Source: Octopus bimaculoides
Taxonomy: Eukaryota
Assembly (NCBI RefSeq): GCF_001194135.2
Contig: NC_068981.1
Coordinates: 1,097,146-1,161,145, forward strand
Reading direction: 5' to 3'
Length of the DNA stretch: 64,000 bases
Shown in pieces: positions 1 to 64,000 of this stretch (within the stretch, counting starts at the first letter, position 1; each line of letters starts with the position of its first letter). The notes under the pieces were generated by a model. That model was not told where the DNA came from and searched no databases. It worked only from the letters and a program-made list of their open reading frames with translations. The position numbers were made by a program, and so were the translations under genes.

Positions 1-3000
1 TATTTGAGCCCGTTACTGTTAATTTGAGAATAACGGGCTGAAACATCTTTAACTATGGAAGGAAATTAGAGTCACAATCGAAATTGTTTAGAATGAAACT
101 AATGAAGATTTATAAATGTATTATTCATTATATAATTTTATAGCGAATTGGTGGCTAAACATCAAAAAATAAATGCGTGGTAATTAAGAACTCAATAAAC
201 TCGTAATTAAGAACTCGTAAAAACTCCAACACGTTATTACATTGCAGTAATTCCAAGTGCGACCGCCTAGAATGTCTCTATATAATCGGCTAAAACGATC
301 CTATAGAGCAACATATTTAGAGTAAAAGCAGAAAAGCAAAAATCTCACATATAGTTCATATTTTAATTGTGCTCAACAGCTGTTTCGTTAGGATAAACAT
401 TATTAATTCCGTAATTATGCAATTACGCTAATTCAATTAAATTAAACTCATTAAAGAGTGCTGTTTATCGAAATCGTCAGGAGTATTATGTCAAAATATA
501 AGAACATTTACAAAACTTTAAATTTTCACTGGTCCACCTAGTTATTTATTAAACTAATAATTTTTTTTTTCTTTTCTAACGGCATGATTTTAGGTACGTT
601 ATGCTGGTTCCGAATTGTCTTTAATGCATTGTTTATATTTCTTATGTATTAGGGGCACACATGTCTGTGTGATGAGGAAGCTAGCTTTACATCCACGGGG
701 TTTCAGGTTAAGTCCCACTTCGTGGCACCTTGGGCAAGTGTCTTCTACTATAGCCCAGGGCTGACCAAAGCCTTGTGAGTGGTTCTGGTAGACAGAAGCT
801 CGCGAAAGTTCATCATATGTATGTTTGTTTGTTCAGTGTTATTTGAAGATTTCTTGCCAATAGAGAAAGAGCCGGTTTCTAACCTAAATACAAGGTTCCT
901 TCATTGGAATTTCAACATCGACAACAGGGTATTTTTGTATGTATGTATGGATGGATGGATGGATGGATGGATGGATGGATGGATAAATGGATGTGGATGT
1001 ACGTGTGTGTCCGTATACTTTTGCTATTTTTTGTTTCTTTCAATTCAGCAGAGATCGTTGCAATTGTGGCAGGGCTCTATGTCACATCAAATCTCAATGT
1101 AATGACAATTCACTTTCATTCCCCCCCCCACACACACACTCACTACACTGATGAAGAGCCTTACTTTGCGAGCCACTCCATTGTGTTGGATTTTATAACT
1201 CAATCAATGAAAAGCAGACGATGAAAAACTTCCTTTCACACGCACACGCACCCACACCCACACCCACGCGCGCGCACGCACACACACACACACCATAAAA
1301 ATCTTTCCTTCATAGTCGCACATGCTACGAAAAACTTACTTCAGAGACACACGCATAAACTATGAACATCTCCTTCACATATTATAAGACTATTAAAAGA
1401 AAGCAGTCGCATACACCTCCATGACTTCGCTTTGCTGACGTCACTCGACATCTTGATTTTCTACATTCATTGCGACGCACACACAATACAGCACGCTACA
1501 CATAACGAATACATCGCTCTCTACGTATATGTACATTATCATTTAATTGTTCACATACACACTGGCTATCAAAGACGTGCATAAGCAGTACAATGAGGCG
1601 GACTGTGTAAAATGTTTTCCCGTGCAAGCTTGATCATGTCAATGTATTGTTTAAAACATTTTATTCACAGACAATTTTGACGACCACTTTAATCCATACA
1701 ATATTTAAAGATTTTAAACTCAGTTACATTCGTATTAACCTTTTCATTGTCGCGAGGTGGCTTCGTTGATGTGATGTGGAGCTGATAAAAAATGAAGATG
1801 TATTTTGTTGGTGTGTGAATAATGACTAGCAACAGGCGAAAATTTAACTGCAATATTTATTGCTGGGCTTAAAGATGTGTGGTGTTGGCTGTTCACAATG
1901 AACAACATTAATAATAGCTGACTGGGAGAGAGAGAGAGAGAGAGATACAGCTCTGAACTTATAGAAAGCTATCTATGTGACAACATGCGGTCGTTCCAGG
2001 AATATATGAAGTCAAGCTGTGCAAATCTCCGAGGCAACAGAAGGTTCTTAGCTGTCTATATGGCAAGAGTGGAGGCACGGGCCATTCATCTGCTTTAAAC
2101 ACTCTGCGATTTAATGACCGCTAAAAACGGCTTTTAGATGGGGCAAGAGGTTTTGTTCTAGAACACTTGAAGAACCATATCACGCCACAGCCTCATGTCG
2201 ATCACGGGAAACTATGGTGGTTTACTCGTGGTGTCTGAGCGGTTAGATTTTGAATCGCTGCTTTACAATGTTCTAGAAAGATGAATTGTATTTTGACTTC
2301 GCACAATTTTATCATTTTGTTCTTATTGCTGCCGCCGCCGCTTCTTTCTCTCTTTATTTTATCATTTGCCCAACCTTTGTTCTGTTCAACAATTTCTTCA
2401 TACATTAATTTGACACTGTAGAACATAGAAACTTCTGAGTACATTCACAAATACTTTCATGTAAACTATTTCGGGATTGTACTTGTCTGACAAATAACTT
2501 GTTCTGTTGCCGTTTTTCGAAACTGAAGCAAACTACTTGCAGAATCATTTTTACTTCAAAGATATTCACTTCTCTTTTATTTCTTGAGATGTGAACATTT
2601 CCATACAATTCTGGTCACCGACCCACTTACACAGTCATAGTTCCAAAGAACTGCAGTGAACGTAACAATTTTGTTTGTGTTTTTAGGTGGTTAAAATGAC
2701 TATTTCTGCGATGTAATTGCTATACAATTGTGTAATTTTCACGTATTATTCTAATTTCACAAGAGGCGGCGAGCTAGTAGAACCATTATCAAACCAGTTG
2801 ACATACTTGGCGGTATTTTATCTGTATTTCTGAGTGCAGAAAGTCAGATGAAATTCTGAGTTCAAATTCCACCCAAGTCGACTTTGCCTTTCATCCTTTC
2901 GGGGTCAATGAAATAAATACTCGTTGCGCACTGGAGTTGATGTAATCGATTGCGCCTCCCATAAAACTTCAGGCCTTGTGCTTATAGTAGAAAGTATTCT

Positions 3001-4160
3001 TCTAGTTTCATTAAAGTTCAAATTCTGTTGAGGTCGACTTTATCTTTCATCGTTTTGGGGTCGATAAAATAAGTACCAGTTGAGTACTGGAGCTGATGTA
3101 ACCGACTGGCCCCCTCCTCGCAAAAACTCGCACGGATGTTGAAGAGTGTCGTTGTGGACTGATTTGTGATGGTGACTGGTTGAGTCAATGAATGAAAATG
3201 TGTTTCTAGGGCTGTATGAGAGAAGTAACTGAACAACATCGTGAACATTTAACAAGATTTTGTTGTCGCACGTAAAGATAAACTGCGTTGGCCTTTTTCA
3301 GATAACAACAGCAATAATTACATGCTAGGCGTGAGATACTGCTTGGTGTTTACGGCAAGCTATTGATACGGCAACACGCATCTTGCCCAGCATAACTGGA
3401 AACAATTGTGCTATATTCGTGATGGCACAGGTTCCTGTCATCTATCTGCGCCATCTGTCACAGCTTTACTTCCTGGGTCGTCTGGCTGGTAAAAAACAAA
3501 AAAAACAAAAACATGCCGAACAGTTTTTATAGGGAAGTAGAAGTCGAAACCTGTCCACGCCATCGCTTCACGCTGAGTGGTCGGTTAACAAACCGATCAC
3601 GTGAATCTGTGGTGGTTTTCTCGTGATGTTTGACCGCGTGTCCAAGGATTCAGTTTTGAATCACTGCTACACGCAATTATTTATAGCCATAACTACTTCA
3701 AGTTCAACCGTAGCAAACGAATTATTCCACGTCTCTGGAAGATTCCAAATTCTTATAACTAATGTTTGTTTTTAAACATTTTATTTTTATTTTTAGATAT
3801 ATTTTATATAAAAATGAAATATTGAGAACTTATACATTGGATTATTGTAGATTATCGACTCTTGTAGTTTCAACACTGTGTTATAACATGGTATTATAGG
3901 TTAAGAATGAGGTGGACTGACAGAATTGCGCGTCGAACAAAATGCGTTTTTATAGTTGTGTCACTCTGAGTTCAAATCCACTGCAGTCAACATTGTCTTT
4001 CATCCTTCTGGAATCGATAAAATAAAGTACGAGTTAAGTACTGGGGTCGATGTAATCAATTTTCACTCAAACCTTAAATTGCCATATGCCTAGATTAGAA
4101 ACCCTTCGAAAATTCTCAAGATAATTTAAACCAAAATTCGACACGTGTAAAGTAACGTCA

Positions 4161-4570
4161 TAGGCGCAGGAGTGGTTGTGTGGTAAGTAGCTTGCTTACG
4201 AACCACATGGTTCCAGGTTCAGTCCCACTACGTGGCACCTTGGGCAAGTGTCTTCTACTATAGCCTCGGGCCGGCCAAAGCTTTGTGAGTGGATTTGGTA
4301 GACGGAAACTGAAAGAAGCCCGTCGTATATATATATATATATATATATGTATGCGTGTGTATATGCTTGTGTGTCTGTGTTTGTCCCCCCAGCATCGCTT
4401 GACAACCGATGGTGGTGCGTTTACGTTCCCGTAACTTAGCAGTTCAGCAAAAGAGGCCGATAGAATAAGTACTAGGCTTACAAAGAATAAGTCCTGGGGT
4501 CGATTTGCTCGACTAAAAGCGGTGCACCAGCATGGCCGCAGTCAAATGACTGAAACAAGTAAGTAAAGAG
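4161..4570 (+). mobile_element. Most abundant tRNA-derived SINE family (head TAGGCGCAGGAGTGGCTGTGTGG, internal (TA)n/(TG)n, tail GACTGAAACAAGTAAAAGAG)
   Basis: Near-identical copies recur throughout the window on both strands. Confidence 0.88.
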
Positions 4571-5196
4571 AGCATAATATGAAATTTTACGATAATTTAA
4601 TGCGACATTTTCACTTTTGACGATGTCGAATGAGGTGAATTGTTGATGTACATCCACAACTGGAATACATTTAAACAGATATCTGGATCTGCTCAAAACA
4701 GATCTGCCATGCGACTAAACAATAACATTGCACAAGAAAAAGAAACTTTCCAAATCAATATCTTTGTCTTTAAGGTCTTCCATATTAGATTTTACATACT
4801 CCTGATGTTAAAAAAGCCTTTAAGGTCTTCCATATTAAATTTTAGCCGCCCCTGCTGTTAAAAAGAAGGAAAAAAAACCCCTCAAAGTTTTGTTAAAGTG
4901 AAATTATCTCAGTGCACAGATGTGCAACCTATTCCCCCCATCACGAGATGCCTATCTTGTCTGTGACCAACTAAATAAAACCAAATATCGATATTGAATT
5001 GAAACTAGAATAACAAACAAACTACAATATTTCAGAGACAACGTATGGAATTAATTTTAAGCTCGCTTTGCAACCACGTGATTTCAGGTTCAATCTCACT
5101 GCATGGCACCCTGAGTGAGAGTCTATCATAGCTCCGAACCAACCAATGAGTTGTGAGTGAATTTGGCAGACAGACACTGTATGGAATCTGCACACA

Positions 5197-5217
5197 ACAC
5201 ACACACACACACACACA

Positions 5218-5283
<66 letters not shown>
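5197..5283 (+). repeat. (CA)n microsatellite; other long SSRs at 947..982 (GATG), 9125..9490 (CT-rich tract), 24634..24680 poly(A), 27698..27815 (TATG/TG), 41135..41232 (GATA/GA), 60890..60936 (GA)
   Basis: Direct reading. Confidence 0.95.
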
Positions 5284-5286
<3 letters not shown>

Positions 5287-5574
5287 GCGTGCGCGTGTTT
5301 GCATGTGCCGCTTTGTGTCTGTGTTTGTTACCGTTTGACAACCGGTGTTCGTTTGTTTACGTCTCTGCAACTAAGCTGTTCAACATGAATGTGCTGAAGA
5401 GACATGAATAACTCCGGCATCTACCAAATCCACTCACACGGTTTTGGTTAGCCTGAGGTTAGGGTAGAAGACACTAGACTGCTGATTAATAGCCCAGTCA
5501 AGATGGTATTTTCTTCATCTCTTACTCTTGTATTTGCACACATCTATAAAATGGCTTTCTGAAATGAACTTCCA

Positions 5575-5671
5575 TTATGCAGCTGAGGAGTACATTTTCA
5601 TTGCACAACTTATGTGGTGTTCTCACTGCATAAATAAATGAAGTTTGTACGAAACGTACGTACTGCTATAA
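5575..5671 (+). ncRNA. Type I hammerhead ribozyme motif, canonical core, long stem II, palindromic stem III
   Basis: TTATGCAG-CTGAGGA-GTACA..TGTAC-GAAA-CGTACGT-A/CTGCTATAA: core CUGANGA and GAAA, G10.1-C11.1 pair, GUA cleavage triplet, stem I GCAG/CUGC plus UUAU/AUAA. Confidence 0.75.
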
Positions 5672-6598
5672 CGTAATGCATTTTTGTTGCTCTTCTTCNN
5701 NNNNNNNNNNNNNNNNNNNNNNNNNNNNNNNNNNNNNNNNNNNNNNNNNNNNNNNNNNNNNNNNNNNNNNNNNNNNNNNNNNNNNNNNNNNNNNNNNNNN
5801 NNNNNNNNNNNNNNNNNNNNNNNNNNNNNNNNNNNNNNNNNNNNNNNNNNNNNNNNNNNNNNNNNNNNNNNNNNNNNNNNNNNNNNNNNNNNNNNNNNNN
5901 NNNNNNNNNNNNNNNNNNNNNNNNNNNNNNNNNNNNNNNNNNNNNNNNNNNNNNNNNNNNNNNNNNNNNNNNNNNNNNNNNNNNNNNNNNNNNNNNNNNN
6001 NNNNNNNNNNNNNNNNNNNNNNNNNNNNNNNNNNNNNNNNNNNNNNNNNNNNNNNNNNNNNNNNNNNNNNNNNNNNNNNNNNNNNNNNNNNNNNNNNNNN
6101 NNNNNNNNNNNNNNNNNNNNNNNNNNNNNNNNNNNNNNNNNNNNNNNNNNNNNNNNNNNNNNNNNNNNNNNNNNNNNNNNNNNNNNNNNNNNNNNNNNNN
6201 NNNNNNNNNNNNNNNNNNNNNNNNNNNNNNNNNNNNNNNNNNNNNNNNNNNNNNNNNNNNNNNNNNNNNNNNNNNNNNNNNNNNNNNNNNNNNNNNNNNN
6301 NNNNNNNNNNNNNNNNNNNNNNNNNNNNNNNNNNNNNNNNNNNNNNNNNNNNNNNNNNNNNNNNNNNNNNNNNNNNNNNNNNNNNNNNNNNNNNNNNNNN
6401 NNNNNNNNNNNNNNNNNNNNNNNNNNNNNNNNNNNNNNNNNNNNNNNNNNNNNNNNNNNNNNNNNNNNNNNNNNNNNNNNNNNNNNNNNNNNNNNNNNNN
6501 NNNNNNNNNNNNNNNNNNNNNNNNNNNNNNNNNNNNNNNNNNNNNNNNNNNNNNNNNNNNNNNNNNNNNNNNNNNNNNGGACCACAGAAATCAACCGT

Positions 6599-6760
6599 TT
6601 TTTTTCATTCTCTCTCTGTTTATTTTCTCTTATTCCTTTCTGTTAGAGAGCGTAGGCTCGAAACGTAAAAGACTTTTCCATTTTCCCGAGCGTCAAACGA
6701 ATACACTTGATTGTTGTTCTTACATCTGTCTTCGTCTTTGTAAAGCCACGCAGCTTTTGT
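6599..6760 (+). mobile_element. Interspersed repeat with a variant hammerhead-like motif (6636..6671); second copy at 63680..63830
   Basis: CTTT-CTGTTAG-A-GAGC gtag GCTC-GAAAC-GTA-AAAG; body shared with 63680..63830. Confidence 0.55.
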
Positions 6761-6799
6761 CAACAGTAAGTTTTTACATTTATATATGTGTGTGTATGT

Positions 6800-6834
<35 letters not shown>

Positions 6835-7199
6835 ACGTGTGTATCTTTGTGTCTGTTTTTGTGCCCCACCCCGCCCAACGCTTGACGACCGATGTTGGCG
6901 TATTTACCTCTCCATAACCTAGCGGTTCAGCTGAAGAGACCGATAGAATAAGTATCGGACTTACACAGAATAAGTCCAGGGGTTGATTTCTTTGACTAAA
7001 AGGCAGTGCTCCAGCATGGCCGTAGTCAAATGAAACGAGTAAAAGAATATGTATGTATGTATATATGAGATCCTATATGTATATATATTAGATAATAGAA
7101 CGAATGGTTTATACCTGGTAGTATACTGGTAAAGCATGGACGAAACAATTGTAGTGGTTAATAAAAATCTCGAATCCTCCATCTTCCGTCTTTCCTTTA

Positions 7200-7241
<42 letters not shown>

Positions 7242-7622
7242 CTCTGCCAGGTAAGCTGGCTGGTTAACCGAAACTTCAAAACCACTCTGAAACGTTTTCT
7301 TGTAAAAATATGTACTCCGCTAAGAAGTATTGGCTAAGCCTTTAATTTAATGTTAAATTGTTTCTATAACTTCATATAAAACCAACACGCACGCACAGAC
7401 AGACAGACACACACACACACACACAGAATTTCCGGGAAATTTTGAAATTCCCCTTTTCGGATTCCTTGTATATATACATACATATGTATATGTCACTTAT
7501 GAGCTTCCGTACTTGATATCAGGCAACCATATTGCCTCGTTTATATTTCTTTCTTCCATTCATTGTGACAACAAATTACACAAGCAGCACACTTGTCTTC
7601 GACTCACTCTCACACCTCAGCC

Positions 7623-7742
7623 ATGGCACATCAGTCTACACCGACCGCATTATTTATCTTGTTTTTAGCGCTGTTATGGCCCGCATGCTTGGCCGAAATG
7701 ATCAAAGGATCGGTGCCATTAAATTCCGGCGTTTTTGATAAG
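7623..7742 (+). CDS. ERP29: ERp29 coding exon 1 (signal peptide, start of thioredoxin-like N domain)
   Basis: ATG at 7623 (gccATGg context); MAHQSTPTALFILFLALLWPACLAEMIKGSVPLNSGVFDK; donor AAG|gtaagt, phase 0. Confidence 0.92.
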
Positions 7743-10700
7743 GTAAGTTTGAAATAAAACCAATTTCTTATGATGGAAGAATTTCTTCTCTGTTTGAATG
7801 AACCAAGAATCACACACATTAAACACGACTGGATCTAATTTTCACACAGTTTTTCTTTACATATCTGCTCGGTTTTAGCTTCTTTTAACTGGTTTTCATA
7901 ATATTTCTAATAGAAACGAGTTTTTTTTTTAATTGAAAATATTTTTTTTTTTTACTCAGTATAAGTTTGAAGATTATTTCAAGAATTTGGGTTTCGTTCT
8001 TGGGAATCTCCGTCTTTAATATATAATAATATGTAATCATCATTTTCTTATTCTTTGATTTGATTTCAGTTTTCTTTCGTATCACGGCGATGATATTTGT
8101 AAAAAAAACTTTTTCCGTGTTTGAATCATATCAACGACAATTTTGCATTTTGTTCGTCCTGGGACGTAAAAAAAAGGGTGACAAAAAACTAATAACATTT
8201 TATAGAAATATTTATTTTCGTGGGTGTGTATGTTTTGTATAACACTAAGCCGAGCTTGACAATTATTACTCGCGCGTATACATACACATGCAAATGTATG
8301 TGTATTGTATGCATGTATGTATGTATGTATGCATGAATGTATGCACACACGTGTGTATATATCTTTTTCTTTCCTTACACTTTAGTAAGAAATATGCACA
8401 CGTGTGTGTATAAATGTGTATATAAATTATATACATCCTTATTGTCACAGTTTTTGTGGAGTAAACGCCCTCTTAAACACACACGCCTTCCACGCTTTTT
8501 GACATTTTGGCGATATTTCTTGCATTCTGTTTAATCCCAGTTCAATCCCGATCGGGTAGAACTATAATAAAGACATACCAATCAGGACCATTCCGTTTCT
8601 CCACCGACATAATATAACTTGGATTACATTACTCAATGTGTCTGGCGATTCGAGGTTGTTACAGTTGCTATTTCTAGCAACATGAATGGTTTCCTTGGTA
8701 AGCGATAGGATCGAGGTTCAAATCCTGCCTGTAGGTTTGTACTCTATAAAGGCTGAAGATTATAAAAAAGAATAAGAACATTGAAAAACGATGTGGTATC
8801 TCATTGCATCGTTTTACGTCGTGTGTTCAATTCCCACTCGGGTCGGCTTTGCCTTCCATCCCCTTTGGAATCGATGAATTGAGTACCAATCAGTACCGGT
8901 AATCGATTGAATCTAACCATGTCTTCTCCCTCTCTTAGACATTCATGGCTTTGTACCAGTGTAAAAAAAAATACCATTTATTGTACATTAGTAGCAGTTT
9001 AAACCTATAAGAATATGTGAAGAATTTTATAACATTAAATTCTTCTCTAAACAGATTTCTTTTATCTGATTCGAATTTACGACTTCATGTCTCTAGGAAT
9101 GCTGGAGAATATTCCAGAATACGTCTCCCGCCTCTCTCTCTCTTTTCCTTTCTGCCACTCTCTCTCACTGCCTCTTTATATCTCTCTCATCCCCTCTTTC
9201 TCTGCCCTCTCTTTACCTTCTCATCTCTCTCTCTGCATTTATCTTTTTCTGCTTCTCTCACCCTCTCTTCGATTCCGTTTTTCTTTGCCTCTCTATCTCC
9301 CTCTCTGTGCCTTCCCATCTCTCTCTGCATTTCTTTTTTTCTCCTCTCCTTCTCTGTCTTCTCTTTTTTTTCTTCTATTCCATTCTCTCTCTCGTTTTCA
9401 CCCTCTCTTTCTTGACTTCACCATCTCGCTCTCCCTCTGACTCTGCCTCTCACTGTCTGTCTGTCTCTCTTCCCTTCCTTTCTTCTCCATTTCTTCCAAT
9501 ACGGAATAGAATAGGGGTTTACTTTCTCAGCCAGCTTGCTAATTATGTCGCTTCTTTCTGCTGAATCAGTTCCATGTACTTCCTTCTTTTTCCCATGGAA
9601 GCCCACTCGTTTCTTCTATGGGCCTCGTTTTATCGAAGTGATACAAGTGGAGTGTTTTTGTCCTGATAACACACACAATAGAAGTAGCAGCACGTGTTTA
9701 TTTATTGATATTATTAATACTATTATCATTGTTGTTGTTAGCATTTAAGACTGCGAACTGGCAGAAACGTTAGCAGGCCGGGCGAAATGCTCAGTGGTAT
9801 TTCGTCTGCCGCTACGTTCTGAGTTCAAATTTCGCCGAGGTCCACTTTGCCTTTCATCCTTTCGGGGTCGATTAAATAAGTACCAGTTANNNNNNNNNNN
9901 NNNNNNNNNNNNNNNNNNNNNNNNNNNNNNNNNNNNNNNNNNNNNNNNNNNNNNNNNNNNNNNNNNNNNNNNNNNNNNNNNNNNNNNNNNNNNNNNNNNN
10001 NNNNNNNNNNNNNNNNNNNNNNNNNNNNNNNNNNNNNNNNNNNNNNNNNNNNNNNNNNNNNNNNNNNNNNNNNNNNNNNNNNNNNNNNNNNNNNNNNNNN
10101 NNNNNNNNNNNNNNNNNNNNNNNNNNNNNNNNNNNNNNNNNNNNNNNNNNNNNNNNNNNNNNNNNNNNNNNNNNNNNNNNNNNNNNNNNNNNNNNNNNNN
10201 NNNNNNNNNNNNNNNNNNNNNNNNNNNNNNNNNNNNNNNNNNNNNNNNNNNNAACTTTTAAATTCAATAAATAAACACGTGCTGCTACTTCTATTGTGTG
10301 TGTTATCAGGACAAAAACACTCCACTTGTATCACTTCGATAAAACGAGGCCCATAGAAGAAACGAGTGGGCTTCCATGGGAAAAAGAAGGAAGTACATAA
10401 GGAGATACACATGAACGTCTTCCTGGGGCTAAAAACAACAGTAACACCGTCTTCTATAGGACCGTCACATTTAGTTGACAAATATAGTTTATGAATAAAC
10501 GGACAGGGATAAATAGATAGACAGACAAATAAATAAATGGATGAAAAAGTTCAAAATTTAAAATTGGGGGAAGGGTGAAATTTGAGCCCCTTATTAAACT
10601 TTATAACTTTAATTATTAAACAATGTTTGTTTCTCATAAAATGGTGTATATCTAATTTACATTATATTATTATTTACGATTATAAACACAAGTAAAATGC

Positions 10701-12194
10701 AAATTCTTTTCATTTTAATGTTTTTCTCTGTATTTAGTAGATGGAAACTGAAAGAAGCCCGTCGGATATACATACATACATATATATATATGTATATATA
10801 AAGTAGTTGTATACTGCCAACTTAACATGACAGTCCCAATAAGGGAATATGCTACTGCTATTTAGCCATAGGAAGCTGGACCGCTTCCTATTAGGCCTTG
10901 ACACATTTCCTGTGTCCTTATCTTTGCAAGGGGGAGACAAACTCCTCCACCCAGCGCACACACATGTATATGTTTTTGTGTCTGTGTTTGTTGCCACACC
11001 ATCACTTGACAACTGATGCTGGTGTGTTTACGTTCCCATAACTTAGCAGTTCGGCAAAAGAGAACGATAGAATAAGTACTAGGCTTACAAAGAATAAGTC
11101 CTTGGTGCCGAGTTGTTCGACTAAAGGTGGTGCTCCAGCATGGCCGCAGTCGAATGACTGAAACAAATAAAATAAAAAAAAAGACAATAAAAGAATTTGG
11201 TAGTTTCATGTAAATTTCTACTGCATCACCTGCTGCACCTCCATGTTGCAAAGTGTGTGCAGCATTGTTTGTTCTTTGTTTGTAGTTAGGGGAGTGCAAG
11301 CTCTTCCCATTGTTGCATCAGTTTGTTGTGTTGTGGAGTCTGGCTGCAGCATTTTGTTGTATCATTGTTTGTATTGTGTGTTGTGTGTGTAATGCAAGCA
11401 GTTTTGTTCTGTTGTGTTACTATTTTGTTCTTTCTGAAATTCTGAAAAAAATTATTATTCTTGACCCCACCCTTCCATCGTCACCCCTTCTTCTCTGGTT
11501 TTGAATTTCTTTTGGTTAGCTTTTAAAGCATCTTTTCACCATCCATCCTACCTATATTATCTTTCAAGTACAATCTGTCAGTCGGAGTAGGAGTGGCTGT
11601 GTGGTAAGTAGCTTGCTTACCAACCACATGGTTCCGGGTTCAGTCCCACTGCGTGGCACCTTGGGCAAGCATCTTCTACTATAGCCTCGGGCTGACCAAA
11701 GCCTTGTGAGTGGATTTGGTAGACGGAAACTGAAAGAAGCCCGTCCTATATATGTATATATATGTATGTGTGTGTATATGCTTGTGTGTCTGTGTTTACG
11801 TCCCTGTAACTTAATGGTTTGGCAAATGAGACCGATAGAATAAGTACTAGGCTTACAAAGAATAAGTCCTGGGGTCGATTTGCTCGACTAAAAGGCGGTG
11901 CTCCAGCATGGCCGCAGTCAAATGACTGAAAGAAGTAAANNNNNNNNNNNNNNNNNNNNNNNNNNNNNNNNNNNNNNNNNNNNNNNNNNNNNNNNNNNNN
12001 NNNNNATAATTAAACATTGGTCATATATATGATGTATTTTGGAGGTTTGATATCGTATATAAAGTTGTTAACTCATTTTAATGTTTGTTCTATGACCAAT
12101 GTTTAATTATCCTTGCCTCATTTATTTGAGCACTTCTTTTTTGCAGTCCTATTAACTCTTTGTCTCTTTTGAAAGTAGTTATTTCTTGACGTAT

Positions 12195-12246
<52 letters not shown>

Positions 12247-13837
12247 CTTTCACTTTCGCTTTGTAAGTTCGTAATTAATTATGTTTAAGCAATCGATTTT
12301 TTTTTTCATGCCAAGAAAAAAAAAGTTCAAATGTATGGATGGCAGGTGGTAGAACTTCATTATTTTAAAAGAATTTGAGTGGAAATTGTGCTGACATATA
12401 CAAGCATGAGTACGAGATATTTCGACACAGCTGTTTTGGTGCTGCTACCTGTTCAGCATTGCTGATTTGATGTTGACTGATTTCATAGCAGACGTTTGAA
12501 TGTTTCATTTTAATGCTTTTCCTACTCTCTCTCTCTCTTTCTCTCCTTTTCTGTTTATATGTGTGAGCATCTAGTTATCATCATCTTCATTATTTTAGCA
12601 TCCATTCTTATGCTGACATGGGTGGGACAGTTTGATGGGAGCTGGTGAGTCAGAGAACTGTGCCAAGCTCTTGCTGTCTGCTTTGGCTCGGTTTCTACAG
12701 CTGGATGCCCTTCCAAACACCAAATATTTGTACAAGAAGTTTGTTTCCCAACTACACAATTCCGGGTTCAGTCTCACTGTGTGGCACTTTGGGTGAGTTC
12801 CTTCAACTACAGCCTTGGGCTGACCAAAGCCTTGTGAGTGGATTTGGTAGACAGAAACTGAATGAAGCCCATCATAAACATGCATACATACATACATATA
12901 TATATATTTATGTGTGTTTACATCTCCATAACTTAGCAGTTTGGCAAAAAAGACTGATAGAATAAGTACCAGGCTTTAAAAAATTCCTGGGGTTGATTCA
13001 TTCAACAAAAAATACTTAAGGTGGTACTCCAGCATGACCGCGGGCTAATGACTGAAACAAGTAAAAGAATAAAAGACTATGTAATATCTGTCTCTCTCAC
13101 TCACTCTCTGTCTGTGCGCACGCGTGTGTCTGTGTCTGTCCAGCACCAAAATGGACTGTCACCAGAACAGGTAGAATGTCCTGACAGCTGCACCAAGTGA
13201 CCAGCATCCAAACAGCTGTCTCGTTCCGCATGAATTTGGTTGTGATGAAACAATTGAATCCATTTTGGTTGCTGTTTGTGAACAACATCACCTTCAAGAT
13301 ACAGGACCAGATACTGCATCAGTTTAGATTCCAAGAGCCCACAGCACTTCAATATCCTGTCAATAAGCCTGAAAGACGAGGGTGGTGAGCTGGCAGAAAT
13401 GTTAGCCTGCTGGGCGAAATGCATAGAGGTATTTTGTCTGCCTTTACGTTCTGAGTTCAAATTCCGCTGAGGTTGACTTTGCCTTTCATCCTTTTGGGGT
13501 TGATAAATTAAGTACCAGTTGCATACTGGAGTTGATCTAATCGACTGGCCCCTTCCCCAAAAATTTTGGGCCTTGTACCTAGAGTAGAAGAGAATATTTA
13601 TAAAAGCGGCGAGCTGGCGGAAATGTTAGCCTGCTGGGCGAAATGCTTAGCGATATTTCGTCTGTCTTTACGCTCTGAGTTCAGCTGGAACCCTTGTCGT
13701 CATAACTGATGGAGTACTAGGAAGACGACAATGTGTCTATGGCACTCATCTTGATGTATGTCTATATGCAAGTGTATTTATGTATATATGTATGTATTGA
13801 TGTGTGTGCTTATATGTGTGTATATATATATATATAG

Positions 13838-13871
<34 letters not shown>

Positions 13872-16800
13872 TTATATGGATGTGTATATAAGTGTGTGTA
13901 TATCTATATGAATGTATATGTGTGTGTGTGTGTGTATGGTGTCATGCAAATGGCACCCGTACTGGTGGCACATAAAAGCACCCATTACACTCTTGGAGTG
14001 GTTGGCATCATGAAGGGCATCCCGGTGTAGAAAGCCATGCCAGATCAGACTGGAGTCTGGTGCAGCCTTCCAGCGTGCCAGCCCTGGTCAAACCGTCCAA
14101 CCCATGCCAGCATGGGCAACGGACGTTAAATAATGACGATGGTGATTATTCTATCACAAATTTATTTCTTATTTATTCACCCTCGCTTTGAATTAATCAC
14201 GCATTGTCTTGTAGCTTCAGGATTTCAATGGTGTGTTTCTATATTTCTAGGATGATGTTGTAGGGTAGGTGCAAGAGGTTAGATCTGGTCAGTTTTGAAA
14301 TAAAGCCAGGAGAATATTTGGGCCAGATATGTCCGGATTAAATGCTAAGGAGTTAAAAGGCAGCTATTTACAGTTTAATAGTAAAGTTGGTAGAAGGGAT
14401 CACCAAAAAATATTGTTTCTTTTTTTCTTTTTTTGGAGTTGAGGTTTGAAAATAGCAGCAGAGAAAACTATATTGTATGGGTGGGTGATGGCAGTTAATA
14501 AATGAATGAAAGAATTGGTTTTTGGGTGGAAGTGTGTAGACTTGATAAACTTGTGGGAGGCAGTGGGGGGGGGGGATGAAGAAAATGGCCATCATAATGC
14601 TTTCTAAAATGAACCGAAAACATCTGTTACTTTTTTTTGTGCTTTTGTTGTGAACCTTTTGAATCTATTCAGCAAATAGATAATTCATTTGATTTAGAAG
14701 AAAGCTATCTAACAACATTCAACATGTAGCCACATGTTGTTACGCAAGTATTTCTCATGTGAATAGAATATGATGATAAGGTCTAGAATGCACGGTGTAG
14801 TAAGGTATAAACTACATAGAATTAGATAAATAGTTATTTTCTGTTTCATTGATTGGTCTTTGAATATAAAGGATTCAATATGAAAGGAATATTGTTTTGG
14901 TATGGAATATAGCATATGTGTGTGTTTGTTCATTGAACATCCTTTTTTTTCCCCCCTTTCTATGGTAAAGTAGCTTCAATAGGGAGTCATCTGAGGCAGG
15001 CCACCAACTCTTATCTCTTTGGTTTTTTTCAAGGGATTTTTTTTTCTCTCATTCTACAGATTTAAAAGGGAATGTTAATGTTTCCATTTTGCTCAGGTGG
15101 TCGACAAGATTGGAATCTAATTTACTCACATCTACACTCACACATGCATACACATACGTTTATATACATATTTATATATATGCACACACACACGTGTGCA
15201 TACACGCTCTCTCTCTTTTCCTCTCTCTCTTATGCACACACATCATCATCATTTAACGTGTGTTTTCCATGCTGGCATGGTTTGACAGGAACTGACCAGC
15301 TGAAAGGCTGTACAGGCTCCATGTCTGTCTTGGCATGGTTTCTACAGTTGGATGCCTTTCCCAATGCCAGCCACTTTGCAGAGGGTATTGAATACTTTTA
15401 CGAAGCACCAACATAGATGCTTTTTACCTGGCACCAGCACCCATGAGCCTGCAAGGTTAAGGATGCCCAGCTGAAGAGGGGACAAGCATGTATGCAAGGG
15501 CAACCGCACTTTTACTTAGCTTGATGTGTCTTTCTAGGCTTCTTGCAGTTTCCACATCATCATCATCATCATCGTTTAATATCCGCTTTCCATGCTAGCA
15601 TGGGTTGGACGATTTGACTGAGGACTGGCAAGCCAGAAGGCTACACCAGGCTCCAATCTGATCTGGCAAAGTTTCTACAGCTGGATGCCCTTCCTAACAC
15701 CAACCACTCTGAGAGTGTAGTGGGTGTTTTTATGTGCCACTGGCATGAGGGCCAGTCAGGCGGTACTGGCAACGGCCACACTCAAAATGGTGTATTTTAC
15801 ATGCCACCTGCACAGGAGCCAGTCTAGCAGCACTGGCAACGACCTCGCTCGAATGGTATTTTTCACATGCCACTGGCACAAGTGCCAGTAAGGCGACGCT
15901 GGTAACGATCACGTTCAAATGGTGCTTTTAAAAAACATAAGTATTGGGGTCGATTCATTCGACTAAAAATTCGTTGAGTTAGTGCCCCAGCATGGCCATA
16001 GTCTAATGATTGAAACAAATAAAAGATAAAAGATAAAATGATTTTTTATGAAGCACTTGTTAATTCTTATACAGATTATGTTTATGTGGAGGCGCAATGG
16101 CCCAGTGGTTAGGGCAGCGGACTCGTGGTCATAGGATCGCGATTTCGATTCCCAGACCGGGCGTTGTGAGTGTTTTTTGAGCGAAAAGACCTAAAGCTCC
16201 ACGAGGCTCCGGCAGGGGATGGTGGCGAACCCTGCTGTACTCTTTCACCACAACTTTCTCTCACTCTTACTTCCTGTTTCTGTTGTACCTGTAATTCAAA
16301 GGGCCAGCCTTGTCACACTGTGTCACGCTGAATATCCCCGAGAACTACATTAAAGGTACACGTGTCTGTGGAGTGCTCAGCCACTTTGCACGTTAATTTC
16401 ACGAGCAGGCTGTTCCGTTGATCGGATCAACTGGAACCCTCGATGTCGTAAGCGATGGAGTGCCAACAACAACACGTTTACTACCTGGGTTTCCTAAAAG
16501 ACCCACAGTCAGACTTTCAACTAAAATATGTATTGTTGGCCGTCTGTTTAAAACCAATAATCTAAATTCCTGGTAGTTCTTTTTCTTCTTCAAATATTTA
16601 TTGATTATTTCAGGTAATCAGTAAACACAAAGCAGTTCTGGTGAAATTTGATGAAACTTATCCTTATGGGGAAAAACAAGAGCAGTTTAAAAAGGTTGCT
16701 CAGTCGTCTTACGTACAACCAGAGTTACTAATTGCTGAAGTTCAAATTGCTGGTAAGTATTAAGGTTATTATTATTATTATTACCTTCGCCTTAGCAAAG

Positions 16801-19800
16801 CGGGAGGTATTGTTTTCAGTCGTGTTTGTTTGTTTGTTTGTGTGTCCATGGACAAAATATCTCAAGAATCACTGGATGGATTCAGCTGAAACTTTCAGGG
16901 ATGTTTGGCCTCACAACTGGCACAAACTGATCAGATTTTGGGATCAATCCGGTACCAGACAAGGATTCTGGATTATTTTTCCGGTTTTTTCACTTAATTC
17001 TTGAGAACGTTCGGGTTCATTTTCAGTATTCTCCTTTGTGAGAGCAGTCGAGTTTATTTCAGATATTCTCATTTTAAAAATCATCTCTGGTTAATCATTG
17101 AGAGGACGTTGGTGTTGCCTTGGCGGAGGTTTTCACTCTCTGAGTGCTCTTGTTGTTGTTATTATTATTATTATTATCATCATATAAGGCAGCAGAATTG
17201 TTAGCACGCTGGACGAAATACTTACTGGTATTTCATTTGCCGTTACCTTCTGAGTTCAAATGCTGCCAGGATTGACTTCGCCTTTCATCCTTTCAGGATA
17301 AGTTAAGTACCAGTTGCATGCTGGGGTCCGACTGGCCCCTCCCCAAAGATTTCGGGTCTTGTGCCTAGAGTAGAATAGATTATTTAAGCTTACATTCCTC
17401 TGTGGTGGTGTTTTGCATTTACAATCGTGGTACTCCGTCAGTTACGATGACAAGGGTTCCAGTTGATCCGACCAACGGAACAGCCTGCTCGTGAAATTAA
17501 TGTGCAAGTGGCTGAGCACTCCACAGACATGTGTACCCTTAACGTAGTTCTCGGGGAGATTCAGCGTGACACAGTGTGACAAGGCTGGCCCTTTGAATTA
17601 CAGGTACAACAGAAACAGGAAGAAAGGGTGAGAGTTGTGGTGAAAGAATAAAGCAGGGTTTGCCACAACCCCCTGCTGGAGCCTCGTGGAGCTTTAGGTG
17701 TTTTCGCTCAATAAACACTCACAGCGCCTGGTCTGGGAATCGAAACCGTGATCCTACAATTGCGAGTCCGCTACCCTATCCACTGGGCCATTGCACCTCT
17801 GCTTTTATAATAACATAAATATATACAAATTATAAAAATCATAAAAAAATATTTGCAAACCTCTGCTTCTTTGAATATTGCCATAATAGATGAGCTTTTG
17901 TTTTTTGATCCACTGGACGTGTAATGTCAGTGTGCACACACGACAGAGTGTAAGTGCTCTGAGAGAAATGTTGGACATAAGAAGCATCGGATATAACATG
18001 CAAGAGAGACGTTTGTGTTGGTATGGTCATGTACTACGGATGAATGAGGAGAGCTGTGTGAAGAAGTGCCACTCTGAAACAGATTTTCACCTATTGCGGG
18101 GGTTTTGGGAATGTAACACCTGCGATAGTTGAGGGATTAGTATATAATAACCCTTTATTTTGGGAAAGATTCCTCTTTACAAATAGAAGAAAGAAAATAA
18201 TCAATGATTTCAGAGAAATGTGTTGTTATCAATTGCCGATTCTAGTTTATCATGTTTGTTCTTTTCATTGTTGTCTTTAATATGAATATTTTATTTTTTT
18301 TAANNNNNNNNNNAATTGCCGATTCTAGTTTATCATGTTTGTTCTTTTCATTGTTGTATTTAATATGAATATTTTATTTTTTTTAACAGTTTCTGGAAAA
18401 TACTATTTTAATTAATTTTTTTTATCTATCTTAAAGATTATGGTGAACAAGAAAATATGGACCTTGCTACTCGGTTTAATGTTAAAAAAGAAGATTTCCC
18501 TGTTTATAAACTATTTCTGCAGGATAAGAAAGAACCGATCGCTTATACAGGAAATGTTAAAGATTCTGCAGCAATAAAAAGATTTGTTATGAAAAATACA
18601 GGTTTGTAACAAGCTTTTTTACTTTAGCCTCCATCTCTCTCTCATTCTAGTTGGGGTAGCCATGTATTCACCTCTTCAGAAAGACACCTGTTCTTGTAAG
18701 GTGTCAAGCTGGTAGAAATGTTAGCACGCCGGGAGAAATGCTTAGCGGCATTTTGTCTGTCTTTATGTTCTGAGTTCAAATTCCTCTGAGGTCGACTTTG
18801 CCTTTCATCCTTTCGGAGTCGATAAATTAAGTACCAGTTACGCACTGGGTTGATCTAATTAACTGGCCCTCTCCCCCCAAAATTTGGGCTTTGTGCCTAG
18901 AATAGAAAAGACGCCTGTTCTTGTCCCTCTATCATACTATCACATCACTCAATGCTGTACCCATCTCAGTTGAGGTTGTCTTGGTAACCTCACTAGTGCT
19001 GTTACCACAAAAAAAAAAAAGCATTGAGTACGTTGTAAAGTGATTAGTGTTAGGAACTGCATCCATCTGTAGAAACCATACCAAACCAAGCATTAGAGCT
19101 CAGCATAGCTCTCTGGCTCATCAGTTCCTTTTGAACTGTCTAACCCATGCCAGCATGGAAAAAAGGATGTTAAATGATGATAATGATTTGTTGTTGTCGT
19201 GTATCACATGCCTGCAGTGCATTGAGGGCACTGCAACAAAAGTTTTCCTGTTTAAGCAGGAGTTCTCCCACCATTGCACCACTCTTGTCCAAGTCCATCC
19301 ATTGTGTTTTTTTTTTTGCCCACCCTTTGATCTACTGCCCTCTGCTTTTCCTTCCATGATGATGCTTTGCAAACCTCTGCTTCTTTGAATATTGCCATAA
19401 TAGATGAGCTTTAAGCTAGCATGATCAGCTGGATGTGTAATGTCAGTGCGCACACACGACAGAGTGTAAGTGCCCTGAGAGAAATGCTGGACATAAGAAG
19501 CATCGGATGTGGCGTGCAAGAGAGACGTTTGCGCTGGTATGGTCATGTACAATGGATGGATGAGGAGAGTTGTGTGAAGAAGTGCCACTCCCAAACAGTG
19601 GAAGGAATCCGGGATAGAGGGAGACCCAGGAAGACCTGGGATGAGGTGGCAAAGCATGACCTTCAGACGTTGGGCCTCACAGAGGAAATGACAAAAGACC
19701 AAGACCTCTGGAGATATGCTGTGACTGAGAAGACCCGGCTAATAAAATGAGTTCACAGCTGTAACCTACACCAGAGTCGCATAACCAGCCCACTCAAAAG

Positions 19801-21444
19801 TACCTTGGATTGTAGGGCGACATGCTGTGCTTGAGGAGACCTACTGAGTCAAATACATCAAAATGAAAATCAAATGGAAATTGTAGCTGTGATTCCTGTG
19901 CCAGTGGCATGTAAAAAGCACCATCCATACGTGGTCAATGCCAGCGTCGTTTTGACTGGCTTCCGTGCTGGTGGCACGTAAAAAGCACCATACGATCGTG
20001 GTCGTTGTCAGCCTCCTGTCGCCCCTGTGCCGGTGGCACGTAAAAAGCACCCACTGCACTCTCAGAGTGGTTGGCGTTAGGAAGAGCATCCAGCTGTTGA
20101 AACACTACCAGATCAGACTGGAGCCTGGTGCAGCCTCCTGGCTTCCAAGACCCTAGTTGAGCCGTCCAACCCATGCCAGCATGGAAAACGGACGTTAAAC
20201 GATGATGATGATGATGTTCAGGAATTGTCTTTCACCTACTTGTTGTAACACCCATTCATTTGTCTGATGGTGTATATAAGAAACTCTAAACATTCTCCTA
20301 TACACCCACATTATTTCAAACTCATTGGTTATATTCTTTTCAAATTTGTTCAGAGTCCATGCTTCACAACCATAAATGCCCATTGGCTAAACGAGTACCT
20401 CACTAGCCTTGTTTTTAATTTAGTTGGAACACTTTTGCTGTTCTAGATGTTATTAAACTTTTCCATGGATGTTCTTGCCAAGGCTAGCCATGTCCTAATT
20501 TCCTTAAATGTGGCTTCATCAGAGATTTGGGCTCCAAGATAAAGGATTAGATAGACTAAATTTGGCTTATTTAAAAAAAAAGATTTTTAATTTCTTTCAC
20601 AAAATTTAAGTAGCAATAAATTTATTTTATTTAAATTCACTATCATTATCATCATTTAACATCTATTTTCCATGCTGGCTTGGGTTGGACAGTTTAGCAG
20701 GAGCTGACAAGCCAGAGAGCTGCACTGACTCCAATTGTCTGTTTTAGCCTGGTTTCTACTGCTAGATTGCCATTCCTAATGCAAACCACTTTACAGAATG
20801 TATCATCATCATTTAATGTCCGTTTTCAATGCTGGCATGGATTGGACAGTTTGGCTGAAGACTGGGGAGCTGTGCCAGGTTTTTATCTGATTTGGCAAGG
20901 TTTCTACAGCTGGATGCCCTTCCTAACGCCAACCACCCCGAGAGTGTAGTGGGTGCTTTTTACATGCCACTGGCATGCTGGGTGCTTTTTATGTGCTGCT
21001 AGCCTTTTATGTGGCACCAGCATCTGGCGGGTTGCCAAGTAGCTTGCAAGACAAAGACCTCTCAGGTGTCACTATTAATTATTGTTTTTTTTCTTCTTTT
21101 TTTAATAAATTTCAGATCTCTGGCTAGGAATGCCAGGCTGTTTAGAAGACTATGATGCTCTTGTGAAGAACTTTGCCCGTGCTTCATCTGAAGAGAGACA
21201 AGCAATTCTTGCCGAAGCTGAAGAAATTAAAAATAAGTATAGAAATGATGTGCAGAAATCCTACGCTACAATCTATGTAAAAACAATGAAAAAAATAATG
21301 GAAAAGAACGATTTCTTGGCATCAGAAATGAAACGAGTAGAGAAATTAAAAGACGGAAAAGTAAGTGACAAAAAGAAGGAGCAGCTTAGTGATAGATTAA
21401 ACATTCTTAATTCCTTCCATGTAAAATTCCAAGACGAACTATAA
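7623..21444 (+). CDS. ERP29: Endoplasmic reticulum resident protein 29 (ERp29/windbeutel family), full CDS join(7623..7742,16614..16752,18437..18601,21116..21444), 250 aa
   Basis: Four GT-AG exons join in frame (120+139+165+329=753 nt). Translation: MAHQSTPTALFILFLALLWPACLA (signal peptide) EMIKGSVPLNSGVFDK VISKHKAVLVKFDETYPYGEKQEQFKKVA..DYGEQENMDLATRFNVKKEDFPVY..WLGMPGCLEDYDAL..FHVKFQDEL*. The motifs VKFDxxYPYGEKQ, LGMPGC and a KDEL-like terminus match the ERp29 family; no CXXC. Confidence 0.96.
9574..10398. repeat. Identical 135-bp inverted duplication (9574..9708 / 10264..10398) flanking a SINE and an N gap
   Basis: Base-by-base reverse complement with no mismatch seen. Confidence 0.85.
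11587..11939 (+). mobile_element. SINE, same family as 4161..4570
   Basis: Full-length alignment to 4161..4570. Confidence 0.85.
12006..12110. repeat. Perfect 20-bp inverted repeat enclosing 65 bp (mini-MITE)
   Basis: ATAATTAAACATTGGTCATA / TATGACCAATGTTTAATTAT. Confidence 0.75.
16089..16470 (+). mobile_element. tRNA-derived SINE (family with central domain GGGCCAGCCTTGTCACAC), upstream of ERp29 exon 2
   Basis: A box TGGCCCAGTGG, B-box-like GATTTCGATTCCC, (AAC)n tail. Confidence 0.85.
16614..16752 (+). CDS. ERP29: ERp29 coding exon 2
   Basis: tttcag| VISKHKAVLVKFDETYPYGEKQEQFKKVAQSSYVQPELLIAEVQIA G|gtaagt; 139 nt. Confidence 0.95.
16783..17152 (+). mobile_element. Helentron-associated non-autonomous element (HINE/DINE-1-like)
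   Basis: 5' CCTTCGCC, (GTTT)n core, sub-terminal CCTTGGCGGAGG and 3' stem CACTCTCTGAGTG, inserted in (ATT)n; second copy at 54357..54690. Confidence 0.7.
17425..17799 (-). mobile_element. Inverted copy of the same SINE downstream of ERp29 exon 2; older copies at ~24140..24450 and ~25930..26110
   Basis: Full-length reverse complement of 16089..16470 with scattered mismatches. Confidence 0.85.
18437..18601 (+). CDS. ERP29: ERp29 coding exon 3
   Basis: ttaaag| (D)YGEQENMDLATRFNVKKEDFPVYKLFLQDKKEPIAYTGNVKDSAAIKRFVMKNT G|gtttgt; 165 nt. Confidence 0.93.
19200..20400 (-). mobile_element. Older BovB-like RTE fragment split by the 19415..20215 insertion
   Basis: 20216..20390: YGCEAWTLNKFEKN..FEIMWVYRRMFRVSYIHHQTNEWVLQQVGE; 19200..19412: LIYYGNIQRSRGLQSIIMEGKAEGSRSKG. 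Confidence 0.72.
19415..20215 (+). mobile_element. RTE-clade LINE 3' end (C-terminus, 3' UTR with tandem repeats, (GAT)n tail)
   Basis: ERRLRWYGHVQWMDEESCVKKC..GRPRKTWDEV..DLWRYAV; tail GATGATGATGAT. Confidence 0.88.
21116..21444 (+). CDS. ERP29: ERp29 coding exon 4 (helical D domain, QDEL retrieval signal, stop)
   Basis: tttcag| (D)LWLGMPGCLEDYDALVKNFARAS...LNILNSFHVKFQDEL TAA; overlaps ORF-track ORF 21130..21444. Confidence 0.96.
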
Positions 21445-21954
21445 CAGGTCCCAGCTGTTTTAATCATTATTATTTTTTTTTTTTTTCTGAAATACTATTC
21501 ATATACATGATTAATATATTTCCATATCAATAACATCATTCCTCTTTATATTTCTTTTTAGAGAAAAACAAACAAACAAAATGTGTAAAACAAAACTTTT
21601 ATTTCATGTTACACCTCTTGGAGAATGTTTTTTCTTTCTGTTTTGAAAGGTTTTTTTTTTTTTACAAGTTTGTTGTAAGCATTTAGATTAAATAGTATTA
21701 ATTTAAGACATAGTACTAAACGCATTTAAGTTTGGAACATAGCAAAGTATAAATGCCCCTAATGCTGCTGATTATTTTAATCTTATGTTTCAGAAGTTCC
21801 ATATTTTAAGTTTGTGACCATATTCCAAAGAGTAACAATTGTCATTAAATTCTTGAAAATCTTGATAATTTAACTTAGATTATACTAAAATTTAGACTTT
21901 CTGCAAACAATCTTATTTAAAATGTAATTGGCAAAAAAAAAATGGGAAAAGTAA

Positions 21955-22160
21955 CCCTTTAGTGTTCACATCACTCAGTCAAATGTATTTTGGATTAATC
22001 CTGCATTATCTCATAGTTTTGAGATTTTGATGAAGTGATCGTTTATATTTTATTTTTAGAATGACATTGTAGGTTAGGTGTGAGAGATCAGATCTGACTG
22101 GTTTGAAAAATAAACAAGTAGAATATTTGGGCCGGATATGGCTGGTTTAATGCTAAAGGG
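21955..22160. mobile_element. piggyBac-like MITE downstream of the ERp29 stop; a related fragment lies at ~14170..14350
   Basis: (G)TAA CCCTTTAG ... CTAAAGGG TTAA; internal similarity to 14170..14350. Confidence 0.7.
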
Positions 22161-22480
22161 TTAAAATTTTTCTTATTAACTTTTCAAATTCTTTTAATTC
22201 CTTACTTTTTACAATGTATATTTTTGAGTTTTGAAGTGGAAAAAAAAAAAAGGGTTTTCAAAGAATTGATCTGTTCATATACTGATTTTATTAAATACAA
22301 TTTGGACAAAATATGCATTATTTAAACTTAGGCTCACCCCACCCAAATATGTTGCATTGCTTTAAGGTTTTTAAAAAAATTTTATTTCAATGAAAATGAT
22401 AGATATTAAATCAGTGGAATGGTGATCAATTTCTTTTGCTGAAATTATAAGGCCGTAGGCTTGTTAAATTCATCAGTTTG

Positions 22481-22533
22481 GATGTTTCTGTCTGACGAGA
22501 CACAACATGTCGAAACATAAGTGTCTCAGAATC
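22481..22533 (+). ncRNA. Type I hammerhead ribozyme motif downstream of the ERp29 stop codon
   Basis: GATGTTTCTGT-CTGACGA-GACA caaca TGTC-GAAACA taag TGT-C/TCAGAATC: complete core, stems II and III, GUC triplet, stem I UUCUG/CAGAA. Confidence 0.72.
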
Positions 22534-22990
22534 TATTTTTACTAATGAACAGAAAGTGTTATGAACACAGATTCGTCACAAAAAAGGAGAAGTCTCTTGT
22601 GACGAACACAACAGCAATTGACATATTTTTTGTTTGAATGTTTCAGAGTGTATTACAAATAAACATGCAAGTCCTTATTATGTATTGAAATATAGGGAAA
22701 CTAGAGAGATAGGAACACGGAAATTTGTTGTAGTAAGGTTACTCCGCATGGAAAATATGTTTATTCACTGTAGTTGATTCATTATCGAAATTATTTGGAA
22801 AAAAGCTGCATTTTTTTTCAGTTCTCCATTTTGTTGGCTGTTTTTTTCTTTTCTTTAAAAGTATTGATCTCATTTTCAACTATCAGTAATTACAATTATA
22901 AGCAGATATTTTTGGAAGGAGGTGTATATATGTTATGTAACACAATCAGTTTATATTGCCTAAACATTCAAAACACTTTATGTTTACAAT

Positions 22991-22996
22991 AATAAA
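22991..22996 (+). promoter_or_regulatory. Candidate distal ERp29 polyadenylation signal (AATAAA); alternatives AATAAA at 22109 and 22658, ATTAAA near 21687 and 21844
   Basis: Hexamer followed by U/GU-rich sequence; usage cannot be determined from DNA alone. Confidence 0.35.
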
Positions 22997-23139
22997 CTAT
23001 TTAAAACTTTTACTTTATACTGGGCTTTGTGATTATTATTATTATTATTCTGTTGGTTAAAATGCCTGACAACAAATCATTCGGTTAGAAAACAGCCTTT
23101 AAATATTTCCCCTTCCAGTTAATAATTAACGTAGGATAA

Positions 23140-23770
23140 GGTGATGAGCTGGCAGAATTGTGATCATGCTGGAGAAAATGCTTAGCGGTATGTCTTCCAT
23201 CTTCAGGTTCTGGGTTCAAATTCCGCCAAGGTTGAGTTTACCTTTCATCCTTTTGGAGTCGATAAAATGAGAAGCTGTTGAGCACCAGGATGGATTTAAT
23301 TAACTTACTCGTTTCCCCCCAAATTGCTGGCCTTGTGCCAAAATTTGAAACTATTATTATTATTAACATGGTGAGCTGGCGGAATTGTTAGCATGCCGGA
23401 CAAAATGCTTAACAGAATGCAATCCATTCTGAGTTCAAATTTCACTGAAGTTGACTTTGCCTTTCATCCTTTCAGGGTCATTAAAACAAGTACCACTCCC
23501 CTGAAATTGCTGGCCTTGTGCCAAAATTCGAAGCCGATATCTACAATGCTACTAAAGTAACGAGCTGGCAGAACGATTAGCATGCTGGGCAAAATGCTTA
23601 GTGACATTTCGTCTGCCTCTATGTTCTGAGTTCAAATTCTGCAGAGGTTGACTTTGCCTTTTATCCTTTTGGAGTTGATAAAATAAGCTGTTGAGCACCA
23701 GGATGGATTTAATTAACTTACTCTTTCCTTCCAAAATTGCTGGCCTTGTGCCAAAATTTGAAATCATTCT
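23140..23770 (+). mobile_element. Three head-to-tail copies of a second tRNA-derived SINE family (GAGCTGGCAGAA..GAGTTCAAATTC..CTTTCATCCTTTCGGGGTCGAT); other copies at ~2763..3000, 9750..9889, 13385..13592, 17195..17380, 18703..18910, 24460..24630(-), 38320..38520(-), 43155..43338, 51990..52140(-), 54190..54330(-)
   Basis: A/B-box-like motifs and a shared body. Confidence 0.82.
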
Positions 23771-23794
23771 TATTAATGTTGGATTTCTCTGTTT

Positions 23795-23975
23795 ATATTT
23801 AGGTGTAGGGGCAACTGTGTTGTTTATATTTGGGTGTAAGGGCAACTGTGTTGTTTATATTTAGGTATAGGGGCAACTGTAGTTTATATTTACGTGCAGG
23901 GGCAACAATGTGGTTTATATTTAGGTGTAGGAGTCAACTGTGTGGTTTATATTTAGGTGCAGGGGCAACTGTGTG
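23795..23975 (+). repeat. ~29-bp minisatellite (TTTATATTTAGGTGTAGGGGCAACTGTGTTG)x6 leading into a SINE head
   Basis: Direct reading; the last unit continues as a degenerate SINE. Confidence 0.85.
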
Positions 23976-24632
23976 GTAACTTGCTTCTCAGCCACGAGGT
24001 TTTAGGCCCGGTCCTTCTGTGCAGTGTTGGGCATGTATTTCCTACTGTAGCTCCAAGTCAACTAAATGGCTTTTGAGTGAATTTGGTAGTTGGGGCTGTA
24101 AGGAAGCCCATTGTATATAAATAAACTCATTGAAAAGACGTATGGCTTAATGGTTAGGGTCCTCAGCTGATGAGTCATAAGGTTGTGAGTTTGATTCCTA
24201 GCAGTCTGTTTATGTCCTTGAGCAAGACACTTTATTTCATGTTGCTCCAGTCCATTCAACTGGCAACAACGAGTTGTACCTGTAATTCAAAAGGGGCCAG
24301 CCTTGTCACACTCTGTGCCATGCTGAATCTCCCTGAGAAATATGTTAAGGGTTCACGTGCCTGTGTAGCGCTCAGCCACTTGCACATTAACTACATGAAC
24401 AGATTGTTCTGTTGATTGGACCAACTGGAACTCTTGTCATAATTAATGGAGAGCCGAAATTTTTGGGGTAGGGGGCCAATTGATTAAATCAACCCAGTAT
24501 GCAACTGGTACTTAATTTATTGACCCCAAAATGATGAAAGGCAAAGTCAACGTCAGCGGAATTTGAACTCGGAACGTAAAGACAGACGAAATACTGTTGA
24601 GTATTTCATCCGGCGTGCTAACGTTTCTGGCT

Positions 24633-24683
<51 letters not shown>

Positions 24684-24847
24684 CCTGAAATATGGTATAT
24701 ACACTCATCACTCATCACTCATCTCTGATCTTGTTGCTTGTTTACATCTGATGTCTCAGTATGAAAGATTGTAGCAAAAAGTCTGTACTGGGAATAATTT
24801 CTGTAGAAACAACCTTAACAAAAGAATGGTGTTAATAATACAAAGTT

Positions 24848-38100: not shown

Positions 38101-41100
38101 CTCTTCTCTTCCTCACATTTCCTCCTTCAAGCACTATGCCTGGCTCTCACTCCCCGATCCTGTCCTCCCAGCCCCGTTTCTCTGTATCCTTGCTATTCGG
38201 TACCCACCGATCCACCACCAACACTCTCCATATACCCAGGTTTACACCACTCACTTCCCCTCTGCACTCTCTAATCACACTTCTTTGGCGATATCCTACT
38301 ACTTATATTTATTTCTTTATTGATCACAAGGGGCTAAACAAAAAGGGGACAAACAAGGATAGACAAAGGGATTAAGTCAATTACATCGACCCTAGTGCAT
38401 AACTGGTATTTATTTAATCAACCCCGAAAGGATGAAAGGCAAAGTCGACCTCGGCGGAATTTGAACTCAGAACATAAAGACAAACGAAATACCGCTAAGC
38501 ATTTCGCCTGGCGTGCTAACATTTCTTATTTCTTTATTGCCCAGAAGGGGCTAAACATAGAGGGGACAAACAAGGACTGACAAAGGGATTAAGTCAATTA
38601 CATCAACCCCAGTGCGTAACTGGTACTTAATTTATTGACCCCGAAAGGATGCTGCCTTGGAATTCCTTCTTTGGGATAGTGAGCAGCTGCCTCATCGCAT
38701 TCTCTTGGATTTCCTCAATGTCTAGAAATTGTGTTCCTTTCAAGTGGGATTTGATCTTAGCTTTGGTTTCGAGGTTATAGCTGTAGAATAAGCACAAGGT
38801 TTAAAAAAATAATAATAAAACAAAACAATAAGTCCTGGTGTTGATTCATTTGTGTAAAGATTCTTCAAGGCTATGCCCCAGCATGGCCACGGTCTAAAGA
38901 CTGAAACAAGTAAAAGACAAAACAGTAGCTTACCAGATATTGATCCCAGAAGAATATTGCTCTTAATGTGATTGTAAACATAATCATAACTTTGGGGTTT
39001 TAATGGGGAACCTGTTGACAGAATCATTCTGAGGGCTTTCAGGTTGTGTGTTTCAGCTGCAATATAAAAAAAAAATACAAATTTCATCTTAAAACAACAC
39101 ATTTAATTATTTACAGGAATCCGATGCATTAAAAATTATAAACACATCATAAATGCACACATCTGACTGACTGTCTGTGTCTGAAGCTTTTTAAAGTGAC
39201 GAAGGGCCTTGTACAAGGCCAACCCCACTCTCTGAAATAATGTATACATTTGCCCCCAAAGAAGACCCGGTCTGCATCATCGGATGCAAAGTCACAGGGG
39301 TTACTTTCAGAGTTTTCCTTCTAGAGAAATGTTTAAATAAAGATTAGGGTCTCTCAGCAATTGTATGAGACTTGATTTTTTTTAACATAGGTAAAAAGCA
39401 CCCATGTTGGCACCATGTAAAAAGCACCTGTGTTAGTTCTACCTAAAGAGCACCAAATCCACTCTGTAAAGTGGTTGGCATTAGGAAGGGCATCCAGACA
39501 CAGAAACCATGCCAGATCAGATGATTAGCGTCTGGTGTAGTTCTCCAGCTTGCCAACTGCGGTCAAACCATTCAATCTATGCCAGTTTGGAAAATGGACA
39601 TTAAATGACGACGATGATGATGGTGATGATACAGTTCTATATTTGAGAGATGAGGAATTATGTACATTATTTACATTTGACGGATATTTGTCCTCATCTT
39701 GTTTGTTGTTAACACAAAGTTTCGGCTGATATACCCTCCAGCCTTCATCAGGTATCTTGGGGGAATTTCGAACCTGGGTTCTCATTCCTAAGGTATTTTT
39801 CGATGTTGTTATTCAGGTCACTGCCTGGAAGCAAACTTGGAATCTTGGGGTTAGTAGCCCGTGCTCTTAACCACTTCGCCATGTACTCGTGGGCACAGGA
39901 AAAACGCAAATTTTCAGCACATTTCAAACTATTTAACCCCCAACCCCTGTTCCTCTGTATTATAGGCGTAGGAGTGGCTGTGTGGTAAGCAGCTTGCTTA
40001 CCGACCACATGGTCCCGAGCTCAGTCCCACTGCGTGGCACCTCGGGCAAGTGTCTACTACTATAGCCTCGGGCCGACCAAAGCCTTGTGCGTGGATTTGG
40101 TAGACGGAAACTGAAAGAAGCCCGTCGTATATATATATGTATGTGTGTATATGTTTGTGTGTTTGTGNNNNNNNNNNNNNNNNNNNNNNNNNNNNNNNNN
40201 NNNNNNNNNNNNNNNNNNNNNNNNNNNNNNNNNNNNNNNNNNNNNNNNNNNNNNNNNNNNNNNNNNNNNNNNNNNNNNNNNNNNNNNNNNNNNNNNNNNN
40301 NNNNNNNNNNNNNNNNNNNNNNNNNNNNNNNNNNNNNNNNNNNNNNNNNNNNNNNNNNNNNNNNNNNNNNNNNNNNNNNNNNNNNNNNNNNNNNNNNNNN
40401 NNNNNNNNNNNNNNNNNNNNNNNNNNNNNNNNNNNNNNNNNNNNNNNNNNNNNNNNNNNNNNNNNNNNNNNNNNNNNNNNNNNNNNNNNNNNNNNNNNNN
40501 NNNNNNNNNNNNNNNNNNNNNNNNNNNNNNNNNNNNNNNNNNNNNNNNNNNNNNNNNNNNNNNNNNNNNNNNNNNNNNNNNNNNNNNNNNNNNNNNNNNN
40601 NNNNNNNNNNNNNNNNNNNNNNNNNNNNNNNNNNNNNNNNNNNNNNNNNNNNNNNNNNNNNNNNNNNNNNNNNNNNNNNNNNNNNNNNNNNNNNNNNNNN
40701 NNNNNNNNNNNNNNNNNNNNNNNNNNNNNNNNNNNNNNNNNNNNNNNNNNNNNNNNNNNNNNNNNNNNNNNNNNNNNNNNNNNNNNNNNNNNNNNNNNNN
40801 NNNNNNNNNNNNNNNNNNNNNNNNNNNNNNNNNNNNNNNNNNNNNNNNNNNNNNNNNNNNNNNNNNNNNNNNNNNNNNNNNNNNNNNNNNNNNNNNNNNN
40901 NNNNNNNNNNNNNNNNNNNNNNNNNNNNNNNNNNNNNNNNNNNNNNNNNNNNNNNNNNNNNNNNNNNNNNNNNNNNNNNNNNNNNNNNNNNNNNNNNNNN
41001 NNNNNNNNNNNNNNNNNNNNNNNNNNNNNNNNNNNNNNNNNNNNNNNNNNNNNNNNNNNNNNNNNNNNNNNNNNNNNNNNNNNNNNNNNNNNNNNNNNNN

Positions 41101-41137
41101 NNNNNNNNNNNNNNNNNNNNNNNNNNNNNNNNNCGAG

Positions 41138-41234
<97 letters not shown>

Positions 41235-44200
41235 TGATAGGAACAAGAAAAGAGATAAAAAGCGAGAGTAAATGAAGAGAGCCAGAAAGGAGATGTGATT
41301 GTAGCAGGAATATTTGGCAGTCCCTAAATATCTAGAAAATTGAATCTGGATCACTATATTTGATGCAAAAACAACTAAACAACAACAATGAAATTCACCA
41401 ACTACTGCTGATGTTACTAAAAAAGTGACCACTCTGGCACACTGGTAAAGAGGATCTTATCAGCAAGTTGTTTTTTTGAGGCTTGATAAATAAAACTTAC
41501 TCTTGCCATTAAACAAAAGAGCAGAGTGTGTAGGCAGTAATGGCATGCACTTGTCTGTAGAACTCAAGGCTGCCACTGATGACAAAGGCAGCAATGACAA
41601 CAAAACACCACCTGACAACAATATGTGATTATTCATTATCATTATTTCGATTGCACTTAAGTGTTCTTACCTGGTTTTAAACCTTTTTCTTCTATCAAAG
41701 AGAGCCATTTTGCACCAGTGCCAAAGATGGTGATACTGAAAAAGAAAAGTGTAGCTATTATATCTGCAAGTTAGTTTTTGTTTGTGGCAGATGTTCAGGT
41801 GCAATAAAGACTGTAAACAAACAGGAAACAACTTCTATCTCATTTCAGGGTGAAAAACTAGAGGCAGTCGATAACTTCCGCTATCTGGGCGACCAAGTTA
41901 GTAGTGGGGGTGGGTGCGCTGAAAGTGTAGCTGCTAGAATAAGAATAGCCTGGGCAAAGTTTAGAGAGCTCTTACCCCTGCTGGCGACAAAGGGACTCTC
42001 ACTCAGAGTAAAAGGCAGACTGTATGACGCATGCGTACGAACAACCATGCTACATGGCAGTGAAACATGGGCTGTAACTGCTGAGGACATACGTAAGCTC
42101 GNNNNNNNNNNNNNNNNNNNNNNNNNNNNNNNNNNNNNNNNNNNNNNNNNNNNNNNNNNNNNNNNNNNNNNNNNNNNNNNNNNNNNNNNNNNNNNNNNNN
42201 NNNNNNNNNNNNNNNNNNNNNNNNNNNNNNNNNNNNNNNNNNNNNNNNNNNNNNNNNNNNNNNNNNNNNNNNNNNNNNNNNNNNNNNNNNNNNNNNNNNN
42301 NNNNNNNNNNNNNNNNNNNNNNNNNNNNNNNNNNNNNNNNNNNNNNNNNNNNNNNNNNNNNNNNNNNNNNNNNNNNNNNNNNNNNNNNNNNNNNNNNNNN
42401 NNNNNNNNNNNNNNNNNNNNNNNNNNNNNNNNNNNNNNNNNNNNNNNNNNNNNNNNNNNNNNNNNNNNNNNNNNNNNNNNNNNNNNNNNNNNNNNNNNNN
42501 NNNNNNNNNNNNNNNNNNNNNNNNNNNNNNNNNNNNNNNNNNNNNNNNNNNNNNNNNNNNNNNNNNNNNNNNNNNNNNNNNNNNNNNNNNNNNNNNNNNN
42601 NNNNNNNNNNNNNNNNNNNNNNNNNNNNNNNGGCACATAAAAGACACCATTTCGAGCGTGGCCGTTTTCATGCGGGTGACACGTAAAAGCACCCACTACA
42701 CTCTCTGAGTGGTTGGCGTTAGGAAGGGCATCCAGCTGTAGAAACTCTGCCAAATCAGACTGGAGCCTGGTGTTGCCATCCAGTTTCACCAGTCCTCAGT
42801 CAAATCGTCCAACCCATGCTAGCATGGAAAGCGGACGTTAAACGATGATGATGATGATGATGATATTAACTAGGAAAAACTAAAAACATTTAAATGTTTT
42901 TCATTGGAGCAGTTTATTCAAACTGGTCAAATTTTCTTTGGTAACAATAAAACCAACATCTATTGTACAATAGAGTTGTTCTATTACATAGCCAGGTCAC
43001 AGTTTCAACCAACAGTCAAAAGCTATCATCAGGAATTCCCTCTATAAACTGGTCGGCATTAGGAAGGGCTTCAATCCATAGAAACCTTGCCAAAACAGAC
43101 AATTGGACCCTGGTGCAGCTCTCTGGTTTGCCAGATCCTATCAAACCACAGCATGCCGGGAAAAAATGCTTAGCGGTATTTCGTCTGTCTTTACATTCTG
43201 AGTTCAAATTCTGCTGAGGTCAATTTTGCCTTTCATCCTTTCGGGGTCGATAAATTAAGTACCAGTTGTGTACTGGGTGCCAATCTAATCGAGTGGTCCC
43301 CTCCTCCAAAATTTCGGGCCTTGTACCTAAAGTAGAAAATAATTAAATAAGGTGATAGATGTGATTAATTTCTGAAACTTACCCGATATTATCAATTAAA
43401 TCCCACAATACATTTGGGTGTGGCATCAGCGGAGAACCATCATAGAGAACAATTGCAGAACCTAATGCCAGAGTAGAAACCAACCAATTCCACATCATCC
43501 AACCAGCCTAAAGAACAAGGAAGAAAGATAAGGAAATGATCAAGAAGAAATCTACAGATATAAATTGAACATCACACAAGTGTTCATCTGTCAGGGTGAC
43601 AAGGAGCATCAGTCATCATGACAGATGACTGATGACTTATGCAATGACTGTTTAAAGTGAAGAAAAGTTGCAGTCTTCTTTCTCATCAACTGTCAATCTT
43701 ACTCTCTTATCTGTGACCATCTTCGATCCAGTTGCAAGACCAGGTCAAGATGACTGAAGACAGAGATAGCCACAGTGGATGACCAGGATGTCTTACTTTT
43801 GCCACATCTCGCTCTCTGCATTCTACAATGCATGGCTGCAAACACCTTCCTATTCTTTAAACCATGAAGGCTTCTCGTGCACAGTTCACTGGATCCAGTC
43901 TTCACATGCATAGGTAGGGAAGCCCTAATATGCTAATTAACCAATAGCTGGGACCCAGAAGAAATATTACTAATCCAAATCAGAGTAGACCTGGGATCAA
44001 TAATGGTCAAGAAGTGGTTCTACATTCTGCAAAATCTTGGAATTCTTGTACCAGGGGCCCCACTACTGGTTGCAGTTTAAAGTCATTCACACCAAGGATA
44101 TATCTTGAATATAAACAATAAACAATAAACAGGCACAAAGAAATCAGGCATTAATAAACTGAGAGGAGGTGAATCTACTTGCTGTTGTATAGTAGAACAT

Positions 44201-46770
44201 GATGTCATCTTGGGTCATATTACTTTGAAGGCTGTGTTCTTCCAAATGTTTCAACAGTGTTCCCTAAAATAAAACAGTTATGAGATAGTGTGGGATTAAC
44301 TCAAAACAAACTGACTGAACAAGAATTACATTTGACAGAATAGTCTGAATGCTAAAGGACTGAAGCTGGTTATTGGAACATTTGGAAAAGTTTAGCTTAC
44401 CCCAGCAGAGTGGACAATACATTTTGGAGGCCCAGTGGTTCCTGAAGAATACATAATGAACAATGGGTGTTTGAAAGGCAGTTGTTCAAATTGTAGTGGA
44501 GGCACGCCATTATCATTATCGTTTGTTGCTGATTGTAAGAAATCTTCAACAAGGCAGCTGGAGAAAACAATATTGAGATTCAGTAATTGTTGGCTAACAT
44601 CGCATTTAATAAGATGTTAGGACTAAAGAATAGGGACAACAGGTCCAACAGATTGTTAGGATAACTGTTAATGATATTTTAAAAAGAGCTTTAAGCAATG
44701 CAGGTGAGTAGTTAGGCAAAATATGTAACATGATACCAATAAATGAAGACAAAGACATGATATTGTATTGTTTTACACAAGTTGTTTAATGCATCTATTA
44801 TATTTCGGGAAAGATTTCCCTTATCAAATTTAAGAAAGAAAATAATCCAAGAATTTTGCAGAACATTATTACAGGCAGGCCACAACATACCAGAATAGCC
44901 TGCTGATAGTAACACTATAATATTTTTTTTCTCTAAACTCTTGGATAAAGGGAAGATTTCCTGAAATATAACAGAAGCATTAAACAACTTATGTAGAGCG
45001 ATACAATATCTTGTCTTTGTCTTTATTTATTGGCATCACTTTACGTATTTTGCTTAACTTCTCACCTGCACAGCTTAAAGGTACTTTTATCATTTACAAA
45101 CTGCAAAACCTTAAGGAAATTACAAATGTTAGAAAATACTAAATAAGATAAGAGAAACGCATTTAGTGCAGGGAATACTCTGTCAGAATGCCTTCCTTCT
45201 ATGCAACAGATCCATGGATGACAATCTTACTGCTACAAAGAAGAAACATTGAGAGAAGTTCAGGTGTCACTTCAAAACCTAAGTTATCAGTCTCACCTTG
45301 TATATTATAACATGCAAAACTTCTTATCTCTGGATTTGTTTATCATATGTAGAGCTCTTATATAGAGATTATAGCTCTTGGTTAAGTGTAAATCGCTCTT
45401 GGTTAAGTGTAAATCACTCTTTGTAAATCAATGTTTTACTCACATTTTTATCAAGTATTGTTTATTTTTTGCTGTTGTTGTTTCGTGGTTTCTGTTATAT
45501 GAACAACAAGTGGCCCTTGACATCATACAAGCAATTTGACTTTGATACCATACCGTTGTCAATTTGTCCTTGACACCAAACGGGCAATTTGACCTTTGCA
45601 ATTAATGCACCCTTTTATTCCTTGTTTTGCCTGTTTTGCTTGAATGTTCATTTTTCTGAGCTAGTATGGGTTAGACAAATGCATCATCAAGGTATTGTTT
45701 TACACTCAGATGGCATTACTGTTGCTAACCCTTACCTGTTCAGTAAAGGGTCTCTTAATTCACATACCTTTGAAGGTGCAGAGCCAACAGGTGAGTTGCT
45801 GACAGCAGAAATAGCAACAACAATATCACTGCTTGTAGCTTTTGGATACAAAAAAACCCCAAAAAACTGAAGTCTGCTCATGTGGGATCTTTGGAGAAGT
45901 GTAATTGGTTGGTTTTAGGGTCCCAGTAAACACTTCTCTCAGGTGCCATACAGTGGAACTGAACCTGAAACTATGTGACTGGGAAGAAAGCTTCTTAACT
46001 CTACAGCCATGTCTGCATAATAACCTATTGTGATTGGTTGTAATTATGCAGTGGAAGTAAAATATAAATGAAATGAAACATATATATATATTCTTTTAGT
46101 CTTTTACTTGTTTCAGTCATCTAGACTGCTGCCATGCTGGAGCACCGCCTTTGGTCAAATAAATCAACCCCAGGACTTATTCTTTGTAAGCCTAGTACTT
46201 ATTCTATCGGTCTCTTTTTGCCGAACTGCTAAGTAATGGGGGACGTAAACACACCAACATCNNNNNNNNNNNNNNNNNNNNNNNNNNNNNNGGGGGGGGG
46301 GGACAAGCACAGACACAAATACATACATACACTTACACACACACACATATACAACAGGCTTCTTTCAGTTTCCGTCTACCAAATCCATTCACAAGGCTTT
46401 GGTTGGCCTGAAACTATAGTAGAAGACACCTGCCCAAGGTGCCATGCAGTGGGACTGAACCCGGAACCATGTGGTTGGGAAGCAAGCTTCTTACCACACA
46501 GCCACTCCTGCACCTATATATATATATCTCATTATCATCGTCGTGTAACGTCTGCTTTCCATGTTGGCTGAGAATTCGTAAGCCAGGAGGCTGCACCAGG
46601 CTCCAACCTGATTTGGCAAGGTTTCTACAGATGGATGCTCTTCCTATCGCCAACCACTCCAAGAGTGTAGTGGATGCTTTTTATGTGCCACCGGTATTGG
46701 AGCCAGTCAGGTAGCACTAGCATTGATCACAACTGAACGGTGCTTTTTGCGTGCCAGTCAGGCGGCATTG

Positions 46771-46806
<36 letters not shown>

Positions 46807-47982
46807 GCACATATACATTCATGGTGTGTCTGCAACAGAAATATTAACAAACAACAAAGGTATCAAATGCATTTTCTATAGCACACACATATACGGTACA
46901 TCCTAATATATTTAAAGACAGCCTTTGGATATCAGCAAACAACACAGCTCATCCTATGACAAGCAAAATGAAAAAGGAAACAAAACGACAATATTNNNNN
47001 NNNNNNNNNNNNNNNNNNNNNNNNNNNNNNNNNNNNNNNNNNNNNNNNNNNNNNNNNNNNNNNNNNNNNNNNNNNNNNNNNNNNNNNNNNNNNNNNNNNN
47101 NNNNNNNNNNNNNNNNNNNNNNNNNNNNNNNNNNNNNNNNNNNNNNNNNNNNNNNNNNNNNNNNNNNNNNNNNNNNNNNNNNNNNNNNNNNNNNNNNNNN
47201 NNNNNNNNNNNNNNNNNNNNNNNNNNNNNNNNNNNNNNNNNNNNNNNNNNNNNNNNNNNNNNNNNNNNNNNNNNNNNNNNNNNNNNNNNNNNNNNNNNNN
47301 NNNNNNNNNNNNNNNNNNNNNNNNNNNNNNNNNNNNNNNNNNNNNNNNNNNNNNNNNNNNNNNNNNNNNNNNNNNNNNNNNNNNNNNNNNNNNNNNNNNN
47401 NNNNNNNNNNNNNNNNNNNNNNNNNNNNNNNNNNNNNNNNNNNNNNNNNNNNNNNNNNNNNNNNNNNNNNNNNNNNNNNNNNNNNNNNNNNNNNNNNNNN
47501 NNNNNNNNNNNNNNNNNNNNNNNNNNNNNNNNNNNNNNNNNNNNNNNNNNNNNNNNNNNNNNNNNNNNNNNNNNNNNNNNNNNNNNNNNNNNNNNNNNNN
47601 NNNNNNNNNNNNNNNNNNNNNNNNNNNNNNNNNNNNNNNNNNNNNNNNNNNNNNNNNNNNNNNNNNNNNNNNNNNNNNNNNNNNNNNNNNNNNNNNNNNN
47701 NNNNNNNNNNNNNNNNNNNNNNNNNNNNNNNNNNNNNNNNNNNNNNNNNNNNNNNNNNNNNNNNNNNNNNNNNNNNNNNNNNNNNNNNNNNNNNNNNNNN
47801 NNNNNNNNNNNNNNNNNNNNNNNNNNNNNNNNNNNNNNNNNNNNNNNNNNNNNNNNNNNNNNNNNNNNNNNNNNNNNNNNNNNNNNNNNNNNNNNNNNNN
47901 NNNNNNNNNNNNNNNNNNNNNNNNNNNGGTTGTCAAATGATGCTGGGGGGACAAACACAGGCACAAACATATACACACATAC

Positions 47983-48022
<40 letters not shown>

Positions 48023-48780
48023 GATGGGCTTTTTTCAGTTTCCGTCTACCAAATCCACTCACAAGGCTTTGGTCGGCCTGAGGCTATAGTGGAAGACACT
48101 TGCCCAAGGTGCCACGCAGTGGGACTGAACCCACAACCATGTGGTTGGTAAGCAAGCTACTTACCACACAGCCACTCCTGCGCCTATATTATATATTTTT
48201 TCAGAATGGTGAAACTTGAAGCAGATAAAGCTATAAATAATGGCATATAAATATTGGGTTAAAAAAAAACCTTTTGGATAGACAAAAGTTGAAGGCTGCT
48301 CATGTGTGCCGTCAACAATATATATGAGGTATGGTGGGATCATGGGAAGGCTAACACTGAAGGCAAACTTTATATACAGCAGGTGCACAGGGGTAATAAT
48401 TAATAAAGGGACACATGAAACAGACTCTTTCCAACTCTCTGGAAGTAATTGACAGCTTCTGTTACTTAGGGGCCCCTAGTTAGCAGTGTGTTTGTGGGGA
48501 GGTGTTCTGAAAGCTTAGTAGCCAGAGTAAGAGCTGCTGGCTGGAAAAATGTGTGATCCTTGACCAAGCTAAGAGAGCAGTGACCTGTCCAACTGATGAC
48601 AGGATTGAATGTGGAAGTAAAACAATGACGATGATATATACCCAAATGTAATCAGATGAAAATGTACCAGTTGATGATGATGATGATGTGTCCTCAAAAT
48701 AAACATGTTCCCTTTATGATGTCTTCTACTATAGCCCCAGGATGACTAAAGCCTAATGAGAGGATTTGGGAGATGCAAGT

Positions 48781-48811
<31 letters not shown>

Positions 48812-50123
48812 CATCCAAATGTGGTCGATGCCNNNNNNNNNNNNNNNNNNNNNNNNNNNNNCCTCTGAATCGCTCCTGTGCCAGTAGCATGTAAAAGGCA
48901 CCATCCGAACGTGGTTGATGCTAGTCCCCTCCCCACCGACCCGACTGGCTCTTGTGCCGGTAGCGTGTAAAAAGCACCCACTACACTCTCGGGGTGGTTG
49001 GCTTTAGGAAGGGCATCCAGCTTTAGAAACATCTGCAGGGTGGTTGCAGAAACTCTGCAGGGTGGTTGGTGGTAGGAAGGGCATCCAGTTGTAGAAACCA
49101 TTACAAAACAAACACAGAAGTCTGGTGCAACTCTCCAGCTTACCAACTCCTGTCAAACTGTCCAACCCATGCCAGCATGGAAGATGGACGTTAAATGATG
49201 ATGATGATGATACACATACACACAAATGTATGTGTGTGAATGAGAAGGGAGAGCGTGTGAGTGAAAGCGTGTGAGTGAGAGCATGTGAGTGAGAGCGTGA
49301 GTGAGAGCATGTGAATGAGAGCAAGTGAGTGAGAGTATGTGAGTGAGAGCATGTGAGTGAGAGTGTGTGAGTGAGAGCGTGTGAGTGAGAGCATGTGAGT
49401 GAGAGCGTGAGTGAGAGCGTGTGAGTGAGAGCATGTGAGTGAGAGCATGTGATTGAGAGCATGTGAGTGAGAGCGTGTGAGTGAGAGCATGTGAGTGAGA
49501 GCATGTGAGTGAGANNNNNNNNNNNNNNNNNNNNNNNNNNNNNNNNNNNNNNNNNNNNNNNNNNNNNNNNNNNNNNNNNNNNNNNNNNNNNNNNNNNNNN
49601 NNNNNNNNNNNNNNNNNNNNNNNNNNNNNNNNNNNNNNNNNNNNNNNNNNNNNNTGTGTGAGTGAGAGCGTGTGAGTGAGAGCATGTGAGTGAGAGCGTG
49701 AGTGAGAGCGTGTGAGTGAGAGCATGTGAGTGAGAGCATGTGATTGAGAGCATGTGAGTGAGAGCGTGTGAGTGAGAGCATGTGAGTGAGAGCATGTGAG
49801 TGAGAGCATGTGAGTGAGAGCGTGTGAGTGAGAGCATGTGAGTGAGAGCGTGTGAGTGAGAGCGTGTGAGTGAATGAGTGTACCCTTGTCCTTGGTATCA
49901 CCCAAGGGTTGTAAATGCCTAACTTCATTATCTTCATTACACATGCAACGTCATTCACTTGCAATCTCCTATGTAAAACAATCTCCTGCACCATTAGGAA
50001 AATATTACTTTGCTCAGAAACAAGTAAGAGTTGGTGACAGGAAGAGCATCCAACTGAAGAAAATCTGGTTCAACAAATTCTGTTTGCTTCATGCACGCAT
50101 AACAAAAGTGAACATTAAAACAG

Positions 50124-50154
<31 letters not shown>

Positions 50155-53100
50155 CAATTATGTACTAATTTTTTCTGAGAACTTGTAGATAATATGAAGT
50201 AGATAACAGGCCTGATTTTATACGCCACCCCAAAACATACTTCCATACTCATTCGGTAATCTTTCTGCTCTGTGTCTGTTCTCTTATCTTTCTTATGCAC
50301 TTCTAACTTCTTATGTCTCATCTGATACCTCACTCCATGTGTGAGAGTGAGTGACCAAGCATATGTGTGTGTTTATTTATTTATAAACAAAAATAAACAT
50401 TTATCGGATGACATGTTAACCCAACAGTTAAAGATTCAAATATATCTACGCAAGTCCATTAGTTTTGCCTAATATAAAGGGGCAGTAATCCATGCCAGCA
50501 TTAGTTCATCCTGTAGATGAAACTGAGAAAGTCTAGAAATTATTGTGGAAGGATTCGGGGACTTCATTGTTCTAAACAAACATATAGGAATTCATAGAAA
50601 AATATGAAAAAAAAATCTTTCAAAATTGATAAAATAGATAAAAATAGAACATAATTGAGTTTTTAATAGAATATATCTGAAAGATAATCTGTACAAACAG
50701 ATATACATTTACACACACGTATATAAAGTTTAATAATTGTTATTCTTGGAACTGTTCTCTTGAATCACTCGTAGTATGACACCTAAATACAAGGTGTGGC
50801 AGAAAGGTTGCCCTCCCCACTGCCAATTTCAAAGGTTAATAAAACACAAACACATGAAGATACAAGAAAGAACGACACTCTCCACTCCGGGCCCTGGTGG
50901 GTATTACCCGAGACAGAAACAAAAATGGCATTTAATGAACTTCATAGAAGTACAAAGTTTTTCCATGCATCTTCATGTGTTTGTTTTTTATTAACCTTTG
51001 AAATCAGGGCAACCTTTCTTATACTCTCTTTTACTTGGCCATGCTGGAGCAACGTCTTTAGTCGAGCAAACCGACCTCAGGACTTATTTTTTGTAAGCCT
51101 AGTACTTATTCTATCGGTCTTTTTTGCCAAACTGTTAAGTTACGGGGACGTAAACACACCAGCATCAGTTGTCAAGTGATGCTTGGGAGGGGGGGGGGTC
51201 GGCCTGAGGCTATAGTAGAAGACACTTTCCCAAGGTGCCATGCAGTGGGACTGAACCTGGAACCATGTGGTTGGTAAGCAAGCTAATTACCACACAGCCA
51301 CTCTTAGCTCTCTGAATAAGAATGAATAAGATAAATATTATATATATATTGCCAGTGTATAAAAGAATATACCCAATGTGTGTGCATGCATGCATGTTTT
51401 AGAAAGCCACTACAAATTAGAAATTATGAAGTGAAAACAATGGAATAAGACCAAAGATTTACTGAGTGTTGAGGCAGATTTTCTATGGCTGGATGCTGCT
51501 CCTGTCACTAACCTTCATCTGTTTTCAAGTAAGGTAATATTTCCACATAGCTAAATTTGTTTTCACAGAATGTGGACAGCTGTGTGAAAAAGTGTCACAC
51601 CTTAGCAGTGGAGGGAACCTGTGGAAGAGGTAGACTCAGGAAGACCTGGGATGAGGTGGTGAAGCACGAACTTCAAACGATGAGGAGTGACTGAGACCTT
51701 TGGAGATATATTGTGCTTGAGAAAACCTGGCAAGCCAAGTGAAACTGTAACCTTGGCGTATGCCAGTGCTGCATAACTGGCCCATTTAAGAGTACCCTTC
51801 AATCATTGGGCAATAAACTGTGCTTGAGAAGAGCTATTGAGTCAAGTGAAGTCGTTGTCATGGCCGATGCCAGCGCTGCATAACTGGTGTTGTGCCAGTA
51901 GGACATAAAAAGCACCATTCGAGCGTGGTCATTGCCAGTGCTACCTGACTGGCTCTGGTGCTGGTGGCACATAAAAAGCATTATTAGATTGACTCCAGTG
52001 TGCAACTGGTACTTAATTTATCGACCCTGAAAGGATGAAAGGCAATGTTGACCTCGGCAGAATTTGAACTCAGAATGTAAAAACAGATGAAATACCGTTA
52101 AGCATTTCGCCCAGCATGCTAATGTTTCTGCCAGTTTGCCACCTTTTTTGCTGCATAATATTGCCTGTGGGCATATAGCATAGTGTACCCCTTCATTCAA
52201 ATAAATGGTTGGGTTTAAAATTCCACCAGGACACCTGATGAAGGCTGGAGAGTACATCAGTTGAAATATTATGATAACAACAAACAAGACGAGGAGACCT
52301 ATCCATCCATTGTAAATCATCTTTATTTCTAAAATACAGAACAGATGATGATGATGCAACAGGTACACAGCCACACCTATGTAACCCCCTACACACAGAT
52401 GTACAAACACATACACACCTACATATAGGTACATACATATATACACACATACACACACATATATATTTGCTAGTTTATTTTGTCTCTTTGTCTTCTCTCC
52501 TGGTGCTGTATGAACATTTAATGTGGTTTTGGAGTTAAGGTTTTGACTGCTATTTCAAGCATGGTGGTATCTCTTAGATACCCTAAATTATAATTTTTAT
52601 AATAATTATTACCTTTTGAGGTTTTTTATTCCCATGCTGGCCACCTGATAAGATCGATGTTCTAAATAACGATCCTATCCTTATTTATATAAATGTATAT
52701 AAATATATTAATAATAATAATATGACAACAGAAGAATGAATGAGACCTCGATATTATGTAAAATAGAGGAATTTATCTATAAATATGATATGTGACAATT
52801 AGTTGGTTGTCATAATAAAACTCAGAGTTTCGGATGCTAGGGGTGAAGTCTGCTCCGGCATCTCATCAGTTATTAAGACAGATGCTTTGAAAAAAAAAAA
52901 AAACATTGAATAAAGGGAAATTACTCCAATAGGCATGGGGAAAGTAATACTTCATTCATAGAATCCGCATATGCACACATACACACACACACACACACGT
53001 ACATGTGTGTGTGTGAGTATGTATATAGATATATATATACATAGATATATATGCTGGAGTAGACTTCAGCCCTGGCATCCGAAACTCTGAGTTTTATTAT

Positions 53101-56100
53101 GACAACCAAGTAATTGTCATATATTATATTTATATATCATCATCATCATTTAACGTCCGCTTTCCATGCTGGCATGGGTTGGACGGTTTGACTGGGGACT
53201 GGCAAGCCAGATGGCTGCACCATATATATATATATATATATATATATACCCAGGAGACACAAAGAAGTGCAATTGTGTCTGACTCGCTACTTCACCAGTA
53301 ACAATACAAGAAAGAAAAGCAATAACATAGAAAGGTGGTGCTCCAGCATGGCCTCAGGCTCTGGCTGAAAATAGAAGAAGAATAAACAAACATCCTCATA
53401 CAGACACAAACATGGAAAAAGTCACGTATATACACGTTTGACACCGAAACAGTTAAATAGTGTTTATTAATCAATAAAAATAGTGAAATACTTATCAGAG
53501 AAAAAGACTGAAAATAACGAAACAGGGAAGTTTGATAAAAGTTATCGAAGGCGACTCACTGATATCGACAGTTATTGGAAGTTATATATATCATATCTCT
53601 AAAACTGGAATGATACCGAGATGATTAGCATGGCCTGGTGCAAGGAGGACACGCACATTTCTGAAGCATTCTATACTTCATCACATAAAAAGAATGCTTG
53701 ATGGCACCATGTCAAAAGCAGTGACAATAGTGCCATGTCTAAAGCATGGGTGATGGTGCCATGTCGAAAACACAAGTGACGGTGCCATGTCTAAAGCATG
53801 GGTGATGGTATCATGTAAAAAGCATGGATGGTGGTGCCATTTCTAAAGCATGGGTGATGGTGCCATGTCTAAAGCATGGATGATGGCACCATCACCCATG
53901 CTTTTTACATGGCACCATGTGAAAAGCACCCAGTACACTCTGTAAAGTGATTGGCATTAGGAAGGGCATAGAAACCATGCCAAGGGTGGCTCCTGGCCAT
54001 GCCAGCTCCTGTCAAACCATCCAACCCATGTGAGCATGGACGACAGACATCAAATGATGATGATGATTAGCATAAACACAGATGAAACGTCACTTAGCAT
54101 TTTGCCCAGCTAACAATTTTTCTAGCTCATCATCTTAAAAATATTGGTTTCAAATTTTGGCACAAGTTTAGTGGGAAGGAATAAGTCAATTATAGTGACC
54201 CCAGTTTTTTCAACTGGTACTTATTTTATTGACCCCAAAAGGATGAAAGGTAAAGTCAACCACGGCGAAATTTGAACTCAGAACATAAAGATGGATGAAA
54301 TATTGCTAAGAATTTTGTCCAGCTTGCCACCTTAATTATAATAATAATAATAATAATAACAAGAGCACTCACAGAGCACAATCCTCCGCCAAGGCAACAC
54401 CAATGTCCTCTCAACGATTAGCCGGAGATGATTTTAAAATGAGAATATCTGAAATAAACTCGACTGCTCTCACAAATTAAGTAAAAAAAAAAAAAACAGG
54501 AAAAATAATCCAGAATCTTTGTCCGGTACCGGATTGATCTCAAAATCTAACCAGTTCGTGCCAGTCACAAGGCCAAACATCCTTGAAAGTTTCAACCAAA
54601 TCTATCCAGTGGTTCTTGAGATATCTTGTCCATGAACAAACAAACATGACTGAAAACAATACATCTGCCTTTGATTAAGGCAGAGGTAATTAATAACATT
54701 CAGAAAATTAAAATAAAGAAAATATTCCTACCTTGAATAACTTTCCTGACCTTGTTCAAATGGTCATGGACCTTATTATTGTAAAACACAGCATTCACGG
54801 TAAACATAAGCTTTGGTTCAATTTGTGAGAATCTTTCAAGAACACCCTGTAGAAAAAAGAGAATAAGGGGAAAAGTTTTGAATGAAATTCTTCAGTGGCA
54901 CCGTTTTACTTCCCTCCCTCTTTTACTTGTTTCAGTCATTTGACTGTGGCCATGCTGGAGCACCGCCTTTAGTCGAGCAAATTGATCCCAGGACGTATTC
55001 TTTGGAAGCCTAGTACTTATTCTATTGGTCTCTTTTGCTGAACCGCTAAGTTACGGGGACGTAAACACACCAGCATCGGTTGTCAAACGATGTTGGGGGG
55101 ACAAACACAGACACACAAACAAGCAAGCTACTTACCACACAGCCACTCCTACGCCTGTTGAATTAGAACAAATTAAACATACATATTAATGATGTCTTTA
55201 GCCACTGGATCCTATCAAGGAGCTGCTGGGGTAGCGAACCACGAAATGTGGTTGGAATTCCTCAGATATTGACTGCAGGGAAGGACTTGCTGACAATCCA
55301 GAAAGCGGGATGACAAAGCGGAGAGATACTTGACAGTACGACAGAGTAATGAAGGATCAAATGGGCTTGCAGCCCGATCCAGGGTAAAGCTGCAACAAGT
55401 AAGCATGATGAACCATGACCCCATGATCCCAGAGCACGAGGGGAGAATAAAGGATCAAACAGGAACAGAAAATGGAATGGATCCGGACAGGAAATGGACA
55501 AATAGAAAGGAAGCGGTAAAGGAAAGGTAGATGAGGAATTCAGCTGCTGTGGAAAGGTGTTTTCTAGTGTTTTTGCAGTGGAATATTGCTAAGGTGTGGT
55601 CAGAAGTTTGCTTCCCAACCACATGGTTCTGGGTTCAGTCCCACTGCATGCCATCTACTATAGCCTTAGGCTGAACAAAAGCCTTGTGAGTGGATTTGAT
55701 AGACGGAAACTGAAAGAAGCCTGCCGTGTGTTTGACCCCCACCATCACTTGACGAGGTATTGGTGTGTTTACATCCCTATGACTTAGCAACTTGGTTAAA
55801 GAAACTGATAAAAATAAGTACCAGATTTAAAAAGAAATAATAAGTACTAGCTCAGTTGCTATGGCATTGAGGTAGATCCAGCCACCCCAGTTAACGAGGA
55901 CAAAACTCGGATTTAAACCACTGGATGATGATGAAGCAGTGACATGCACACATGTCCAATAGGAAAGCCAATAATGGCTCCTCTAACATAAGGAGAAGTG
56001 ATATGTATGAAAAATGGAAACAGCTGAAGGATTTCTTGCCTCAGTTCCAAAATCAGGTGATGTAGAACTCCAAATTGCACCAATACTGGCTGCAGCAAGC

Positions 56101-56214
56101 ATTGCTTCGACAGCTTCACAACAGTTTGGTAAATAACCTGCACAGAAAAAGAGGTAAAGTTGGAAAACAACTGGGCTTTAGAAAATATGCTAAATGATGA
56201 TGATGATGATGATG

Positions 56215-56252
<38 letters not shown>

Positions 56253-56636
56253 ATTCCTTAAGTCTTAATATTGTATGATACTAGTGACATCATGACATCA
56301 TGAAAGAGCTATTTAACAACTCATAAAACCATAAAATTCACTTTAAATCTATATTTATTTCAGCTTTGTGTGTTATCAAATTTGTGTGTTATCAAATTTG
56401 TGTGTTATCAAATGGTTCTTTGATGAAGTCGTTGTTTATTTAATGCTATTTTGAAAAACAGAAGGCCCTCCCCCTCCCCAAAAAACTCCTACAAAGAACT
56501 GAAACAACAAAAGAATGCTTACCCACGACTCGGTCTCCCTTAACAACACCCATGTGTTTCATGGCAGAAGCGTACAGGGCCACATTTCTATGAAGATCAG
56601 CAAATGTTCTTTTTGTAATTACATCAGACCCTTCTC
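27343..56636 (-). CDS. AACS: Acetoacetyl-CoA synthetase (ANL/AMP-binding superfamily); 5'-partial, 14 exons recovered, one internal exon not found
   Basis: Exons join with consistent phases. Motifs: [58 protein letters not shown] (AMP-binding signature), [80 protein letters not shown]. Confidence 0.96.
28890..29589. mobile_element. hAT-type MITE interrupted by an RTE-tail insertion (~29020..29370)
   Basis: TIRs CAGTGGTTCTCAACC / GGTTGAGAATCACTG; 8-bp TSD ACTTAGAT/ACTTAGGT. Confidence 0.82.
30464..30669 (-). CDS. AACS: AACS penultimate exon
   Basis: ttgtag| [68 protein letters not shown] |gtaagt; 206 nt. Confidence 0.95.
30765..31166 (+). mobile_element. 5'-truncated R4/Dong-like (restriction-like endonuclease) non-LTR retrotransposon inserted in a (TAA)n microsatellite
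   Basis: 30767..30982 encodes [71 protein letters not shown]; (AAT)n on both sides. Confidence 0.75.
31850..31908 (-). CDS. AACS: AACS exon
   Basis: ttgcag| [20 protein letters not shown]|gtaagt; 59 nt. Confidence 0.94.
32836..33182 (-). mobile_element. tRNA-headed SINE-like element with a Penelope-like tail carrying a minimal hammerhead (32928..32973) and an inverted partial copy of the tail
   Basis: Minus strand: A box TGGCATAGTGG, B box GAGTTCGATTCC, (AAT)n, then GACAC-CTGATGA-A-GGCTG..CAGCT-GAAAC-GTT-GTGTT; arms ~32987..33030 and ~33140..33182 are inverted. Confidence 0.75.
33600..33669 (-). CDS. AACS: AACS exon
   Basis: cttcag| [24 protein letters not shown]|gtgaat; 70 nt. Confidence 0.94.
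34104..34229 (-). CDS. AACS: AACS exon
   Basis: tttcag| [42 protein letters not shown]|gtacac; 126 nt. Confidence 0.94.
34363..34745 (-). mobile_element. SINE, same family as 4161..4570
   Basis: Reverse-complement full-length copy. Confidence 0.85.
34830..34943 (-). CDS. AACS: AACS exon
   Basis: tttcag| [38 protein letters not shown]|gtaaat; 114 nt. Confidence 0.95.
35626..35690 (+). repeat. 16-bp minisatellite (CACAGCTGGGGAGAGT)x4
   Basis: Four perfect units plus a partial fifth. Confidence 0.95.
35740..36087 (-). mobile_element. Second copy of the tRNA-head/hammerhead SINE-like element (hammerhead 35800..35845), runs into a gap
   Basis: High identity to 32836..33182; inverted arm at ~36005..36087 includes a mutated core (GACACCGGATGAAGG). 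Confidence 0.75.
36830..37310 (+). mobile_element. RTE 3' UTR with about five tandem ~58-bp units and a (GAT)n tail; the same tail family recurs at 15545..15930, 29700..30030, 51600..51985, 57110..57420 and elsewhere
   Basis: Unit TGATGCCAGTGCCGCCTGACTGGCTCCCGTGCCAGTGGCACGTAAAAAGCACCATTCTAGCATGGT; ends CCAACCCATGCCAGCATGGAAAGTGGACGTTAAACGATGATGATG. Confidence 0.8.
38934..39056 (-). CDS. AACS: AACS exon
   Basis: ttgcag| [41 protein letters not shown]|gtaagc; 123 nt. Confidence 0.95.
39628..39895 (-). mobile_element. Third copy of the tRNA-head/hammerhead SINE-like element (hammerhead 39711..39756)
   Basis: Same left boundary GATACAGTTCTATAT as the copy at 32836; no inverted arm. Confidence 0.75.
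41671..41735 (-). CDS. AACS: AACS exon
   Basis: tttcag| [22 protein letters not shown]|gtaaga; 65 nt. Confidence 0.93.
41835..42865 (+). mobile_element. RTE LINE 3' part (RT C-terminus, gap, 3' UTR, (GAT)n)
   Basis: [76 protein letters not shown]. Confidence 0.88.
43383..43507 (-). CDS. AACS: AACS exon
   Basis: ctttag| [43 protein letters not shown]|gtaagt; 125 nt. Confidence 0.95.
44183..44263 (-). CDS. AACS: AACS exon ending in a GC donor
   Basis: ttttag| [27 protein letters not shown] |gcaagt; 81 nt. Confidence 0.92.
44401..44557 (-). CDS. AACS: AACS exon containing the AMP-binding P-loop
   Basis: ctccag| [52 protein letters not shown] |gtaagc; 157 nt. Confidence 0.95.
44682..45088. 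mobile_element. Foldback MITE-like element with ~160-bp imperfect inverted arms
   Basis: TGCAGGTGAGTAGTTAGGCAAAATATGTAAC.. is the reverse complement of ..TTTACGTATTTTGCTTAACTTCTCACCTGCA. Confidence 0.75.
46095..46515 (-). mobile_element. SINE, same family as 4161..4570; further copies at ~655..830, 6830..7050, 10735..11175, 12730..13075, 27655..28068, 30040..30415, 39962..40167, 47928..48187, 51030..51300, 54920..55156, 55593..55830, 60205..60420, 63050..63270
   Basis: Shared diagnostic segments such as GTGGCACCTTGGGCAAGTGTCTTCTACTATAGCC and GATAGAATAAGTACTAGGCTTACAAAGAATAAGTCCTGGGG. Confidence 0.85.
49253..49880 (+). repeat. 14-bp minisatellite (GTGAGTGAGAGCRT)n with an internal gap
   Basis: Direct reading. 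Confidence 0.95.
50801..51019. mobile_element. MITE-like element with long inverted arms
   Basis: AGAAAGGTTGCCC..ATTTCAAAGGTTAATAAAA..CACATGAAGAT versus ATCTTCATGTG..TTATTAACCTTTGAAAT..GGGCAACCTTTCT. Confidence 0.72.
52205..52330 (+). mobile_element. Degenerate tail relic of the same hammerhead element
   Basis: GGACACCTGATGAAGGCTGGAGAGTACATCAGTTGAAATATT followed by AACAACAAACAAGACGAGG. Confidence 0.6.
52788..53125. mobile_element. Inverted ~75-bp repeat pair (52788..52861 / 53051..53125), Penelope-like terminus with a hammerhead motif on the minus strand (52809..52879)
   Basis: Minus: GTCTTAATAA-CTGATGA-GATGC..GCATCC-GAAACTCTGAGTT-TTATTATGAC; the right arm lacks CTGATGA. Confidence 0.6.
53592..53678 (+). 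pseudogene. 5'-truncated U6 snRNA pseudogene
   Basis: CATATCTCTAAAACTGGAATGATACCGAGATGATTAGCATGGCCTGGTGCAAGGAGGACACGCACATTTCTGAAGCATTCTATAC matches U6 from about nt 18 to the 3' end; the ACAGAGA box is mutated to ACCGAGA. Confidence 0.88.
53700..53920 (+). repeat. ~26-bp minisatellite (GATGGTGCCATGTCTAAAGCATGGGT)n, last unit inverted
   Basis: Direct reading. Confidence 0.85.
54357..54690 (-). mobile_element. Second HINE-like copy
   Basis: Reverse complement of 16783..17152 over most of its length. Confidence 0.7.
54732..54846 (-). CDS. AACS: AACS exon
   Basis: ctacag| [39 protein letters not shown]|gtagga; 115 nt. Confidence 0.94.
56040..56137 (-). CDS. AACS: AACS exon ending in a GC donor
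   Basis: gtgcag| (G)[32 protein letters not shown] |gcaaga; 98 nt. Confidence 0.92.
56523..56636 (-). CDS. AACS: AACS exon (most 5' exon found in window)
   Basis: tttcag| (G)[38 protein letters not shown]|gtaagc; 114 nt. Confidence 0.93.
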
Positions 56637-56662
56637 CTGAAATAGGGAAATAAAGAAACAGA

Positions 56663-56717
<55 letters not shown>

Positions 56718-56739
56718 CTACATTTGAGATAAGATAATT

Positions 56740-56985
56740 CAAGAATGGAGAGAAATGAACAACGTGATTGCAGAATACCAAAAGCACAAGTTCCACTGGA
56801 ATGGACATGTTGCAAGGTTCAAAGACAACAGGTGAACCTGTGCAGTTGCCTGAGTGGTATTCAAGAGAAGAGAAAAGGCCACTTAGAAGGCCTCAAAGAC
56901 AATGGGAAGAGAATTTAGTTAAGCAATTTGGATGAAGATGGAAAAGAATGGTACAAGCGAGACAGAATTGGAAGCGTATTGTGAC
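56740..56985 (+). mobile_element. Degenerate RTE LINE C-terminal fragment
   Basis: ..KFHWNGHVARFKDNR*..EWYSREEKRPLRRPQRQWEE.. with stops. Confidence 0.65.
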
Positions 56986-57529
56986 TAGTGGTGTATAACG
57001 GCATCTGACGGTCTGGTCAATACTGTGAGATCTATAAACACACACAAATGTAAATGTGCTTTTTACATACATACATTTATTAACACACACATATATACAT
57101 GCATACATCATCATTGTTTAACGTCCGCTTTCCATGCTGGCATGGGTTGGATGGTTTGACTGAGGGCTGGCAAACTAGGAGGCTGCACCAGGCTCCATTC
57201 TGATCTGGTAAGGTTGCTACAGCTGGATGCCCTTCCTAACACCAACCACTCCGAGAGTGTAGTGGGTGCTTTTTACATGCCGCTGGCACGGGAGCCAGTC
57301 AGGCGGCACTGACATCAACCATGCTTGAATGGTGCTTTTTACGTGCCACTGACACAGGTGCCAGTCAGGCTGCACTGGCATTGGTCACACTCGAATGGTG
57401 CTTTTTACAGGCCACCAGCACATATATGCACACATATGCATAAATATATGTATATATACACACATACATACATACATCAGTGAGATGCATATATATGCAT
57501 AGACACTTACTCCAGCACATTGCTTTTCG

Positions 57530-57565
<36 letters not shown>

Positions 57566-58589
57566 GATATATCTCAATAATAAATTTTTTATTGTTTCAG
57601 TCCATCTACCAAGAACACCTCTCTAGTGTTTGTTCATGTGCTTTCTAGTGTTGAAGTCCAGAAAGACAAAACATTCATATTTGAACGTCTTGTCTTCCAG
57701 GACTGACCTGTGCCTAAACAACAACAACAACAACAACAGCTTAATCAGCAATAATTACTGAGAGGAAGATTGTTTTTTTTGTTTGTGTGTGTGTCTGTTA
57801 TTACTTACAAAATCCAGATTATGCTCCATCAAAACCACAGTTCACTGACCGAGACCATTTAAAAAAATAAAAAAACATTTTAATCCCACCAAATTCTTCC
57901 ATGTGTTTTGGTGCTGCTGTTTTCACAGCTTGATCAGATAACAGCAGACTGTCACATCCAGAGTGAAACATGATAACATGACTCTCGGTGGATAGAACAG
58001 CTGACAGTGATAATATCTTAACAACAGACATGAAATAGATATAAGGCACAGACATAGCTGTGTGGTTAGCAAGTTCGATTTACAACCATGGGGTTCCTGG
58101 TTCAATCCCACTGCATGGTATCTTGGACAAATGTCTTCTACTGTAGCCATAAGTTCACCAATACATTAAGAATGAGATTTTGCAGAAAGGAACTATGTGA
58201 ACCACATCACATTAGCCTGCTTCTCTTCAGTTTTATGTCTGCTTTTCCATGTTTGCATGGGTTGGATAAATCCTCTTCAACACAGCACTATACTTATTTG
58301 TTGCATCCTTTTGGTATCTCCTTAGTCATTAACCCTGTTTAATCTTATCCATCATTTCTCTTTATTCAACTTCCTGTCACTTGAGGCTACATCTTCACCA
58401 TCATCATCTCTCTCTTCTGAGGTAGCCCAAGTACCGTGATGTCTACCCTTTTCTCAAAGAGAGAGTTCCCTTGTTGCCAATATTCTGGCCCCTGTGCTTT
58501 CTAAGCACTTGCCTTCACAGCTGATTCGGTTGCCCAGGTCATCATCATCATCATTTAGTGTCTGCTTTCCATGCTGGCATGGGTTAGAC

Positions 58590-59045
58590 CAAGGGGGTCA
58601 CCAAACCTTTTTCATGAGAGAATAATGAGTGTAGGCCACATAACCATTTTGTTCAATTACAGTACAGTGAATACACAAAAAATAAAGACAACCAACGAAT
58701 TTATTTACCAAAATGTTATCAATGAGGGTGACATCAGCAAAAAGATAGTTATACCACACCCAGTATACACATACATGAATCTCACAAACTAAGCAGCAAA
58801 AATGGTTTGTGAGATTTGTGAAACTGGTGTTTAGCTTTTAAGATATCCTCAATATTTGCTTTGGAATTGCTGCATCCAACCAAGAGAATTGCTTTCAAAT
58901 GTTCATCAGTCAACCTTTTTTGATGGGCTGACTTCACATTCTTCATTTTTGGAAATGTTTGCTCACAGACATAAGTTGTTCCAAACACTGATGCCACAGC
59001 AGAGGCAAATGACCTCTCATTGCAGGCATTTACACAAAAGGTACA
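58590..59045 (-). mobile_element. hAT (Charlie/SPIN-like, GTF2IRD2-type) transposon 3' end with transposase C-terminal fragment
   Basis: Minus ORF ...VASVFGTTYVCEQTFPKMKNVKSAHQKRLTDEHLKAILLVG..; terminal CAAGGGGGTCACCAAACCTTTTT resembles hAT TIRs. Confidence 0.8.
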
Positions 59046-59073
59046 GTGCAGTGGCAGGCCGGATGAACTGACC

Positions 59074-59202
59074 TCAGGAAAGTTACCACAGGGATAACTG
59101 GCTTGTGGTGGCCAAGGATTTGCAGTGACGTCGCTTTTTGATCCTTCAATGTCGGCTCTTCCTATCATTGTGAAGCAGAATTTGCAAAGCGTTGGATTAT
59201 TC
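59074..59202 (+). pseudogene. Dispersed 28S rRNA fragment (~130 nt, degenerate)
   Basis: AAAGTTACCACAGGGATAACTGGCTTGTGG..GACGTCGCTTTTTGATCCTTC.ATGTCGGCTCTTCCTATCATTGTGAAGCAGAATT..AAGCGTTGGATT is the conserved LSU 3'-domain sequence; flanks are not rDNA. Confidence 0.92.
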
Positions 59203-60885
59203 TTCTCTTTGGTGACCCCGGGGTTAGACGGTTTGACTGGAACTGGTAAGCTGGAGGGCTGAACCAGGTTCCAGTCTGATCTGCGTTGGTTTCTATGGCT
59301 GAATAATGCCCTTCCTAACACCAACCACTCCAAGAGTGTAATGGGTGCTTTTTACATGTCACCGGCACAGGTACCAGTTATGTGACACCAGTATTGATCA
59401 CAACTGCGATTTCACTTGGCTTGATGAGTTTTCTCAAGCATGGTATATAGTCAAAGGCCTCGGTCACTTGTCATTGCCTCTGTAAGGCAATGACAAGTAA
59501 CAGAAGTTATTAACTACAGCTAGGAAGTTCTCTGAGCATTGAAAAAATCTATATCACCAGTGTTCTGACAGCTAGATTACTTTCTTGTACAGCTGCCACA
59601 TGCAGAGTGAGAGAGAATGTGTGTGTGTGTGTGTGTGTGTGAGGATGTAAATCAATGTCGTTCTTACTTTATGTAAAAAAAAAACTTAGCCATTTGGTAA
59701 ACAGAGATCATTTAAGCAAGTAGCATCAGGAGGTGATATGATTGACCAATAAATTCTAGAGGTGGTGCCCCAGTATGGCCACAGACCAATGATTGAAACC
59801 AGTGTGAAGGAGAGTTCTATATTTTGGTCAAGGATTCAACAGAATATACATTGATGAGGTGGAACACCCAGAAAATTGGTTCATTTATCTTATCAGTTGA
59901 GCCAGCTGTCAATATTTAAAATAATGATTTCTAAACGAGACACAAGGTCAGACATTTTGTAGGAAGGAAGGTTGTCAATTCATGATTTGTATTCAACATG
60001 CCAAAGCAGTTGATCTGACGCTTGACCAATCTGAACAAATTTGTTTATTCATTTAACTTCCATTTCTTCATGATAGCATGGGTTAGAGGGGGACTTATCT
60101 GAGGCAGCATTGTTAAGGTTTGATGCTCTTCTTTCAAAAACCTGAAGAATAAAAAAAGCAACATTTACCTGCCGACCCTTATTTTGTTTTATCTGGCAGG
60201 TTATTCTTTTACTTGTTCCAGTCATTTGACTGTGGCCATGCTGGAGCACTGCCTTTTGGTCAAAGAAACCAACCCCTGGACTCATTCTTTGTAAGCCTAG
60301 TACTTATTCTATCAGTCTCTTTTGCTGAACTGCTAAGTTACGGGGACGTAAACACACCAACATCAGTTGTCAAGCGATGGTGGGGGTGGGGGGAAAACAG
60401 ACACAAACACACACACCTGTAGTACCTTCTGTCGTACGGTGCTTGTTTACATGTCTGGTTGGTTTATTTATAATGTCATAAGGGGCCTTGGGCCACTTAT
60501 GATAGGGGCCTTACATATTACTGACATTCCTTGTCAGTCTCATTACTCCCTTCTTCCAGGCCCGTTGGGAAGCTTTGGGGGGTTTAGTTCCAGTGCATGG
60601 CATCTTAGGTAAGGATTGTAAGGGTTTTCTACTATAGTCTCAGGCTGACCACTGCCTTGTGAGTGGACTTGGTAGATGGAAACTGAAAGAAGCCCATAAT
60701 ATATAAGGAATAAATCAGATACATAGAAGAGAGTAAACTGTTTCTGAAAAAATATTCTTGCTTTTCTGAAGAACAATGAAGTTGTGAATGAAAGAATTTG
60801 GTAGATGATTCCCTCTAGGAACCAAAATTAGGTCAAGGACTTAAACCAACTGGAATTCTCTTCTTACACACACACACACACACAT

Positions 60886-60941
<56 letters not shown>

Positions 60942-61485
60942 AATGATTTCTAAAAGAGAGAATGAAGAATAAGATTTTTAAATAAGAAACTGTGACTCTC
61001 AGGAATTCCTCAGGAGTTATAAAGACTATCAAGGCAAAATTAGAATTGCCATTTATGTGTTATATTAAATGTATATATATTATTAGAAGGCATGATGCAG
61101 TGTAATTATCCAATATAAAATCTCTTCATAGACTTGTGTAAGAAACTAATATATATTTGAGTGAGACAGTGTTACTGCTGTGACAGACATGTTTTGACTT
61201 TTCTTGAGGCTTGTCAATGCCTCACACAATTGCCACCTGCTTAGAAGAATTTCTCCTTGCTCTTTATGTTCTGAGATTAAATTCCACGTAGATTAACTTT
61301 GCCTTTCATCCTTTTGGGGATTGATAAAATAAAAGTATCACTCAAGGACTGGGATTGATGTGATTGACTTAATCCCTTCTAAAATTGCTGGCATTGTGCC
61401 TATAGTAGAAAGAATTATTATTAAGGGCAGTGAGTTGGTAGAATTGTTAATATATCAGATGAAATGCTGAGTGGTATTTCTTTAA

Positions 61486-61706
61486 CCCTCTTGTTACCAT
61501 ATTTATTTTGAGATGCTCTGGGTTTCTTTCAATTAATTTTGAATATAACAAAGAATTTAATGAAATAACTCCGTTATCATTCAGCTAGTGTTAGGAACAT
61601 AAATTGTGACTAAGGTTCAGTTGAAGATTTTAATTCAAAACTTATGAAAACAAGATATTTGTACTCAGAGCCAGAGACAGTTTCAGGTGGGTTGGTATCA
61701 AATGGG
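61486..61706. mobile_element. piggyBac-like MITE with TTAA target duplication; partial second copy at ~61737..61812
   Basis: TTAA CCCTCTTGTTACC ... GGTATCAAATGGG TTAA. Confidence 0.72.
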
Positions 61707-61812
61707 TTAAGAGTTGTTTCTCTATTATATACTTTAATCCTTTTTTTACCATATTTTTGTGAGATGCTCTGGGTTTCTTTCAATTAATTTTAAATATAAC
61801 AAAGAATTTTGA

Positions 61813-62275
61813 CAAAATAATGGAAACACCTAGCATCATAGCATCATAATTTTGAAATATCTATAAAGCCATCAAAAGCTTGTTTATTCTTGTTTTTTGG
61901 TTTATTATAAGTGTTGCTTAATATGTTTTGTTAAAATTGCTGTTTCTTTCCAGATATCATCAGAAAAAGGTAATTAAAATTCATTAAAATGACAGATCTA
62001 TTGGACTTTCAAAGAGGTCGAATTGTTGGTGCTTGTATGGCAGGTGCTAGCATAGTGAAAACAGCCGAAATGTTTGGTGTATCAAGAAGTACTGTCTCGA
62101 AAGTAATGACAGCCTTTGAGAAAGAGGGAAAAACCTCCTCATCAAAAGAAAACTCCAGAAGAAAACCAAAATTTTCAGATAGGGACTGTTGGACTCTTAC
62201 GCGAATTGTTAGAAAGGATCACAAAAGTACAGCTCCCAAAATTACTGCAGAGCTTAATGACCACCTCGAGAACCT
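61813..62275 (+). mobile_element. Tc1-family transposon 5' fragment (paired-like HTH of the transposase)
   Basis: ORF 61989..: MTDLLDFQRGRIVGACMAGASIVKTAEMFGVSRSTVSKVMTAFEKEGKTSS..GRK-like..SDRD..LTRIVRKDHKSTAPKITAELN; Tc1-like end CAAAATAATGGAAACAC upstream. Confidence 0.88.
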
Positions 62276-63679
62276 ACAGAATTGGTCCCTAGAGTAGTGG
62301 AAGAATGTCATNNNNNNNNNNNNNNNNNNNNNNNNNNNNNNNNNNNNNNNNNNNNNNNNNNNNNNNNNNNNNNNNNNNNNNNNNNNNNNNNNNNNNNNNN
62401 NNNNNNNNNNNNNNNNNNNNNNNNNNNNNNNNNNNNNNNNNNNNNNNNNNNNNNNNNNNNNNNNNNNNNNNNNNNNNNNNNNNNNNNNNNNNNNNNNNNN
62501 NNNNNNNNNNNNNNNNNNNNNNNNNNNNNNNNNNNNNNNNNNNNNNNNNNNNNNNNNNNNNNNNNNNNNNNNNNNNNNNNNNNNNNNNNNNNNNNNNNNN
62601 NNNNNNNNNNNNNNNNNNNNNNNNNNNNNNNNNNNNNNNNNNNNNNNNNNNNNNNNNNNNNNNNNNNNNNNNNNNNNNNNNNNNNNNNNNNNNNNNNNNN
62701 NNNNNNNNNNNNNNNNNNNNNNNNNNNNNNNNNNNNNNNNNNNNNNNNNNNNNNNNNNNNNNNNNNNNNNNNNNNNNNNNNNNNNNNNNNNNNNNNNNNN
62801 NNNNNNNNNNNNNNNNNNNNNNNNNNNNNNNNNNNNNNNNNNNNNNNNNNNNNNNNNNNNNNNNNNNNNNNNNNNNNNNNNNNNNNNNNNNNNNNNNNNN
62901 NNNNNNNNNNNNNNNNNNNNNNNNNNNNNNNNNNNNNNNNNNNNNNNNNNNNNNNNNNNNNNNNNNNNNNNNNNNNNNNNNNNNNNNNNNNNNNNNNNNN
63001 NNNNNNNNNNNNNNNNNNNNNNNNNNNNNNNNNNNNNNNNNNNTATATATATATATATATTTATGTAGAGGTTTGTATGTCTGTATTTGACCCCCCCCCC
63101 ACTTGACAACCGATGTTGGTGTATTTATGTCCCCATAACTTAGTGGTTTGGCAAAAGAGGCCAATAGAATAAGTACTCGGCTTACAAAGAATAAGTCCTG
63201 GGGTCGATTTCTTCGACTAAAGGCAGTGCTCCAGCATGGCCGCTGCCAAATGACTGAAACAAATAAAAGACCCTTGTCTTTACTTAAACATTACTATAAT
63301 ACAACCCCTATTTCTGTCACTACTACTCCAGTACAAGGACCACACTAATTTCACTACCACTACAACATTGTAAGCACGACACCACCACCCGTACTGTAAC
63401 CTACTATAATCACTAGTACCCCTAATGTTACCACCCCACCAACAGTAATAAAGTCAGCCTGAAAGTTAGCGTCCAGGATTTTTGATAACACCTTGTTGTG
63501 CTTTATCAGTTTGTTCACTGATAGTAAGTTAATTACTTTCGTAATTAAAATGTCTTCTTAATAAATATTTGAAAACAAAAATCACCAGATTAACATAAAG
63601 GAAACTGAAAGCAACAGTTACAATGATACACAATATATACACACACACACGCAGATATATATATATATACATTTATATT

Positions 63680-63830
63680 TTTTTCTCTCCTTGTTTCTTT
63701 CTGTTCCTTTCTGTTGAAGAGCGTAGGCTTGAAACGTTAAAGACTTTCTCACTTCCCGAGCATTATACTAATACATCCATTTGTTGTTTACACCATCTGT
63801 CTTCGTCTGCTGTTTTTTTCATAAATTCTC
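63680..63830 (+). mobile_element. Second copy of the variant hammerhead-like repeat (motif 63707..63742)
   Basis: CTTT-CTGTTGA-A-GAGC gtag GCTT-GAAAC-GTT-AAAG. Confidence 0.55.
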
Positions 63831-63870
63831 CCCCTATATATATATATATATATATATAGATATATATATA

Positions 63871-64000
63871 TGAGGGTGAGTCAAAAAGTAATGCCATTTT
63901 GTTTAGGACAGGTATAATTACCAACACAGGAACATGTATCATTCATCAAAATGAAGCTGGTCCCCTGTGGATCACATCCCTACTTCTCAAAATAGTCACC
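63871..64000 (+). mobile_element. mariner-like element terminus inserted in a (TA)n tract
   Basis: TA-TGAGGGTGAGTCAAAAAGTAATGCC resembles mariner TIRs. Confidence 0.6.

Follow-up and report, generated by a model that had tools for sequence, protein, structure and literature searches.

A solitary type I hammerhead motif downstream of ERp29 in Octopus bimaculoides, probably a decaying relic of a retroelement-borne ribozyme

The window analysed here is a stretch of 64,000 nt of Octopus bimaculoides DNA (contig NC_068981.1), read on the forward strand. It contains the last coding exon of ERp29, which is 96% identical to that of O. sinensis XP_029645346.1 and encodes a C-terminal peptide sharing 96-97% identity with the O. 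vulgaris and O. sinensis proteins. A hammerhead motif lies downstream of the ERp29 stop codon in sense orientation, at a measured distance of 1,042 nt that agrees with the figure of about 1,040 nt given in a first-pass annotation of this DNA. The convergent gene beyond the motif, which that annotation had called AACS, encodes ACAS_N and AMP-binding domains and is indeed AACS-like. Two AATAAA hexamers were said to follow the motif, and both are present (22658 and 22991), but five more AATAAA/ATTAAA hexamers lie between the ERp29 stop and the motif, at 21687, 21844, 22109, 22290 and 22405. The main features flanking the motif are listed below.

21112-21444, + strand: last coding exon of ERp29, open reading frame ending in ...HVKFQDEL, stop codon at 21442-21444, PF07749
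22589-22613, + strand: putative degenerate copy of the 5' half of the hammerhead, GAAGUCUCU-UGUGACGA-ACACAACA, with G in place of C3, 108 nt downstream of the motif
22658-22663, + strand: AATAAA, putative poly(A) signal, conserved in O. sinensis, 133 nt 3' of the predicted cut

A full type I hammerhead motif, with all core nucleotides and three helices, occupies positions 22479-22535 of the + strand. Written as RNA it reads UGGA-UGU-UUCUGU-CUGACGA-GACA-CAACA-UGUC-GAA-ACA-UAAG-UGU-C-UCAGAA-UCUA, and its parts, assigned by sequence, folding and alignment to Rfam, are the following.

22479-22482, + strand: 5' strand of the distal extension of helix I, UGGA, pairing with 22532-22535
22483-22485, + strand: loop 1, a 3-nt 5' bulge UGU, laid out as in natural type I hammerheads
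22486-22491, + strand: 5' strand of helix I, UUCUGU, positions 2.6-2.1, forming five pairs with 22527-22531
22492-22498, + strand: core C3-A9, CUGACGA (sequence and Rfam alignment), the same in O. sinensis
22499-22511, + strand: helix II GACA/UGUC (22499-22502/22508-22511, 4 bp, closed by G10.1-C11.1) with loop 2 CAACA
22512-22514, + strand: core G12 A13 A14 (sequence and Rfam alignment)
22515-22524, + strand: helix III ACA/UGU (22515-22517/22522-22524; A15.1-U16.1, C15.2-G16.2 and A-U) with loop UAAG
22525, + strand: C17 of the GUC triplet, aligned to the cleavage site of RF00163, predicted cut C22525/U22526
22526-22531, + strand: 3' strand of helix I, UCAGAA, positions 1.1-1.6 (sequence and Rfam alignment)
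22532-22535, + strand: 3' strand of the distal extension of helix I, UCUA (folding)

Helix I thus counts 5 bp (UUCUG/CAGAA, 22486-22490/22527-22531), helix II 4 bp and helix III 3 bp. Every conserved core residue is in place (C3 U4 G5 A6 N7 G8 A9, G12 A13 A14, A15.1-U16.1 and H17), and the core-flanking pairs G10.1-C11.1 and A15.1-U16.1 are formed, whereas U22491 and U22526 are mismatched at 2.1/1.1, a U·U that is C·U in O. sinensis. The elements recognised in the first pass (core, helices I-III, loops, GUC triplet and UGU bulge) were each found at the positions it gave. The further 4 bp that it described beyond the bulge also exist, as U22479-A22535, G22480·U22534, G22481-C22533 and A22482-U22532, but this stem reaches 2 nt past 22481-22533 on each side and includes one G·U pair. 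Cleavage after C22525 is predicted from the GUC triplet and from the alignment to the model. The UGU bulge, the distal stem and the CAACA loop together form a layout that appears suited to a tertiary contact between helices I and II. The contact had initially been drawn as Watson-Crick pairing of UGU with ACA, an idea that we do not retain, as the loops of type I hammerheads are reported to interact through non-canonical pairs (PMC6155905). The likeness of the UGY bulge and CAACA loop to those of natural relatives is the better argument.

Such relatives were sought by scanning metagenome contigs for CTGANGAG-NNN-CAACA-NNN-CGAAAC, which yielded 43 matches at 40 loci (L016-L055). Of the 43 matches, 26 show full complementarity at the three unconstrained positions of helix II, compared with about 5% expected by chance. 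Distinct families among them have in common several traits that the search pattern did not specify, namely a helix I of 6 bp, a 5' bulge of 3 nt, a distal stem of 3-5 bp, a U following helix I and Watson-Crick pairing of 1.1 with 2.1. Of 13 natural type I hammerheads, 11 have UGC as the bulge, in the position and with the length of the octopus UGU, and the CAAUA loop of the O. sinensis variant also occurs naturally (L047). The environmental hammerheads resemble the octopus motif in helix II length, CAACA loop 2, 6-position helix I and 3-nt bulge, and differ from it in their GC-rich helices and in the 1.1-2.1 pair, which is formed in every natural relative examined.

The peripheral layout of the octopus motif (6-position helix I, UGY bulge, distal stem and U) agrees with that of at least 12 natural type I hammerheads. 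It also fits the published description of the canonical metazoan type I, whose helices I and II measure 6 and 4 bp and whose short helix III ends in a small loop (PMC4209133), and of invertebrate forms in which helix III consists of two base pairs and a tetraloop (PMC7229834). Because of this agreement with both the natural class and its published description, we place the octopus motif in the hammerhead lineage and do not regard it as a coincidence; core, topology and peripheral architecture all uphold its initial identification as a type I hammerhead. Among the environmental loci, tandem hammerheads occur in L017, where the copies are separated by 626 nt, and in L030, where they are separated by 1030 nt, whereas those of L029 form an inverted pair. 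L039, L045 and L047 each have an ORF of 674 aa close to the hammerhead, and that of L039 is an RVT_1 protein. We dropped a possible link to Penelope-like reverse transcriptases through L039, whose ORF is LINE-like and is separated from the downstream hammerhead by a (GT)n microsatellite.

Could the motif serve the gene next to it? A long 3' UTR isoform of ERp29 might contain a domesticated, gated ribozyme that self-cleaves upstream of the AATAAA at 22658; cleavage would then remove the poly(A) tail, or would aid 3'-end formation or termination, and a competing hairpin would provide the off state. The motif is sense to ERp29 and precedes a conserved AATAAA by 133 nt, and precedents are found in the Clec2 3' UTR and in the intronic hammerheads of amniotes (PMC6155905), all of which favour this reading. 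We nevertheless consider it unlikely, given the five poly(A) hexamers upstream of the motif and the comparative and energetic evidence described below.

The O. sinensis locus (L003) aligns to window positions 22406-23094 at 90% identity, hammerhead motif included, and its motif has an identical core. Four differences separate the two species within 22479-22535. First, G22481 is A in O. sinensis, with the loss of one pair of the distal stem. Second, U22491 at position 2.1 has C as its O. sinensis counterpart, both being mismatched with U1.1. Third, A22502 (10.4) is replaced by G, turning an A-U pair into G·U. Finally, C22506 of loop 2 is U (CAACA to CAAUA). Three of these changes are structure-compatible with the hammerhead (rough chance about 0.05) and keep its pairing, and the core is intact in both species, as would be expected of a domesticated ribozyme. 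However, the motif is 93.5% identical between the two species, compared with 90.1% for its flanks in the rest of the block, a difference that we do not read as excess conservation. The 1.1/2.1 mismatch drifts without being restored, and in O. sinensis the distal stem is disrupted. All 13 core positions are unchanged, an outcome expected about one time in three at the observed divergence. Between the two Octopus species compared we detected no signal of purifying selection on the motif, and this one close ortholog displays no double compensatory change. The alignment of orthologous 3' flanks, which the first-pass annotation had proposed as a check, therefore confirms the presence of the motif in O. 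sinensis, but neither excess conservation nor a compensatory pair. The unchanged core and the compatible substitutions would leave room for weak constraint.

The position of the motif relative to ERp29 also differs, at about 645 nt past the stop in O. sinensis versus 1,042 nt in the window, because the intervening DNA is unrelated: window positions 21803-22405 (605 nt) have no counterpart in the 212 nt at 28540-28752 of the O. sinensis locus. Judging from the alignment, this segment, which includes two A-runs, looks like a lineage-specific insertion or replacement. The difference in distance, with unrelated DNA in between, argues against the domesticated ribozyme. So does the absence of any CUGANGA...CGAAA motif 3' of ERp29 in L001, L002 and L004-L015, distant loci at 53-60% protein identity whose flanks cannot be aligned with the window. 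Further downstream, window positions 22766-22965 are 95-100% identical to O. sinensis, compared with 79-92% at the hammerhead and its surroundings; this block could be part of the 3' UTR of ERp29 or of the convergent AACS.

Folding also bears on the question of activity. The hairpin that had been noticed in the first pass as a possible competitor is real, and it is the minimum-energy fold in both the window and O. sinensis.

22497-22527, + strand: competing hairpin GAGACAC/GUGUCUC plus AUGU-CGAA-ACAU, obtained by folding

It sequesters G8, A9, helix II, G12-A14, helix III and C17, with an energy of -10.1 to -11.6 kcal/mol, compared with -3.4 to -4.7 kcal/mol for the hammerhead fold; the minimum-energy fold as a whole reaches -13.6 kcal/mol. 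When constrained to the hammerhead, the fold lies above the minimum by 8.7 kcal/mol in the window and by 9.4 kcal/mol in O. sinensis, and the hammerhead represents about 1e-7 of the ensemble. By the same measure, 11 natural relatives whose helix III is stable show a gap of 0.0, and dimer-type relatives with a palindromic ACGU loop show one of 1.8-3.3 kcal/mol; in the environmental hammerheads, unlike the octopus motif, the hammerhead fold is at or near minimum energy. The isolated helix III hairpin of the octopus motif has an energy of +1.7 kcal/mol, and in simulated transcript growth core residues are sequestered at all lengths. By nearest-neighbour energies, which omit the loop-loop tertiary contacts that stabilise natural hammerheads, the active fold is thus not thermodynamically accessible, and a gap of about 9 kcal/mol argues for poor activity, tertiary contacts notwithstanding. 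Both O. sinensis substitutions inside the competing hairpin fit it as well as they fit the hammerhead. The stability of the region is itself ordinary (z = -1.0), with 35 of 200 shuffled sequences folding as well.

The competing fold could be a regulatory off state instead of a sign of decay. For the domesticated ribozyme, an active fold disfavoured by about 9 kcal/mol is a point against. Neutral-looking conservation, the drifting mismatch, the broken distal stem and the unfavourable fold weaken the earlier suggestion that the motif destabilises ERp29 mRNA or serves as a terminator, which we find unsupported. There is only a slim chance that ERp29 has a long 3' UTR isoform in which a retrozyme-derived, hairpin-gated hammerhead tunes mRNA stability or 3'-end choice.

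A chance resemblance, in which an AT-rich imperfect hairpin happens to carry the core strings without hammerhead ancestry, appears very unlikely. The first-pass annotation had recommended an Infernal search with the Rfam hammerhead models. In a narrow scan of 221 nt the motif does match RF00163 (Hammerhead_1) at 29.3 bits (E=1.4e-5), but this score, like the 27.1 bits of the O. sinensis motif, falls below the gathering score of 34 bits; in the same scan RF02275 gave no match to the motif. Whole-window Rfam scans, by gathering threshold or by E-value, did not report the hammerhead, as the match was removed by the speed filters. A score under the threshold that is lost to default filters is what a chance hairpin might produce, and the unremarkable stability of the region (z = -1.0) points the same way, as does the fact that a loose pattern also picks up SINE copies in the window and, at 52819-52869(-), a sequence that is not a hammerhead.

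The threshold was calibrated on natural hammerheads of matching architecture and perfect structure at nine loci, of which two reach 34 bits (L025, 40.4; L041, 37.6). Three others score below it (L030, 31.2; L016, 28.8; L053, 27.1), L032 matched HH9 only (24.9 bits), and L017, L044 and L037 were unlisted. The gathering threshold is therefore conservative for the class of hammerheads with a CAACA loop, and since bona fide relatives score 27.1-40.4 bits, in the same range as the octopus motif, its shortfall is weak counter-evidence. A class-specific covariance model was dropped, as MAFFT misaligned the variable helix III and the training set had been chosen by the candidate's own loop.

Chance expectation was estimated with a first-order Markov model trained on octopus DNA. 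A relaxed descriptor is expected to give about 3.5 matches per genome, which would suit a coincidence, but the canonical form (G10.1-C11.1, C15.2-G16.2 and C17) is expected only about 0.004 times per genome, and the rescaled Infernal E-value for the one family corresponds to about 0.04 chance matches per 2.7-Gb genome. Furthermore, the UGY bulge, the distal stem, the helix lengths and the CAACA/CAAUA loop match natural hammerheads independently of the core.

It is highly improbable that the functional element is instead the alternative stem-loop at 22497-22527, or a hairpin at 22480-22535, acting as a putative protein-binding or processing signal with an incidental hammerhead: this stem-loop is the minimum-energy fold in both species, and in O. 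sinensis C22506U gains a base pair and A22502G retains a G·U, but it is no stabler than shuffled sequence (35/200 fold as well), it is conserved no better than its flanks, and it would leave the intact 13-nt core and the loop 1/loop 2 match unexplained.

The surroundings were also inspected for signs of a mobile element. No other copy of the motif sequence was found in the window, as had been claimed at the outset, nor in 38 kb of O. sinensis, and these roughly 100 kb of octopus DNA contain no parent element, tandem copy or second full hammerhead. Positions 21445-23200 hold neither a tandem unit nor a second intact hammerhead. The helix III loop UAAG is non-palindromic, so the dimer cleavage mode would be unavailable, and together with the lack of a second copy this closes the dimer route. 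No Penelope-like coding sequence or pseudo-LTR was seen in the window, and no long intact RT-like reading frame was recognised among its ORFs of at least 110 aa. The RT fragments present are LINE-type and distant from the motif (17890-18132, 19421-19750 and 41810-42100). The locus thus shows neither setting of a retrozyme or Penelope-like element, that is, a tandem unit or a pseudo-LTR beside RT/GIY-YIG.

The putative half-copy at 22589-22613 matches 22481-22507 in 22 of 27 columns, a score reached by 1 of 500 shuffles, and it is also present in O. sinensis; it hints at an old duplication, which we treat as a weak lead. A 13/15 match at +154 nt, considered as a tandem remnant, was not significant. 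A 9-bp hairpin, TTCGTCACA/TGTGACGAA, is located at 22573-22607, 50 nt 3' of the hammerhead. Its stem is kept in O. sinensis with a loop shorter by 7 nt, and its 3' arm overlaps the putative half-copy.

Hardly credible, finally, is the view that a retrozyme or Penelope-like element comprising the motif is still active and that its transcripts yield circular or linear unit-length RNAs: the resemblance of the motif to natural hammerheads and the putative degenerate half-copy 108 nt downstream would accord with this view, but there is one intact ribozyme only and no tandem unit, the two species each have this locus as a single orthologous copy, and the non-palindromic helix III loop offers no dimeric cleavage.

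In our assessment the motif is probably a solitary, decaying hammerhead relic of the retrozyme/Penelope class. It is a true hammerhead of type I and belongs to the canonical metazoan class, as borne by non-LTR retrozymes and Penelope-like elements; a single copy would have entered the ERp29-AACS intergenic region or 3' flank before the divergence of the window species and O. sinensis. If transcribed and actively folded, it would self-cleave between C22525 and U22526 through standard hammerhead transesterification, which generates 2',3'-cyclic phosphate and 5'-OH ends. With a mismatch beside the scissile bond, helices rich in A and U, a helix III of 3 bp and strong competing hairpins, the motif is now weakened, which argues for a relic of low or no activity on which no selection is detectable, and not for a domesticated regulator; we regard this as the most likely state. 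The drift of position 2.1 (U/C), mismatched all the same in both species, and the breakage of the distal stem in O. sinensis are consistent with decay. Since no parent element was found, the argument for a mobile-element origin is that of class resemblance. Dispersed monomers of retrozymes are common in Xenopus, where those overlapping exons favour 3' UTRs (bioRxiv 10.64898/2026.07.22.740005), so a solitary copy in a 3' flank would be an expected pattern.

The closest known systems are the hammerheads of non-LTR retrozymes and satellite/SINE-like repeats, such as Schistosoma Sm-alpha, newt satellite 2 and those of coral, mussel and axolotl (RF00163, clan CL00010). Like the octopus motif, they are type I and combine the same core with a 6-position helix I, a 4-bp helix II, a short helix III with a tetraloop, a GUC triplet and an internal bulge of the extended helix I facing loop 2 (PMC4209133, PMC7229834). 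They are tandem or multi-copy, and their cleavage is often dimeric, by way of a palindromic loop in helix III, whereas the octopus motif is solitary, has a UAAG loop and is set apart by its 1.1/2.1 mismatch and weak AU-rich helices. The minimal hammerheads of Penelope-like pseudo-LTRs are also type I, and are themselves retroelement-borne and widespread in invertebrates. In contrast with the octopus motif, their helix II is longer, at 7-8 bp, while helix I is shorter and helix III nearly absent. Retrozymes have been proposed to be non-autonomous derivatives of Penelope-like elements (PMC4209133; bioRxiv 10.64898/2026.07.22.740005), and Naiad elements are reported in cephalopods without canonical hammerheads (PMC8557442).

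Among host-associated hammerheads, that of Clec2 is similarly sense, located 3' of a stop codon, and would cut before the poly(A) signal (PMC6155905). It is a type III ribozyme with a helix I insertion of 150-1500 nt, found in several mammals and conserved across them, whereas the octopus motif is a compact type I in a putative 3' UTR without excess conservation. The amniote HH9/HH10 ribozymes (RECK, CTCL, DTNB) share the type I topology and are thought to have been domesticated from retroelement hammerheads (PMC6155905). They are intronic and ultraconserved across vertebrate classes, unlike the octopus motif, which is present in two close species and evolves at a neutral-looking rate. On present evidence, the octopus motif is well formed, but nothing out of the ordinary for the known class to which it belongs.

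Hammerheads abound in animal genomes, where retroelements carry most of them. Those thought to have been co-opted by their hosts amount, to our knowledge, to a handful, Clec2 and the amniote intronic HH9/HH10, all of them in vertebrates. Our literature search turned up no hammerhead ribozyme described from a cephalopod genome. Taken as a relic, the motif would indicate that a canonical retrozyme-type hammerhead reached the octopus lineage, and would provide a dated, single-copy orthologous locus for studying the decay of such motifs. If it proved active within the ERp29 mRNA, it would offer a simple model, in an invertebrate, of how a ribozyme controls the 3' ends of an mRNA, and a gated ribozyme in the ERp29 3' UTR would be the first such case outside vertebrates.

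Several other features of the window were recorded. The loose hammerhead pattern gave false matches at 35800-35840(-) and 39711-39751(-), which are copies of a tRNA-derived SINE and lack helices I and III; both carry CUGAUGA...CAGCCGAAA just past the GGTTCGAAAT box. The match at 52819-52869(-) was rejected as a hammerhead for an extra C between helix II and G12, the lack of an Rfam match and a very poor constrained fold. It coincides with one arm of a 62-nt inverted repeat, about 90% identical, at 52800-52861 and 53039-53100 around a TA/CA microsatellite. Numerous tRNA-SINE families are represented by 5-13 copies each in the 64 kb, and many N runs (e.g., 5640-6590, 36090-36720 and 40170-41130) correspond to gaps typical of a draft Octopus assembly. 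A fragment of 28S rRNA (212 nt, 100.8 bits) at 59059-59270 (+) covers model positions 2412-2988 with a large internal gap and overlaps an opposite-strand 183-aa ORF; it is probably a transposed or pseudogene fragment. Finally, a U6 snRNA gene or pseudogene at 53571-53680 (+) matches its model over the full length at 56.5 bits, compared with a gathering score of 44.
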